Below the pieces are notes generated by a model that saw nothing but the letters and a program-made list of their open reading frames with translations, was not told the origin of the DNA and did not search any database. This document shows positions 1 to 64,000 of a DNA stretch of 64,000 bases, piece after piece. The position numbers and the translations under genes were made by a program. Location: NCBI GenBank assembly GCA_044222185.1, contig JBGANV010000004.1, positions 64,001 to 128,000 of the forward strand, written 5' to 3'. The DNA comes from Planctomycetota bacterium. Its GTDB lineage: Bacteria; Planctomycetota; GCA-002687715; CAIWVZ01. The number at the start of each line of letters is the position of its first letter. The stretch's first letter is position 1.

Positions 1-2
1 TC

Positions 3-329
3 GGTGACGGCGGAGTCTATGCGTCGCTCGAAGACCTGCGTCGGTGGGACGCGGCGATCCACGACCACACGCTCCTGGGCGCGGCGCAGGACTCGGTGTT
101 CGTGTCGAACCGCCTGACGGATGGATCGCCCACCGGCTACGGGTTCGGGTGGTTCCTCGATTCCCTCGACGGCCACGTGCGCCAACGTCACACGGGTTCG
201 TCTCGCGGCTTTCGGCATGCGATCCAGCGATTCCCCGACGAGCACCTGACCGTGATCGTCCTCACCAACCGCGACGAAGGCGAGCCGCAAACGATCGGCA
301 CCGCCGTGGCGCGGATGTATCTGCGGTAG
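3..329 (+). CDS. Serine hydrolase (beta-lactamase/AmpC-like family), C-terminal part; 5' end lies outside the window
   Basis: Frame 3 is open from the window edge and reads GDGGVYASLEDLRRWD...YGFGW...HTG...GF...LTVIVLTN, the typical C-terminal motifs of this family. Confidence 0.85.
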   Translation, partial: GDGGVYASLEDLRRWDAAIHDHTLLGAAQDSVFVSNRLTDGSPTGYGFGWFLDSLDGHVRQRHTGSSRGFRHAIQRFPDEHLTVIVLTNRDEGEPQTIGTAVARMYLR

Positions 330-372
330 ACGCGCGCGGCGCGCAGAAGTCGCCGCGCCTTCCTCGACGCGC

Positions 373-567
373 GGAGCGCCGCGTTTCACGCGGCCGGACG
401 GCAGGGCTCCAGCCATGCCTCGCGGGTGGAGAGGCCTCTCGGTCGCAACGAGGCCATCGCAGTCACCGGGCGCAGTCCGACAGCGCGCGGCCCCGTGGAA
501 TGGCTTGGAGCTGACGCCATTCCGGCGAGGCGGAGCCTCGCCAGCCGGCCGCGCTGGAGCGCGGCGC
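373..567. repeat. Cluster of REP-like GC-rich palindromes between convergent genes
   Basis: Hairpins gccgcgt-ttc-acgcggc (378-394), ggcgaggc-gga-gcctcgcc (524-542) and gccgcgct-gg-agcgcggc (548-565). Segment 545-567 matches 26475-26497 at 21/23 nt. Confidence 0.6.
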
Positions 568-600
568 GCCGGCGCGCAGTGCGAGCTCTCTGCGAAATCC

Positions 601-2565
601 TTACGGCGTGATCGTGATCGCGACTGGCGTCGACGTGAATGCGGGCGACGTCGTCGTCACGAAGGCGAAGTAGAGCGTGATGGGAGCGGGAATCGGGCCG
701 ATGTCGGGCAGGACGAACTGCGCCGTTGCCTGCCCCGTGGCGCTCAGGGCGCCAGCGAAGTTCTGGAACATGGGGCCGTTCATCGACTGGAACACGAACG
801 ACGTGACGAAGTCGGCGGTCAGCGGAATCACCTTCCGGTCGGGCAGCGTGATCCCGGGCGTCACGCCGGTTGCCGACGCGCCGATGACGAACGGGCGGTT
901 CGCGGCGACCGTCCCGCCATTCAGCGTCAGGGTGACGGTTCCGCCCGTTCGCGGAATCGTCGTCGCCGAGGCCGTGAGGCTGTTCGCGTAGGTCGCGGTC
1001 TGGTTCGTTCCGCGCAGGATCCACGGCGACGGATCGAGAGCCACGGCCGAGACCGTTCCATTCGTCGGCAGGATGAAGTCGTCGCGCGTCTCGTCGACCC
1101 ACACGATGCTCGTCGTCTGGCCCGACGGCGTCGTAACGCGGACATCTACCGGGAACCGATACGGCAACCCGGCGTGCGTCTGGTTGATGTTGCCGACGAC
1201 GTACGTCTGCCCGTTCAGCGTCCGGTTCGTCCACCCCAGGCTGAAGCGCGGTGCACCCGTCCGCATCACGCACTGATCGATGAACCACGTGAGGTCTTCG
1301 CCAAGCGTCGCCGACGCGCTTGCGGTGAAGTCGAGCCACGTCGCGCTCTGGTACTGCTTCTGCGCCTGGTAGTTCCGCAGGATCTGGAAGAAGACCGTGT
1401 CACCGACGATGTGGCGCAGCTGGTGGAGCACCCACGCGCCTTTGCGATACACGTTCGTCGTGCTGAAGATCGTCGAGGTGCTCGTCGCGTTCACGACGTA
1501 CACGCTGCTCGTCGACGTGGGATTCGTCGGCTTGTTGGCGTTCATGCGTGAGAAGTAGGTCGTGACTCCGCCGCCCGGCTTGAACTCGTCCCACAGGGCT
1601 TCGCAATAGGTCGCGAACCCTTCGTTCAGCCCGATGTCGTGCCACGTCGCGCACGTGATGCTGTTACCCCACCACGAGTGTCCAAGCTCGTGCGAGCTCA
1701 AGTTCTCGCTGAAGTTCAGCTGGCTCGTGAGCGTCTGGTGCTCCATGCCGCCGCCCCAGTTGAACTGGACGATGCCGTACTTCTCGTTGGCGAACGGATA
1801 CTGTCCGAACAGCGTCGAGTAGGTCTGCATCATCACGGTGATGTTGTTCATGTTCGACTGCTCGGCGGCGAAGTTCTCCGGGTAGGCGTAGAACGTCACC
1901 GGCGTGTTGGCGCCGAATCCCGTGTACGTGTCGGTGCGGAGCGAGTAGTCGGAAGCGGTGATGGCGATGCCGTACGTCGCGATCGGGTAGTTGCTCGACC
2001 AGCGGTAGCGCTTCTTGCTGCCCGGGACGACGTCCGTGCCTTGCAGCAGGCCGTTCGACGTGGCCGTCAACGTATCGGGAACCGTGATCCACGTGGAGGC
2101 GAGGAACTTGTCGCTCGTCGTCTCCTTGCACGGCCACCAGGTGTAGGCATAGAACGGCTCGGAGAGCGTGGAGATCACGGGCGTCCCGCCACCGTGCGAC
2201 GAGAACGTGAACGAGCCGAAGCCCGCGGCGGATGCCGGGTTGCCGAAGTAGTGCAGGGCGACGACGAAGATCTCGTTCTGGTTGTACGCGCGGTCGAGCG
2301 TGATGAGGACCTGGTTCGTCGGGCGCGTGAACGTGGCGGGGATCCCCCCGGAGGTCACGTTCGAAACTGCGAAACCGCTGTCCAATTCGAGAGTGACGCT
2401 GGTGAGACCGTTCTGCGTGCTCTTGAACGTCCACGTGACGTCGCCCGTGAGCGTCTGCAGCGCGGGATCGATCGTGACGTCGAGCAGAACGGTCTGGGCG
2501 TCGGTTGGGTCTTGTGCGAATGAACAGACGGCGAGCAATGCGGCGATGAGGACGGCACGCGTCAT
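601..2565 (-). CDS. Secreted M1 family zinc aminopeptidase with extra C-terminal beta domain
   Basis: Signal peptide; GGGMEH (GxMEN-like) motif; HELGH...LNEGFATY zinc motif; YRKGAWVLHQLR. Confidence 0.9.
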   Translation of the reverse strand: MTRAVLIAALLAVCSFAQDPTDAQTVLLDVTIDPALQTLTGDVTWTFKSTQNGLTSVTLELDSGFAVSNVTSGGIPATFTRPTNQVLITLDRAYNQNEIFVVALHYFGNPASAAGFGSFTFSSHGGGTPVISTLSEPFYAYTWWPCKETTSDKFLASTWITVPDTLTATSNGLLQGTDVVPGSKKRYRWSSNYPIATYGIAITASDYSLRTDTYTGFGANTPVTFYAYPENFAAEQSNMNNITVMMQTYSTLFGQYPFANEKYGIVQFNWGGGMEHQTLTSQLNFSENLSSHELGHSWWGNSITCATWHDIGLNEGFATYCEALWDEFKPGGGVTTYFSRMNANKPTNPTSTSSVYVVNATSTSTIFSTTNVYRKGAWVLHQLRHIVGDTVFFQILRNYQAQKQYQSATWLDFTASASATLGEDLTWFIDQCVMRTGAPRFSLGWTNRTLNGQTYVVGNINQTHAGLPYRFPVDVRVTTPSGQTTSIVWVDETRDDFILPTNGTVSAVALDPSPWILRGTNQTATYANSLTASATTIPRTGGTVTLTLNGGTVAANRPFVIGASATGVTPGITLPDRKVIPLTADFVTSFVFQSMNGPMFQNFAGALSATGQATAQFVLPDIGPIPAPITLYFAFVTTTSPAFTSTPVAITITP

Positions 2566-2736
2566 GAGAGATCCTTCGGAAAAACTTGCGGCAAGCGCGT
2601 GTTGGGGAAACGCTTCGAGTCTCGAGGCCGGCGATTGTAGGCGGGCAGGGGCGGCCGCGGCAACAGAAGTCCCTGCTGGTGCGGCGAGAAGGGTCCCGGC
2701 GCCCCGGACGGATCGGCGCCGCTTGCCGCTGCGACT

Positions 2737-4938
2737 CTACTTCGGGCGCGATTCGACGAGGAACACGCCCGACCCGCTCGATCGGCCAGAGACCCGCCAC
2801 ACGCGCCGCTCGGGCCACGCTTTGACGAGTCTCTGCACCGACTCCTCGCTCACGTCCTGCGCGAAGATCGGCCGGTCGGCCGGCAGGGTGGGGTCGTTGA
2901 GTGTGAACGCCGACCAGAAGTCCGCGTTCAGAGCCGCCTTTACCAGCACCAGGTCGTTCGTCAGGTGCTCGGTTTCGACCAGGTTGCGGTAGTCGGCGTT
3001 GAACCCGCGGTAATGGGCGTACCGCGCGATCGACCGCCACGGCATGAAGACGCCGAAGGTCAGCATGCAACACGCCGCGATGAGGACGCCGACGCGCGCC
3101 CCGCCGGCTCCAGCGCTCGCGAGCGTCTGCGCGCCGCGCAGCGTCAGCCAGACGAGCGGCACGATCATCAAGAACCAGTATCGCGCGCCGAAGTCCGGCC
3201 CGCCGCTGAACCAGTAGAGGTGGTAGCCGGCGAAGAGCACGGCGAGCGTGAGGACGAGGAACCGATCGGAGCGCGTCCACCGTCCGCCGATCAGGTGAAT
3301 CGCCGCGAGGAGTAGCGATCCCGCGATCCACCCGAACAGCTCCACGTTCGTCGCGTAGAGGTTCTGGTTCGTGTTGACGAGCACGTCGCGCAGCCCATGA
3401 CCTGGGAACGGATCGAGGTACCCCCACCCTCCCGGCGGATTGCCGACGTCCGCGCCGAACCCGAGCCGGTTGGCGCCGGGATACCAGAGCTTGTCCGTGT
3501 AGGCGTTGATGGGGAACTGCAGCGCGTGTCCCGTCATCGCGTGGTTGTAGGGGAGGATCACGGCGGCAATCGCGATGCAGCCGATGCCGTACGCGATGAC
3601 GCTCTTCCACGGCAGTCGCTCGCCGAAGACGCCGAGGATCCACAGGCCGAACACGCCGCCGACGAGCACTGCGTCGAGCTGGCGCACGAGGCACAGATAG
3701 CCCAGCGCGCATCCGGCGATCAGCGGCCACGCGAGGCCTCCGCCACTCTCGCGGGCCCGCAACAACGCCAGCCACGCGACGAGCATCATCACGAGGGACA
3801 CCGAGTGCGTCATGTACGACGCCGAGAGGAACAAGAACCACGGCGACGCCGCGAGGAGGACGACGAGCGCGTTCGCGAAGCCGCGTCCCACCTGCCGTCG
3901 CGCGACGGCGTGCGCCAGCGGAATCGCCAGCGCGCCGAGGATCGGGTTGACGATCCACGGCACGCCGAAGAACGAGCCGATGGCCAGCACCGCGGGCCAA
4001 CCCGGCGGCGTCGTCGCGAACCACCGGCCGCCTTCCACCGTCATGAGGTAGACGTCGAACGCCTTCGGCTCCGGCGGCGGCGCGCACCAAAGCTGCCCAT
4101 GGGCGAGGCACTTCGACTGGAAGATGTAGGCCAGCTCGTCGGGAATGTGGGGGCACAGCTCGAACACGCGGTGAAACAGGAACACCGCGACGCCGAACAC
4201 GAACGATGCCACGACCCACGGCAGCGCGCGATCGAGGCGTGTCGCGCGATCCTCTTCGCCTGGGAGCGTCATCATCGCGGCAAGTCGCCCGCGAATCTGC
4301 TGGGCCGCATCCGCGGGCATCCGCTCGAAGATCAGCGCGAGGTTCGCGACGTTCAAGATCAGGAACGCGAGCGCCACGGCGAGCTGATAGGCGTAGGCGT
4401 TCGTCGGGAACGCGCCGCGATCACGGGCGATCTGGATGAACTGCGTGATGTTGGCGGCGGCGAAGAGGAAGAGGATGGTCGCGACGACGGCGCGCTTCCA
4501 CGTCAACCACGAGCGGAGGCGACTGTACCAGTGCGGTGCGCGGCCGAGCGCGCGCACGCCGACACAGAGTGCCTGCGCGAGCAGAAACCCGAGGTAGTAG
4601 AGCGTCAACGGGGCTTCGGCATCTCTCGACGGCGCGAAAAGCTCCCATGGTGGCTGCACGTACTGGATCCAGAGCGGGCTCGTGACTCCGAGCTGCCCGA
4701 TCATCCCGAACGCAAGCACGCACGTGCCGAATACGGCTTCCTGCCAACGGGTCCGGATTGCCAGCGCGCCGGCGATCGCGATACCGGCACACGTCCCCGC
4801 GAACCAGACACCGAGCGTTTGCCCACCCCGTGGCAGTTCGTGCGTTGGGGCATGGATGGATGCGTAGACGGCGAACGCGGCTTCCGCGAAAAGCACCAGG
4901 CGTGCAATCAGGGAGCCGATCCGCCTTCCCGAGGTCAT
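2737..4938 (-). CDS. Polytopic membrane glycosyltransferase (GT-C fold, ArnT/PMT-like)
   Basis: Many TM segments; PDELAY (DE motif), PPGWPAVLA, GARYW motifs; lies downstream of a polyprenol-type GT2. Confidence 0.7.
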   Translation of the reverse strand: MTSGRRIGSLIARLVLFAEAAFAVYASIHAPTHELPRGGQTLGVWFAGTCAGIAIAGALAIRTRWQEAVFGTCVLAFGMIGQLGVTSPLWIQYVQPPWELFAPSRDAEAPLTLYYLGFLLAQALCVGVRALGRAPHWYSRLRSWLTWKRAVVATILFLFAAANITQFIQIARDRGAFPTNAYAYQLAVALAFLILNVANLALIFERMPADAAQQIRGRLAAMMTLPGEEDRATRLDRALPWVVASFVFGVAVFLFHRVFELCPHIPDELAYIFQSKCLAHGQLWCAPPPEPKAFDVYLMTVEGGRWFATTPPGWPAVLAIGSFFGVPWIVNPILGALAIPLAHAVARRQVGRGFANALVVLLAASPWFLFLSASYMTHSVSLVMMLVAWLALLRARESGGGLAWPLIAGCALGYLCLVRQLDAVLVGGVFGLWILGVFGERLPWKSVIAYGIGCIAIAAVILPYNHAMTGHALQFPINAYTDKLWYPGANRLGFGADVGNPPGGWGYLDPFPGHGLRDVLVNTNQNLYATNVELFGWIAGSLLLAAIHLIGGRWTRSDRFLVLTLAVLFAGYHLYWFSGGPDFGARYWFLMIVPLVWLTLRGAQTLASAGAGGARVGVLIAACCMLTFGVFMPWRSIARYAHYRGFNADYRNLVETEHLTNDLVLVKAALNADFWSAFTLNDPTLPADRPIFAQDVSEESVQRLVKAWPERRVWRVSGRSSGSGVFLVESRPK

Positions 4939-4941
4939 GAA

Positions 4942-5757
4942 TCAGCGCGACGCGCCAACCGGTTCGGGTGATGCGCTCGCCGCGCCATTCGGCACCGGCG
5001 GCAGTGCGCCCGCCCGCTGACGACGCCACTCGCGCAGCGCGCGCGAGAACCGGAACCGCAAGAGGTTGCGGAAGAACTCCCAGCAGGTCGTCGCCCGCAC
5101 GTGCGAGAGCCCGTTGCCGCGCATCCGCGCGAACACGTTCATCTCGAGGACGCGTACGCCCAGGTAGTGCGACTTCACCATGATCTCCGGATCCAGGAAC
5201 CACTGCTTCGACTGGAGGTCGAGCACGTCGATGACCTGGCGCTGGAGCAACTTCGGCGAGCCGTTGATGTCGATGGACCCGAGCTTGGGCCACAGCATGT
5301 AGACGAAGCAGTTGTAGGCGACCGACACGACCTTGCGCAGAAACCCGTCGAGCCTGAATCGGCGACGAACCTTGCCGATCACCCATCCCTTGCAGAATCG
5401 CACCGCCTCGAAGAGGCGGACGACGTCGTCGGGATCCACCTGGCCGTCGGCGGGAATGATGCCGACCCAGGGAGCCGTGGCGCGCGGCAATCCGCACAAC
5501 ACGCCCCAGCCATAGCCCTGGTTCACGTCGACGCGGTGATGCACCACGTTCATGCCCTTGGCGATGAACTCCTGGATGATGCGACCCGTCCCGTCCTTCG
5601 ATCCGTTGTCGACGGCGACGAGTTCCAGGTTGTATCCGGCCTTCTCGAAGGCGGCGAGGAGCTGAGGGATCGTGTAGACGATCACCTCTTCCTCGTTGTA
5701 GGCCGGCATGACGAACGAGACGTCGGGCCGGCGCGAGGTGTTCGGGGCCGCCGTCAC
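4942..5757 (-). CDS. Glycosyltransferase family 2 (DPM1/polyprenol-phosphate glycosyltransferase-like)
   Basis: VSFVMPAYNEE, VDNGSKDGT, NQGYG, ADGQ motifs. The GTG start overlaps the upstream TGA (GTGA). Only the C-terminal third of the 4942..7329 ORF is real. Confidence 0.88.
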   Translation of the reverse strand: MTAAPNTSRRPDVSFVMPAYNEEEVIVYTIPQLLAAFEKAGYNLELVAVDNGSKDGTGRIIQEFIAKGMNVVHHRVDVNQGYGWGVLCGLPRATAPWVGIIPADGQVDPDDVVRLFEAVRFCKGWVIGKVRRRFRLDGFLRKVVSVAYNCFVYMLWPKLGSIDINGSPKLLQRQVIDVLDLQSKQWFLDPEIMVKSHYLGVRVLEMNVFARMRGNGLSHVRATTCWEFFRNLLRFRFSRALREWRRQRAGALPPVPNGAASASPEPVGASR

Positions 5758-7799
5758 GTGCGAGCTCCGACAGGCACCGTCGCCGGCACGAGCGTGCGGC
5801 GCAGCTCGCGCGCGAACATGGTCCGCGTGAACTTGCCGAGACCCGACGGATGCTCGCCGAACGTGTCGAGCCGCGTCTCGAGCAGCTTGCGGCGCTCCGG
5901 TTCGACGCGCGCGTCGAACACGTGCGGCGTCTCGAACCGGTAGCTCGAGAGCGGGCGCCGCGCGCCGTCCTTGAACCAGGCTTCGACGTCGAACGGCGTC
6001 GTCCACTCGCGCGTATCCGCGAGCGCCGGCCGGAACGGAGCGTGGAGGAGGATCACGCGAAGGTAGTCCGTCACCGCGTCGAGTTCTTCCTTCGTGGCGG
6101 CGATGTTGTGCGATCCGACGACGTCCTCGACGACGTGTTCGAGGAACGTGCACGCGTCCTGGGTCACGAAGAACCGCCCGATCATCGAGTATTTGCTGAG
6201 GAGGTTGCCGCCGAGCGTTCCGTCGACGAGCCCGGCGAAGTTCTTCCGCGCCCAATCGAGGCACGCCTCGCGCGTCATGAACAGCTCGTCCTGGCTCTCG
6301 CGGACGAAGTCGGCGATCACCTGGCGGAAGGCCGCGGGCGCGCGGTCGAGCATCTCCTGCATGCGGATCACGACGTCGAACGGTTTCACGCCGCCCTGCT
6401 CGGCGATGGCGAACGCCTCGTCGAAGTTGCCCTCGTAGTAGTAGATCGTGAGCAGGAGGTGGAAGATGCGCGTCGCGATGTAGTCGTCGAAGCTGAACTG
6501 CGGCGTCTCGACGACCATCTCCTCCGTCTCGACGACGGGTTCGCCGAGCCCGTACTCGCCGATGTTGCGGGCGACGATGCGGAACCGCGTCTTGAACCCG
6601 AATCGCTCGCGGCTCTCCGGATTGCTCAGTTCGGCGCCGTGGAGGAGCATCAGCTGGTGGGCCGAGATGCGCTTGGCGCCCGCGTCCATGAGGTCGCGGA
6701 CGGCCTTCAGGAACGTGGCCTTCGACTCGCCGGGCAGGCAGAGGATGAGCTCGCCGTAAGACTGCATGCCCTGCTCGCGCAGCTCTTCCTGGATGCGGGC
6801 GTAGGTTTCGAGCTTCACGTTCGAGCGCTTGATGTTCTTCAGCACCTCCGGGTTCATGGATTGAACCGCGGCGGTCATGGGCAGGGCGCCCTTGATCTTC
6901 CGCATGACGCGGATGATGCGCTCCGAGTTGTTCTTGCCCGTCGTCGTGCGGATGTACTTGGGCCAGCCGCGCGTCTCCTGGAGCCAGCCGAGGAAGTCGG
7001 CGATCTCCTCGTCGCGCTGATACATGCCGAAGTTGTCGTCCGCGAGGCAGAGCGTGATCTCGGGCCGGATGCGATCGGCGATGTAGAGGAGGTCGCGCTT
7101 CACGTTCTCGATCGAGTGCGCGTTGATGCGGCTGTTCGACTCCACGCCCGAGTTGCAGAACGTGCAGCTGAACGGGCAGCCGCGCGCGATCTGCATCATG
7201 GGGAAGTAGCCCGTCTGGAAGAACGGGTCCATCCAACCGTTCAGGTACGGCGAGGGGATCTCGTCCAGGTCCTGGATGCGGGGGACTTCGGGGCCCGTCA
7301 CGAACCGGTCGTGGGTCGCGTCGATCCAATGGACTCCGGGGATCGGCGAGGCGAGCGTCTGCCGCTTGTCGCCGCCCGTGTCCACGTGGCGCTGGACCAG
7401 ATTCAGGAACGCGCGTTCACCCTCGTAGGTCGGGCCGTTCACGAACGCGTCGATCTCCGCGTTATCGCGCAGGAACTTCTCCTGCTCGATCGGCGTGAGA
7501 GGGAAGTTGGGGCCGCCCATCACGCACAACGTCTCGGGGTGTCGCCGGCGAACGTACCGCGCGAACGTGCACGCGAGGTTGTGGTTCCAGGAGTAGTTGC
7601 TGAGTCCCAGGATGTGCGGGGGCGCGAGTTCGATGGCGGCCTTCAGATCCTCGGGCTCGCGGAAGATGCGGATGGTCGGCATCTCCTGCGCCCGGAGGAA
7701 GGCGAGCGTGTACGTACCGAGGTTCGCGACGCCGAGCGGGTAGACGTCGGAACTGCGCGTCAGTTGGTTGTGACCGAGGTCGGCGAGATAGATGCGCAT
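5754..7799 (-). CDS. Cobalamin-binding radical SAM protein
   Basis: N-terminal B12-binding domain (YPLG, GLSNYSWN, GGPN, YEGE); RGCPFSCTFC CxxxCxxC motif; DDNFG; ATG at 7799 (MRIYLADL). Confidence 0.88.
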   Translation of the reverse strand: MRIYLADLGHNQLTRSSDVYPLGVANLGTYTLAFLRAQEMPTIRIFREPEDLKAAIELAPPHILGLSNYSWNHNLACTFARYVRRRHPETLCVMGGPNFPLTPIEQEKFLRDNAEIDAFVNGPTYEGERAFLNLVQRHVDTGGDKRQTLASPIPGVHWIDATHDRFVTGPEVPRIQDLDEIPSPYLNGWMDPFFQTGYFPMMQIARGCPFSCTFCNSGVESNSRINAHSIENVKRDLLYIADRIRPEITLCLADDNFGMYQRDEEIADFLGWLQETRGWPKYIRTTTGKNNSERIIRVMRKIKGALPMTAAVQSMNPEVLKNIKRSNVKLETYARIQEELREQGMQSYGELILCLPGESKATFLKAVRDLMDAGAKRISAHQLMLLHGAELSNPESRERFGFKTRFRIVARNIGEYGLGEPVVETEEMVVETPQFSFDDYIATRIFHLLLTIYYYEGNFDEAFAIAEQGGVKPFDVVIRMQEMLDRAPAAFRQVIADFVRESQDELFMTREACLDWARKNFAGLVDGTLGGNLLSKYSMIGRFFVTQDACTFLEHVVEDVVGSHNIAATKEELDAVTDYLRVILLHAPFRPALADTREWTTPFDVEAWFKDGARRPLSSYRFETPHVFDARVEPERRKLLETRLDTFGEHPSGLGKFTRTMFARELRRTLVPATVPVGART

Positions 7800-8055
7800 G
7801 CCAGGCCCCGTCGGGGACGTGAAGAACGAATGCGGCCGTCGAGGGGCCGAAAAGCTTACCATCAGGCTCCCTTGACCAGGGGAGGCTCGAACCCGTCGCT
7901 GCCCCCGTCCGATCTCGGACCGTCGCCTGACCGTGGTCTCTTCGTGCGACCGGGGTTGCGATCTTGAATGGCGGCGTCCATTCGGGGGCGGGTCGCGGGC
8001 GCCGATCCCGGTAGACTCCGCGACCATGGTGCTCAGTCAACGCGGCTTCGGCGGG

Positions 8056-10638
8056 ATGGCGGCGCGAATTCTCCTCTCTTTCGTCGGGCTCGTCGCCGTG
8101 GTGCTCGCCCAGGACGCGCCCGCCACGCGTCGCACGTCCAAGCCGGACTTCGCAGAAGCTTCACTCAGGCGTCGCTTCGACGAGCTGCGGCCGGCCATCG
8201 AGGCCGAGATCGGGCGGCCCTTCGGCGAGCCGGTCACCATCTCCGCGGGCTCGACACGGGAACTGGCCGAGGTGTTGTTCGAGGAACACGTGGCCGTGAT
8301 GGCGGCGCTGCCTCCGGACGTCTCGGCACGGGAGGGCTTCCTCGATTCACTCCGCGAGACCGCCTTCGAGGTGGCGCCGAGCATTCTCGGCAAGGTCGAC
8401 ATGCTCCAGGGCGCGGTACACATCATCCCGGAGCACTTCCGCTCGGTCGTCTACGAGCACGGGCAGCGCGATCTCTACTCCCAGGACGTGGTGGACGTGG
8501 TCCTCATCCACGAGGCCATCCACGTGCATCAGTTTCGGCACCTCGGTTTGAACCGGATGCTCGGACGTCCTGCCGGCGACGAGGAGGAGAAGGCCCGCAT
8601 GGCGGTGATCGAAGGTCACGCCGAATCGGTCACGCGCCGGGTCGCGAGCAAGCTCGGATTGTTGCCTGCGTTCACTCGCATGCAGACGGCGCTGTCGGAC
8701 GTACCTCGCGTGATGCGCGAGACGCAGAAGGCCGCGGAGGCGCGGGAAGACGCGGAGCGGCTGGTGTTCGCCTACGTCGAGGGCGAGAAGTTCGTCGAAT
8801 CCGTCATCGAGGCACTCGGCGTCGCGAAGGCGACCGAACGGCTCTTCGCCACACCTCCGCTCACATGCGAGTTGATCCGGTCTCCGAAGTCCTACCTGGA
8901 CTCCGCAGGTTCATCGGGCGCGGTCTCCCAAGCGACCTCAACGGGAACACGTCCCGGTCGCGACGCCACCGTGCGGCTCGTCTACTCTGACGGCGGATCC
9001 GCGCCGGCCGCGTTCCGCGCAACCGTGTGGTTCGGCGGTCCGGAGTTCGGCGGTCGGCGATTCGACGGAACGGATGGGACCTTCGTCGTTCCCGGAGGCG
9101 CGGGTACGGACGTGCGCCTCGGACGCCTCGTCATCGACGGTGAGTTCATCGACGACGTGCTCGGCAATCACGTCCACATCTCGGATTCGGAGCCGACGAC
9201 CATCACGATCGAGCGCCCGCATCAGATCGGGTTGAAGGTCGTCGACGAGGCGACGGGAGCCGTACTGGCGGACGCGCGCGCCCGTCGGTACGGCGGCGAC
9301 ATGGTCACGTCACGCGAAATCGCCGTGGCGCCACCGCTCGAGGGCGACCTGTCGGGGCCGCTCGTCGTTCCAGGGCCCGACCGCGTGCTTCGTGTTCGTC
9401 GCACGGGTCAGCCGGTGATCGTCGGGGCGCCGGGGCACGTCTGGACCGCGATCCAGGTCGGGAACACGGACGAAATCCAGACCGTGGCGTTGCCCGCAGC
9501 CGGCAGCATGCGCGTGCGCGTCGCGAACTGGGCCGAATTGGACGGGGCCGTCATCCTCGTGCAGCGGGTCGACGTCGATCGCGGCACGTTCGGGTTCAGT
9601 CGTCCCTACCGTTGCGAAGAGCCGGCGCTCTCGGGCGACCTCACGTTGAGCGGGCTGCTTCCGGGGCTCTACGGCGTGACCGTGCGTCGCGGCGACGAGA
9701 CGACGCGCGGAGCCGTATTCGGCACCGCGACGGCGCAGGTGGTGGCGGGGTCGACCGCCGAGGTTTCCGTCAGCGTTCCCAAGCCGCCGTCGCGAGTGAC
9801 GGTGGCAGGGCTCGTCACGGTGCCCACCGCCTGGGGCGAGGAACTCGACCTCAGCATTCACCTCGTGGGCCTGGACGTGTTCAATTCTGGGATCGTCCGA
9901 GCGTTCGATGGAGAGGTCGACGCGGATCGGCGCACGGCTCCGTTTCGCTTCGACGACGTACCGGCCGGAAGATGGGGCGTCTTCATCGAGGAGATCCAGT
10001 GGATGTCCGAGATCGACGTCAACGCTACGAACGAGGCGCTCGCGCTCGCCGTTCCCGAACCCGTCGAGGTCACCGTGCGGGTGGTCGACGGGACGTCGGG
10101 GAAACGGATCGACGGCGCGACAGGGCGGTGGTTCGCTGTCGTCGAGCACGACGGGCGCTGGATCCGGGTTTCGGATCTGGGCGTCGGCCTGTTCCCGCGC
10201 GAGTTCGAGGAGGAGAGCGAGCGAGGGGAGTTCCGCTTTCTCGCCGCACCCGGGTGGATTCGCGTCGAAGCCGAAGCGGAGGATTACCTCACGTCGGACA
10301 TCGACGTGATGCCGGTCCATGGGACCAAGATCTCGGAGAAGCTGCCGCTTCCCCGGACGGGCAGCGTGGTGGTGACGCTGCGCGCCGGCGAATCGTCCTA
10401 CGAGGGCAGCGCCATCGTCTTCCTGCGGCGCGAGGACGACGTGGGATCCGACCTGATCCCCGAGCCGGATGCCACGACGATTCACCAGTTCGAGCACGTG
10501 CCCGCGGGTCGATGGAAGGTGATCGTCGATCCCATCCCGGGCTTCGGCCGTATCCGCCCCCGCTTGATCGACGTGACTTTCGGTCACGAGACCGAGGTCG
10601 TGATCGACCTCGATCGCGCACCCGAGTCGCGGAAGTAG
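8056..10638 (+). CDS. Secreted protein: N-terminal zincin-like metallopeptidase domain plus carboxypeptidase-regulatory-like beta domains
   Basis: Signal peptide; VLIHEAIHVHQ...AVIEGHAE motif; repeated G-x-Y/W beta-sandwich modules in the C-terminal two thirds. Confidence 0.65.
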   Translation: MAARILLSFVGLVAVVLAQDAPATRRTSKPDFAEASLRRRFDELRPAIEAEIGRPFGEPVTISAGSTRELAEVLFEEHVAVMAALPPDVSAREGFLDSLRETAFEVAPSILGKVDMLQGAVHIIPEHFRSVVYEHGQRDLYSQDVVDVVLIHEAIHVHQFRHLGLNRMLGRPAGDEEEKARMAVIEGHAESVTRRVASKLGLLPAFTRMQTALSDVPRVMRETQKAAEAREDAERLVFAYVEGEKFVESVIEALGVAKATERLFATPPLTCELIRSPKSYLDSAGSSGAVSQATSTGTRPGRDATVRLVYSDGGSAPAAFRATVWFGGPEFGGRRFDGTDGTFVVPGGAGTDVRLGRLVIDGEFIDDVLGNHVHISDSEPTTITIERPHQIGLKVVDEATGAVLADARARRYGGDMVTSREIAVAPPLEGDLSGPLVVPGPDRVLRVRRTGQPVIVGAPGHVWTAIQVGNTDEIQTVALPAAGSMRVRVANWAELDGAVILVQRVDVDRGTFGFSRPYRCEEPALSGDLTLSGLLPGLYGVTVRRGDETTRGAVFGTATAQVVAGSTAEVSVSVPKPPSRVTVAGLVTVPTAWGEELDLSIHLVGLDVFNSGIVRAFDGEVDADRRTAPFRFDDVPAGRWGVFIEEIQWMSEIDVNATNEALALAVPEPVEVTVRVVDGTSGKRIDGATGRWFAVVEHDGRWIRVSDLGVGLFPREFEEESERGEFRFLAAPGWIRVEAEAEDYLTSDIDVMPVHGTKISEKLPLPRTGSVVVTLRAGESSYEGSAIVFLRREDDVGSDLIPEPDATTIHQFEHVPAGRWKVIVDPIPGFGRIRPRLIDVTFGHETEVVIDLDRAPESRK

Positions 10639-10927
10639 CTGGCACATCCGCCGCGGCGGAGCGCCGCTCGCATCGAGCACACGAGCTACGCGAGCGGAGG
10701 ACCACCGGCCCGGGGGGGCGTTGCGCGACGGGCTCTCGGGGATTGAACGGGCGTCAGTGATCGCGCACGCGGGCGCAAGCCACGCCCGTCGGCCCGCGCG
10801 AGACGCGCGCGGATCCTGCCGGTCCCCGCCGGGACGGCGGAGGACGCGTCGCTCCTCCGCATCTCCCACAGAGTGCGAATTGCCGGGCACCCCGCCCTCG
10901 CGCACACTCGGCACGCGAGGGTCATGC

Positions 10928-11683
10928 ATGCTCGACGACACCCTTCCCTACGAACTCCTCACACTCGTCGGATCCGTCGCGCTGTTCGACACGTGGGAAC
11001 GGCGACGGCCCGCGCGGCTCATCGACAAGCGCCGCGATCTTTCGCTCGACGTCGTCGCGCTTCTCGTGGTCGCCGTCGCGGGGACGCTCGTGAAGGTGCT
11101 CATCCGTCAGGGCTTCGACGCGACCGGCCTCCACGCCGGCTTCACGAAGCTCGGCATCCTCGCTGGCGCGGCGTCGTTCGCCCGGATTGCCGCGGGGATC
11201 ATCGCCGCCGATTTCGCGCTCTATTGGCTCCACCGTTGGATGCACGACGTCCCGCTCCTGTGGAAGAGCCATCGCTTCCACCACACGATCCGCGACCTCT
11301 ACTGGCTGTCGGGCGCGCGAACGAGCGTGACGCACCTCTTCCTGTTCGCGATCCCGCAAGTCCTCATCGCGCGTGAGATCCTCGCGCTCAGTCCCGTCGA
11401 GTCCGCCATCGCATTCGGCATCGGCGTCGTCGTGAACATCTGGGTGCACACGAACCTGAACGTGGATCTGGGCCCGCTCCAGTGGCTGATCATCACGCCC
11501 GCGTTCCACCGCGTGCACCACGGCCGCGACTTCATGCCGTCGCGGAACATCGGGTTCATGCTCACGATCTGGGACCGCGCGTTCGGGACCTACCTCGATC
11601 CGCGCTCCGTGCCCGACGACTACCCCCTCGGTCTATCTCCGAAGGACGAAGTCCCCCTTCCCAGGATGGTCGCGGGCGTGTGA
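10928..11683 (+). CDS. Sterol desaturase / fatty acid hydroxylase family protein
   Basis: His boxes YWLHRWMH, HRFHH, HTN, HRVHH; N-x-G...IWDRAFGTY. Confidence 0.9.
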   Translation: MLDDTLPYELLTLVGSVALFDTWERRRPARLIDKRRDLSLDVVALLVVAVAGTLVKVLIRQGFDATGLHAGFTKLGILAGAASFARIAAGIIAADFALYWLHRWMHDVPLLWKSHRFHHTIRDLYWLSGARTSVTHLFLFAIPQVLIAREILALSPVESAIAFGIGVVVNIWVHTNLNVDLGPLQWLIITPAFHRVHHGRDFMPSRNIGFMLTIWDRAFGTYLDPRSVPDDYPLGLSPKDEVPLPRMVAGV

Positions 11684-11708
11684 GCGAAAGCCGCGCCTGG
11701 AGTGGCCG

Positions 11709-14294
11709 TCACTCCTTCAAATTTGCCGCGGCCCGGTCGATGGCGACCTGGGGAACCTGGATCTCGAACACCTGGACGCCGCTGGCGTCGCGCACCTCGA
11801 TCCGTTGATCCAGTGAGATTCCAGCGTCGCTCGTTCCGTTGGCGACCTTTCGGACGACACGCACCTGGACGCGATGCGGACCCGGCGCACCGACGGCGAT
11901 GACGCAGCTCCGCGTCGCGTCGAACGAATTCGACTCGCTGCGATTCCCTCCGGCCTCCACTGGCATGAGACGCGCCGCCAGCTCGAGCGGCGGAGCCGGC
12001 AGCTGCACGTCGTTCGAAAGGACGAGCTTCACCTGAAGCGCCGGGGCCATCGTCACCTCGAGATCGTTCACGACGCCCCGGATCGTCTGCGTTCGAAACC
12101 GCGGTCCGTACACGGTGACGTCCACGCCGCTCGCCGCCACCACGACGCCCGCGCGTGCGTCCGCCGCATTGGCCGAGACCGCCGACCTCGCGTCGGGCTG
12201 AGACAGAACCACCGTGGCATCCTCCACCGGGCGCATTGCCTCGTCCACCACGGAGACCTTCAGCGCGCGCACGCGGTTCGTCAGATCGATCCCCTGCAGC
12301 CGGGGATCGCGCGTCACCTCACCCGGCTTGATCTCGACGTCCGGGATGCTGACGAATGCGTTGCTCGGTTCCCGCCCGGTGCAACTGAACGTTCCGACGC
12401 CCGGCGGGAGATTGGTGATGCGGAACGTGCCGGTGGGGTCCAGGGGAACGCTGTGCCCCGTCATCGCGACCCCGCCCGCACCGCCGCGCGATGTGATTCG
12501 GAGGAACGCGTGAATCGAGCGTCCCGGTAGGTTGGGCGGCAGCCGGACCGAACCCTCGATGACGCCGGCTCGCGGGACCACGACCTGCACACCGGTCTGG
12601 CCCGGAGTGAACTCGACGCGGGTCGGCAGGAGGGCGTCGGAGGCATTCACGGCAATCGCCATCTTTTCACCGCGGAGTCGCGAGCGGACCTCGAAATTGC
12701 CGTCCCGATCGGACGCGTAACGATCCGGTACGGTCCGCATGGACGGCCTTCTTCCCGACGCCCGTTCCGCTTCCGACGGGAGCGTCTCGGTCTCAAGCAT
12801 GAACGGTACGCTCGGAAGACCTCGTCCCAGATCGTCGACGATCCGGCCAGAGACGAGCACCGGCAGCACGCCCAGCCTCACGTCACCGATGTCCGTGTCG
12901 CCCTGTGCAGAAAGTGCCGGGACCTCGGCCGTCTCCCTCGGGGTTCCGCCGCCTTGCTCCGCCATGACGTGGAAGAGGATCTTCACGCCGGGATCCGTCG
13001 CGCCCGTCAGTTGCACGCGGAAGCGCCCCGCCGCGTCCGTCCGAGCTTCCTCGCCGATGCGAGTCGTGGAATTGCCTTGGGCGTACTCGACCTGGACGGG
13101 AACGGAGGCCGACGCCAGCGGAGTCCCATCCGCCTCGACGATCCGTCCGACGATCGCGGGGAACGTCTCGGTCACGCGAACGCGAACCGCGCGTGCTTCG
13201 CCGACTCCGGTGAGCGCGGGCAGGTGCATCCGCACGGGCTTGTGCGTCGTCGATACCACCGTGAGGTCGAAATCGGTGCCGGTACCCACGCGATCCATGC
13301 CACCGCGCCCGCGCGCGATCGCCCCGTGAAACTCCGCGCCTCGACCGAACATCGCGTCGGGCGACGGCTCGCCGGGCGGTTTCAGTGCGACCATGAACGT
13401 GCCTTCGAGGTCGAGATGGGCATCCTGCGCGTCCACCGTTTCGATCTGCAGGGAGCCGAACGGCGGGAGGACGAGTCGCACGGGCTCCTTCGGGAGCGCG
13501 TTCGCCGCGTGCGTGACGGACGCCGTCGATGGCACGGGGAAATCCGGGGAGAACACGCACTCGGTCGCCTCCGCCCGCCCCAAGGCCAGGCGCGACCGGA
13601 GGTGGCGGAACACGGTCGTCCCCGTCTCCGCCGCCGTGGTCCCGCGTCCGATCGGCGCGAACCCGATCGCGGGGAGCCCTTGCACGATGACGTCGACGTT
13701 CGCCTGGGGGGTCCCGGCGGCATCGACCACCTGCACCGCCACGTCCGCGTCCGCGTTCAACGTCAGGCGGACCGTGTCGCGACCGGTGAGCGGGACGATA
13801 CCGACGAGCGTTCCGCTGCGCGCCGTCGCCGCGCCCGTGCGCCGCGTCTTCGGAACCCGCGCCACGCCGAGTGCGTCCGTGCGGAATCGCCTGCCGTGGG
13901 CGCGGATCAGCGACTCCGGGTCCTCGGGGGCATTTCGCAGAGTGCGGAGCACCTGCGGCTCGAGGCTCGAGTCGAATGCGACGTACCACACGTCGATGCC
14001 GGCGACCGGTCGATTGGTTCCACCGTCGATCACCGCGACACGGACGCCGTCCTCCGGACCCACCTCGACCGGACGGGTGTCCAGTGTCGCCTCGGGGCTC
14101 GCATCGAACGGAGTCGCGACGACGCGGCCGTCGGGCGTCCCGCCACCCTCTGGCTTCAGTGATGGCTCCTCGTTCGGAGCTTCGCCACGAGGGCGCACGG
14201 TGGGCGCGGGCGCGTCCTGGCTCATCACGAACCAGATCCCCAATCCGACGGCGACGAGAGCGAACAGCACCGCGAACAGTCGGCCCAGGCTCAT
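11709..14294 (-). CDS. Membrane-anchored carboxypeptidase-regulatory-like domain protein
   Basis: N-terminal TM anchor; repeated G-R-x-V-D-x-x-G-x-P and TD-x-x-G-x-F modules. Confidence 0.7.
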   Translation of the reverse strand: MSLGRLFAVLFALVAVGLGIWFVMSQDAPAPTVRPRGEAPNEEPSLKPEGGGTPDGRVVATPFDASPEATLDTRPVEVGPEDGVRVAVIDGGTNRPVAGIDVWYVAFDSSLEPQVLRTLRNAPEDPESLIRAHGRRFRTDALGVARVPKTRRTGAATARSGTLVGIVPLTGRDTVRLTLNADADVAVQVVDAAGTPQANVDVIVQGLPAIGFAPIGRGTTAAETGTTVFRHLRSRLALGRAEATECVFSPDFPVPSTASVTHAANALPKEPVRLVLPPFGSLQIETVDAQDAHLDLEGTFMVALKPPGEPSPDAMFGRGAEFHGAIARGRGGMDRVGTGTDFDLTVVSTTHKPVRMHLPALTGVGEARAVRVRVTETFPAIVGRIVEADGTPLASASVPVQVEYAQGNSTTRIGEEARTDAAGRFRVQLTGATDPGVKILFHVMAEQGGGTPRETAEVPALSAQGDTDIGDVRLGVLPVLVSGRIVDDLGRGLPSVPFMLETETLPSEAERASGRRPSMRTVPDRYASDRDGNFEVRSRLRGEKMAIAVNASDALLPTRVEFTPGQTGVQVVVPRAGVIEGSVRLPPNLPGRSIHAFLRITSRGGAGGVAMTGHSVPLDPTGTFRITNLPPGVGTFSCTGREPSNAFVSIPDVEIKPGEVTRDPRLQGIDLTNRVRALKVSVVDEAMRPVEDATVVLSQPDARSAVSANAADARAGVVVAASGVDVTVYGPRFRTQTIRGVVNDLEVTMAPALQVKLVLSNDVQLPAPPLELAARLMPVEAGGNRSESNSFDATRSCVIAVGAPGPHRVQVRVVRKVANGTSDAGISLDQRIEVRDASGVQVFEIQVPQVAIDRAAANLKE

Positions 14295-14390
14295 CAACGC
14301 GTCGTCCTTTCCGCGGCTCCGCGGCACGTGCTCCGGAGCGCGGCGAGGATCATACGCCGCGCCCGGGCGGGCGACGATCGGCTCTCGGGA

Positions 14391-17300
14391 TCAGAACACC
14401 TCGGGCCAGCGCGCCCACGAGAGTCGCCATCCGAGCGGCGCCGCAGGATCCAGATAGATCGTCTGCGAGGTCAAGGTCAGGCCCGACGGAGGATTGGGAA
14501 GGGTGAGGCCGGGCAGGTCGAACTTCCCGCCGGGAGCCGTGCTGCTCGAACTGAAGGTGAACGCCACCGGCAGTGGCGGACCGACGAGGCCGATGCCGTC
14601 GATCACGAATGCCAGCGTGGGGCTGTTGTGGCACGCGAGGACGAAGTTGGACGCCGCGTTGGGCCATTGCGTGAGCGGCTGCGGGCTCGACGTGTCGATG
14701 AAGACCGTGAACGGTTGACCTGCCGGGTAGCCCTCCCAGCGCGCCGTGTACTGCTGCCCGGGCGACGGGTTGGGCGGCACGCGCAGCATCGTGCCTTGAT
14801 TGCTCCCGAGCGTCGCGCCGGATCCGATCCGCAGCGCGATGGAATTCGAGAGGACGGCAGGGACGTTCGACACCGTCAATGCGATGCCGCCAGGGCGCTG
14901 GGTCTGCAACGTGGCGGGCGACAGCGTCGCCGAGACGTGCGTGGAGTTCAGGAACGTCGTGGGCAGCGGAGTGCCATTGGCGTAGACGACCAGGCTCGCG
15001 GTCAGATGCGTGCCGGTGAGTGCGAGCGTGATCGGAGCTGAGGCGGGCGTCATCACGGGCGTGCTGGCCGGCGTGACGGATGCGAGGGTCGGTCCGAAGA
15101 CCGTCAACGAGGAATTGCCACTGACACCGCCGCCGGGTCCTGCGTTCGCGACGCTGACCGCGATCGTTCCCGGGGTGACGATCCATGAAGCGGGCACGGA
15201 AGCGGCGAGCTGGGTCGTGCTCACGAACGTCGTCGCCACGTTCATGCCGTTCAGGCGGACCTGCGATCCGGAGACGAAGCCCGACCCGGTCACCGTGAGG
15301 GTGAACGACGGACCTCCCGCATCGGCCGTCGCAGGCGTCGTCGACGTCACTGCCGGGGCGGGGTTGTTGATGGTGAACGTGGCGGCGTTGCTCGTGCCCC
15401 CGCCGGGCGCCGGGTTGAACAGCGTGATGGTCGCCGTGCCGGCTGCCGTCATGAAAGATGCGGGTACCTGCGCATCGATCATGCCGGGAGCGAACGTGTT
15501 CACCGTCGTGAGGTTCGCCCCGTTGAAGCGGACGATCGTGCCGTTCATGACGTTCGTGCCGATCACCGTCATGGTGAACGTGGCGCTTCCCACCAGCTTG
15601 CTCGTCGGTGCGATGAGCGTGAGTGTGGGCGCCGGATTGGGCGTCTGTGCCACGAGGATCGAGCTGCTCGACGGCCCGGTGGCCGTCACCGGCGCTTCGT
15701 TGAACGCGACGAGGGCGTGCCAGCCCGTCGACAGCGAGATGCCGGTCACCGGCGTCGCGGACGCCGTTCCCGCCAGGTCGGCCTGGGCACGGGTTCGCCA
15801 TTGCGGGCCCGTACCCGGTCGGAACAGCACCCACTTCGCGAATGCACCACCGTTCACCGTGAGGTCGTAGCTTCCTGCCGTCGTCACGTTGAACTGCACG
15901 AGGCGGAACGTGGACGGCGTGAAGAAGTAGTTGAGCGTGGATGTCGTGCCGAGCGCCAGAGTCGCGGATCCGGGGTTGAACGAGGCGGTTGCGTTCGAGA
16001 GGCCGGAGTAGCGCGCGATGATCCCGTTGGTCGGGGTGACGGCGCCCAGGTTTCCGTTCGCGACCACGCAGTCGAACGTCGCCCCGCCGTTCTGGGATTC
16101 AGCAGCGCCGATGGCCACGTCCCAGTCCGCTGCCGAGACGACTCCCACGCAATTCCATGCGGCGGACGGCGTGACCGTGAACGGCTGAAACGGCGTCGTC
16201 ACCGAGGCCGAACTTCCGCCTGCGGCGAACGCGAGGTTCGCGCCGAGTGGCCAGACGTAGATCGTGTAATCGAGACTCGTTGCCGGAACCGCGCCATCCT
16301 TGAAGATCGCGATCACGTGCATGCCGACATCGAGGAAGATCGACTGGACTCCGGTCGACCCGACCGACCCCCACAGCGGCGCACCGCGCGGTCGGAAGCC
16401 CGCGCTCGTGCCGGCGTCGTAAAGGTCCCAGAACAGCGACGTGTCTCCCGTGAGCATCACCTCGTACCAGTCGGGCGTCGTGACCTGGAATTGCTCGAGC
16501 ACCATGACGTGTCCGGCCGGGAATTGCGTGTCGACGACGGTTCCGACGGCGAACGTGGAGGCGACGACCACTTCGACCGCGGCCGTTGGCGTCCCCGAAG
16601 CCAGGGTGAAGTTGGCGCTGCTCGCCGGCACTGGCCCCAGCGTTCCGTTCGAGAGCGCGAAGTCAGTGAATCCAGCGGCAAAGTTCGAGGTCGCTCCACC
16701 GGCATTCACGCTCCAGTTCGACGACGACGCCACGGCAACGCCGTTCCACGCGCCCGCCGCTGGAGTGAACGTGCCGGTCGTGCAGGAGGAGGTGATCTGC
16801 GTCGGAGTGTTCGTGGGGAGGGCGACGGTCGTTCCGCAGATGACGTTCACGGTCATCGTGTTCGACAGTCCGCCGGCTGGTGACGCGTTGTTGACCTGGA
16901 CGGTGTGAGCGCCGAGCGTGTTCAGGAAGGAGCCGGGGACGTTGGCGAGGAGTGTGGTCGCGTTGAGGAAGGTGGTCACGACGGGGGCACCGTCCACCAG
17001 AACCGAGCTGTCCGGGAAGCCCTCCGGGGTGGAGTCGCGGTGCGACGAGTGGAAATGCGTCCCCGTGATCGTCAGCGAGACGAAGCCGCTCGCCGGGGTG
17101 ATCTGAGCGGGGCTCAGTGCGGTGATCGTCGGCGCAGGCGGCGAGCCGTACATCGTCGCCATGCCCTGGGCATCGAAGATGGATAGGTGATTGCCGACCC
17201 CGATCTTGTTCTGCCACTGCGCGGCATTCGCACCGTTCACCGTGATCGCCCGCAACTGCGACGGGCAAAGAGGGAGCGATACCGTCGGACACCGCGAGAA

Positions 17301-17930
17301 CGCCCATTGCCCGTAATGCATGATCGAGTCGAAGTCGTAGGGCGTGACGTTCGTCGTGTTCGGGATGATGAAGAAATTGAACTGGAAGTTGATGGTCGGG
17401 ATGATGTTCGCCCACTCGATGGTGACGAAGTTGTTTCGGTCCGGGCGCATGTGCTCATGCACGTAGCCGAGAGTGTGCCCGAGCTCGTGAACGACCGTCC
17501 CCCAGTTCCAGTTGTTGATGAAGACGAACTGCTGCCCGCCTTGGGGGACCTTGCCGATGGCGGAGAAGTTCGATCCCGGCGCCGGGTTGTCCACCAGCGT
17601 GACGTAATCGACCTCGTTCGTGCGCGGCACGAAGTGGACCGCCGAGACGGCCTCCCACGACGCCATCGCCTCGGCAGCGATGGCGCGCTGGTTCGCGGAG
17701 AGCGGCGAATCAAACGTGAACGGAACGGTCGCATTGGGCCAGAGGCCGGGGATCCAACCGCCGTCGGTGAAGAACGCCGTCTGCGGGATGAGCATGTCGT
17801 CGACGGCGAGGAAGCCCTCGGGGATTTCGAGCGTCGGAGACTGCGCTGACGTGGGAGTCGCGATTGCGACGGCTCCCAGCAGCACCGCGAGCGATACCTG
17901 ACGCCCGAACCGGCGGGATGCAGTTTTCAT
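14391..17930 (-). CDS. Secreted astacin-family (M12A) metallopeptidase with IPT/TIG repeats and C-terminal domain
   Basis: HELGHTLGYVHEHMRPDR, YDFDSIMHY Met-turn, several P-x-I/L-T...G-x-x-F IPT repeats; ATG at 17930 followed by a signal peptide. Confidence 0.9.
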   Translation of the reverse strand: MKTASRRFGRQVSLAVLLGAVAIATPTSAQSPTLEIPEGFLAVDDMLIPQTAFFTDGGWIPGLWPNATVPFTFDSPLSANQRAIAAEAMASWEAVSAVHFVPRTNEVDYVTLVDNPAPGSNFSAIGKVPQGGQQFVFINNWNWGTVVHELGHTLGYVHEHMRPDRNNFVTIEWANIIPTINFQFNFFIIPNTTNVTPYDFDSIMHYGQWAFSRCPTVSLPLCPSQLRAITVNGANAAQWQNKIGVGNHLSIFDAQGMATMYGSPPAPTITALSPAQITPASGFVSLTITGTHFHSSHRDSTPEGFPDSSVLVDGAPVVTTFLNATTLLANVPGSFLNTLGAHTVQVNNASPAGGLSNTMTVNVICGTTVALPTNTPTQITSSCTTGTFTPAAGAWNGVAVASSSNWSVNAGGATSNFAAGFTDFALSNGTLGPVPASSANFTLASGTPTAAVEVVVASTFAVGTVVDTQFPAGHVMVLEQFQVTTPDWYEVMLTGDTSLFWDLYDAGTSAGFRPRGAPLWGSVGSTGVQSIFLDVGMHVIAIFKDGAVPATSLDYTIYVWPLGANLAFAAGGSSASVTTPFQPFTVTPSAAWNCVGVVSAADWDVAIGAAESQNGGATFDCVVANGNLGAVTPTNGIIARYSGLSNATASFNPGSATLALGTTSTLNYFFTPSTFRLVQFNVTTAGSYDLTVNGGAFAKWVLFRPGTGPQWRTRAQADLAGTASATPVTGISLSTGWHALVAFNEAPVTATGPSSSSILVAQTPNPAPTLTLIAPTSKLVGSATFTMTVIGTNVMNGTIVRFNGANLTTVNTFAPGMIDAQVPASFMTAAGTATITLFNPAPGGGTSNAATFTINNPAPAVTSTTPATADAGGPSFTLTVTGSGFVSGSQVRLNGMNVATTFVSTTQLAASVPASWIVTPGTIAVSVANAGPGGGVSGNSSLTVFGPTLASVTPASTPVMTPASAPITLALTGTHLTASLVVYANGTPLPTTFLNSTHVSATLSPATLQTQRPGGIALTVSNVPAVLSNSIALRIGSGATLGSNQGTMLRVPPNPSPGQQYTARWEGYPAGQPFTVFIDTSSPQPLTQWPNAASNFVLACHNSPTLAFVIDGIGLVGPPLPVAFTFSSSSTAPGGKFDLPGLTLPNPPSGLTLTSQTIYLDPAAPLGWRLSWARWPEVF

Positions 17931-18334
17931 GACGGCGTGACTCCGCAAGGGTTTACGACGATCGCGGCTGCGAGCCCACCGCGACCGATGAGCTCCAAGC
18001 GTCACGAGCGAGCCGCAGGTGACAGGAGATCGGGAATCCCGCGCCCGCGCGCGAATCCGCCGTCGTTGCGGACGGAGCTGGCGTGAGCGCCGCGCGCCTC
18101 GGGATCCACGGCCTGGCAGCCGGCGCGTGACACCCGCGACTCGCAATCGGCGGCTCGCCTCGCTCCCGATCGAATCGGCCCGTTCCGGGCACCTCGGCCG
18201 CGCCTCGGTGGTCCGGTGGCTTGCCGACTCGCGCGTTCGCCGCGGTGCGACGGGCTGCAGCTTTCGTCCGATACAATCCCGCCCACGATTCGGCGGCGCG
18301 AGGGCCGCCCTCGTCGAATGAGAGGCCCACGAGC

Positions 18335-20536
18335 ATGGCATCAGACGGATCGCGCGTACTCACCGAGGCGGAGCGCCGGGACCTGCTCGATCGTTTCAGT
18401 GTCGAGATCGGACGCGCGGCACCGCCGTTGGGGTTGAGGGTCGCGAGCGTGCTCGCGCTCGTGTTGCTCGTGGTGCTGCCGCTCGTGTACTTCGGCATCG
18501 TCGCCGCGATCCTCTGGGCGACGTGGTGGCACGCGACCCATGGCGCGTGGGTGCTGCAGATGAAGTCGTCGCGGAGGGCGGGGATCATCCTCTACGTCAT
18601 GCTTCTGGTCGCAGGGCCCGTCACCGTGTTCTTCCTCCTCAAGCCGTTCTTCAGGAAGCGCCTCGAGGCTTCGGCGTCGGACGAGCCGCTCGAGTTGGCC
18701 GAGAAGGAGCAGCCGTTCCTCTTTGCGTACGTGGCCACGCTGTGCCGGGCGCTCCGTGCGCCAATCCCGCACCGCGTCGTCGTCGACTGCGAGGCGAACG
18801 CATCGGCCGGCTTCCACGACGCGAGAGCCGGGCTTCTGGGGAAGACGCGCGTCCTCACCCTTGGGCTGCCGTACGTGGGTGCCATGACGCTCGCCGAGCT
18901 CACATCGGTGCTCGCGCACGAATTCGGCCACTTCACCCAGGGCGGCGGCATCTGGCTTCACATGACGATCCGCAGGCTCGTCGACTGGTACGGGCGTGTC
19001 GTGTTCGAACGAGACTCCTGGGACGAGAAGCTGACGGCCGCTGCGAGGAAGGGAGGCCGGTTCGCCGTGCTCGCGTGGGCTGCGATCGCCCTCCTCTGGA
19101 TCGTGCGCAAGCTGCTGTTTGGGGTCTTGTGGCTCGGGCTCGCGTTCGCGTCGTGGCTCAGCCGCCAGCTCGAGTTTCACGCCGACCGATTCGCTGCCCG
19201 CATGTTGGGAGCGATCCCGACGAGTCACGGCCTGGCAATCGCCCGCCGCGCGGCGACGGCCGTGCGATGGTCTCGCGGTTTCGGGCGGATGCGCTTCGAA
19301 TCGTCCGACGAGGTGACCTCGAACTTCCCGGAGCTCGTCCGACTGGTGGCTGAAACCACGACGGCCGCCACGTGGGCCGAGGTCGACGCCGCCGCGAGTG
19401 CGAGTCCTTCGTCGCGTTTCTCGACGCATCCGTCCGCCGCCGACCGCGCCGCCGCCGCCCAGCGCGTGGAGGCGGCGGGAAGGATCCAACTGCCGGAGCT
19501 TCCCGCGACCGTGCTTCTCGCCGACCACGTGGGTGTTTGCGAGCGCGCAACATCCCGCGAGTACGCCGACCTCTTCGCGCGCTTCCCGACGACGGGAACG
19601 GTCGCGCCGGCCGTGCTGCTCTGGTCGGCGCGCGTCGAAGCCGAGCTCCCGCCCGCAGCCGAGCGGTTCTTCCAGGGCGCGCTCGATCGTCGTCGCGCGT
19701 TCGACGTGCCGGGATCGATCGACCCGCCGGAAGGCGCGCTCGACTCCGTGTCGGACGGCCTTCGCGCGTTGCGGAAGTCGATCATCGCCGAGGCACCCGG
19801 CTACGTTTCACTCGTCGACGCCTGGAGCGAACCGCTCCTGAACGTGGACATCGCGCAGGCCGCGGACGTGGCCTTGGCCGCCGACCTCGGGTACTCGGCG
19901 TCCGACCTGGGGCTCAGCGCCGCGACCCGCGAGGCCGCACGGGACGCGATTGCCGCTGCGCGCGCGAAGATGGACGGGCTGGCTTCGACACTCGAGCCCT
20001 TCGAGAGGGCCGTCGCCGCCCGATTGCGGATCTCCCTCGGCCTCTTCGGTCGGCCGGACGTGCGCGCAGCGATCGACCGCGGCGGTGAAGCGCTCGCGGA
20101 GATCGCGCATCTGTTGCCCATCGCTCGCTCGATGGGGCACGCCATTCCCAAGGCGATTGCGTTGTACGTGACCGTCGACTCGGCGACCCGACTCCAAGGT
20201 GGGTCGTCGAATCATCGCGATCGACGCAAGGTGGCGGCGGCATCCTCCGATCAGGCGGAGCGCCTGCGTTCGGTCGCGACCGAGATCGTCGCTGCGTTGG
20301 AGAGGATCCCGTGGCCCGTTCGCGAGGGCGGCGGCGCTCGCACGATGGCGTCCCATCTCGAACCGGTGCCTGCTGCCGCCGCCGGCCTGGACGGCGTGAT
20401 GACGGCAGCGAAGGGGGTCGTGCGGCGCTTCGGCTCGCAGTGGTTCTACACCATGGGACGACTTGCACAGCTCGCCGAACGCGCGGAGCAGCACGTGGGG
20501 CTGGAGCCGCTCGCGCCCCCAGCGAAGGCGAGCTGA
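18335..20536 (+). CDS. M48 family membrane zinc metalloprotease
   Basis: Two N-terminal TMs; NASA; LAHEFGHF; SRQLEFHADRFA; STHP motif. Confidence 0.88.
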   Translation: MASDGSRVLTEAERRDLLDRFSVEIGRAAPPLGLRVASVLALVLLVVLPLVYFGIVAAILWATWWHATHGAWVLQMKSSRRAGIILYVMLLVAGPVTVFFLLKPFFRKRLEASASDEPLELAEKEQPFLFAYVATLCRALRAPIPHRVVVDCEANASAGFHDARAGLLGKTRVLTLGLPYVGAMTLAELTSVLAHEFGHFTQGGGIWLHMTIRRLVDWYGRVVFERDSWDEKLTAAARKGGRFAVLAWAAIALLWIVRKLLFGVLWLGLAFASWLSRQLEFHADRFAARMLGAIPTSHGLAIARRAATAVRWSRGFGRMRFESSDEVTSNFPELVRLVAETTTAATWAEVDAAASASPSSRFSTHPSAADRAAAAQRVEAAGRIQLPELPATVLLADHVGVCERATSREYADLFARFPTTGTVAPAVLLWSARVEAELPPAAERFFQGALDRRRAFDVPGSIDPPEGALDSVSDGLRALRKSIIAEAPGYVSLVDAWSEPLLNVDIAQAADVALAADLGYSASDLGLSAATREAARDAIAAARAKMDGLASTLEPFERAVAARLRISLGLFGRPDVRAAIDRGGEALAEIAHLLPIARSMGHAIPKAIALYVTVDSATRLQGGSSNHRDRRKVAAASSDQAERLRSVATEIVAALERIPWPVREGGGARTMASHLEPVPAAAAGLDGVMTAAKGVVRRFGSQWFYTMGRLAQLAERAEQHVGLEPLAPPAKAS

Positions 20537-20537
20537 C

Positions 20538-21806
20538 GTGTCGACCGCACCCGCGCGGAATCGATCAGGCGACGAGCGCCTGTGGTTGATGGGCGCGTGG
20601 GTCGCCCTCGCACTCATGGTCGTCGGCGCGACGACCCACGGGTTGGTCGTCCTGTGCAGCGGCGCCTGGGTGCTCGAGCGGTTGCAGATCCTCATCGACC
20701 TCGCGCGCGTCACGCCGCCCCCGCACCGTGCGACGCTCTGGTGGCCCTCCGCCGTGCTTCTCGTTTCCGTCGGCTGGTTGTTCGGCGTGCTGGTACCTCT
20801 GCGCGGGAAGTGGCGTCGGCCCCGATCGCGAGGAGCGGGGCGGTTCCTCGATCGCGAACGCGATGTGGCGTCGTTCGAGGAGATCGGTCGCCTCGCGCGT
20901 GCGGCGGGCGCCCCCGATCCCGAGTCCGTCTTCGTCGATGCCACGGCGGACGTGTGGGTTGAACCGGACCGGAGGCGGCTCGACGGATCGTCGCTTCGTC
21001 GCGGGACGCTCGTCGTCGGAATGAACCTGGTCGCGACGACGTCGGCGGACGTCGTTCGAGCGGCCATCGCGCGTGCGTTCGCGGAGACCGTGCCGAAGTC
21101 GGTGAGCAGAGTTCACGAATGGCTCGACCACCTGGGTACGCGATGCTGGGACATCCTGGGAGGTGATGACGACTCTCCGGTTCACTCCGACGACCTCGGG
21201 GACGTGCGTCGTCCACCCCGTCGTTTCCTCGTCGGCGGCGACGCCTTCGTTCTCACCGTGATCGGACGATGTGCGTTCAGCGTCCCTTGCCTTCCCTTCC
21301 TCTGGCTCGCTCCGAGGCTCCTGCGGGCGCGTGAGCGGCGTGTCGATCGCGTCGCGGCGTCGATCGTCGAGGTTCAGGCGATGCGGGAGTGGTTGCGTGC
21401 GGACCTTCGCGCGCGCGTCGCCGAGCGCCGCGTGAAGCGCGCGCTGGCGGAGCGATTCGACCGCGGAGAGCCGTGGGCGGAAGATCTACCGGCACTCTGT
21501 CGGGATGCCGTGGGCTCCGTTGGGGATCGCGCGTGGATGCGGATTCGTGACGTCTTCACGGCGGACGACGTCCCTGCGTTCGCGCCGTCATCGGGACGCT
21601 ACGTGCGCGATTCGGCGTTGGCGGACCTGGGACTTCATCGCGGCACACCCGACGTGCCGTCGGGCGAGACGCTTTTTGGAGACTTCGCCGAGCTCTGTCG
21701 TGCCGTGACTCGCGCCTGGTACGAAGCGGGCGGCGCCGAGGCGTCGCGCCCGGTGATCACTCGACGATCTTCCCCTCCACGATCTTCTTCTCGCGATGCT
21801 TCTTGA
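20538..21806 (+). CDS. M48-like paralog lacking the HExxH zinc motif
   Basis: Colinear with the upstream M48 (TMs, GAPxP, LVVG, ExxxDxxA), but HEFGH is replaced by RAFAE. GTG start lies 1 nt after the upstream stop. Confidence 0.6.
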   Translation: MSTAPARNRSGDERLWLMGAWVALALMVVGATTHGLVVLCSGAWVLERLQILIDLARVTPPPHRATLWWPSAVLLVSVGWLFGVLVPLRGKWRRPRSRGAGRFLDRERDVASFEEIGRLARAAGAPDPESVFVDATADVWVEPDRRRLDGSSLRRGTLVVGMNLVATTSADVVRAAIARAFAETVPKSVSRVHEWLDHLGTRCWDILGGDDDSPVHSDDLGDVRRPPRRFLVGGDAFVLTVIGRCAFSVPCLPFLWLAPRLLRARERRVDRVAASIVEVQAMREWLRADLRARVAERRVKRALAERFDRGEPWAEDLPALCRDAVGSVGDRAWMRIRDVFTADDVPAFAPSSGRYVRDSALADLGLHRGTPDVPSGETLFGDFAELCRAVTRAWYEAGGAEASRPVITRRSSPPRSSSRDAS

Positions 21807-23619
21807 GGACGAAGTCGAGGAAGCCCAGGTAGCCCTTTTCGATCGTGTCGAGCCCGTATTTGCCGAAGACCTGCTTGAAGGCCTCCATGCCTGACTTGCC
21901 GTTCAGTTCCATGCGCATGTACTCGAGCCAGTCCTTGGCGTATTTCCCGCCCTCGCCGTGGTTCAGGTAGTAGACGAGCGCCCAACCCTGGGCGTACGTG
22001 AGCTCGGCCCACAGGTGATCCTTGTTGTTCTTCTTCGACCACTCTTCGCGCGTGATCGCGACGAGCTCGTCGAACTTGATGAGTCGCTTCATGGCGCGGG
22101 CGAGGGTCAGCGTGATCATGCGCGTGTCGTTGATGCGGCCCGGCTCGTAGACGACCGATCCGGTGACGGGGTCGCGCTCGGCGCTCTTGCCGTGGCCGCC
22201 GAAGTACTCGGCGATGCCCTCGCTGAACCACATGGACTGCTTCGACTGGACCTCGGCGTCCTTCACGGCGTTCTTGTGATCGAAGAGCATGTGCGTGCCT
22301 TCGTGGAAGATCACGTTCCGCTCGTCCTCCTCCGTCGACTTGTAGATGATGATGCGCCGCTCCGTCGGCTCGTAGTGCCCGGCGGAAAGCACGGGCACGG
22401 TTTCGTGGCGCTGCTGATACTTGACGTAGTCCTCGCGTGAGCGCAGGAAGATCACGGGCGGCGCCGACATGGAACCGGAGAAGTCGATCTCCTTCGCGTA
22501 GCGGCGACGCCAGGTGTCTTCGAGCGTCCGCAACATCTGGACGATCTCGTAGGCGCGATCGACGGACCGCTCCTTCGGGTCTTTCTGGACGAGGATCAGG
22601 TAGGGCCTGACGATGAATGGATCGAACGCGTTCTCCTGGCCCGGGTCCTTGAAGTAGTCGCCGAGTTCGCCCTCGACGCGGAGCGCCGCCTTCTCCGCCT
22701 TCGTGTAGAACCAACTCACGTTGCCCGCAGAACGATCTTCGAAGAGCCTGGTTCCCTCGCCCAGGATCGCACCGAACCGGCCGGCGTCGGGGCCGGCGAG
22801 CCACGCGACGTCCGGCGAGAAGCCGAGATTGCGCTCGCGTCTCGTTGCGTCTCGTTGCTTGTCGGCGGCCGCCGCGACTTCCTCGAGCGCGGCTGCGAGT
22901 TTCGACGGGGTGTTCTTCGACGCGAGCCACGCGTCCACTTCGTTCTTCGAGCAGCGCAGGTCACCGAGCTCCGCGTGTGCGGGAGCGAAATCCGGATCGG
23001 CTGCGAGCGCGTTCTTCAGACAGGCGGTGATGCGTGTTTCGAACTCCCGGATCTCCGGGCTTGCGGGCGTCGCCGCCCTCACCGTCTCGAGCTGTTTTCG
23101 GCCGAACTGAGCGGCGTCGACCCATTCCTGCGGCGACTTGGCCACGTGGATGCGTGTCTTGAAGCGAACGAGTTCGGTCGAGCCGCTCTCGTCATCGGCG
23201 GGGGGCGTCGGTTTCGGCAACGCTGCCGGCGTCTGGGCAATCGGCACTTCGGTTTGGAGTGGGCGCGATTCGGCGCCGCGCGATGGCGGGGGAGATGCGC
23301 TCGGGCTCGGCGATGGCGATGAAGGCTGCGTCGGGGCCTTTGGGGTCGGCGCTCCTTCGCCTCCGCGAAACAGGAAGAACGCGGCCACGAGCGCCAGCAC
23401 GCCGCCGCCCGAGAGCCACAGCACGAGCCCGGGGTTTCTGCTGCTCGATCGCGGCGCTGGCGCATCGGGGCGATGCACGCGCCGCGGCGGCTGACGGGGC
23501 GGCGTCGTCGGTTTGACGACGCGGACGTCGGCGCCGCAGGAGCCACAGGTGAACACGGACGGAAGATCCGCAGACGCTTCGAACTCGGCGCCGCACGCGC
23601 GACATGTGACCGGTTGCAC
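21757..23619 (-). CDS. Zinc-ribbon + TM + DUF1570-like gluzincin protein
   Basis: CRAC...CGSC ribbon, Pro-rich linker, TM, FHEGTH...WFSEGIAEYF, YAQGWALVYYL. GTG start with GGAGG Shine-Dalgarno. Confidence 0.75.
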   Translation of the reverse strand: MQPVTCRACGAEFEASADLPSVFTCGSCGADVRVVKPTTPPRQPPRRVHRPDAPAPRSSSRNPGLVLWLSGGGVLALVAAFFLFRGGEGAPTPKAPTQPSSPSPSPSASPPPSRGAESRPLQTEVPIAQTPAALPKPTPPADDESGSTELVRFKTRIHVAKSPQEWVDAAQFGRKQLETVRAATPASPEIREFETRITACLKNALAADPDFAPAHAELGDLRCSKNEVDAWLASKNTPSKLAAALEEVAAAADKQRDATRRERNLGFSPDVAWLAGPDAGRFGAILGEGTRLFEDRSAGNVSWFYTKAEKAALRVEGELGDYFKDPGQENAFDPFIVRPYLILVQKDPKERSVDRAYEIVQMLRTLEDTWRRRYAKEIDFSGSMSAPPVIFLRSREDYVKYQQRHETVPVLSAGHYEPTERRIIIYKSTEEDERNVIFHEGTHMLFDHKNAVKDAEVQSKQSMWFSEGIAEYFGGHGKSAERDPVTGSVVYEPGRINDTRMITLTLARAMKRLIKFDELVAITREEWSKKNNKDHLWAELTYAQGWALVYYLNHGEGGKYAKDWLEYMRMELNGKSGMEAFKQVFGKYGLDTIEKGYLGFLDFVLKKHREKKIVEGKIVE

Positions 23620-23747
23620 GCCCGACCTCCTGATGCCTGAGGAACCGGTGGGTGATGGCGGGCCGGTTCGTCGCGGGCGAATTGTAGTCGACGCTGTACA
23701 CTCACGCCCGGGTTGCGGAGCGTCCATCCGCACCCTCGGGGTTCAAC

Positions 23748-26147
23748 ATGAGGGATGTCGTCCGGGTTCTCGTCGCGATTGCGGTCAGCGTGACGGGTCT
23801 TTGTGCGCAGCAGGCCTACAAGCTCCCGCCGAAGGAAGTCGTCGCGCTCGTGGACGCGCCGGTCCCTCCATCGGTGTCCGTCAGCCCGACCGGCGATCGG
23901 GTCGCGTTCCTGACGGTGGAGCCGAACCCGCCGATCTCCATGGTGGCGCGGCCGTTCGCCCGGCTCGCTGGCATGCGAATCGACCTGGGGAGAGGCTCTC
24001 GGCAGAGGACCGGACGCGTGACGAAGCTGCACGTCGACCCGCTTCCGGGTGTCGAGGGCGGGCCATTCGAGTTCGCGGCGCCGGCGGATTCGACGCTCCA
24101 ACACGTCAGCTGGTCGCCGGACGGGCGCCGGATCGCGTTCTCGGTCGACGATCAGAGCGGAGTGCAACTGTGGATCGCGGACGTGGTCGCCGGCAAGGCC
24201 GAGGCGGTCGCCGGGCTTCGGTTGAACGACGTACTCGGCGTGCCGTTCTCGTGGACCGGTGGTGACTCGCTGCTCGTGATGGTCGTACCGCCGGACCGAG
24301 GCGCGCCGCCGAAGCCGTCGCCCGTGCCGTCGGGCCCGGTCACGGAGGAGACGTCGGGCCGGGTGTCGAAAGTGGCGACCTATCAGGATCTCCTGCGCAA
24401 CGCCGATGACGAGGCGCTGTTCGAGTACTTCGCCACGAATCGGCTCGTCGCTGTGACCCTGGGATCGCCTCCCGTTCCGATCGGCGCGCCCGGGATGATC
24501 ACCGACGCTGAATGGTCGCCCGACCACAAGCTCATCCTCGTGACGCGGATCACGAAACCCTTCAGCTATCGGGTTCCGTCGGGGTCGTTCGCCCATGCGA
24601 TCGAGGTTCTCGGTGCCGACGGTGGGCTCATGAAGGCGATCGCGCAATTGCCGATCGCCGATACGACGCCGCCGCAGGGTGTTCCGACCGGCCCGCGCGC
24701 CGTGCGCTGGCAGCCGCACGAACCGGCGACGTTGATCTGGACCGAAGCTCTCGATGAAGGTGATCCGCTCAAGAAAGTGCCTCATCGCGACCGCCTGGTG
24801 GCGTGGGCCGCGCCGTTCGCCGATGCCGCGCGTGAGATCGCGCGCGTGAAGAACCGGCTCGTGAACATCACGTGGCTCGGAACGAAGGGGCAGGGACTCA
24901 TGACCGAGTCCGATCGCGATCGGCGCTGGCGGACGACGTCGCTCGTCGACGTCACGGCGAACCCGATGACGACGAAGGTGCTCTTCGATCTGAGCCAGAA
25001 CGACGCCTACAACAATCCGGGCATGCCCGTGATGGTGACGCGAGCGGACGGCGATCGCGTCATCCGGCAGGACGGGTCGGCGATCTTCATGCGCGGTGAT
25101 GGCGCCACGCCGAAAGGTGAGCGGCCGTTCCTCGATCGCGTCGATCTGGCGACCGGCGAGAAGAAGCGGCTGTTCCAATCGGCCGAGGATCGGCGCGACA
25201 GCTTCGTTGCGTTCGCCGGCCCCGGGAGCGATCGCGTCGTCGTCGAGCACCAGAGCACCACCGACCCGGAAAACTGGTTCGTCGTCGAGCTGGCGTCCGG
25301 CGAGAAGAAGGCTCTGACGGCGTTCGCCGATCCCGCGCCCGAGCTCCGCGGAGTGAAGAAGGAGCTGATCACCTACAAGCGCGCTGATGGCGTGCCGCTC
25401 TCGGGGACCCTGTACCTGCCGGCGGGATATCAGCCGGGGACGCGGTTGCCGGCGCTGATCTGGGCCTACCCGCTCGAGTATTCGGACGCTGGCACGGCCG
25501 GGCAGGTGCGCGGGTCACCGAACCGGTTCACGCGCCTTTCGGGAGCCTCGCCGCTGTTTCTGCTGACCCAGGGATACGCCGTGCTGATGGACGCGACGAT
25601 GCCCGTCGTCGGCGATCCGGAACACATGAACGACACGTTCGTCGATCAGATCGTCGGCTCGGCGAAGGCGGCGATCGACAAACTCGATGAGATGGGCGTG
25701 GTCGATCCCAAGCGCGTGGCCGTGTCGGGACACAGCTACGGCGCGTTCATGACGGCGAACCTCCTCGCGCATTGCGATCTGTTCGCCGCCGGCATCGCGC
25801 GAAGCGGAGCCTACAACCGGACGCTCACGCCGTTCGGGTTCCAAAGCGAGCGCCGCTCGTACTGGGAAGCGACGGACCTCTACACGCGCATGTCGCCGTT
25901 CACCTACGCCAACAAGATCAACGAGCCCTTGCTCATGATCCACGGCGAGGCCGACGACAATCCGGGGACGCACACGATCCAGTCCGAGCGATTGTTCCAG
26001 GCGATTCGCGGTCATGGCGGCACCGCTCGGCTCGTGCTGCTTCCATCCGAGGCTCACGGCTATCGGGCCCGCGAGTCGATCCTCCACGTCCTCGCCGAAA
26101 CGATCGAGTGGGCGGACCGCTACGTGAAGAACAAGAAGGTGGATTGA
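23748..26147 (+). CDS. S9 prolyl oligopeptidase family (glutamyl endopeptidase-like), secreted
   Basis: Signal peptide; WSPD propeller repeats; GHSYGAFMTANLL nucleophile motif; HGEADDN; EAHGY. Confidence 0.92.
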   Translation: MRDVVRVLVAIAVSVTGLCAQQAYKLPPKEVVALVDAPVPPSVSVSPTGDRVAFLTVEPNPPISMVARPFARLAGMRIDLGRGSRQRTGRVTKLHVDPLPGVEGGPFEFAAPADSTLQHVSWSPDGRRIAFSVDDQSGVQLWIADVVAGKAEAVAGLRLNDVLGVPFSWTGGDSLLVMVVPPDRGAPPKPSPVPSGPVTEETSGRVSKVATYQDLLRNADDEALFEYFATNRLVAVTLGSPPVPIGAPGMITDAEWSPDHKLILVTRITKPFSYRVPSGSFAHAIEVLGADGGLMKAIAQLPIADTTPPQGVPTGPRAVRWQPHEPATLIWTEALDEGDPLKKVPHRDRLVAWAAPFADAAREIARVKNRLVNITWLGTKGQGLMTESDRDRRWRTTSLVDVTANPMTTKVLFDLSQNDAYNNPGMPVMVTRADGDRVIRQDGSAIFMRGDGATPKGERPFLDRVDLATGEKKRLFQSAEDRRDSFVAFAGPGSDRVVVEHQSTTDPENWFVVELASGEKKALTAFADPAPELRGVKKELITYKRADGVPLSGTLYLPAGYQPGTRLPALIWAYPLEYSDAGTAGQVRGSPNRFTRLSGASPLFLLTQGYAVLMDATMPVVGDPEHMNDTFVDQIVGSAKAAIDKLDEMGVVDPKRVAVSGHSYGAFMTANLLAHCDLFAAGIARSGAYNRTLTPFGFQSERRSYWEATDLYTRMSPFTYANKINEPLLMIHGEADDNPGTHTIQSERLFQAIRGHGGTARLVLLPSEAHGYRARESILHVLAETIEWADRYVKNKKVD

Positions 26148-26156
26148 TCCAACACG

Positions 26157-26405
26157 CGGAGCGCCAGGCTCCGCCTGGCCGGATCGGCGGGGCTCCGCCC
26201 CGCCGCGAACGTCGACGAGCGTCCCCGATCGCCACCCACCGAGTGACCACAGCCCGCCGCCGACCCTGGCCCTGCGGAAACCCTGCCGCCAGTCGCATTC
26301 GAGCGCGGCGTTCCGTTCGGACCGAATTCTGGACGCAAACACGGAGCGCCAGGCTCCGCCTGGCCGGATCGGCGGGGCTCCGCCCCGCCGCGACCATCGA
26401 CGAGC
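26157..26405. repeat. Two 64-bp direct repeats (26157-26220, 26342-26405), each with two hairpins; REP/BIME-like
   Basis: cggagcgccaggctccgcctggccggatcggcggggctccgccccgccgcga(ac g/cc a)tcgacgagc occurs twice; both hairpins have a GGC-TCC-GCC core. Confidence 0.85.
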
Positions 26406-26513
26406 CTCCGTCGGTCGCAAACCGTCGAGCGCCCGGAGCCAGCCTCCGTCCCAGGCAGGTCAGAGCCCCACCAACCGGCCGCGCTGAAACGCGGCGCTTC
26501 GTCGCGCTCGAAA

Positions 26514-27647
26514 TCAGAACATCGCGATCGGCTGACCCGCCGCGTTGAGGATGAAGGTGATCTGCTTGTTGGCGAGATCGTTCACGCTGGCACCGGTGCC
26601 CGTGAACAGCTCGAAGGGCGCCGACGTCGCATCGCCGGGAAGCGCATTCTGGTTGCCCAGGCTCATGTTGATCGGATAGGCCACGCCACCGACGGCCGGC
26701 GCGAGTCCCACGAGCCCATCGAGTGACGACATGGACCCGTAGTCGAGCACGACGGCTCCGGGAAGGAGCGTGATCTTGAAGCTGTTGCCGGCTCCGACGT
26801 TCACGAACTCGGGCACGTTGACCCACGTGACCTCCGCCATCGTCGCTCCGTCCGTGTAGAAGTCGAGCGAGCCGTGCGCGGGCGCGACTCCGCCGCCGAC
26901 GTTGAGGTCGTCCCACCACGCGCAGATCTTCGCCCCGCCCACGACGGAGACGAGGCTCGCGGCCGACTCCGTGAAGGACGTCGCCGCGGCGGTCGATACG
27001 AAGCCGTTCGAACAGGCGAACAGGGTCGTGTAGGTGGTCCCGTAGAACTGGAACGAGAACCCGCCGAGCGAGATCGCTGCCGTCGTGTCGTCGCCCGCGC
27101 CCGCGACGAGCGCTGCCGCCGGGTTCGGCACCGCGTTGCCCGCCGCCAGATTTGGATCGACCACGTCGAACACGTTGAACGCCGCCGAGAGCTGGACGGT
27201 CGTTGGATACGCCGGGTTGAAGAACGCCGACTGGGCCGCGAAGTTGAACCCCGCGGATTGCGGCGCGTTCGGGAAGTAGAACGCCATGTTTCCCGCAGCG
27301 TTCGTGTGGAGGAACTGGGCGAGCCCGCTCGGTATGAATCCCCCCGTTCCATCGAGGACGATCGTGAGCGAGGGAACGTCGATGTCGAGCGAGTTGTTCG
27401 GCCCGAGGACGAGCTGGTTCGCGGCGAACGAGTTGGCGATGGCGACCACGATCGGTGAGTTCGGCAACCCGCTGAACGTCGTCGTCAACCCTGCACCGAT
27501 CGGACTGTGTGATGGGATCGGACCCGTGAGCCCGACGCCGACACCGTTGACGAGGAACTGGTGATGGCCCGCGACGTTCGACGTCTGGGCCGCACCGGTG
27601 AGGGAGAGCAACGTTGCGACCGCGAGGCCGCCCATGCGGATCTTCAT
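26514..27647 (-). CDS. Secreted protein with nidogen (NIDO)-like domain
   Basis: Signal peptide; DD...LGGFSFQFYGTTY...SNGF...WWDDL pattern typical of NIDO-like domains. Confidence 0.65.
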   Translation of the reverse strand: MKIRMGGLAVATLLSLTGAAQTSNVAGHHQFLVNGVGVGLTGPIPSHSPIGAGLTTTFSGLPNSPIVVAIANSFAANQLVLGPNNSLDIDVPSLTIVLDGTGGFIPSGLAQFLHTNAAGNMAFYFPNAPQSAGFNFAAQSAFFNPAYPTTVQLSAAFNVFDVVDPNLAAGNAVPNPAAALVAGAGDDTTAAISLGGFSFQFYGTTYTTLFACSNGFVSTAAATSFTESAASLVSVVGGAKICAWWDDLNVGGGVAPAHGSLDFYTDGATMAEVTWVNVPEFVNVGAGNSFKITLLPGAVVLDYGSMSSLDGLVGLAPAVGGVAYPINMSLGNQNALPGDATSAPFELFTGTGASVNDLANKQITFILNAAGQPIAMF

Positions 27648-27807
27648 GATCTCGACTCCGTGACCGAACGCCGGCGCACTCCTACGAGGCAACTCGGGAG
27701 CCCGGTCGGTGCCCATGATAGTCCAACGCGCCTCGGAGCGACCGTGCACTCCCTCGACGGCGGGGTCAAACCCGCCGCGCCGCGAGTGTTCTCGCAGGCA
27801 CGGCACC

Positions 27808-29747
27808 TCACTTGGGCGGAATCAGCCGGTCGTCCTCCTCCGTCGCGGCCGGCTTGCCGGGTTGCGCGGGGACCGCGTTCCAGGGCAGGATGCGCTGGTC
27901 CTTGAAGTGACCCTTCCGGAGCTTGCGGAGCATCCATTCCAGGTACGCGTTCAGCTCGACCTCCATCTTCTTCATGCCCGCGTCGTCGAGGCCCATGGAG
28001 TTGGCGAACAGGTTCTGATCCCACTTCCCGTCGAGCTCGGCTTTCAGGTAGCGCGTCCAGCCCGCGTAGTACTTGCCGTGTTCGCCGATCTTCACGATCC
28101 CCTTCTCGGTGACCTCGAAGTGCGTCAGGAAGTAGACGAAGAACCAGCCCTGGGCATACACCATCAGGATCTTCTCCTCGACTGGAGCGAGAACCGGGCC
28201 TTCGCCGGAACGAGCGCAAGCATGGTGAGCCGTCCGACGGTTCCCTGGTCGGTGAAATCGTCCTCCTGAAGCACGCCCACTTCGTAGGTCGTGGTCCCGT
28301 CGGCGTTCTTCACGACCCGCGATCCGCCGAACCATTCCGCGATGCCCTCCTGGAACCAGAAGCTGTCGGCGTGCGGCGGCAGCGGGCGCGGCGTGCAGAC
28401 GTGAACGAGCTGGTGCGTGCCTTCGTGCAGGATCGTCCCCACGGCGCATTCACCGTGGACGACGAGCATGTTGTTGCTGGGTTCGAAGTGTGCCTCGACG
28501 GATGAGACTTCGGCCGGCGCGGACTCCGTCCCCGGCTTGCCACCCGGAGGTGGATCACCCTCCGTGGGAGGCCGCTCCGCCTTCTGGCCGCGGAGGTACT
28601 CGTGGAACGCCTTCCGGTCGACGAAGCATGCGACGTTGATCGGCTTCTTGGGCACGGTGAGCTTCAGTGCGTCGCCGAACTCCTTCATGAACGCCGCGGA
28701 GAGCGCCCGCAGATGGGCGACGAGCTCCTGTGCCTTCTGGATCTCGTCCCACTTCGGCGACTCCTCGATGAACAGGACGTACGGCTCGGAGTGCACGATG
28801 CGCCAGCGCTTGTGACTCGGCGCGAAGCGGTCCAGAACGGCCCGTTTCTCGATCTCCTCCCGTCGTGCCTTCGCGCCGAGGTCCGTGGCGAAATAGGCAT
28901 CCGCCGTCGTTCGCCGCTCCGCGGACTTCTTCATCAGCGGGCCTGCGACGGCGTCGAACTGGGCCTTCGATACCCACCCGCGCGATCGCTCGGCGGCTTG
29001 CGTCAGGCGCTCGAGCTCCGCCAACAACGCCTTCTCCTCGTTGCTGGAGAGGTAACGCGCGTCGCGGTCGTCGAAGTCGGCCGTCAACGGCTCCAGCTTC
29101 ACGTCCCCGTGACGGGTGCGCGCATCGAGGTGGTTCGGGTTCTCGCGGAGCGTGTCGATGAGCGCGGACTCGCAAGCGGTGTCGAGCGCCTTGCACGCGT
29201 CTTCCGGCGCACCGCGCGCCCGCCACGCGACCGCCTCGTCGCGGAGCATGTTCGTGATGTTCCAATGACGTGCGGCACCGTCGCCGGGTGCCGCGTTGCG
29301 GATCGCCGCGATGCGCGCCGCGGGATCGTCGGCCAGAGGTTTCGAGGCAGGCTGCGCGGGCGTGGCGTTGCTCGAACCGTGCGTCGTCGGGGACGGCGCT
29401 CCCGCGGGGGCCTCGGCCGAGGGAGGCGGTGGCTGGGGCGCGGCACCAGGCGTTGGCGGACCGCTGCGAAGAAGCGCCCATGCCGCTGCTGCCCCGACGA
29501 TCGTGACAACGAGGCCGACGAGCAGGGCCTTCGTTCCCGTCGCAGGCTTCTGCGGTGGTGCGGTCGGCGCGCTGGCGGCTGCGCGTCGTCGCATTGGGTC
29601 GCCGCTGCGGCGCACCGGACCCGGCGGCGCCACCGGCGCGCCGATCGTGATCTCGGCCCCGCAGGAATCGCACGTGATCGCGGCATCCGTTGCGCGCGCC
29701 GAGTTTTCGGTCCCGCACGCGGGACATGGGATCCACTGAATGGGCAT
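27808..29747 (-). pseudogene. Frameshifted zinc-ribbon + TM + DUF1570-like gluzincin (paralog of 21757-23619)
   Basis: CPAC...CDSC, TM, LHEGTH...WFQEGIAEWF in one frame; the YAQGWFFVYFL C-terminus is in another frame, with the shift near 28180-28190. Confidence 0.7.
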
Positions 29748-29918
29748 CGCCGGCTGACCCCCTCTTGCGAAGTGAAACGGCGACGATGATATCCGCGCGC
29801 GCGGCCGTCCGAACGGTCCGACGCGAACTTGCGGAACGCGAGTGTCGCGGGCACGATCGTCGCCGTTCCGTCGGTCCCTGCGCACGTCCCCGCGCCCGGA
29901 TCGACAGGGAGGCATTCC

Positions 29919-32471
29919 ATGTTCCAGCATTCGTTCGGGTCACGGGCGCCGATCGCGGCGGCTGTGTGGATGGCGTTCTGTCTTGCATTGGCACCGATTC
30001 GCACCAACGGCCAGGGGCCCGGCGCGCCGGACCTCCGCGTCGTGTCCGTCGACACGTCAGGGCTGACGGGAGACTGGCAGGTCCTGACGGTGACCGGTGC
30101 CCTCTCCGCGGTCGTGCAGAATGCCGGCTCCGCGGCGGCGGGCCCGTTCACCGTCACGTTCTTCGAGGACGGAAACCACAACGGCGTGTTCAACGCCGTC
30201 GGCGATCGACTCTTTGGGACGGCCGCGGTCGGCGGGCTTGCGGCGGGCGCTCAGGTCGTCGCGTCGATCACGACGCAAGCGGAGATCCTGTTCCGCGACA
30301 ACCTCATCCACGCGTTCGTCGACAGTGCGAACACCGTCGCCGAGAGCAACGAGGGGAACAACGTGGGCCACTCGGGACAGCCGTGCCTCTACCAGCCTGC
30401 GCCGTCACCGTTCGCACCGGCCCTCGAGTGGTCGTGGACGTCGAGCGCGATCGCGCCCACGGCGCTGAACGTCATGGGAACGCCGGCCGTGATCGATCTC
30501 GACGGCGACGGCGCGCCGGAAGTCGTCTTCACGTCGACCTCGTCGACAGGCGGCGGCTACGTGGAGGTCGGGTTCCTTCGTGCGGTTCACGGAGCGAACG
30601 GATCCGAGTTCTTCACGATCACGGATCCGAACCAGCTCGTGAACACGGCGGCATCGGTCGCGGTCGGCGACATCGATGGTGACGGGGCTCCCGAGATCCT
30701 CGCGTGCCACGCATCAGGCAACCGGCTGATCGCGTTCGAGGCCGATGGCACGTTCAAGTGGCTCAGTGCCCCGCTCGAAGTCATCAACTGGGGGGCGCCG
30801 TCCATCGCCGATCTGAACGGCGACGGAGTTCCCGAAATCGTCATCGGGCGGCAGGCGCTCGACAATCTCGGCAACGTGCTGTGGACCGGGACGGGGGGCA
30901 ACGGGTCGGGCGGCAACGTGGGTCCGCTCTCGATCGTGGCCGATCTGGATCTCGACGGCACGCCCGAGATCATCGCCGGCAACACGGCGTACCGCGCGAG
31001 CGGAGCGATCTATTGGCAAGCCAGCATTCCCGACGGGTACGCGGCCGTCGGGAATTTCGACGCCGATTCGTTCCCCGAGGTCGTGATCGTCGGCGGGGGA
31101 TCGGTGTATCTCCTGAACCACGACGGCACGCCCGTGTGGGGGCCGATCGCGATCCCGGGTGGCGGTTACGGTGGGCCGCCGACGATCGCCAACTACGACA
31201 CGGACACGCAGCCGGAGATCGGCGTCGCCGGCGCCGCGCGCTACGTCGTCTTCGAAACCAATGGCACCGTGAAGTGGCAGAGCGTCACGCAAGACGGCTC
31301 GTCGAATCGCACGGGATCGTCGGTGTTCGATTTCGAGGGCGATGGGATCGCCGAGGTCGTCTATCGCGACGAGCTGTTCCTGCGCGTGTACCGCGGCACC
31401 GACGGAACGGTGCTCTTCCAGACGGCGATGAGTTCGTGCACCTGGTACGAGTACGTTCTCGTCGCGGACGTGGATGGTGACGGAAACGCGGAGATCCTCG
31501 CGGTCGCCAACAACAACTGCGGGTTCGGCCCACAGCGCGGCGTCTACGTGTTCGGCGACCCGGCGGACAACTGGGTCGCGACGCGTCGTATCTGGAACGA
31601 GCACGCGTATCACATCACGAACGTGAACGACGACGGCACGATTCCCGCGCACGAGGACGCCAGCTGGCTGTTCCCGTCGGGAGCTCCCTACAACAGCTAT
31701 CGCCAGAACGTGCTCGCGGGAGGATTGCAGGCGACGTCGGCGCCGGATCTCACGGCGTCGCGGATACGCGTGGTCTGCGGCCCGTCGAACGCGACGCTCA
31801 CGGGCCGCGTCGGCAACGGAGGCTCCGTGATCGCGGGTGCGGGAATCCCCGTTTCGTTCTACGCGGGCAACCCCGCGGCGGGTGGGATCCTCCTCGGCAC
31901 CGTGACGACGCCGGTCGCACTTGCGCCGGGCTACTTCGTCGACGTGGCGTTCTCGCCGCCGACACCGATCACGGGCAACATCCCGATCTACTTTGCCGCC
32001 GACGACCTCGGCGGGCTGGTGGGAACGCAGAACGAGTGCCGTGAGGGGAACAACGTGTTCGGCATCAACGGATGCGTGCCTGCCGTCGCTGCGAACTACG
32101 GTGCGGGGTGGCCGGGGACGCTGGGCATCCCCACGCTCTCCGCGAACGTCGCACCCGCGCTCTGCCGGCAGATGGCGATCACGATCGGCAACTCGCGCGG
32201 TGTCGCCACGCCCGCGGCGTTGCTCCTCGGGAGGCAGCCCGCGAGCGTCGCGTTCGGCATCGGCGGACTGGTCCTCGTCGACCCGTTCTCGCCGCTGACC
32301 TCGATCCTCGAGTTCACGATGCCGGCGTCGGGCTCGGTCCTCTCGTTCCAGACTCCGGGGAACATCTTCCTCTGCGGTGAGACGTTCTACATGCAAGTGG
32401 TGATGTTCGACCCGGGCGCGTCGCAGTCGTACGCGTTCACGCGCGGTCTGCAGTCGACGATCGGACTGTGA
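29919..32471 (+). CDS. Secreted FG-GAP/VCBS repeat protein with CARDB domains and C-terminal domain
   Basis: Multiple D-x-D-G-D-G-x-P-E-I/V Ca-binding repeats; PDL...ESNEGNN CARDB; GGAGG SD before ATG 29919. Confidence 0.85.
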   Translation: MFQHSFGSRAPIAAAVWMAFCLALAPIRTNGQGPGAPDLRVVSVDTSGLTGDWQVLTVTGALSAVVQNAGSAAAGPFTVTFFEDGNHNGVFNAVGDRLFGTAAVGGLAAGAQVVASITTQAEILFRDNLIHAFVDSANTVAESNEGNNVGHSGQPCLYQPAPSPFAPALEWSWTSSAIAPTALNVMGTPAVIDLDGDGAPEVVFTSTSSTGGGYVEVGFLRAVHGANGSEFFTITDPNQLVNTAASVAVGDIDGDGAPEILACHASGNRLIAFEADGTFKWLSAPLEVINWGAPSIADLNGDGVPEIVIGRQALDNLGNVLWTGTGGNGSGGNVGPLSIVADLDLDGTPEIIAGNTAYRASGAIYWQASIPDGYAAVGNFDADSFPEVVIVGGGSVYLLNHDGTPVWGPIAIPGGGYGGPPTIANYDTDTQPEIGVAGAARYVVFETNGTVKWQSVTQDGSSNRTGSSVFDFEGDGIAEVVYRDELFLRVYRGTDGTVLFQTAMSSCTWYEYVLVADVDGDGNAEILAVANNNCGFGPQRGVYVFGDPADNWVATRRIWNEHAYHITNVNDDGTIPAHEDASWLFPSGAPYNSYRQNVLAGGLQATSAPDLTASRIRVVCGPSNATLTGRVGNGGSVIAGAGIPVSFYAGNPAAGGILLGTVTTPVALAPGYFVDVAFSPPTPITGNIPIYFAADDLGGLVGTQNECREGNNVFGINGCVPAVAANYGAGWPGTLGIPTLSANVAPALCRQMAITIGNSRGVATPAALLLGRQPASVAFGIGGLVLVDPFSPLTSILEFTMPASGSVLSFQTPGNIFLCGETFYMQVVMFDPGASQSYAFTRGLQSTIGL

Positions 32472-32480
32472 TCGTGTCCG

Positions 32481-32507
32481 ACCGCCGGGCGCCTGCCGTC
32501 CGGCGGT
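32481..32507. terminator. GC-rich hairpin between convergent genes (possible bidirectional terminator)
   Basis: accgccgggcg-cctgc-cgtccggcggt, an 11-bp stem with one G-U pair. No clear U-tract. Confidence 0.45.
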
Positions 32508-32512
32508 GCGTT

Positions 32513-33808
32513 CTACCGTGACGCCTTGGGGCGGAGGTAGCCCGGCGTGTCGTCGCGAGCGGCACGCGGGTGTAAACACTCGGCGGGACGTGGCGTCGTG
32601 ACGAGTTCGAACGCGATGCCGAGGGGATAGTCTCCCGCGCGCGGTGCAACGACGCCGTTCGCGTCGTACGGCAACCCGAACGCCGTCCCCACCGCCAGCA
32701 TGTCGAAACGAGTGATCGCCATCTTCGCGCGATCCACCTCGATGAAGCCGAGGATCGCGGGGTCGTAGGACTCGGGTTTTCCTCCTGTCGTTTCGGCGAG
32801 GTGCGCGACGCCTTCCAAGCGCATCGTGAGCCGGTCCGCGCGCGCATCTTCCACCGTGAGCCGCAGGCGGATGGCAGCGGGCTGAGCCGTGGTGAACGCC
32901 GTGTGCTCGGAGAACCCGCGATTGGGGTCGAGGTGGAAGCGCGCGAGGCGGAGGAGGAACGATTCAGGCACGGGGTAGGACTGTCCTGCTAGCGGCATGG
33001 CAGGGATCAGCGAGCGCCACTCGTTCAGCGGCACCCACATGAAGTCGTTGTGAGCTTCCGCATAGCGGTCGGCCTGCATCTGCGTGGTCTTGGGAACGAA
33101 GTCGCGCAGGGATGCGTATCGCCACCCGCTCGGCTCGCGCGTGGCGAGCTGGCGATTGAACACGCGCAGGACCAGGGCGCCCGCGGGCACGGCGAGAGCC
33201 GTGCGTTTGACGTCCTGCCGGCCTGTCGCGGCGACCATCACCGATCCCGCCAACCGTTCGGTCGGCGGCAGTTGGGCCCACTCGTTCAATGCGGCTTTCA
33301 GCGTCCAGTGGAGATCGGGCGCTGGGAACCGGGGCCGATTGAGGCGGACGCCGCTCGCGGTGACGACGCAGAGCGACCCCGACGCCGTACCGGTCACGCA
33401 ATCCGTCGCGCGGATGAACTCCGAGTCCTCATCCAGGAAGTCGTGGCGCTCGCGGCGCGCGTCGACTGCGACGGCGATGAACTGATCCTTGATGAGTTGA
33501 ACGGCGCTCTCGGTCCAGATCGCCGGCGCACGGCCGGCGGAAGCTGCGGCTCAACACGCTCCGATCGGGGGTCCACCGGCTCCGCCCCAGACCAGGATGG
33601 GTTTGCCCTCGGCTGCTGCCTGGCGGCGCGCCTCGGTGATGCTCAACTTCCAGTCGATCTGCCAGAAGCGCTGCTCATTCGGCTGCGCCCGGATCATGCG
33701 ATGGAGTCGATGGAAGTGTCGCGGCGAGATCGGCTCGGGATCGGTCTCACGCACCGGGAACGACGACACATGAACCAGCACGGCGAACAGGGGCAGCAGT
33801 CGGAACAT
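32513..33808 (-). CDS. Putative selenoprotein: thioredoxin-like (SelN-like) domain with Cys-Sec motif (U86), 431 aa
   Basis: ATG 33808 with GAAGGA SD. Frame is open except for one TGA at 33553-33551, in the context EARRQAAAEGKPILVWGGAGGPPIGAC-U-AAASAGRAPAIWTESAVQLIKDQFIAVAVD. It continues in frame into ORF 32513..33397. A SECIS-like hairpin follows the TGA. Confidence 0.8.
33516..33553 (-). promoter_or_regulatory. Bacterial SECIS-like element
   Basis: mRNA: UGA GCCGCAGCUUC CGCCGGC-CGUGC-GCCGGCG AUCUG. A 7-bp stem starts after an 11-nt spacer, with GU in the apical loop. Confidence 0.7.
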
Positions 33809-34051
33809 CGAACATCCTTCGGAAGGTCGGAAATGAGCGCGCCGAGTGTACTCGCGCCCGAAATCTTGGCCATTCCTCGTCGCGGGGGTTCGCCGCGAAC
33901 CTCGCGGGTCGCCCTGCGGCGGCGGTCGTCGACGCTCGACCGGGTCAGGGGTTCGGACCGGGCGGAAGGCAGGGCTGTCGCGCAGCTCCGCGACTGGGTC
34001 GCAACGCCGGCGACCCGCGCGCACCACTCCGCGTGCCGAGGACTCTCCCGT

Positions 34052-35038
34052 TCAACCGCCCGCAAGCGCGGTGCGGTACCACTGGACCGTCCGGTTCAGT
34101 GCGTCGTCGACGGAGAACGCGTGTCTCCATCCGAGGGTCGTGCGGGCCTTCGTGCAGTCCAGGTACTGCGCGGGGATCTCGCCGGCGGTCTGGCCGAGGA
34201 TCTGCGGCGCCAGGTCGAGCCGTCCGCACGCGCGTTGGATCATGGCGACGAGGTCGAGCACCGAGAGCGGCGTCCCCGTGCCGAAGTTGAACGCCTGCCC
34301 CTGCAGGCCCAGGTCGACCAGTTTCTCGGCGAGGCAGAGATACGCGAGCACGGCGTCCTCGACGTAGAAGTAGTCGCGAATGAGCTTGCCGTCGCTGCGC
34401 ACGACCGGTCGCTCGCCGGCGAGCAGTGATCGGATCGTCCCCGGAACGATCCGGCTGAAGTTGAGATCACCGCCGCCATAAAGATTGCCGCACCGCGTGA
34501 TGGCGATGGGCATCTTGTAGGTCGTCGCGAACGAGATCGCGATGAGGTCGGCGCAGGACTTGGACACGTCGTAGGGGAACCGGCCCTGGAGCGGCGCGTC
34601 CTCGCGGTAGGGAAGGACGTCGTGGGAGCCGTAGGCCTTGTCCGATGACGCGATCACGATCCGCTTGACGAGGGGACCGCACGCGCGGCACGCATCGAGG
34701 AGCGTCCACGTGCCCTTCACGTTGGACTCGAACGTCGAGAGCAGCGAGCGATGCGCGGTGCCCACGATCGTCTGCGCCGCGAGGTGGAAGACGGTGTCGA
34801 TCTCGTACTCGTTGACGGCGCGCAGGCACGTCTCGTAGTCCTCGACGGCGCCGCGCACGACGTTGACTCGCTCGATCGCGCCCGATGTGATCAGTCGCGA
34901 GTTGGCCACGTCATCGCGGATGAGGCAGGTGATCGCAGCGCCGCGCTGGAGAAGCGCATCCACGAGCCACGACCCGAGAAGCCCCGTCCCTCCGGTGACG
35001 AGAACCGGGCGGTTCTTCCACGAGAATGTCGAGCTCAC
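34052..35038 (-). CDS. rfbG: CDP-glucose 4,6-dehydratase-like NAD-dependent epimerase/dehydratase
   Basis: VLVTGGTGLLG, HLAAQ, SSDKAYG, YDVSK, RCGNLYGGGD; GTG start coupled to the rfbF stop. Confidence 0.75.
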   Translation of the reverse strand: MSSTFSWKNRPVLVTGGTGLLGSWLVDALLQRGAAITCLIRDDVANSRLITSGAIERVNVVRGAVEDYETCLRAVNEYEIDTVFHLAAQTIVGTAHRSLLSTFESNVKGTWTLLDACRACGPLVKRIVIASSDKAYGSHDVLPYREDAPLQGRFPYDVSKSCADLIAISFATTYKMPIAITRCGNLYGGGDLNFSRIVPGTIRSLLAGERPVVRSDGKLIRDYFYVEDAVLAYLCLAEKLVDLGLQGQAFNFGTGTPLSVLDLVAMIQRACGRLDLAPQILGQTAGEIPAQYLDCTKARTTLGWRHAFSVDDALNRTVQWYRTALAGG

Positions 35039-35853
35039 GTCCACACCTTCCAGGGCGCGTTGCCCCGCTCCCACAGCGCGTTCAACGCCTGGGCCTCTTT
35101 GAACGTGTCCATGCACTGCCAGAAGCCCTTGTGCTCGAACAGTGCCATCTGGCGATCGCGCGCCAGTTTCTGGAACGGCTCGAGCTCGAGCGTGCACTCG
35201 GCGTCGAGGTAGTCGAACACCTTGCGATTGAACACGAAGAAGCCGCCGGAGGTGAAGTCGCTCATGAGCGGCTTCTCCTGGAAGTAGTCGACGACGCCGC
35301 CCTGCCCGACCTTGACGAGGCCATACTTCGAATGCGGGTGGAATCCCGTGAGCGTGGCGAGCTTGCCGTGGCGGTCGTGATAGGCCACGAGATCGTCGAG
35401 GTTCACGTCGGACAGTCCGTCGCAGTAGTTCGCGAGGAACGTCTCGTCGTGGATGTGATGGCGGACGCCGAAGAGGCGGCCGCCGGTTTGCGTGTTCTGG
35501 CCCGTGTCGACGAAGGTGATCTCCCAGTCCTCGATCGACGGATCGTGTGCGACGATGCCGCTGCCCGGCACACCGAGCTTGAGTGTGAAGTCCTTCATCA
35601 TCCAGTGGTAGTTGATGAAGTACTCCTTGATCATGTTGCCGCGATAGCCGAGGCACAGGACGAACTTCCGGTACCCGTAGTGGTCGTAGTGGCGCATCAG
35701 GTGCCAGAGCACCGGACGACCGCCGACCTCGACGAGAGCCTTGGGGCGGAACTCCGTCTCCTCCCGCATGCGGGTGCCTTGGCCGCCGCAGAGGATCACG
35801 ACCTTCTCCTGGCGTGTCGGCCGCCGATGGCTGCCCGGGGTGATCTGGCTCAC
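35035..35853 (-). CDS. rfbF: Glucose-1-phosphate cytidylyltransferase
   Basis: ILCGGQGTRMREETEFRPK, DTG..TQTGGRL, GFWQCMDT, APWKVW. Confidence 0.92.
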   Translation of the reverse strand: MSQITPGSHRRPTRQEKVVILCGGQGTRMREETEFRPKALVEVGGRPVLWHLMRHYDHYGYRKFVLCLGYRGNMIKEYFINYHWMMKDFTLKLGVPGSGIVAHDPSIEDWEITFVDTGQNTQTGGRLFGVRHHIHDETFLANYCDGLSDVNLDDLVAYHDRHGKLATLTGFHPHSKYGLVKVGQGGVVDYFQEKPLMSDFTSGGFFVFNRKVFDYLDAECTLELEPFQKLARDRQMALFEHKGFWQCMDTFKEAQALNALWERGNAPWKVWT

Positions 35854-37076
35854 GTGAGGATCTTGGGTTCGGGAATGGGGATCAGGAAGCGTCCGCCGGA
35901 TCGACGATACTCCGCCTCCTGCTGAACGATTTCATCGGTCAGGTTCCAAGGCAGGATCAAGGTGAAGTCGGGTCGGTCCGCGGCGAGCGTCCCGCCGGGT
36001 CTCACGGGCAGGTGCATTCCCGGTGTGAGCTTCCCGGCCTTCAGCGGATTGCGATCGACGGTGTATTCCACGAGATCGGTGCCGATGCCGCAGTAGTTGA
36101 GGAGCGTGTTGCCTTTGGCTGGCGCACCGTAGGCCGCGATCCGCTTGCCCTGACTGCGAAGCGAACGGAGCAGGGCGAGCAGCTGCTCCTTGTTCTGCGC
36201 GACCCGCCGGGCGAAGGCGTGGTAGGTCTCGGCGCGATCGAGGCCGCGTGCCCGCTCATCCACGATCATGGACGTGACGACGGGCCCGTGACCCGACCCG
36301 GCCCGCGCGAGGACTCGCACCGTGCCACCGTGAACTGCCACGTGCTGAACGTCGAAGATGGCGAGCCCCGCCCGTTCGAAGGCGTGAGCGAGGGCCAGCA
36401 CGGAGAAGTAGCTCAGGTGCTCGTGGTAGATCGTGTCGTACTCGAGCTTGTCGAGCATGGGCACCAGATAGGGCACTTCGATGCTGACCACGCCGTTCGG
36501 TTCGACGAGCGTTCGACACCCGCGAAGGAATCCGCCCAGATCCGGCACGTGCGCGAGGACGTTGTTGGCGCAGACGGCGCTCGCAGGCCCGTGGCGGCGG
36601 CGGATGTCGACGGCGGCGTCGGCGCCGAAGAAGACGTTCTCCGTCGGCACCCCGCGATCGGTCGCGATGCGCGCCAGGTTCGTCGCGGGTTCGATGCCGA
36701 GGACACGGACCCCGCGCTTCTGGAACGTCGCCAGAAGACTTCCGTCGTTGCTCGCGATGTCGACGACGAGGCTCGTGGGGCCGAGGCCGAATCGCGCGAC
36801 GTGGTGGTCTGCGAGCGCTTCATGGTGACGGGCCATCGTCGACGACGTGCCGGTCATGTACACGTAGTCGTGGAACAGGATCTCGGGATCGACGCGCTCG
36901 GAAAGCTGAACGAGAAAGCAGGTCTTGCAGAACACCAACTCGAGCGGGAAGCGGGCCTCGGGTTCGCTCGCGGCCTCGGGCCGGACGAACGAATTGGCGA
37001 GGGGCGTGGTGCCAAGCGACAGCACCAACTCGGCCCCGGGGGTGCCGCACGAGAGACATTTGACCACTGGCCGCAT
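35850..37076 (-). CDS. NDP-hexose C-methyltransferase (class I SAM, zinc-binding)
   Basis: CLSC...CKTC zinc site; DIASNDG; YDTIYHEHLSYF; HGG; YGAPAKGNTLLNYCG; LPWN. Confidence 0.9.
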   Translation of the reverse strand: MRPVVKCLSCGTPGAELVLSLGTTPLANSFVRPEAASEPEARFPLELVFCKTCFLVQLSERVDPEILFHDYVYMTGTSSTMARHHEALADHHVARFGLGPTSLVVDIASNDGSLLATFQKRGVRVLGIEPATNLARIATDRGVPTENVFFGADAAVDIRRRHGPASAVCANNVLAHVPDLGGFLRGCRTLVEPNGVVSIEVPYLVPMLDKLEYDTIYHEHLSYFSVLALAHAFERAGLAIFDVQHVAVHGGTVRVLARAGSGHGPVVTSMIVDERARGLDRAETYHAFARRVAQNKEQLLALLRSLRSQGKRIAAYGAPAKGNTLLNYCGIGTDLVEYTVDRNPLKAGKLTPGMHLPVRPGGTLAADRPDFTLILPWNLTDEIVQQEAEYRRSGGRFLIPIPEPKILT

Positions 37077-37088
37077 CCGGTCTGACCC

Positions 37089-38075
37089 TCAGGTCTGCCC
37101 GCGCGCATCACCGCTCGTCGCTCGCGCCCACGCGCGTGCGATCCCGTCACGAACGGAGCTCGGAGGCGCCCAGCCGATGGCCGCCCGCAGGCGATCGTTC
37201 GGCACGGGTGGATGAAACATCTCCTCCGCGAGTTGTTCCACGTCTCCGAACCCGAGACGGTCGTTCGCGATCCCCATTTCGGCGGCGGCGAGCTTAACAA
37301 ACGACATGACGCTGGTGAGTTCTCCGGACGCGAGGTTGATCGCCGGCGCGTCGAACGGATACGCGCCCGAGACGATCTCGTCGGCCGGAAGGAGTCCGAG
37401 CCTCAACAGTCCATCGGCCACATCCTCCACGTAGGTCCAGTCGCGGGTCTGGTTGCCGGTCGTGAGCGGGATCCGGTCAACGCCCTTCGCGGCGTCGATC
37501 AACGTGGGGTAGAGCCGGCCAGGGCGCTCTCCCAGACCGAACACGGTGAAAAGCCGCGGGCAGATGCCGGGGAATCGCCGCTCCCGTCGTGCGGCGGCGA
37601 CGAGGGATGTCGCGGCCAGCTTCGTCCGGCCGTACTCGGTCGTTGGGGTGAATGCGCAGGACTCGTCCAGGGATCGTGCGTTGCCGCACTCGAGCGCCGA
37701 CCCGGGCTGGACCAGTCGCACGCCGTTCCAGCGCGGCTTTGCCGCCTCCACGGCCGCCACGAGGTCGCGCACCAGCCCGACGTTCACACGTTCGAAGAGA
37801 TCGGGCTGGCGTTCGCTGCGCGTCACGCCGTAGCCCGCGAGGTTGAAGACGATCGCAGGCGTCGCGATCCCGATCGACTCGGCGACGGTACCCGGGTGAG
37901 TGAGGTCACGCTCGATGACGGTCGTTCGCCGCGCAACTCGCTCGACGAGCCTCGCCCGATCCCTGACCACGCAGAACACCCGCGCTCCGGCGTCGATCAG
38001 GGCCTCGGCCACCCACCTTCCGATGAAACCGGACGCGCCGGTGACGAGGACGGGAAGATCGCGGTAGCGGTTCAT
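37089..38075 (-). CDS. NAD-dependent epimerase/dehydratase (sugar reductase)
   Basis: VLVTGASGFIG, YGRTK (YxxxK), RDWTYVEDVA. Confidence 0.85.
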   Translation of the reverse strand: MNRYRDLPVLVTGASGFIGRWVAEALIDAGARVFCVVRDRARLVERVARRTTVIERDLTHPGTVAESIGIATPAIVFNLAGYGVTRSERQPDLFERVNVGLVRDLVAAVEAAKPRWNGVRLVQPGSALECGNARSLDESCAFTPTTEYGRTKLAATSLVAAARRERRFPGICPRLFTVFGLGERPGRLYPTLIDAAKGVDRIPLTTGNQTRDWTYVEDVADGLLRLGLLPADEIVSGAYPFDAPAINLASGELTSVMSFVKLAAAEMGIANDRLGFGDVEQLAEEMFHPPVPNDRLRAAIGWAPPSSVRDGIARAWARATSGDARGQT

Positions 38076-38204
38076 GGAACGTCCCTCGCACTGTACCCGC
38101 CCCGGGACGTCAGCGCCTCATCACCGAGGGACGGGGGCGCTCCCGACGTCGCGGGAGCGCCAACTCGTGGCGAGGTCGACCGTCGGCGATCGACCGTTCC
38201 GTGC

Positions 38205-39446
38205 TCACCCTTCGCGGATGGCGTTCGTCGGCACCAATCGGGCGGCGCGGATCGCGGGTACGGTGCCTCCGAGGATCCCGATGAAGGCGGCGAGCGACAG
38301 CGCGATGATGACCGTCGCCGGCGTGATCTCGAACTGGAACGTGGACTCGCTGAAGGTCGCGAAGCCGAACGTGCCCGTCGCCATCCCGTGAACGCTGGAG
38401 CCCAGGAGCGTACCGGCCGTGCCGCCGATGAGGCCCAGCACGAGCGACTCCACGAGGAACCCGAGGAACACGTCGCGGGGGCGGAAGCCGATTGCGAGCA
38501 GCGCACCGATCTCGCGCGTACGCCCGGTCACCGCCGCAAGCAGCGTGTTCGTACATCCGACGATGGCGCCGACGGCCATGACGATCGCGAGCAGCCCCGC
38601 GAACCCGGCCATCATCACGCCCATGAACCCGGATTGCTTTGCGAAGTACTCCTGTTCGCTCATGCCCTTGATCTTGAACTCCTCGGCCGCGAGGCGCGCG
38701 AGGAGTCCCGTGGCAGCGATCGTGCGGGCGTTCTTCAGATCCTCCTTGGATCCGAAGCCGTCACCCTCGACGCGCTCGGCGGTGCCGAGGCTCGCGACGT
38801 ACTGCGGTGCCACGCGGAAGACGACCGAGTTCCAGCCGACGCGGTCGAAGAGTTGCGCGATCTGCTGGTTGTCGCCCCAGATCTCCGAGTCGAACGACGA
38901 CCCGCCGCCGTCCAGGATGCCGACGACCGACCAGTCCTGGTTGTAGACGTTCACTACGCCGCCGAGACGGCAACCCTTGATGCGGTCGACCAGGCCCTTG
39001 CCCACGACGATCTCCCGCTTCCCAGGGGTGAAGAACGTGCCTTCCCGGATCTTCACTCTGTCGCGGATCTTCAGCGCCACGGGGGAGGTGCCCCGCACGG
39101 AGACGTTCGTGCCCCCGTGATTCACGCGGTCCAGGTAGAGGCCGGCGAAGATCTCGGGCACGGCGAGGACCGTTCCGTCCTTGTCGCGGTCGACTTCCGG
39201 CAGTCCCATGAGCTTCTGGGCGAGGGCGAGAGACACGCTGCTCTCGCCTTCGCTCGTCGACGCCTCGCGCAGGCAGATCACGTTGTCCGGCCGGCCGGTC
39301 CGCTCGGCGGCGCGCAGGAATCCCTGGTGGAGGGCGAGCACGATGACGAGCACGCAGACCGTCAATGCGATCGCGAGCAGCGTCAGGATCGTGGTCGTCT
39401 TTCGATAGAAGATGCTGCGCAGGTTGTATCGCAGGGGAATGGGCAT
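38205..39446 (-). CDS. ABC transporter permease (MacB/FtsX-like)
   Basis: N-terminal TM, periplasmic domain, RTREIGALLAIGF, C-terminal PAIRAAR; ATG at 39446. Confidence 0.88.
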   Translation of the reverse strand: MPIPLRYNLRSIFYRKTTTILTLLAIALTVCVLVIVLALHQGFLRAAERTGRPDNVICLREASTSEGESSVSLALAQKLMGLPEVDRDKDGTVLAVPEIFAGLYLDRVNHGGTNVSVRGTSPVALKIRDRVKIREGTFFTPGKREIVVGKGLVDRIKGCRLGGVVNVYNQDWSVVGILDGGGSSFDSEIWGDNQQIAQLFDRVGWNSVVFRVAPQYVASLGTAERVEGDGFGSKEDLKNARTIAATGLLARLAAEEFKIKGMSEQEYFAKQSGFMGVMMAGFAGLLAIVMAVGAIVGCTNTLLAAVTGRTREIGALLAIGFRPRDVFLGFLVESLVLGLIGGTAGTLLGSSVHGMATGTFGFATFSESTFQFEITPATVIIALSLAAFIGILGGTVPAIRAARLVPTNAIREG

Positions 39447-40597
39447 CAGGCGCGCCTCCGCAGAGCGTCCACGATGGGGAGTTTGCCGGCGGTGATTGCC
39501 GGAACGATTCCTGCAGCGAGTCCCAGGAGGCCGGCGAGCGCCAGGCCCACCGAGGCGAGATGCGGCGGGACGTAGATCGGGAGCTGGAGGCCGGGGATCA
39601 CCTTGCCGTCCAGCGAAGGCATGATCCGGCACGCGAACGCGCCGCCGATCAGACAGATGAGGAGGCTCTCGGTGAGGCCGAGGAGGGTCACCGTCCCGTC
39701 CGTGAACCCCAGGGTCTTGAGCACGCCCACCTCCTTCACCCGCTCGCGCGTGTTGAGCACCATCGTGTTCAACGTCACGAGGAAGGTGGCGATCACCGCC
39801 ACGATCGAGATGAAGTTGAAGAACGTGGGAAGGCCGCCCCACATGGAGACGAACTGGGCCTGGAACGCGCGCTCCAACAGCGTTCGCGTCCGGTTCGACG
39901 AGTTGTCGAACAGGGAGTCGACGGTCGCTGCGATGTTCGACGCGTTCTCCGGAGTCTCGAGGAGCGTGGCGAAGACGGAGATCTTCTCCACGGGCCCGTC
40001 ATGCGCCTTGGACACCTCGTTCATGTAATCCCAGCGCATGTACAGCGTGCTCTGGTCGTACGACGGCGTCAGCGACTTGTAGAGGCCCACGACCTCGAGC
40101 TCGTAGTTGCCGGGAAAGAGGTTGCCCTGCAGCGCGATCTTCGACCCGATCGTCCAGTCGAAGCGCTCGGCGAGGTCGACGCCGATGATGCATCCCGTTC
40201 GCGTCGCCGCGAACTTCTGCCACTGTTCCTCGGGCATGTAGATGTCTGACTTGTACACGTCGCGAAGCGCCAGCGGGTCGGCCCCGAATCGCGCGAAGAA
40301 GAACTTCTCGCTGATGAAGACGCCACCGAACCAGGTCAGGTGCGTCGTCGTCTTCACGCCGGGGATCTGGGAGATCTGCTGGTCGAGCTTGCGGGGGAGC
40401 GTGACGAAGAGGCTCGCCGCGCTCTCGGTGATGAGTCGTGTCGAGCCCACGCCCGTCGCGGCAACTTCGATGCTGGCGACGACCGTCTGAAGGGCTTCGA
40501 ACGTGAGCACCGCGACGAACACGCTGCCGAGAGTCAGGAGACTCCGGAACCAGTTCCGTCGCAGGTGCGCGAAGATGAGGACGGTGGGGAATCTCAC
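39446..40597 (-). CDS. ABC transporter permease (MacB/FtsX-like)
   Basis: RSLLTL N-terminus, ERVKEVGVLKTLGF, IVDALRR C-terminus. Confidence 0.88.
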   Translation of the reverse strand: MRFPTVLIFAHLRRNWFRSLLTLGSVFVAVLTFEALQTVVASIEVAATGVGSTRLITESAASLFVTLPRKLDQQISQIPGVKTTTHLTWFGGVFISEKFFFARFGADPLALRDVYKSDIYMPEEQWQKFAATRTGCIIGVDLAERFDWTIGSKIALQGNLFPGNYELEVVGLYKSLTPSYDQSTLYMRWDYMNEVSKAHDGPVEKISVFATLLETPENASNIAATVDSLFDNSSNRTRTLLERAFQAQFVSMWGGLPTFFNFISIVAVIATFLVTLNTMVLNTRERVKEVGVLKTLGFTDGTVTLLGLTESLLICLIGGAFACRIMPSLDGKVIPGLQLPIYVPPHLASVGLALAGLLGLAAGIVPAITAGKLPIVDALRRRA

Positions 40598-41304
40598 TGG
40601 ACCGCGCTCCCGGCGGTCTCCGCCTTGATGGTGCCCTTGTCCAAGTGAAGGACGCGCTTGGCGCGGTGGGCAGCCGCCCGGTCGTGCGTGACCATGACGA
40701 TGGTCTTCTGGAACTGCTTGTTCAGCGCATCGAGGAGGTCGAGTACCGCCTCCGCGTTCACATGATCGAGGTCACCGGTCGGCTCGTCGGCGAGGATGAG
40801 CGTCGGATCCGTGACGATGGCGCGGGCGATCGCCACGCGTTGCTCCTGTCCACCCGACAGCTGGTTCGGGTAGTGGCCCGAGCGGTCCCCGAGGCCGACG
40901 ATCGAGAGGGCCCGCTGCACGTGCTCCTTGCGTTGCGACCTCGACAACGGCTGGAGGAGCAGCGGAAGTTCGACGTTCTGCGCCGCCGTGAGCACGGGGA
41001 TCAGGTTGTAGGCCTGGAAGATGAACCCCACGTGTCGTGAGCGCCACTGGGCCAGCTCGGAATTGGACAACTGTCCGATGTCCTCGCCATCGACGACGAC
41101 CGCCCCCTGCGTGGGGCGATCGAGTCCGCCGATGAGGTTCAAGAGCGTGCTCTTGCCGGAGCCTGACGGTCCCATGAGCGCGAAGTAATCGCCCGTGGCG
41201 ATCTTCAGCGACAAGTCCGAGAGGACGTGCACCGGCTCCGAACCGCGCGTGTACGTCATGCCGACCCGGTCCACGTGGACCAGGGTGTTTGAAGCGTCAG
41301 CCAT
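40594..41304 (-). CDS. ABC transporter ATP-binding protein (LolD/MacB-like)
   Basis: Walker A GPSGSGKS, signature LSGGQ, Walker [13 protein letters not shown]. Confidence 0.95.
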
Positions 41305-41307
41305 CGA

Positions 41308-42726
41308 TCACTCCCGTTTGATCTGGGTTCCGTCGTTGAGACCGGCCGGTGGCGAGACGACGACGAGTTCGCCGCCTGAAAGCCCCGACTCGATCACGAC
41401 GTTGGTTTTGCGTTCCTCGCCCGTCTTCACCGGCGTGAACCTCACGCTGTCACCCGTGACGACGAACACGCCGCGTCGGCCGTCGATCGTCATGAGCGCG
41501 TCGCTGGGTGCGAGGATTTGCGGCGCGGCAAGGCTTTCGGCCGCGTCGCGGAGAAAGACGACCCGCCCGCCCATCTCGGGCAGCACGCGATCGTCGAGAT
41601 TGTCGAACGTCACCTTCACGAGCACGGTTGCTTTTTGGCGGTCGGCGGTGGGCTCGACCTGGCGAACCTTGCCGGGCATGGGCGCGTCCGGATAGGCGTC
41701 AAGGTAGATGCGGGCGGGTGCTCCGTCCTTCACGAGATGGAGGTCGCGCTCGAACACGTCGACTTCGATCTCGAGCGTCGTGAAATCGGCGAGCGTCACC
41801 ACCGCTCCGCGCGTCGAGCCGCCCCCCATCAGCGCCGGCACGACCATCTCGCCGATGTCCGCTTCCTTGCGCAGGACGACGGCGTCGAACTCGGCATGGA
41901 GTTCGGTGTCGGCCAGATTCGACCGGGCTGTCGTCAGCTGGGCCTCGGCACGCTTCGTCGCCTGGGCGGCCACGGGGATCCGCGCCTTCTGGCCGAAGAC
42001 CTCGGCCTGCGCCTCCGCCAGGGCAGCCTCGGCGGATTGGATGCGCGTGCGGGCGCTGGCGATGTTGGCCTTCATGAGGTCGCGTTTGTACACGGCCTGG
42101 GCGACAGCCTCCGGCGTCCCGGCGCCGCGGGCCATCAAGTCCTGCTCGCGCTTGACGATACGCTCGGCCTCGGTCACCTCGACCGTCCACTGATCGACCG
42201 TCGCCTTCATCTCGTCGATGCCAAGGCGCTGCTTGGCAACCGTTCGCTCGGCGATGGTCACTCGAACGTTCGCCGCCGTCTCCTCAGCCTTCGACTCCTC
42301 GAGCTGGGCTGACGCGTGGTCGACGGCGGCGCGGTAGATCTCGTCATCCAGCTTGGCGATGAGGTCGCCCTTCTTCACGCGGCTACCCACGTCGACGCGC
42401 AGATCGATCAGTCGCCCCGACAGCTTGCTCGACACCGACGCCTTGCGGCGGGCGACCACATACCCCGTGGCGTTCGTCAGTTCGGACGAAGCGCCGGGGC
42501 GCGTCTTGATGATCGCCGCCGTCTTCACGGGGACGGCCCGCATCCCCGCAACCAGGGGCTGGATGCGTGGCCACGCGACGTAGGCCGCGCCGCCGAGGAG
42601 TGCCAGCGTGATCCCCAGGCCCCAAGGGAATCCACGACGGCGTCGTCCGGGCTTGCGGGACTCCCGCGAGCGGTCGATCCTGAGCAGTCCGATGTCACCC
42701 TGGATGGGAGTCGCGGTGTCGGGCAT
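41308..42726 (-). CDS. Efflux periplasmic adaptor (MacA/HlyD-like)
   Basis: TM anchor; lipoyl-half motifs (VGSRVKKGDLIAKLD), long coiled-coil hairpin, LPEMGG, SGLSGGE. Confidence 0.9.
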   Translation of the reverse strand: MPDTATPIQGDIGLLRIDRSRESRKPGRRRRGFPWGLGITLALLGGAAYVAWPRIQPLVAGMRAVPVKTAAIIKTRPGASSELTNATGYVVARRKASVSSKLSGRLIDLRVDVGSRVKKGDLIAKLDDEIYRAAVDHASAQLEESKAEETAANVRVTIAERTVAKQRLGIDEMKATVDQWTVEVTEAERIVKREQDLMARGAGTPEAVAQAVYKRDLMKANIASARTRIQSAEAALAEAQAEVFGQKARIPVAAQATKRAEAQLTTARSNLADTELHAEFDAVVLRKEADIGEMVVPALMGGGSTRGAVVTLADFTTLEIEVDVFERDLHLVKDGAPARIYLDAYPDAPMPGKVRQVEPTADRQKATVLVKVTFDNLDDRVLPEMGGRVVFLRDAAESLAAPQILAPSDALMTIDGRRGVFVVTGDSVRFTPVKTGEERKTNVVIESGLSGGELVVVSPPAGLNDGTQIKRE

Positions 42727-42818
42727 GGCCGGGGATCCTACGAGGGGGGAACGACACCAAGAAGACTGGGGACAGGCGGGTGAAACACGCGAGACCGGAT
42801 GCGACACTTTCACCGCAC

Positions 42819-44033
42819 ATGAAACCCCAGGACTTGCGCGCTCACTTCCCGGCGTTGGACCGCGGGCTCGTCTTCCTCGATTGGGCGGCGACGGGACTCG
42901 TCCCCAGCGGGACGCAGACGGCGATCCACCGCTACGTGGACGACCTCGCCACGTGTCCGACGGCGGCGTCGACCCACGTGCACGCGGCGCAGGCGGCCAC
43001 GCGCAACCGCGCGCGCGAACAGGTCGGCGGCATCTTGAATGCCAAGCCTGACGACGTCGCCCTCGTCGCGAACACGACCGAGGGATTGCAGATCGCCTCC
43101 GAGTGCATCCGGCTTCAGCCGGGCGACAACGTCCTCGTCGCCGAGCACGATTATCTCGCGGTTGCCCTCCCTTGGCTCCAGCGGCGCCGCAGCGACAAGA
43201 TCGAGGTCCGGCAGGTTCCTGGGCGACCGGGCGAGCTCATGCACGTCGACGACATGCTGAAGCTCATCGACGACCGCACGCGCGTCGTGGCGGTGTCGAC
43301 CGTGGGGTGGACCACCGGTGCGCTGCTGGACCTGCCCGCGATCGCCGGCGAAGTGCGCGCCCGGGGGCTCCTGCTCGTCGTCGACGGAGTGCAGACGTTC
43401 GGCGTCGTGCCCGTCGACATGAAGCAGACGGAGGTGTCTTATTACTCCGTCGGCGGTCACAAATGGTTGTGCTCCACGCTCGGTGCCGGCTTCCTCTACG
43501 TGAACCCCTTCGTCGCCGCGCGCTCTCGCCCAACCCGATTCGGGTTCCTCGCCGGGCTCCCCTCGACCCACCGCAACTGGTGGGAGTGGTTCACGAGCGG
43601 CACCGCGTCCCTCGACGAGGAGGTCGTGTTCCCGTCCGTGGGGCGGTCGTTCGAGTCCGGCGGAACGCCGAGCTACCCGGGTGCAATCGGCATCGCCGAG
43701 ATGACGGAGTTGATCGGCAAGGTGGGCGTTCCCGCGATCGCCGATCACGTGCGCGCGCTTGGGACCGATCTGATCCAGGGGTTGGACGCGCTCGGGCTGC
43801 GCGTGTTGACGCCGCGCGAACCGGAGCGGCGCGCGGGGATCGTCGTCTTCGTCACCCCTGGAGCACGAGAGGGTGACCTGGCCCTGGTCGAGAAGCTGAA
43901 GGATCGGCGGATCGCCGTGAGCGCGCGGTGGGCGAAGGGCGTCGGCGGCGTGCGGGTGTCGATGCACGCCATGAACCTGCCGGAGGACGTGGACCGCCTC
44001 CTGGTGGCGCTGAAGGAGATCCTGCGTTCGTGA
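42819..44033 (+). CDS. Class V PLP-dependent aminotransferase family protein
   Basis: FLDWAATG, NTTEG, VDGVQ, GGHKWL (PLP Lys), FESGGTP, RVSMH. Confidence 0.88.
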   Translation: MKPQDLRAHFPALDRGLVFLDWAATGLVPSGTQTAIHRYVDDLATCPTAASTHVHAAQAATRNRAREQVGGILNAKPDDVALVANTTEGLQIASECIRLQPGDNVLVAEHDYLAVALPWLQRRRSDKIEVRQVPGRPGELMHVDDMLKLIDDRTRVVAVSTVGWTTGALLDLPAIAGEVRARGLLLVVDGVQTFGVVPVDMKQTEVSYYSVGGHKWLCSTLGAGFLYVNPFVAARSRPTRFGFLAGLPSTHRNWWEWFTSGTASLDEEVVFPSVGRSFESGGTPSYPGAIGIAEMTELIGKVGVPAIADHVRALGTDLIQGLDALGLRVLTPREPERRAGIVVFVTPGAREGDLALVEKLKDRRIAVSARWAKGVGGVRVSMHAMNLPEDVDRLLVALKEILRS

Positions 44034-44063
44034 CGGCTGGGAGCGTTCGCGGCCCGGGCAGCA

Positions 44064-44396
44064 TCAGGACCCGACGGGCGGCCGCTCGACCTCGCGCCGG
44101 AAGAGCACCGGGTCGACCTTCCCGAAGAACCTCTTGCGGCCGTTGACGAAAACGACGGGCACTTCGTTTCCGTAGAGGCTCAGTCGCTCGGCGTCGTCCG
44201 TGATGTCCACGAGTTCGAGCTCGAATGGCACGCGCTTGCGCACGGCGTTCACGACGTCGAGCGCGGTCACGCACAGGCAGCAGTTCCGCGTCTTGTAGAA
44301 GACGACTCTGGGCGCCGGTCCACGTCGGCGACGGAACAGCGACCAGAGGCTGAAAGCTTCCCGCTTCTTTTGGTGGTCGTTAGGATCGGCGGCCAT
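44064..44396 (-). CDS. Glutaredoxin-like protein (DUF836-like)
   Basis: FYKTRNCCLC (CxxC), VDI...YGNEVPVVFVNG cis-Pro motif. Confidence 0.8.
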   Translation of the reverse strand: MAADPNDHQKKREAFSLWSLFRRRRGPAPRVVFYKTRNCCLCVTALDVVNAVRKRVPFELELVDITDDAERLSLYGNEVPVVFVNGRKRFFGKVDPVLFRREVERPPVGS

Positions 44397-45138
44397 GTCG
44401 GGTCCCAGCGTTTCGATCGACGGAGCGCGGCTGTCGGGCCGCGAGCGCGAAGTCTACGTCGCGTCCATGTTCGACCGCATCGCGCGACCGTACGACCGCC
44501 TCAACACGCTCATCAGCCTGGGGCGGGACCGAAGCTGGCGCGCGCTCGGCGTGAAGATGGCGGGAATCGGCCCGGGGGCACGCGTCGCGGATCTCGGATG
44601 TGGCACGGGTGAGTTTCTCCTGGCTCTGAAGCACGCCGCCGGGCCCACCGGTGAGGTGGTCGGCGTGGACATCGCCGATCGCATGCTGGACGTCGCCCGC
44701 GAGAAGGTGCGACGGGCGGGGTTCGCGGGCGTGCGACTCGTGCACGGCAACGCGGCGGACACCGGATTGCCTGTCGACTTCGCGGATGCGGTCACCATGG
44801 GCTGGGTTCTGCGCAACGTGGGCGATCGGCCGGCGACCTATCGCGAAGTGCTCCGCGTGCTGAAGCCCGGTGGACGGTTCGTGTCGCTCGATTGCGCACG
44901 CATCGCGTCGCCGATCGTCCGCCTCGGACACCGGATCTATCTCCACGGGGTCATGCCCTTGCTCGTGCGCATGTCCGGAGGGGACCGCGAGTCCTACCGC
45001 TACCTGGCGAATTCGACGGATCGCTTCCTCACTCCGGCGGAACTCGACGGAGAACTCCTCGGGGCAGGCTTCCGCGACGTGAAGCACCGGCTCCTCATGT
45101 GCGGGTCCATCGCCATTCACGTGGGGACGAAGCCGTGA
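44395..45138 (+). CDS. ubiE: UbiE/MenG family quinone methyltransferase
   Basis: MFDRIARPYDRLN..SLG...WR, DLGCGTGE, LRNV, RVLKPGG, YRYL..S...F. Confidence 0.8.
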   Translation: MSGPSVSIDGARLSGREREVYVASMFDRIARPYDRLNTLISLGRDRSWRALGVKMAGIGPGARVADLGCGTGEFLLALKHAAGPTGEVVGVDIADRMLDVAREKVRRAGFAGVRLVHGNAADTGLPVDFADAVTMGWVLRNVGDRPATYREVLRVLKPGGRFVSLDCARIASPIVRLGHRIYLHGVMPLLVRMSGGDRESYRYLANSTDRFLTPAELDGELLGAGFRDVKHRLLMCGSIAIHVGTKP

Positions 45139-45827
45139 GCACGACGAAGAAGCGCGGCGACGACGCGGCGGCTCGCCAGAACATCACGACGACCCTGCTG
45201 GTCCGCACCGCCAAGCTCGATCAGCGAGCCATGACGGACCTCATGTCCCGCATCCGTCCGCGCATCGTGAACATGGTGCGGGCCCTCGTGAAGGATCAGG
45301 GTGAGACCATCGACGACTACGTGGCCGAGTGCGTGTTGTCGGTCGTGCGCGGATTCGACGGGTTCTCCTTGCGGCCGGGCGCCAGCTTCAACGGATGGCT
45401 GTCGGTGATCGTGCGCAACAAGATCGTCGACTTGTTCCGCCGCCGCGGTCAGCAACCCGTTCCGCTCGGCGAGCCCGACTCGGAGAACCCGGTGATGGTG
45501 GTCTCCGCCAGCGATCCGTCGCCGAGCACGATCGCCATGCGGCGCGAGGGTGATCAGCTCGTGGCGCAACTCCTTCAGCCCGGCGCCGAGGCGTCATCTG
45601 CGAAGGGCGATGGTCCGCTCGAACAGCTCGTCGAGCAGGTGCAGCGGTTGCCGCCGCACCAGCGCGCCGTTCTCGTTCGCCGCGTGCTCCTCGACGCGTC
45701 GTTCAAGGAGATCGCGACGGAGCTCGGGATCTCGGAGGCCAACGCCCGCATGCGCTACATGTTCGCCCGCCGCACGCTGCTCGCGCGGCTTTCGGCGGGC
45801 GGCGACGCGCCGCGGGCGGGTGGGTGA
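45135..45827 (+). CDS. ECF-type RNA polymerase sigma-70 factor
   Basis: Region 2 (SFNGWL..IVRNKIVDLFR), PSPS linker, region 4 (LPPHQR...SFKEIA.ELGISE.NARMR); GTGA coupling with the upstream stop. Confidence 0.85.
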   Translation: MSTTKKRGDDAAARQNITTTLLVRTAKLDQRAMTDLMSRIRPRIVNMVRALVKDQGETIDDYVAECVLSVVRGFDGFSLRPGASFNGWLSVIVRNKIVDLFRRRGQQPVPLGEPDSENPVMVVSASDPSPSTIAMRREGDQLVAQLLQPGAEASSAKGDGPLEQLVEQVQRLPPHQRAVLVRRVLLDASFKEIATELGISEANARMRYMFARRTLLARLSAGGDAPRAGG

Positions 45828-45846
45828 CTCCTTCCCGCGGCGACGC

Positions 45847-48309
45847 CTACTTCGTCGGACGCGACTGGGTCCAGGCTTCCCATTCGGCCTTCTGCGACAG
45901 GTAGTCGCGGATCGACTTCAGGGCTTCGTTCGCAGCGCCTCTCATTTGCGGCTCCGGGTCCTTCAGCGCCTCGATGAGGTGAGGAACGGCCCTCATGGAG
46001 TAGGTCGAGAGCGCTGCCCTCACGGCGGCAAGTCGGACGCTGAGCTCGGCGTGCATGAGGAACGGAGTGACCTCCGGGAGAGCCGCCTCCGGGAGCGGGA
46101 CGGTGCACGTGAGTGCGCCGAACACGACTTCCTCCGCGGCCGGCGGACGGCGATCGCGCGCCAGTGCCAGGATCTCGCGTGCGACCGCTGCGCCGCTGCC
46201 GCCCAGCGACCGCAGGAAGCGTTCGACGTCGCTCGAGGTAAATGAACCGGCGACGATCCGTTCGACGAGCGCCGCTCGAACCGCATCGTTCGATGCCAGG
46301 TTGGGGGCTTCGAGGAGACGCGCGAGCGTCTCCGGCGGCGCCTCGCGCACGACGGTGGCGATCCTGTCGAAGTCCGCGTCCTTCGCGAACGGTGCCGACG
46401 CCACGACGGCCTCGACGCGGATGGCGGGGAGCTTGTGGGTGATGAGCGGCGTCAGGCGCGTCGCAGCGTTCTTTCCGGCGGTCTGGGCGATCATGTACAC
46501 CAGGCCGGTGGCCAACGCTTCGTGCGTCGTCGATTCAGCGAGTGCGACCGCGGCGTCGAGTTGATCTGCCGTGATCTTGCGTTTCGCCACGTTCATGAAG
46601 GCTTCGACGAACACGTCCTGAGCTCCATCGAGCGCCTTGAGGAGCGCGGGCACGTCGGATGGCGTCAACCACCGGGCGACGGAGGCAGGTAGGCGCTCGA
46701 GCACCAGCGCCCTCGTGGGGTCATTCAGACGCGCCGCGAGGAGCGCCTGCAGGCTGGGCAGGGTCGACGCGTCGTTCCACTTGGCGATGGCGTCGACGGC
46801 GAAGGCTCGAACGCTCTTTGGTCCGTCGATCGATGGGATCCGCTCGGTAATGAGCGCGCGGGTGAGCGGCCCGACGACCGACGAGTCGCCTTGCTCGATG
46901 AGTGTCCGCAGGACTTCCTGACCGTCCTCGTGCGCAAGGTAGTAGAGCAGGTCGCCAAGCAGCGGGATCAGGCGCTTCGGCGCGACGCGGCGCACGTAGT
47001 CGACTGCGGTGCGGCGATCTTCCGTCGTGCCGAACGACTTGCGTGCCAGCTGCTCGACGACGATGTCCTCGGCGCCCGAATCCTGGCACCGTCGCAGCAG
47101 GCTGAACGGACGTGCGTTGTGTCCGTCGGGGGTGAACTGAAGCAGGGAAGCGATTGCCGCCGCGGGCACATCTGCGCTCATTCCCTGCAGCGCGTTGAGG
47201 GCGTCGTTTCTCGTGCGCTCGCTGGCCAGGCCTTGGATCAGGATGCTTGGCCACTTGATGCGGAAGTCGATGGTCGCCGTGATGAACGCCGACTTCGATG
47301 GCTCGGGCAGTCTCGCGAAGAACGCCGACGCGACGGCATCCGTGATGCCGTCGTTGCGCGACATCCACGTTCGAACCGCGGTCGTCGCGATGTCGGCGTT
47401 GGGCGACGCGGCCCAGGCTTCCAGGAGCGGGCCGACCTCGTCGACGGCCGACATGGACTTCAACCCGAGGACCACGATCGCCGTGCGCGGTGCGAGCGTC
47501 TTTGGCGACTCGACGAGTTCGCGGATGGCGGCCACGACTCGCGGACGTTCGCTCGGGATCGTCGCGAGCGCCGTCAGTCCTGCGATCCGAAGGGCTTCGA
47601 TGGGACTCCCCGCGGCGCGATCGCCAAGTCGCTTGCGCGGTTCCGCCGGAAGGTATCGGATCGCGTCGGCGGCGAGCCGCGCGAGGTAACCTTGGTCGCC
47701 CGTCGTGCCGAGCAGGGATTCGATGAACCCCGGCAATTCGTCGTCCGGGCTCGACGTCAGCAGCTCGAGGATCGCGCGCGCACCTACGGGGCCGACCTTC
47801 GTGATGTGCTTGCGGAGCACCGGTGCCACGAGGACACCGAGCGAATTGAGTTCGTTCTTCGCGCGGTACGCCGCGTCGGACTCCGTCCCGCTGGCGGTGC
47901 CGTCCAGCTTGAGGATCAGGCGAAGGAGCGGATCGTCGCCAGCGACGGCCTGCTGCTGGAGGACGGAGGATAGTTGCGAGGCGCGCACCTTGGCCCAGGA
48001 GCCGTAGGGCTCGCGCGCGCTCGCCAGTTTCTTGGCCTCGTCGAGGGCCTTCGTTGGCTCGCCCGCCTCTTCGAGCAGCGCCACCAGTCGTGCTCGGAGT
48101 CGCAGCGGCGCGTCCGCCCCCGCCGCCGAGATCGACTGCTGGAGGGACGTCAGCGCCCCGACCGGATCACCGTGAATCTCTGCCGTGAGGAGGGCTCGGA
48201 CATCCTTGTCGATGGTTGCCGCGTCCCTCGCGTCGTCGTTCTGCGCCACGGCGATCCCGGCCACGAGCCCCACGATCATCACACGCATCATCAGGTCGAT
48301 TGTCTTCAT
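45847..48309 (-). CDS. Secreted HEAT/ARM-repeat protein
   Basis: Signal peptide; helical Leu/Ala-rich repeats such as VRLAAVRA and AVPHLIEALKDP...RGAANEAL. Confidence 0.7.
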   Translation of the reverse strand: MKTIDLMMRVMIVGLVAGIAVAQNDDARDAATIDKDVRALLTAEIHGDPVGALTSLQQSISAAGADAPLRLRARLVALLEEAGEPTKALDEAKKLASAREPYGSWAKVRASQLSSVLQQQAVAGDDPLLRLILKLDGTASGTESDAAYRAKNELNSLGVLVAPVLRKHITKVGPVGARAILELLTSSPDDELPGFIESLLGTTGDQGYLARLAADAIRYLPAEPRKRLGDRAAGSPIEALRIAGLTALATIPSERPRVVAAIRELVESPKTLAPRTAIVVLGLKSMSAVDEVGPLLEAWAASPNADIATTAVRTWMSRNDGITDAVASAFFARLPEPSKSAFITATIDFRIKWPSILIQGLASERTRNDALNALQGMSADVPAAAIASLLQFTPDGHNARPFSLLRRCQDSGAEDIVVEQLARKSFGTTEDRRTAVDYVRRVAPKRLIPLLGDLLYYLAHEDGQEVLRTLIEQGDSSVVGPLTRALITERIPSIDGPKSVRAFAVDAIAKWNDASTLPSLQALLAARLNDPTRALVLERLPASVARWLTPSDVPALLKALDGAQDVFVEAFMNVAKRKITADQLDAAVALAESTTHEALATGLVYMIAQTAGKNAATRLTPLITHKLPAIRVEAVVASAPFAKDADFDRIATVVREAPPETLARLLEAPNLASNDAVRAALVERIVAGSFTSSDVERFLRSLGGSGAAVAREILALARDRRPPAAEEVVFGALTCTVPLPEAALPEVTPFLMHAELSVRLAAVRAALSTYSMRAVPHLIEALKDPEPQMRGAANEALKSIRDYLSQKAEWEAWTQSRPTK

Positions 48310-48707
48310 GACGTGCCTCCGACTGCTTTCGACGTGATGGTGCCCGGGAGTTTCCCGGCAGATGTCATGAGGAGGTCAAATCTGGTTGATGCAATGAGGC
48401 CAATACCCCCCGACATCGGCGGCCGAAATCCGTCGCCATCCTCGTCGCGTTCTCGATGGAGATCGCAGCTCGCGGCGCGAAGGATGGGGCATCGCCGGCC
48501 GCGTTCACTCGCCGGCGGTCTCTGGGCCGAGACCCCTGCCGCATCACGTGAGCGCTTCGCGTCGCCGGCGACATCGACGACGATGTGCTCGCGGACCTCG
48601 TGCGAGCCGTCGGCGCGATCCATTCATCGCGTGAATGATGATCATGCACGGCGTGAGTGAATTGCACGGACAGCGTTGCCGACGGGGCCGGTCGACGGGC
48701 CCGCCGG

Positions 48708-49931
48708 TCAGCGCCGCGCGTACTTGCGCGTCACGTAGTCCTCGACGAGGCGCGTGAAGTCGGCGGCGATCGTCGGGCCCTGCAGCGTGACGGCCTTCTC
48801 GCCGTCGATGTAGACCGGCGCCTTGGGATCCTCACCGGTTCCCGGGAGCGAGATGCCGATGTTGGCGGCGCGACTTTCGCCGGGGCCGTTCACGACGCAG
48901 CCCATGACGGCGACGAGCATCTCTTCCACGCCTTGGTGCTGCTTCTTCCAGTCAGGCATGCGCCGACCGAGGTAGGCCTCGATCTGCTGCGCGAGCTCCT
49001 GGAAGAACGTGCTCGTGGTGCGGCCACAGCCGGGGCACGCCGTGACCATGGGCATGAAGCTGCGGATGCCGAGCGTTTGAAGCACCTGCTGGCACACCTT
49101 CACCTCGAGCGTGCGGTCGCCGTTCGGTTCCGGAGTGAGGCTCGCGCGGATCGTCTCACCGATGCCCTTCGTGAGCAGCATGGTGAGCGCGGCCGTCGTG
49201 GCGACGATACCCTTGCTGCCCATGCCGGCTTCCGTGAGTCCCAGGTGAAGCGGGAACTGGCACCTCGCGGCCAGCGACTCGTAGGCCGCGACCATGTGAT
49301 GAATCTGACTCGCCTTCACCGAGAGGATGATGCGCTCCGCCGGCATGCCGAGCTTCACGGCGCCCTCGGCGGATCGGAGCGCGCTCTGCACCATGGCTTC
49401 ACGGAGCACGCTGTCCGCATCGTCCGGCGCCGGCTTCTTGGCGTTCTCGTCCATCAGCCGGTCGAGGAGTTCGGGGTCGAGCGAGCCCGCGTTGACGCCG
49501 ATCCGCACGGGCTTCCCGTAGTCGTTCGCCACCCTGATCATCGTGGCGAAGTTGTCGTCGTGGCTGTGCCCGCGGCCCACGTTGCCCGGGTTGATCCGGT
49601 ACTTGTCGAGGGCCTCGGCGCAGTCCTTGTACTCACGCAGCAACTGGTGGCCGTTGTAATGGAAGTCGCCGATGAGGGGCACGTGGACGCCCAGGTCGTG
49701 GATGCGGTTCTTGATCTCCGCCACGCGCTTCGCCGCCTCGCGCGTGTTGACCGTGATCCGCACCAGCTCGGAGCCCGCGCGCGCCAGCTCTGCGACCTGC
49801 TGTGCGGTTTTCTCCGCATCCTCCGTATCCGTGTTGGTCATGGACTGGACGACGACCGGATACTCGCCCCCGACGGGGACGCCGCCCACGCGGCAGACCA
49901 GGCTCTTCCGACGTTGAATCGTGTGCGACAT
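48708..49931 (-). CDS. ispG: (E)-4-hydroxy-3-methylbut-2-enyl-diphosphate synthase
   Basis: [42 protein letters not shown]. Confidence 0.97.
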
Positions 49932-50047
49932 GGAGGCGGCATCCTAACGCGCACCGTCGGAGGTTCCGGCCCCTTGAAGCCGTCCGGACCGACCCCCAGA
50001 CTCTGCCGTCGCCGAGCGGCCCAACAGGAAGAGGAGACCTCATCACC

Positions 50048-51541
50048 ATGTCACGATCGCTCTTTGCCGTGCTGAACCAGCGCTTCGGACGTCCCGTGGA
50101 CACCGTCACCCGGCGCGAGATGCTGAAGACGACGCTCGCGACGGGTGCGGGGCTTCTCCTGAGCTCCCGGCTCGGATTCACCCAGGACGCCGAGAGCAAG
50201 CCCAAGGGCAAGCGGATCGTGGTCATCGGCGCCGGGTTCGCGGGCCTGGCCGCGGCGTTCGAACTCCTGACGGCCGGCTACGACGTGACGGTGGTCGAAG
50301 CCCGCAACCGCGTCGGCGGGCGCGTCCTGAGCTTCTCCGATTTCGTCGACGGCAAGAACGTGGAAGGCGGCGCCGAGCTCATCGGCTCGAACCATCCCAC
50401 CTGGGTCGCCTACGCGGACAAGTTCGGTCTCCAGTTCCTCGACGTGACGGAAGAGAAGGAACTCGAGGCGCCCATCATGCTTGGTGGCAAGAAGCTCACG
50501 GCCGAGGAATCGGAGAAGCTGTGGGCCGAGTTGGAGGAGGCCCACGGCCAGATGAATGCGGACGCGGAGAAGGTCGACGCCGCCGAGCCGTGGAAGTCGC
50601 CTGACGCTGCCGCCCTCGACCGCCGGACCACGGCCGATTGGGTCGCCGGTCTGAAGGTGTCGTCCAACTGCCAGCGGGCACTCACGTCCGAGCTGTCGGG
50701 CAACAACGGCGTGATGACGGCCTGGCAGAGCTACCTCGGCAACCTCGCCCAAGTGAAGGGTGGCGGCGTCGAGAAGTACTGGACCGAGAGCGAGGTCTAC
50801 CGCTGCAAGGGCGGAAACCAGCAGCTGGCGTTCAAACTCGCCGCAGCCGTGGGCGAGAAGCGCATCCAGCTCGGCACTCCCGTCAGCAGCGTGAGGCTCG
50901 GGGACAAGTCCGTGACGATCACGCTGGCGAGCGGCAAGGCCCTGGAGGCCGACGACGTCGTCGTCGCCGTGCCGCAGTCGACGTGGAACCGCATCGCATT
51001 CAACCCGCCGCTCCCGGCGGCGCTCTCGCTTCAAATGGGGACCGCGATCAAGTTCCTGATGGCGATGAAATCGCGGTTCTGGAAGGACGCGAAGCTCGCC
51101 GCGGATTCGCTGACGGACGGCCCCGTCTCCATGACGTGGGAGGGAACGGACGGGCAGCCCGGTGAAGTGGGCGCCGCGATGGTCGCGTTCTCCGGCGGCG
51201 GCGCGGCGGATCAATGCCGTGCGTGGCCGTCCGACCAAAGGACCGAGAACTACCTTCTGGAACTGGAGCGCCTGTACGGAGACGTCCGAAAGAGCTTCGT
51301 GAAGGCGCGCTTCATGGATTGGCCGTCCGAACCTCTGACGCGGGGCGGCTACTCGTTCCCGGCGCCGGGGCAGATCACCCTCGCTGGGCCTGCGCTGCGC
51401 GAAGGGATCGGCGGACGCGTTCACTTCGCGGGCGAACACACGAGCTTCGCGTTCGTGGGCTACATGGAGGGCGGCTTGAACTCCGGCGCGTCCGTCGCGC
51501 GCCGGCTGGCGCAGCGGGACGGAGTTGCCAAGGACAAATGA
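50048..51541 (+). CDS. Tat-exported flavin monoamine oxidase family protein
   Basis: TRREMLK twin-arginine signal; GAGFAG, EARNRVGGR, FAGEHT, GYMEGG. Confidence 0.9.
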   Translation: MSRSLFAVLNQRFGRPVDTVTRREMLKTTLATGAGLLLSSRLGFTQDAESKPKGKRIVVIGAGFAGLAAAFELLTAGYDVTVVEARNRVGGRVLSFSDFVDGKNVEGGAELIGSNHPTWVAYADKFGLQFLDVTEEKELEAPIMLGGKKLTAEESEKLWAELEEAHGQMNADAEKVDAAEPWKSPDAAALDRRTTADWVAGLKVSSNCQRALTSELSGNNGVMTAWQSYLGNLAQVKGGGVEKYWTESEVYRCKGGNQQLAFKLAAAVGEKRIQLGTPVSSVRLGDKSVTITLASGKALEADDVVVAVPQSTWNRIAFNPPLPAALSLQMGTAIKFLMAMKSRFWKDAKLAADSLTDGPVSMTWEGTDGQPGEVGAAMVAFSGGGAADQCRAWPSDQRTENYLLELERLYGDVRKSFVKARFMDWPSEPLTRGGYSFPAPGQITLAGPALREGIGGRVHFAGEHTSFAFVGYMEGGLNSGASVARRLAQRDGVAKDK

Positions 51542-51693
51542 GTCGCTCGAGGGGCCGCCGTCCCGCAGATTCGATGGACGCAACGTAATAGGATCTCACG
51601 TCCCGTGGCCGCGATTGACGCGCCGGGCGGTTGGTTTGGCTCCCGAGCTCACGAGCGCGCAGCGCGCAACGCCGGGACAGAAAGGGTGAAGAC

Positions 51694-52422
51694 GTGACTG
51701 GAAGCAAGCTGATCGGACTGGTCGTCGCCATCGTTGCCATCGCCTACTTCGCGTTCCCCGGCTTCAAGGCCAAGGTCGACGACGTGTACGACAAGCACGC
51801 CGGCTGGAACGAGGAAGCGCGCCGCAAGGATCCGGTCGGGTTCATGGATTACTCGATCAAGCGCCTCGGCGAGAACATCGACAAGTTCGAGTCGGCGAAG
51901 GCGTCATTGGGCTCCGCGAAGGCGAAACTCGACGAGCTCCAGCGGACGAACCAGGAGAAGCTTGCCTTCGCCGAGAAGCAGCTGAACGAGTTCAAGATGG
52001 CCTACAAGGCGGCGAAGGCCGACAACAAATGGCCACTCGAAGTTGCCGGCAAGAAGTACTCGGAAGCCGAGCTGAAGAGCCAGGTCGATCTCCTCTTGAG
52101 CCAGAAGGGTGGCTACGACGGCATCCTGAAGCAGGTCAGCACGGGGCTCGGCAGCGCCGAGAAGAAGCAGTTCGAGCTCGTCAACCGCATCAGCGAGAGC
52201 AAGTCCAAGCTCGGCCTCCTTCAGACTCAGAAGGAACTCGTGAAGGTCAATGCCCTCACGAAGGACACGGAGAAGATGCTCGCCGACGTGAACGAGGTGC
52301 TCGTCCAGAACGAGGCGATGGCGCAAGGATCCGCCGTTCGTACCGTCGAAGAGCTGATGCAGGAATCGAAGGCGGCGACCGACGCCGCTCACCCGAGCGC
52401 GGATGCGTTCCTGAACAGCTGA
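51694..52422 (+). CDS. Membrane-anchored coiled-coil protein, PspA/IM30-like
   Basis: N-terminal hydrophobic anchor; W-x7-DP-x-GF; long heptad helices; WPLEVAG hairpin tip. Confidence 0.6.
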   Translation: MTGSKLIGLVVAIVAIAYFAFPGFKAKVDDVYDKHAGWNEEARRKDPVGFMDYSIKRLGENIDKFESAKASLGSAKAKLDELQRTNQEKLAFAEKQLNEFKMAYKAAKADNKWPLEVAGKKYSEAELKSQVDLLLSQKGGYDGILKQVSTGLGSAEKKQFELVNRISESKSKLGLLQTQKELVKVNALTKDTEKMLADVNEVLVQNEAMAQGSAVRTVEELMQESKAATDAAHPSADAFLNS

Positions 52423-52501
52423 TCGTTGGATCGCACCCACGGCGCGCCGACTGCCCACCGGGCCGCGGCGCGCCGACGTCATGGAGGAAAGGCGGCGGAA
52501 G

Positions 52502-53209
52502 ATGAAACGCAACGTTGCTCTGGGACTGTTGGGACTTGCGCTCGCAGCGGGGCTCTCATCCTGCGGCCGTGAATCGTCGCCGCCGCCGAAGCCGACGCCG
52601 CCCGCCGAGAAGGTGTGGACGCCGGACGACATGGCTGCCGATCCGGAAGGCTATTTCCGCTGGGCAGATCAGCAGCTCGCCAATCAGATCCAACAGCGAA
52701 CGCAGCGCCTCGACACGTCCGCCGCGAAGCGAAAAGAACTGGGCGACCGTCGGTCCAAGTTCGCCAACAACTACGACGACATGGTGAACCTGGAGCAGCG
52801 CCTCTCGACGGCCGTGCGCAAGGCCGACGAGGAGGATCACTGGCCGGTTTCCATCGCAGGCCGACAGCTCGACAAGGAGCATGCGAAGGCGACGCTCGAG
52901 GAAACACGGCGGAGGATCGCCGAGCGCAAACCACTCGTGCAGTCCTACGACGAGGCGCTCGCGAAGCTCGACAAGACGATCACGCGCCTGCGTGAGGAGA
53001 TCGACAAGCTCACGGGGCTGAAGGACCGCGTGTCGGTCGACCTGGAGCGCTACCGCATCGACAAGTCGAACCCGGTCACCGAGAAGATGAAGGAGACCGA
53101 GCAGCAGATCGCCACGTACACGAAGATCCTGGGCTCGCTCGGCGAGGACATCTCCGGCGCGCTTCCCATGGCCGTCGCGCCCATCGACATCCAGTCGTTG
53201 ATCAAATGA
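52502..53209 (+). CDS. Coiled-coil lipoprotein, paralog of the upstream gene
   Basis: Lipobox LSS-C; W-x7-DP-x-GY; WPVSIAG; heptad helices. Confidence 0.65.
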   Translation: MKRNVALGLLGLALAAGLSSCGRESSPPPKPTPPAEKVWTPDDMAADPEGYFRWADQQLANQIQQRTQRLDTSAAKRKELGDRRSKFANNYDDMVNLEQRLSTAVRKADEEDHWPVSIAGRQLDKEHAKATLEETRRRIAERKPLVQSYDEALAKLDKTITRLREEIDKLTGLKDRVSVDLERYRIDKSNPVTEKMKETEQQIATYTKILGSLGEDISGALPMAVAPIDIQSLIK

Positions 53210-53241
53210 ACGTCCGGCCCCTCGCCGGAGGAGAAGACAAG

Positions 53242-54864
53242 ATGAAGTCAGTCCACCTGTGCGTGCTTTCCGTTGCGCTTTGTGCGCTCATTGCACCGCG
53301 TGCGTGGTCGCAGAACGACCTGGGCGGCATGGCGGCCGACGCGGAGCTCGTCGAGACCCGCGCCGAAGTGCCCAAGCTCGCCGCCGCGGGCGCCTACGCG
53401 CCCAAGGACAACGTCGTCGAGATCGAGTTGAGCGAGTACGCGGGCTACGCGGGCCTCATCGCGGCGAACGGCGGACTCGAGCCGAACGACAACTCGGTCT
53501 TCACGAAGAAGTACGGGATCAAGGTCAAGCTCTCGTTGAGCGAGGAGGAGAGCTGGTCCGCGCTGAACAGCGGCAAGCTGGCCGCGTCGGCGACGACGGC
53601 GGACGTGCTCGCCGTCTATGGGCGTCAGTTCCAGGTCGTCGTCCCGACCCAGATCGGGTTCTCGCGCGGCGCCGACGGGCTGATCGTCCGCAGCGACATC
53701 AAGAAGGTGAACGCGCTGAAGGGGAAGGTTCTCGCGACGGCGCAGTTCACCGAGGCCGACTTCTTCATCCGTTACCTGGCGGGCGAGGCCGGCCTCGGCG
53801 TCACGATGCTGCCGGACCTGAAGGGCAAGCCGGATCCGGAGAAGGTGAACCTCGTCTACTGCGCGGACGCGTTCGGCGCGGGCGATTTGTTCCTGCGCGA
53901 CCTGAAGTCGGGGCGCAACCGACTGGCCGGCTGCGTGACGTGGGCGCCGAAGACGACGGAAGTCGTCGAGGGCAGCGGCGGCAAGGCGCACATGCTCGTC
54001 TCCAACCGCAACCTCTTGATCATCGGCGACATCCTCGTGGTGAACAAAGGCTTCGCCCAGCAGTTCCCCGAAATGGTGAAGGGACTCGTCGCAGGTCTGA
54101 TCGAAGGCAACGTGATGGTGCGGACGAACCCGGAGGCTCACTTCGACGTCATCGGCAAGGCGTTCAAGTGGGAGAAGGACAAGACCAAGTCCGAGCTCGC
54201 GAAGGTCCACCTGGCGAACGGCCCCGAGAGCCTGGCGTTCCTCACCGGCAACATCGACTCGGCAGGCAGCTTCGGCGGCATCTACTTCTCGGCGATGGAC
54301 GCCTACGGGCGCGAGTTCCTGAAGAACCCGCCCAGCGCCGACCGGTTCGTGGAGCTGAAGCATCTGCAGGCCCTCGAGCAGGCGGGCGCGTTCAAGGATC
54401 AGAAGGCGCTGATCTCGCCGTTGAAGACGGGCGCCGGGCCGTCAGTCGAAGGCGACCCGCTCTTGAGCAAGGACATCCGCTTCTTCTTCGAGACGAACTC
54501 GTCCAAGCTCGACATGCAGAAGCCCGAGAACACGGCGAACCTGGAGGCGATCAAGCGGTTGCTTCAGGTCAGCCCGGGCTCGACGGTCCTGCTGCGTGGT
54601 CATGTAGACAACTCCATGATCCCCGAGTTCCGCAAGAAGGGCGGGGAACAGCTGGTGAGGTCGCAAGGGTTGCGCGCCGTACAGCTCAGCGAGGATCGCG
54701 CGAAGGAGATTCGCCGCCTCCTCACGGAGAAGCACGGGGTCGCCGCCGACCGCATCGAGACCTTCGGCGCGGGTTGGAACGAGCCGGTCAATCCGAACGC
54801 CCTGGACGACGCGCAGCGCGAACAGAATCGTCGCGTCGAAGTGCAGTGGTTCACGCTCGAGTGA
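53242..54864 (+). CDS. ABC-type substrate-binding (NMT1/TauA-like) domain fused to C-terminal OmpA-like domain
   Basis: Signal peptide; SRGADG, LKGK, VTWAP, IGDILV SBP motifs; F..NS, GHVD, LSEDRA, NRRVE OmpA motifs. Confidence 0.85.
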   Translation: MKSVHLCVLSVALCALIAPRAWSQNDLGGMAADAELVETRAEVPKLAAAGAYAPKDNVVEIELSEYAGYAGLIAANGGLEPNDNSVFTKKYGIKVKLSLSEEESWSALNSGKLAASATTADVLAVYGRQFQVVVPTQIGFSRGADGLIVRSDIKKVNALKGKVLATAQFTEADFFIRYLAGEAGLGVTMLPDLKGKPDPEKVNLVYCADAFGAGDLFLRDLKSGRNRLAGCVTWAPKTTEVVEGSGGKAHMLVSNRNLLIIGDILVVNKGFAQQFPEMVKGLVAGLIEGNVMVRTNPEAHFDVIGKAFKWEKDKTKSELAKVHLANGPESLAFLTGNIDSAGSFGGIYFSAMDAYGREFLKNPPSADRFVELKHLQALEQAGAFKDQKALISPLKTGAGPSVEGDPLLSKDIRFFFETNSSKLDMQKPENTANLEAIKRLLQVSPGSTVLLRGHVDNSMIPEFRKKGGEQLVRSQGLRAVQLSEDRAKEIRRLLTEKHGVAADRIETFGAGWNEPVNPNALDDAQREQNRRVEVQWFTLE

Positions 54865-54893
54865 TCGAAGTCGCCTGACTGGGGGAGAGTGGG

Positions 54894-56279
54894 ATGCTCC
54901 GAATCGGAATGGTGTGGTCGTGCCTCCTGGCCGTCACCGCCTTCGCCCAGGAGAGCGGCGCCGCCGTCGAGTCGACGACCAAGCAGCTTGCGACGCCGGG
55001 CGGCGGGAGCATCTCGTACACGATCTCGGCGACGCCGGCGATGGCGCGGAACCTCCGACCGATCGTGATCATCCTCAAGGCGGACGGCGCGCTCGGGAAC
55101 ATCGGCGCGTCGTCGCTGAGCCACGCGCTCGGGAAGGTCGGATGGGTCGCCATCACGATCGACGCCACGACGCAGCCGCTCGGAGCTCCGCACCCGCTCC
55201 ACGAGCTGTGCCGGCGGCTACGCGTCACCTACCGCATCGAAGGCGTGCGGTTCTACTGGGTCTCGATCGGAGACGTGGCGGTTCCGCCCTCGCTCACCCC
55301 CGAGTTCGTCGTCCCGAAACCGCTCCCGGTCGCGCACGACGAAACGCCGCCAGCTGTCGACGCGCTCCGCAAGCTGCGCGAGTCGACGCGACGCTCCGAT
55401 CCCGCCGAGCAGTCCGCCGCCGAGGCGCTCGACGATTTCTGCGACGCCGCCTCGCGCGGCGACGCCAAGCGGTACTTCGCGCTCTTCGCTCCGGACGGTG
55501 TCTTCTTTGGAACCGACGGCGCCGAGCGTTGGACCGTGGACGCGTTCCGCAAGTTCTGCGAGCCGTACTTCAAGCGCGAGTCCGCTTGGATCTTCATCCC
55601 CACGTCGCGCAACTTCGTCCTCTCCGAAGATGGCACGCACTGCTACTTCGACGAGGCGCTGTACAGCGCGAGTTACGGGCGCTGTCGCGGCACGGGCGCG
55701 CTGCGCCGCATCGACGGCAACTGGAAGATCGCCCAGTACAATCTGTCGATCCCGATCCCCAACGACCTCGCACCGGATTTCGTCGCGCGCATCCGTGCGA
55801 CCGAGCGCGGCGAATCCCGCCCGTCCGGTGCCACCACCCTCTACATCGTTCGTCACGCCGAGAAGTCCACGAAGGATTCGAAGGACCAGGACCCGCCGCT
55901 CTCGGACGTCGGAATCGCCCGTTCACTCTCGCTCTACCAGGCGCTGCGCAGCGTCGGCGTCTCGTTCGTGTTCACGTCGGACAAGAAGCGCACCCAGCAG
56001 ACGGCCGAGTACTTCCGCGTCGCAGGCGCGAAAGCCACCTCGTTGCCCGCCGCCGACGTGAAGGCCATCGTGACCGCGGCGACCGCTCATCCCGGCGAGG
56101 CGACCCTCATCGTCTCGCACTCGAACGTGATTCCCGGAATCCTGAAGGAGCTCGGCATCACCGAGAAGGTCGAGATCCCCGAGACCGCCTACGACGACCT
56201 GTTCGTCGTCACGATCGACGCCGCCGGCCAGTCGCGGATGCAGCACCTGCACTACGGGCAAATGTCGGTCGCGAAGTAG
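54894..56279 (+). CDS. Secreted fusion: SnoaL/NTF2-like domain plus histidine phosphatase (SixA/PGM-like) domain
   Basis: FFGTDGAERW..F, FDE.L...YG.CRGTG, WKIAQYNLS (SnoaL_3-like); IVRHAEK, RTQQTA, VSHSN (His phosphatase). Confidence 0.8.
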   Translation: MLRIGMVWSCLLAVTAFAQESGAAVESTTKQLATPGGGSISYTISATPAMARNLRPIVIILKADGALGNIGASSLSHALGKVGWVAITIDATTQPLGAPHPLHELCRRLRVTYRIEGVRFYWVSIGDVAVPPSLTPEFVVPKPLPVAHDETPPAVDALRKLRESTRRSDPAEQSAAEALDDFCDAASRGDAKRYFALFAPDGVFFGTDGAERWTVDAFRKFCEPYFKRESAWIFIPTSRNFVLSEDGTHCYFDEALYSASYGRCRGTGALRRIDGNWKIAQYNLSIPIPNDLAPDFVARIRATERGESRPSGATTLYIVRHAEKSTKDSKDQDPPLSDVGIARSLSLYQALRSVGVSFVFTSDKKRTQQTAEYFRVAGAKATSLPAADVKAIVTAATAHPGEATLIVSHSNVIPGILKELGITEKVEIPETAYDDLFVVTIDAAGQSRMQHLHYGQMSVAK

Positions 56280-56682
56280 GCTGACCGCGCGGCGTTCGCC
56301 CGCCGCGGCTGCGCCAATCCCAGCGTTCTCAGGCCGAAGTTCCGAACGCCGGGCGTCGCGTCCCGGTCCACGCCGCCAGAAATCGGAACGTCGGGTGTGG
56401 CGATTCCTGCCGCAGGAAATGTGTCCGAGCGGGCTTCGTGCGCTCAAGTGTCGCCAATCCCCGACCGTCGTACGCCGAGGCGGAAAGCGAGCCCAGCGGT
56501 TCACGTCGAATCGCCGTGTTTGCGTGAGATGGCTTGGCGTGGAGCGCAAGCGGTTTCGCGAGATCTGGCGTGAGGCACGTTGCCTCGCCGCGTGACGGAC
56601 GACCGGGGATGTGGGTCAGTCGAGCGAGCCTGCCGGTCCGGGTCCCGTGCAGAATCAACGCGACTGGGTTCGGAGCAATCCA

Positions 56683-58278
56683 ATGAGAACGGGCTACGTG
56701 AGAGCGGCGTCATTCGTTGTCTGCCTGGTCATGGCGTCGATGGCGGCGGCACAGAACGGAACCAATGGTGCTCCAGGGGATGCGTCTCACCCCGATGGGT
56801 ACCCGGGCACCGCCGGCGGCTCGGGTAGCCTCGGCGGAAACGGCGGCCGCGGCGGCGACGGCTGGGCCGGATCCAGCAATGCCAACGGCGGCGCAGGCGG
56901 GAGTGGGTCCGGCTACCAAGGCGGCGGAAACGGCGGCGCTGGTGGAAACGGCGTGGGGCTGGGCGCCGGTGGCCCCGGTGGACCGGGTGGAATCACGGGT
57001 GACGGCGGAACGGGCGGAGTCGGCGGATCCAACGGCGGGATCGGCGGGGCGGGTGGATCGGCGTCCTCAGGGAATGGCGGAACCGGAGGTCTCGGTGGTT
57101 CGGGGGGCGGCGCCGGTGGAGCCGGCGGGTTCTCCAGCGGCGGTAACGGGGGGACAGGCGGCCAGGGCGGATCTGGCGGCGGCCACGGAGGAGACGGCGG
57201 AAACACAACCGCGCCAGGCGCGACCGGCGGTACCGGCGGCCTGGGCGGTTCCTCCGGAGGAACTGGCGGAAATGGTGGGAACGCGTCGGGGTCCGGTGGC
57301 AACGGTGGAGCCGGCGGGCCCGGCAATTCCGGCGGCGGCAACGGTGGAAACGGCGGCACCTCGGCGTCCGGAGTCGGCGGCAGGGGTGGTGACGGTGGAA
57401 GCGGCGGCGGTAATGGTGGGAACGGCGGTAGTTCGTCGTTTGGAAATGGTGGCCCCGGCGGGAACGGTGGTCCTGGTGGTGGGACCGGCGGTAACGGCGG
57501 CAACACATCGTCCGGCACTGGCGGAGTCGGCGGGACCGGTGGCGCCGGGGGCCCCGGAGCAACCGCAGGTGCGGGCGGGCGCGGTGGCAACGGAACCGGA
57601 GCGAACTCCATCGGCGGCGTTGGCGGCGCCGGTGGGGCCGGCGCGAATTCGGGCCAGCAGGGCGGCAAGGGCGGCGATGGCGGGTCAGGTGCGGGAAGCG
57701 GAAGCGGGGGCGTCGGCGGTGCGGGCGGTAACGGTGGGCCGGGGAGCGCGCCGGGTGGCACCGGCGGCCAGGGCGGACCCGGTGGCGGCGGGAGCAACGG
57801 TGGTGTTGGCGGCAGCGGTGGCACGGGTGGCAAGGGCGGCACCGGTGGGCAGCCGAATGGCGCTGGCGGAACCGGTGGCCCGGGTGGTGACGGCGGTCCC
57901 GGTTCAACCGGCGGGGTTGGTGGCGCCGGTGGCGACCCGACCGGCACGGGTGCCGGCGGCGATGGCGGCCAGGGTGGCAGGGGCGGGAGCGGTATCGGGC
58001 CGAATGGCAACGGTCGCGACGGTGCTCCGGGCGGCGTGGGCGCTTGCGGGTGTCCCGGTGGAAAGGGGGGCAAGGGAGGGACCGGCGGAACGGGCGTCGG
58101 CACGGGGAAGGGAGGTAACGGCGGCACCGGTGGCGTCGGCGGCAAGGCCAAGACCGCGGGTTGCCAGGTTGGCGACGGCGGCCCCGGCGGCGATCCGGGC
58201 GCCGGCGGTCCCGGCGGGACCAGCGGCAAGCCGGGCGCGTTCGGCCCACGAGGGTCCGGCACATGTTCGCAGCAATAG
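56683..58278 (+). CDS. Secreted glycine-rich (Gly-Gly-X repeat) protein
   Basis: Signal peptide ending AAA-Q, then about 500 aa of GGxGGxGG blocks separated by short linkers; four Cys in the C-terminal part. Confidence 0.8.
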   Translation: MRTGYVRAASFVVCLVMASMAAAQNGTNGAPGDASHPDGYPGTAGGSGSLGGNGGRGGDGWAGSSNANGGAGGSGSGYQGGGNGGAGGNGVGLGAGGPGGPGGITGDGGTGGVGGSNGGIGGAGGSASSGNGGTGGLGGSGGGAGGAGGFSSGGNGGTGGQGGSGGGHGGDGGNTTAPGATGGTGGLGGSSGGTGGNGGNASGSGGNGGAGGPGNSGGGNGGNGGTSASGVGGRGGDGGSGGGNGGNGGSSSFGNGGPGGNGGPGGGTGGNGGNTSSGTGGVGGTGGAGGPGATAGAGGRGGNGTGANSIGGVGGAGGAGANSGQQGGKGGDGGSGAGSGSGGVGGAGGNGGPGSAPGGTGGQGGPGGGGSNGGVGGSGGTGGKGGTGGQPNGAGGTGGPGGDGGPGSTGGVGGAGGDPTGTGAGGDGGQGGRGGSGIGPNGNGRDGAPGGVGACGCPGGKGGKGGTGGTGVGTGKGGNGGTGGVGGKAKTAGCQVGDGGPGGDPGAGGPGGTSGKPGAFGPRGSGTCSQQ

Positions 58279-58479
58279 TCGCTCAGCCGACTTCGCTCGG
58301 TCGCGGTCCGAGCGAGTGAGCTGAAACCCGACAGGTCGCCGCTCGTGTCGAAGCCTTGCGAGCGGCGACCTGACGGAACCTTGGAAGGCTCTGGAGTGAG
58401 CAGGTTCGCGTCATACCGGATCGACCGGAGACAGATGCACCTCGTGTTCTCGAAAACCAGCTGTTTGGAGTGGATTCCC

Positions 58480-59097
58480 GTGAGCAAAACACGTTTGAAT
58501 TTCCTGTCGATCTTGGGGCCGGCAATGGCACTGGCGCTCTTCGTTGCCGCAAAGGGTTTGGATGACGGCCACGGCGGTTTCGCGGAACCGAATCCTCAGG
58601 GCGCGTCCCGGGCTCCGTCGGACGGTGGCACTGCAACGTTGTTCAGCCAGGATGAGCTCATGTGCGCCTACAGCTTCAGGAGATCCGAATACGGTCTCGT
58701 CGTCCAGGACGGCCGGCCGGCGAACAAGTCGACGGACATCATGTTCGACCGCTATGGCCAAGGCGTTCTCGCCATCGCAGTCGAGAGCGGAAGCCTTGGC
58801 TCGATCGTCGACGTCGGTCCCGCGCTGATGAAGAACACGGACCAGTCCGTGTTCTGGTATCTCAAACGGGATGGGCAGAAGGTGACGTGCGACGGAGAGG
58901 CGACGCCTGCGTTCGAGACGGTCGACTTCTCGGCAGTGGAAGCGAAACCTACGGCCGCCGCACCAGCGCTCGTCGGCCACACCTACGTCATCAAGTGCAG
59001 CTATGCTGATCAGACCAAACCTTTCTACGCTGCGGTCCGGGTCATTGCGATGACGCCCCAGCAATCGCTGACGTTGCGCTGGCGCCTCTTGGAATGA
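58480..59097 (+). CDS. Hypothetical exported protein
   Basis: Hydrophobic N-terminal segment and a globular beta-rich sequence (GHTYVIK...VRV...LRWRLL). Start is uncertain (58480 GTG or 58525 ATG). Confidence 0.65.
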   Translation: MSKTRLNFLSILGPAMALALFVAAKGLDDGHGGFAEPNPQGASRAPSDGGTATLFSQDELMCAYSFRRSEYGLVVQDGRPANKSTDIMFDRYGQGVLAIAVESGSLGSIVDVGPALMKNTDQSVFWYLKRDGQKVTCDGEATPAFETVDFSAVEAKPTAAAPALVGHTYVIKCSYADQTKPFYAAVRVIAMTPQQSLTLRWRLLE

Positions 59098-59139
59098 GTG
59101 CGGTGTCAACCGATCGATGAATACGACAGGGAGCCGACG

Positions 59140-60738
59140 ATGCGACGCGCGGTGCTGACGACCCTATTGATTGCGGTTGGCGCGTTCGTCGTCGTTCGCT
59201 CCTGTTCGGACGACGGTCCGCGCGGCGCGCCACCTCCGGCGCGTCTCGAGTCGACGCTGGAACTCACGCCGTCCTCGCGGCCTATCACGAAGGCGCGTGT
59301 GCCATCCGAGGAACCGGCCACATCGGCGCCGGGGAAACCGGAGTCGATCTCCTGGACGATCTTCGTGTTCGATGACGCGACATCGCTTCCGATTGCCGTA
59401 CCAGTCGACGTCATCTCCGTGTCCTCGACGGATGCGTCCTTCAATGTGTCGCGGTTCACCGATAACACCGGCGCGCTCGCCGTCGAATCAGTCCCGGGCC
59501 ACTACGGGGTCACGGTCAATCGGAACCCAGGTCGGCGGATTGCGGTGTATGAGGACGCGAGCATCGACGTCGACGCCCGAGATCCGGATCAAGCCGTGGA
59601 AGTCCGGCTCAAACGTTCCGATGCGACGTGTTCGGTCGAGGTGCGTGATTCGCTGGGGAAACCGATCAGCGGCATAGACGTTCGCGCCGTTCCTCAGCAG
59701 ATGCTCCGCACGACCGACTCGGAAGGAAAAGTCTCGTTCGAAGGCCTTCCGCGCCGCGAGGTGAGGATTCAGGTCGAGTCCGGCCGCGAGCGTTCGGACG
59801 TCTGCATTCCCGCCTCACTGCATCAACTGGTCGACCTGTCCGCCAAGAACAGCGACTCGATCACGTTTGCCCTCCCGAGGTGCGAGCGTGTCGTGTTCAC
59901 GGTGACGATCGGTGCGAATGCCTCGAACCTGCCTGACGTCCTCGGGCGCGTGGTCCTTGCTCCAATAACGGCCGTCTGCAACACGCACGCCTCCGGGACG
60001 CTGCTTCGCGGGCAACCCCTCAGTCTGAACGTGCCCGTCGGTACGTATCGGATTCAGTGTGAAGCCGCTGACGGCGTTCCCCTGGCGATCCGGGCGGACC
60101 GCGACGAACTCCGCGTACGTGGTGGCGGTGACGAGGCCGTTTCGATCAACCTCGAGGCCGGCAAAGGCGTACTCGTCGGGACCGTGCTCGGACTCGCCGA
60201 GAAGCCCGTTGCGGGTCTGCGGCTGCGCGTGAACTCGGCGAAGGCCGACGGAACTTGGGATCAGTTGGGGGGTGGACATCGCGCCGTCACGGATGACGCG
60301 GGGCGCTTCGTCGTGTCCGGCTTGCCGGAGCGCGCGATCCAGGTGTGGCTGTTCGTCGACCAATCCGAGGCTGGTAACGACCTCGCGTTCCCGGGGACGG
60401 CGGACGAGCCATACGTCGTGTTCCCAAGACCGGCCTCCGATGCCGTGATTCGATTGGAGCGTGGCTACGTGATTCGCGGCCGGCTGAAAGTCCGGGACCG
60501 TCTCGTGACGGAGGGGCAGGTGTCGATCGACATCGAGCGCATCCGTGGGGGTGCGGAACGATCCCTTGGCCCCGGTAACGGCGGCGAATTCAGCTTTGCT
60601 CACCTGCGACGCGGTGTCTACCGGCTCCGATATCGCGACGCGAATGGTGCCGCGGTCGGGGTCTCCGAGCCGGTCGATGTGAGCTCCGAAGCCGACGAGC
60701 GCGGTGTCGTCGAGCGGGCGTTCATCATGCGCGACTGA
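59140..60738 (+). CDS. Carboxypeptidase-regulatory-like domain protein
   Basis: N-terminal anchor; repeated TD-x-x-G-x-x-x-F and PG-x-Y modules; GGAG SD before ATG. Confidence 0.7.
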   Translation: MRRAVLTTLLIAVGAFVVVRSCSDDGPRGAPPPARLESTLELTPSSRPITKARVPSEEPATSAPGKPESISWTIFVFDDATSLPIAVPVDVISVSSTDASFNVSRFTDNTGALAVESVPGHYGVTVNRNPGRRIAVYEDASIDVDARDPDQAVEVRLKRSDATCSVEVRDSLGKPISGIDVRAVPQQMLRTTDSEGKVSFEGLPRREVRIQVESGRERSDVCIPASLHQLVDLSAKNSDSITFALPRCERVVFTVTIGANASNLPDVLGRVVLAPITAVCNTHASGTLLRGQPLSLNVPVGTYRIQCEAADGVPLAIRADRDELRVRGGGDEAVSINLEAGKGVLVGTVLGLAEKPVAGLRLRVNSAKADGTWDQLGGGHRAVTDDAGRFVVSGLPERAIQVWLFVDQSEAGNDLAFPGTADEPYVVFPRPASDAVIRLERGYVIRGRLKVRDRLVTEGQVSIDIERIRGGAERSLGPGNGGEFSFAHLRRGVYRLRYRDANGAAVGVSEPVDVSSEADERGVVERAFIMRD

Positions 60739-61446
60739 GAATGGGCGGTGGGTCGAACTCGTCGACGGACGGTTCCCTCTGAACCGCAGTGCCACTCCAG
60801 GGGGATGCTCGCGCGTGGGAGCGATGGGCTCAGTGGAACGTTCGTCGCGCGCGATGGCCATCCACCTGCTGGGCCGATTCCAGGTTCGCGATCATGACGA
60901 CGAGAAGGCCCCTGCAAGGTCGGCTGGAGGCGTCGTCCGCCATCGGAAGTGACTGGGTGGGCGCGATGGGATTCGTTCGATCAGGGGTGAACGCGCGCCG
61001 CTCGAAGCCCTGTCGGTCTCGACTCGCGGCTCACGGCGCGCTTCACGCGGTGAATTCCGGCTCTCATCGATCGCTCGGGAGTTGCGGGGGATTTCGTTTC
61101 GCCCTCCGCCGCTCGTCAGCTCGCAGCGGGTCACGGGGGAGTCTGCGGCGAGTTCGGCGAACGTTGGCCTTGCGTTGGCCGAGGGCTGACGCAGTTGCCG
61201 GAGCTTGATTGATCGACGGCGATGTCGAGCCTCTCGATCGTACACGCCGACCGGAGCCGTGGCTGACGGTTGGATCGGTATCGGCGGCGATGCGCGCGCT
61301 TGACGCCACCGGCCGCACCTTCCGTTGCTCCGCGGCTCTGCCTGTCCGCGACGACGCTGCGCACGCTCCTTGATCCGGCGGGTCGGCGGCGACGCGCGCC
61401 CGCGGTCGGACGCGATCCCCTCGAACGGGTCGCGAGGAGACCGTTC

Positions 61447-62657
61447 ATGCAAGTCGACGTGCTGGTGGGTGGCAGCGAACCACGCGGCGCATGGTTCAGG
61501 CACGTGTCTCTCGGCGTCGCGGCGATGATGTTGCTGGGCGCCGGAAACTCCCTGGCGCAGCAGGACCGCGTTGGCCGCACCCGCAACCTGGCGTGTCACG
61601 TTCTCCACTTCGCGCCGGGCGACGACCGCGCGGCCTCGTTCATCCGGTCAGGCGCCGTCACCCGCGTCACCGACTACGGGGCCTTCGTCCGCGTCGTCGT
61701 CGAGTCCGCACGAATGGGCCGCGCCTGGGATCCAGCCGCCGTCGCCGACGCGCTGTGGGACGACGAGCTCGGGGTCGACTTCAATGGGTCTACGGTGCCG
61801 ACCGATGACCCGTCATCCCGCGCTCGCAGGACGCCGTCTCCGCGGCGTGGCGCGAGATCGAAACCAGCAGCCGGGCGTTGGTCGTCGTCCGACTCGAAGG
61901 GCCCGTCACGGCCGCGGGGCGTGCGCGCCTCGATTCCGTCGCGCGCGTGATCATGCCGCTGTCGCGGAATGCCTACGTCGTCTCCGTCGATCCGACGTCC
62001 GCGCCGGCGTTCGCGGCATTCGTCGTGAGCGACGAGATTCGCGCGTCGTTCCCGTTGCACGCGTGGTTCAAGTTCTCTTCCGAGCTCCGGCTTGCGGACG
62101 CAGGCGCCGCGTCGCACGGGAGCGCAGGGCGTGACGTCGTCGGGCGGTTTGACGCCATCGCCGTGGCGCGCGCGGCGCGGGATCCGTCCGCCGTCTCGAT
62201 CACGCCGTGGGCGAATCCCGTCCCACTCGACGAGATCGCGGGACAGATCCTCGCGGAGAACCTGGATGCGAGCTTGGACCAACCGACCGTGCCGGGGTAC
62301 TCCGCGTGGCTCGCCTCGAAGGGATTCCAGGCGTCCGGGCAACTCGACTTCGTCGTCGACGTGACGGATTCGGGCTTCGATCGCGGGTCCGTCACGGACG
62401 TCCGCAACGAGTTCCGGGTGGGCGGCCTCGCGACCGGCGCGAACCGGCTCGTGTATTCGTGGAACCGCTCGATCGAACCGTCCGCCCAGGACTTCGAGCT
62501 CCCCACCTTCGACGCCCAAGGTGTCTTCCAGTCCGTTCCGTTCACGCTCCCGCTGCCCGCGCTCGGCGCGAACGTCGCCCTGCAAGCCGTCTACGTCGAC
62601 GCGACCGGCCCCCTCGGCACCCGCCTGACCTGGGCGCCGAATCCGTTCACGCTTTGA
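61447..62657 (+). pseudogene. Degraded S8 (subtilase)-like secreted protease: frameshift plus large internal deletion
   Basis: SD GAGGAG, signal peptide and propeptide; frameshift near 61810; Asp motif VVDVTDSGFD present. The expected His (HGT) and Ser (GTS) motifs are absent, and the sequence jumps to the C-terminal domain. Confidence 0.6.
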
Positions 62658-62706
62658 GGGGGCCCTTGCGGTTGGCGATGCCGTGGACGACGATCGGAGA
62701 CGTCAG

Positions 62707-63780
62707 ATGCGTACCCTCCTCGGACTCCTCGTGCTCACCCGCGTTGCGGTCGCGACGACGTCTCTGGCGATGGGTCCCTGTTCGTTGCGAGCGGTTGGTC
62801 CACAAGAGTCCCGCGCGACGTCACGTCCAGAGATCGACGAGGCCACGTTGGTGTCGACGACGCACCGTGGACAGCGGCTGCTCGCGGACGACGCAGTTGC
62901 GACCGCGAGGCGACTCGGAGAGATCACCGCAGCCCGGGCTGCGCGACTCCAAACCGCGGTGCAGAAGGCTCACGCTGAGTGGGCGGAGGCGTCGAACAGC
63001 ACGATCCGCAGGGTTGCGACGGTCGTGGCGCAGAGCCCCGCGCCTGACCGGATCCAAGACCCAGCGATCCGAGCGAGGATCGAGCAGATGGGACTGCCAT
63101 GGAGAATCAAGCTGACGCGGTCCATGGTGACGATGGTCCTCATCCCACCAGGGAGTGGATATGTCGGCGCCGGTGGTTGGGAGCGTGACCGACAGGCTGA
63201 TGAAGGGCCGATCCGTCGGATCCGTGTCTCGACGCCCTTCTACATGGCTGAGCAGGAGGTGACGCAGTCAGAGTGGACTCGGATGGGGGGTGTCGTCCCG
63301 CCTGGAAACACGCCCGGTGACGATCTCCCGGTTTGTGATCTGACGTGGGCGGACGCTTCGGCGTGCTGCGAACGAAACGGCGTCCGGCTGCCTTACGAAT
63401 ACGAGTGGGAATACACCTGCCGGAGCGGCGAAAAGGACGGCCAGTACGGTGCGCCGGCGCGGATCGCGCAGTGCATGGCAAACCGCGACGGTCGGAGATA
63501 TCCGTTCCCTGGCGGGCGCCTCCCGTGCAACTCGTTCGGGGTCTTCGATATGCTCGGAAACGTCTCGGAGTGGTGTCGCGACGAGTTCAGCGTGAACTGG
63601 CTCGATGCGATGAAAGACGACGCGGTGGATCCAGCAAATCCGGGCGCGGGTCCCGGCCGGGTGCTCAAGGGCGGGGACTTGTACTCGGGGACGACGATGT
63701 TGGCTGCGTGGAAGCGAACCTGCGGACAGCAGGACGCGCAGCTCATGCTGGCAGGCGTTCGCATCCTGATGCCGCTTTGA
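62707..63780 (+). CDS. Formylglycine-generating enzyme (FGE/SUMF1) domain protein
   Basis: MVLIPPG, EVTQ, RLP.E.EWEY.CR, N.FG.FDMLGNVSEWC.D, RVLKGG. Confidence 0.85.
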   Translation: MRTLLGLLVLTRVAVATTSLAMGPCSLRAVGPQESRATSRPEIDEATLVSTTHRGQRLLADDAVATARRLGEITAARAARLQTAVQKAHAEWAEASNSTIRRVATVVAQSPAPDRIQDPAIRARIEQMGLPWRIKLTRSMVTMVLIPPGSGYVGAGGWERDRQADEGPIRRIRVSTPFYMAEQEVTQSEWTRMGGVVPPGNTPGDDLPVCDLTWADASACCERNGVRLPYEYEWEYTCRSGEKDGQYGAPARIAQCMANRDGRRYPFPGGRLPCNSFGVFDMLGNVSEWCRDEFSVNWLDAMKDDAVDPANPGAGPGRVLKGGDLYSGTTMLAAWKRTCGQQDAQLMLAGVRILMPL

Positions 63781-64000
63781 CGGTCGGGCGTACGCGAGGT
63801 CGTTTGCGGTCCGAATCGACCGGCCGAGCGTCCATCGGGTCAGTGGGGGACATGCCTTTGCGTTGCGGCGCACACGGTGCAGTCGGCGCGGGACGTCGTG
63901 ACCGAGAAGCAGGCGAGCGGCTTCGATGCGAACGTAGCCGTCATTCGCGCCTCGCGCGCCAGCCCCGTACGACGACGCGATGATGAGTTCCGCACGAGGC

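Follow-up and report, generated by a model that had tools for sequence, protein, structure and literature searches.

The window, a stretch of 64,000 nucleotides of planctomycete DNA, carries on its minus strand a reading frame that runs from an ATG at 33808 to a TAG at 32513-32515 and is interrupted by exactly one internal stop, a TGA at 33551-33553, which falls at codon 86. The TGA lies in the context ...EGKPILVWGGAGGPPIGAC-TGA-AAASAGRAPAIWTESAVQLIKDQFIAVAVD..., and with the codon read as selenocysteine (Sec, U), the surrounding motif is ...PIGAC-U-AAASAGR. ORF calling with Table 11 cuts the 431-codon frame into two ORFs, 33551..34027 and 32513..33397, and the GTG start at 34027 is an artefact of this ORF listing; the likely start, judging by an AAGGA upstream and a hydrophobic N-terminus downstream, is the ATG at 33806-33808. 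A first-pass annotation had joined the same two ORFs into one frame for a 431-residue protein with TGA at codon 86, and its coordinates and sequence context were reproduced here. The gene is single-copy in its own genome (profile match of 591.6 bits, with 1 TGA inside), where TGA is also an ordinary stop codon, since the upstream gene ends in TGA, as do several orthologues. The features of the locus are as follows.

32513..33808, minus strand: complete selenoprotein gene, 431 codons plus a TAG stop (32513-32515), ATG start at 33806-33808
33749..33808, minus strand: N-terminal hydrophobic stretch, about residues 1-20 (MFRLLPLFAVLVHVSS...), a putative export signal whose boundary is approximate
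33254..33727, minus strand: thioredoxin-fold domain, about residues 28-185
33554..33556, minus strand: Cys85 codon (TGT), directly 5' of the TGA, vicinal partner of Sec
33551..33553, minus strand: UGA codon 86, read as selenocysteine on the basis of column conservation, Cys in non-TGA homologues, and two assemblies
33522..33538, minus strand: SECIS-like hairpin, GCCGGC / loop CGUGC / GCCGGC, supported by covariation and codon choice
32516..33253, minus strand: C-terminal beta-rich domain, residues 186-431, with an invariant PLGIAFELV motif

Conservation of the internal TGA was examined in related loci, 45 of which were fetched. TGA occupied the same alignment column in all 34 loci that span it, a regularity well beyond chance, and was present in 8 of 8 full-length loci from genome bins and in every member (24/24) of a full-length alignment comprising the window protein and 23 relatives, 28-58% identical. 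When 401 genomes of the phylum were sampled, TGA was found in 138 of the 141 spanning matches among the matches listed, and the three without it (again among the matches listed) had Cys in two cases (L083, L084) and Asp in one; a further 17 TGA-bearing loci fetched from this phylum-wide sample all had the codon at the same column. Cys directly precedes Sec in 22 of the 24 aligned members, and in the remaining two it lies two residues before. Among 15 full-length relatives lacking TGA, four carry Cys at the Sec column (P0065, P0079, P0142, and P0155), so that both of the states which the first-pass annotation had proposed to look for in homologues, a conserved in-frame TGA or a Cys, are present. 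Arg, Asp, Ser, Ala, Gly, or Asn is also seen at this column in non-TGA relatives, which indicates that part of the superfamily is not redox-active. The annotation had regarded Arg or Gly in homologues as a sign of nonsense mutation or read error; such homologues do occur, but they are a minority made up of paralogues and fusion proteins, and set against more than 100 TGA-bearing and several Cys-bearing forms, they give no reason to suspect a nonsense mutation. Downstream, the frame is disrupted in three of the 34 loci, by frameshifts in L053 and L054 and by a TAG in L047.

The TGA was also kept in two independent metagenome assemblies of near-identical DNA. A contig from run X2 spans 32986-34000 with 4 differences that leave the TGA unaffected, and a contig from run X3 spans 33443-33744 and differs only by a synonymous change at 33542. 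Two RNA libraries, in which DNA carry-over is possible, yielded contigs that match the locus with 0 differences over positions 33569-33820 and 32806-33026; both gene halves were covered, with no contig bridging the TGA.

Bacterial SECIS elements combine a short spacer with a 17-nt stem-loop bearing G and U in the loop, and that of E. coli fdhF, a stem-loop of ∼17 nt whose apical loop contains G and U, lies inside the coding region 11-12 nt after the UGA. The hairpin at the locus spans 17 nt with a 6-bp stem, and is separated from the UGA by a 12-nt spacer (33539-33550). It is thus like the fdhF element in spacer, stem, and a loop (CGUGC) containing G and U, but the two share no sequence similarity, and a bulged U is not evident here. 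Over 25 distinct sequences the helix was paired in 92.7% of cells, and both sides changed in 4 of the 6 hairpin pairs. Covariation was 0.334, compared with 0.125 ± 0.026 in shuffles, none of which (0/500) reached 0.334, and with 0.046-0.124 when the helix was slid along the alignment; because the sequences are related, the shuffle control overstates the significance of the hairpin, and the slid control answers this only partly. Codon choice was skewed as well. The Arg codon in the loop is CGT in 23 of 24 genes, as opposed to 9.9% of Arg codons elsewhere, and a GGC codon at the hairpin is used in 22 of 24, as opposed to 53% elsewhere; this usage indicates constraint on synonymous sites in the hairpin codons. 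A Gly precedes Arg93 in 16/16 Sec forms but in only ∼3/15 non-Sec forms, the Arg itself being found in all of them, and a non-Sec paralogue has no hairpin. All 17 further members carry the hairpin, in two registers, and in the Cys-x-Sec subfamily it can lie 3-4 nt further downstream. The 81-nt region containing the UGA folded no more stably than shuffled sequences (z = -0.06), and support for the hairpin is therefore taken from covariation and codon choice, energy being dropped as an argument. Scans of the window gave 0 Rfam matches at gathering thresholds and no tRNA, and in consensus scans of positions 32300-34200 nothing promoter-like appeared, while the single terminator-like site, which lies within the gene, is at chance level.

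The genes for selenocysteine incorporation, whose presence the first-pass annotation had asked to be confirmed, were all found in the same genome, each above its curated cut-off: selA (487 bits) with tRNA-Sec directly after it (74.7 bits), selB (330 bits), and selD (370 bits), the last itself containing an in-frame TGA. Across the sampled genomes, selA was present in 129 of the 137 with a family match, compared with 290 of 401 overall and 161 of the 264 without the family, counts that come from a hand comparison of two listings. Of the eight family-positive genomes in which no selA was found, six have weak family matches only, one has a match to the C-terminal domain only, and one genome is 67% complete. 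Elsewhere among planctomycetes, Gemmata obscuriglobus is stated to possess the genes for Sec insertion (PMC4807772).

The N-terminal domain superposes on solved thioredoxin folds (beta-alpha-beta ... beta-beta-alpha core), and the two parts of the frame contribute to one such fold, strand 1 being encoded ahead of the TGA, and helix 1 with strands 2-4 beyond it. The distance from Cys-Sec to the next strand equals, within one residue, that from CHWC to the strand in 3ira, which was also the only match in a PDB sequence search with the family profile (3ira_A, E 0.29). These structural and spacing comparisons agree with the earlier proposal that the TGA occupies the redox position of a thioredoxin fold. 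The active-site loop, residues 87-91, was poorly modelled (pLDDT <50). Against Pfam Thioredoxin_7 (PF13899), the window protein scored 13.4 bits (E 0.089), short of the gathering threshold of 27 bits, and the best of 24 members reached E 3.3e-4. A classical CxxC, UxxC, or CxxU motif is absent at helix 1, there being no second Cys three residues away; the motif is Cys-Sec in the window's subfamily and Cys-x-Sec in a larger one, and the usual cis-Pro position of thioredoxin folds is Ala in most members. For the C-terminal domain of ∼245 residues, searches returned no Pfam family and no convincing match to a solved fold, as expected from its initial description as large and uncharacterised. By inspection of the alignment, the N-termini of relatives, where the sequence covers them, proceed from a basic residue through a hydrophobic run to an end of small residues, and the hydrophobic N-terminus noted at first pass is thus signal-peptide-like in relatives as well as in the window protein.

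A profile search retrieved 3072 clusters (50% identity) at E<=0.001 and 390 at E<=1e-30, and a family match was found in 137 of 401 sampled genomes of the phylum, often in several copies. Current gene models treat the TGA as a stop: all 57 database relatives listed are ORFs beginning after it, as are 135 of the best 150 relatives from the profile search, and the starts chosen under Table 11 differ between relatives, with no conserved start. Relatives with a name were, among the matches listed, all called hypothetical protein and mostly truncated at the Sec site, in line with the initial suspicion that the family is mis-annotated. NCBIfam selenoprotein models gave 0 matches to the window protein at E<=1, and when run against 24 members their best values, E 0.01 for one member and 0.057 for two, fell well short of the cut-offs. 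Planctomycetota selenoproteomes receive no mention in a 2026 review or in the BSepDB text that was searched. This is a large family within one bacterial phylum that appears to be missing from current selenoprotein catalogues. The neighborhoods of 16 loci and the window have no conserved partner gene; recurrent neighbors were PSCyt2/PSD1 (3 loci), sulfatases (2), 3-keto-disaccharide hydrolases (2), and GFO/IDH/MocA proteins (3), and because none is conserved, genomic context does not help in guessing the substrate. In eight of the 15 non-Sec relatives of full length, the same two-domain module makes up the extracytoplasmic portion of a larger protein: a Ser/Thr kinase in four cases, a FecR-type anti-sigma factor in three, and an ECF-sigma fusion in one.

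Taken with the frame itself, TGA conservation and the hairpin agree with the original proposal of one gene with Sec at position 86, and we regard the locus as almost certainly a genuine selenoprotein gene. If the TGA were instead a true stop, each ORF would encode a product of its own, or the downstream one alone would be real, which is how gene callers treat both this gene and most of its relatives, in a genome where TGA normally ends genes. However, every locus keeps the 85 preceding codons conserved and in frame, the two parts jointly build a single thioredoxin fold, the ORFs after the TGA begin at varying residues, and non-TGA relatives are continuous across the site, so that a true stop is extremely unlikely. 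A pseudogene or sequencing error, in which a former Cys, Arg, or Trp codon had suffered a nonsense mutation, might be suggested by relatives with Arg (CGC) or Cys at the column and by the three related metagenome contigs broken elsewhere, but is scarcely credible for a codon found in 34/34 loci and in 138/141 of the matches listed, down to ∼30% identity, and kept by two independent assemblies, with protein-level conservation downstream and synonymous-site constraint around the hairpin. Decoding of the UGA as another amino acid, by a near-cognate tRNA (Trp or Cys) or through a lineage-specific code change, deserves consideration because plain read-through, too, can be promoted by a hairpin that follows a stop codon. 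We consider it very unlikely, given that the genome has the complete Sec machinery with a TGA-containing selD, other genes end in TGA, the family tracks selA, Cys is the recurrent replacement at what is the redox position of the thioredoxin fold, and the hairpin geometry fits that of bacterial SECIS elements. The single gene, its conserved UGA, the exchange of Sec and Cys, the covarying hairpin, the Sec machinery, and the thioredoxin fold are established.

How the selenoprotein might work can be outlined from these features. The ribosome would read UGA codon 86 as selenocysteine, with the genome's SelB binding the 17-nt hairpin 12 nt downstream and delivering Sec-tRNA(Sec). In place of the usual CxxC, the protein has the vicinal residues Cys85 and Sec86 in the loop that leads into helix 1, and it would act as a periplasmic thiol/selenol oxidoreductase. 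The C-terminal domain would hold an oxidised substrate for attack by Sec86, Cys85 would resolve the adduct to give a selenenylsulfide, and a periplasmic reductant would then recycle the Cys-Sec pair. Such chemistry operates at the GCUG centre of thioredoxin reductase and has been proposed for the SCUG of selenoprotein N. Invariant Arg93 probably belongs to the active site, since non-Sec relatives that have no hairpin keep this residue too. We lean slightly toward this oxidoreductase mechanism; export, the catalytic cycle, the substrate, and the electron donor are parts of the explanation that we infer. A different role for a real selenoprotein would be that of a binding or sensing module, in which Sec captures a ligand, for example a metal or a reactive small molecule, with no turnover. 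The same module occurs in the kinase, anti-sigma, and ECF-sigma fusions, with a non-redox residue at the column in 6 of 8, and several of the catalogued bacterial CU-motif selenoproteins are related to metals or organometals (PMC13188914, Table 1). Against this, stand-alone forms keep Sec with a nearby Cys (24/24 and 15/17), the typical pattern of a redox couple, and members of the fold family (Thioredoxin_7, DsbH, AGR) are mostly oxidoreductases; we therefore judge the sensing role unlikely. Considered as a whole, the statement that both ORFs belong to a single gene, encoding an exported selenoprotein of 431 residues with the proposed redox mechanism, is very probably correct.

The protein was compared with known systems. 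In mammalian thioredoxin reductase, the adjacent Cys-Sec of the GCUG motif cycles through a selenenylsulfide. The family here has the same adjacency and would use the proposed selenenylsulfide chemistry, but GCUG lies on the flexible C-terminal tail of a flavoprotein, whereas the pair here sits at the CxxC position of a protein with no flavin domain. The branch that includes Thioredoxin_7, DsbH (DUF255), AGR-ERp18, and UAS differs in that all members of the present family fall below the Pfam curated cut-off, replace CxxC with Cys-Sec or Cys-x-Sec and cis-Pro mostly with Ala, and have an extra C-terminal domain specific to the selenoprotein family described here. Among the catalogued bacterial selenoproteins, Trx7/PDZ (NF041199, CxxU) and VPGUxxT (NF041382/3) are described as having a thioredoxin fold and a hairpin after the UGA (PMC13188914), as does the present family, but their motifs and architecture differ, and their NCBIfam models do not recognise it.

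A relationship to eukaryotic selenoprotein N (SelN), whose mRNA, unusually for a eukaryotic selenoprotein, has a hairpin just after the UGA, had been raised when the gene was called SelN-like. In passages of a review, SelN is described as a type II membrane protein of 590 residues that contains an EF-hand and whose thioredoxin-like region faces the ER lumen and contains a vicinal Cys-Sec (SCUG, likened there to the GCUG of thioredoxin reductase) at residues ∼458-462, in the C-terminal quarter; the UGA is immediately followed by an RNA hairpin (SRE), and a pathogenic mutation affects an Arg that lies a short way beyond Sec (PMC12839072). The family resembles this in having Cys85-Sec86 adjacent within a thioredoxin fold, a putative non-cytoplasmic site, a hairpin after the UGA, and an Arg after Sec. 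Compared by description, it differs in that Sec is at residue 86 and is followed by 345 residues, no EF-hand was found in the window protein (Pfam, E<=1), and no hydrophobic stretch is present apart from the short one at the N-terminus. When a natural Cys-form member (P0065) was submitted to a language-model feature search, the top cluster was 'Selenoprotein N' at 0.91, with 198 of 256 features shared, a score that was level with those of the protein's own Planctomycetota clusters and that, at ∼0.9, is a lead only by the tool's own rating. SelN was not among the matches listed in database relatives or in PDB searches, with no SelN entry among the PDB matches; the best 120 of 314 in a profile search among longer proteins were all family members, and a literature search found no bacterial or planctomycete SelN relative. 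The label SelN-like is thus apt as a description, of a Cys-Sec in a thioredoxin-like domain outside the cytoplasm, but homology is at most a possibility, for which the language-model match is the one point in favor; the protein has no EF-hand match, and its domain order differs from that described for SelN. We advance only tentatively, as a doubtful possibility, that the Planctomycetota family is the bacterial counterpart of eukaryotic SelN, with a common origin of the Cys-Sec thioredoxin-like domain.

If that relationship were true, the Sec redefinition element of SelN could be a remnant of a bacterial in-frame SECIS, and a role in sensing, like that already proposed for SelN, would be suggested by the fusions to kinases and anti-sigma factors. 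To our knowledge, the catalytic function of SelN is still undefined after two decades, and a bacterial enzyme could then make it accessible to study, serving as a workable model of a protein involved in human disease. For biochemistry, the family offers a thioredoxin fold that carries Cys-Sec or Cys-x-Sec in place of CxxC and is joined to a new domain. Recognising it would correct thousands of gene models and enlarge the selenoproteomes of Planctomycetota.

The minus-strand frame was read as a single gene, with its TGA translated as selenocysteine (Sec, U). In a reading of 32400-34200, the sole internal stop of the frame is TGA codon 86 (33551-33553), with a Cys codon directly before it, and translation bore out the proposal of the first-pass annotation that two ORFs join here across a lone TGA. 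ORF calling with table 11 cuts the frame into the same two ORFs that it had named. The GTG at 34027, at which the upstream ORF begins, is merely the earliest start codon following a stop; the ATG at 33806-33808 has AAGGA before it, and a hydrophobic N-terminus begins there. TGA also serves here as an ordinary stop codon: the upstream gene (34052 onward) and several orthologues end with it.

Features of the locus, the protein and the Sec machinery
32513-33808, minus strand: window gene as a single frame, 431 codons, ending in TAG
33538-33522, minus strand: hairpin GCCGGC-CGUGC-GCCGGC, twelve nt 3' of the UGA
34055-37076, minus strand: sugar-nucleotide operon, upstream on the same strand (dehydratase/epimerase, nucleotidyltransferase, C-methyltransferase)
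29829-32471, plus strand: FG-GAP/CARDB repeat protein, 880 residues, downstream and convergent
Residues ~28-185: thioredoxin-fold domain (AlphaFold2 model)
Residues 186-431: C-terminal domain (modelled alone, pLDDT 86.3)
G000:C1:1631186-1632718 (loci L001, L012): selA (487 bits) and, ~80 nt downstream on the same strand, tRNA-Sec (74.7 bits)
C1:529551-531440: selB (330 bits), elsewhere on the same contig as selA
G000:C14:427704-428624 (locus L010): selD (370.6 bits), on the window's contig, outside the window

Neighbouring genes of the family loci show no conservation, and neither the sugar-nucleotide genes nor the FG-GAP/CARDB protein has an evident link to the selenoprotein.

To read UGA as Sec, the annotation had expected Sec genes in the genome, and selA, selB, selD and tRNA-Sec were all found above curated cut-offs (7.08 Mb, 16 contigs, 93.8% complete). 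The selD gene itself holds one in-frame TGA, and selenophosphate synthetase is therefore also a selenoprotein here. Across an even sample of the phylum, selA is present in 290 of 401 genomes, and in 129 of the 137 with a family match at E ≤ 1e-5 (listings compared by hand); of the eight without it, six have weak family hits only, one has a C-terminal-domain hit only, and one is 67% complete.

The annotation had also suggested that the family is usually misannotated. A database search found 57 relatives of the read-through protein among 8000 scored candidates, all of 265-360 residues and covering at most 76% of the query, and the 21 that were aligned all begin at or after residue 101; gene callers therefore truncate the family throughout at one and the same point, and the database relatives lack the N-terminal part. 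At the DNA level, 45 loci were fetched, 11 from species-representative genomes and 34 from metagenome contigs, and TGA was found in all 34 whose orthologous match spans the alignment column of codon 86 (the Sec column); the remaining 11, among them L055 with only a paralogue, do not reach it. The 8 full-length genome loci all have TGA at this column, within the motif ...GAGG(A/P)P(I/H)(G/T)xC-U-(A/S)A(A/G)S(A/G)GR.... When 24 members with 28-58% identity to the window protein are aligned over their full length, all have Sec86 and 22 have Cys85; the remaining two read Cys-Thr-Sec. Among the 150 phylum-sample matches listed, with 86 more beyond, 141 span the Sec position and 138 of these contain TGA, most of them exactly one. 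DNA was fetched for 17 of the TGA-bearing matches and for all three listed spanning matches without TGA: all 17 share the motif ...GHP(L/F)(G/A)xT-U-..., and in 15 of them the second residue ahead of Sec is Cys; of the three, two have Cys at the Sec column and one has Asp. The larger subfamily (loci L066-L085) has a Cys-x-Sec motif, GHPLGCT-U-NNG.

DNA nearly identical to the window gene occurs in activated-sludge and bioreactor metagenomes from ten studies, and TGA is kept in two independent assemblies of it; RNA-library contigs fall on both gene halves, none bridging the TGA. The genome loci are labelled Gemmataceae, Gemmatales, Planctomycetia or Planctomycetota, except for two bins labelled 'uncultured Alcaligenaceae' (L021 and L028), whose family members could reflect mis-binning or gene transfer; every other titled locus is from Planctomycetota. 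Three of the 34 loci, all from related metagenome contigs, retain both TGA and hairpin, but their frame is broken further downstream, by a frameshift ~85 codons after the TGA (L053:2750 and L054:2693) or by a TAG, accompanied by a 5' frame break (L047:520); these breaks are either assembly errors or signs of decaying copies.

The annotation had named Arg, Gly or other such residues at this position as signs of a nonsense mutation or read error. When 1.84 billion cluster representatives were searched with the family profile, 3072 matched at E ≤ 0.001; 1472 of these reached 1e-10 and 390 reached 1e-30. Of the best 150 of the 3072, 135 start only past the Sec column; the other 15 cross it, with Cys in 4, Ser in 3, Asp in 3, Ala in 2, and Gly, Asn and Arg in 1 each. 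Arg, Gly and others thus do occur, but in a minority; by the counts across relatives, the family is therefore mostly Sec, with some Cys and a minority of non-redox residues, and homologues with TGA or Cys were both found. Such a distribution is typical of selenoprotein families and the opposite of that expected from a nonsense mutation. Eight of the 15 are fusions, to a Ser/Thr kinase (4), a FecR-type anti-sigma factor (3) or an ECF sigma factor (1), with the two-domain module C-terminal to its partner in every case. In these proteins (P0060, P0068, P0079, P0089, P0155, P0176, P0179 and P0198) the whole module is present; two of the kinase fusions have Cys at the Sec column, and the other six fusions Ala, Ser or Asp.

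Several phylum-sample genomes have 2-5 matches, so that the family is multi-copy in many genomes, and single-copy in the window's. In one lineage the Sec gene is followed immediately downstream by a tandem paralogue (L025:4218-5603, also L041, L053, L054, L047 and L055), in which the Sec column is Arg (CGC), the Cys before it is retained and there is no hairpin. Further along this paralogue (...LIRER?VAVTI), three contigs have TGA and three others TGC; a second Sec/Cys site is one possible explanation, and damage to contigs that are broken elsewhere as well is another. A second, more distant member (L024:1955-2164, ...PLGCV-TGA-NNGITDR...) lies just upstream of an orthologue.

The hairpin, whose geometry presumably resembles that of the E. 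coli fdhF SECIS, was evaluated by counting base pairs in 25 distinct versions of the region from 34 loci and the window. Pairing holds in 92.7% of cells of the 6-bp helix; four of its six pairs vary on both sides, and one is CG in 11, GC in 5, GU in 3, AU in 2 and UA in 2; an added outer pair was unsupported (20% paired in the same sequences). The covariation score, to be read with the caveat that the sequences are mutually related, was 0.334; 500 shuffles gave 0.125 ± 0.026, none of them as high, and sliding the partner by 1-3 columns gave 0.046-0.124. Covarying sites include two third-codon positions, and the changes there are therefore silent at the protein level. Folding energy of the region around the UGA was no better than in shuffles. 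The loop Arg codon is CGT in 23 of 24 genes, versus 9.9% (86/871) of Arg codons elsewhere in the same genes, and the Gly codon before it is GGC in 22 of 24, versus 53% elsewhere. Since the Arg is kept in 15 of 15 non-Sec relatives, whereas the Gly is present in 16 of 16 Sec forms and about three of the 15, the Arg seems to be needed for the protein and the Gly codon for the RNA. All 17 further members have a hairpin after the UGA; in the larger subfamily it is either xxGAC-CGUGN-GUCxx, in a register like the window's, or CCAGRC-loop-GUCUGG, 3-4 nt further downstream.

The AlphaFold2 model, from a 24-row alignment, is confident (pLDDT 86.6, pTM 0.87), and Foldseek agrees on a thioredoxin fold with high probability, but at E > 0.001. 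Pfam gave sub-threshold matches only, to Thioredoxin_7 in 17 of 24 members and to Thioredox_DsbH in 5. Searching PDB sequences gave a single weak match, 3ira (E 0.29), whose CHWC aligns with Cys85-Sec86; the spacing from redox motif to next strand agrees within one residue. The fold claimed by the annotation is therefore upheld, and because it spans the TGA, a real stop at codon 86 would halve it, as had been argued. The C-terminal domain, predicted from sequence to be large and uncharacterised, has no Pfam match below E 0.1 and is modelled as a long antiparallel sheet that curves and is joined by a few helices; its most conserved element is PLGIAFELV.

A 2026 review covering prokaryotic selenoproteomes has 119 families and subfamilies, none of which, going by its Table 1, unites a Thioredoxin_7-like fold and a CU or CxU motif within an architecture of 430 residues; 'Planctomycet' is absent from its text (PMC13188914) and was not found in the accessible text of the BSepDB paper (PMC13326102). 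NCBIfam, which has models for most listed selenoprotein families, gave no significant match to the window protein or the 24 members. The accessible part of a planctomycete-genome paper mentions selenoproteins and names only FdhA and FmdB (PMC4807772), and literature searches found no planctomycete or bacterial relative of eukaryotic selenoprotein N (SelN). The family therefore appears uncatalogued, although supplementary lists might mention it. As far as the portion consulted describes it, SelN carries its SCUG motif in a thioredoxin-like region on the ER-lumen side, its UGA is followed by a hairpin (SRE), and it has an EF-hand, a type II membrane anchor and Sec near residue 458-462 of 590 (PMC12839072). 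The two share a Cys-Sec couple, fold class, adjacent hairpin and, for the window family by inference, a non-cytoplasmic location, whereas SelN's EF-hand, anchor and domain order have no parallel here. In a language-model feature search the first match of P0065, a natural Cys-form relative, was a 'Selenoprotein N' cluster (0.91, 198/256 shared features), level with its own planctomycete clusters; this is a lead only, 4-10 in 100 shuffled proteins reach 0.9, and a link to SelN is a plausible hypothesis.

The finding is real, and the annotation's interpretation was right in its essentials: the locus is one gene with a recoded UGA, encoding a thioredoxin fold that has the Cys-Sec pair at its redox position, and its product is almost certainly a genuine selenoprotein. 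Export seems likely because the N-termini look like signal peptides. That the protein is an oxidoreductase using the Cys-Sec couple has a slightly better than even chance; Sec86 would then be the attacking residue, and Cys85, or the Cys two residues upstream of Sec in the larger subfamily, would resolve the intermediate as a selenenylsulfide, as happens at the GCUG centre of thioredoxin reductase, with the C-terminal domain holding the substrate. The main alternative is that the module captures a ligand or metal instead of undergoing redox turnover. Its fusion to kinases and anti-sigma factors points to recognition of something in the periplasm, which in those proteins would be coupled to signalling rather than to turnover. 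The selenoprotein family is new, large and phylum-wide. Its general kind is known, namely thioredoxin-fold selenoproteins decoded via a hairpin after the UGA, and it has an unusual Cys-Sec or Cys-x-Sec site and a new C-terminal domain.
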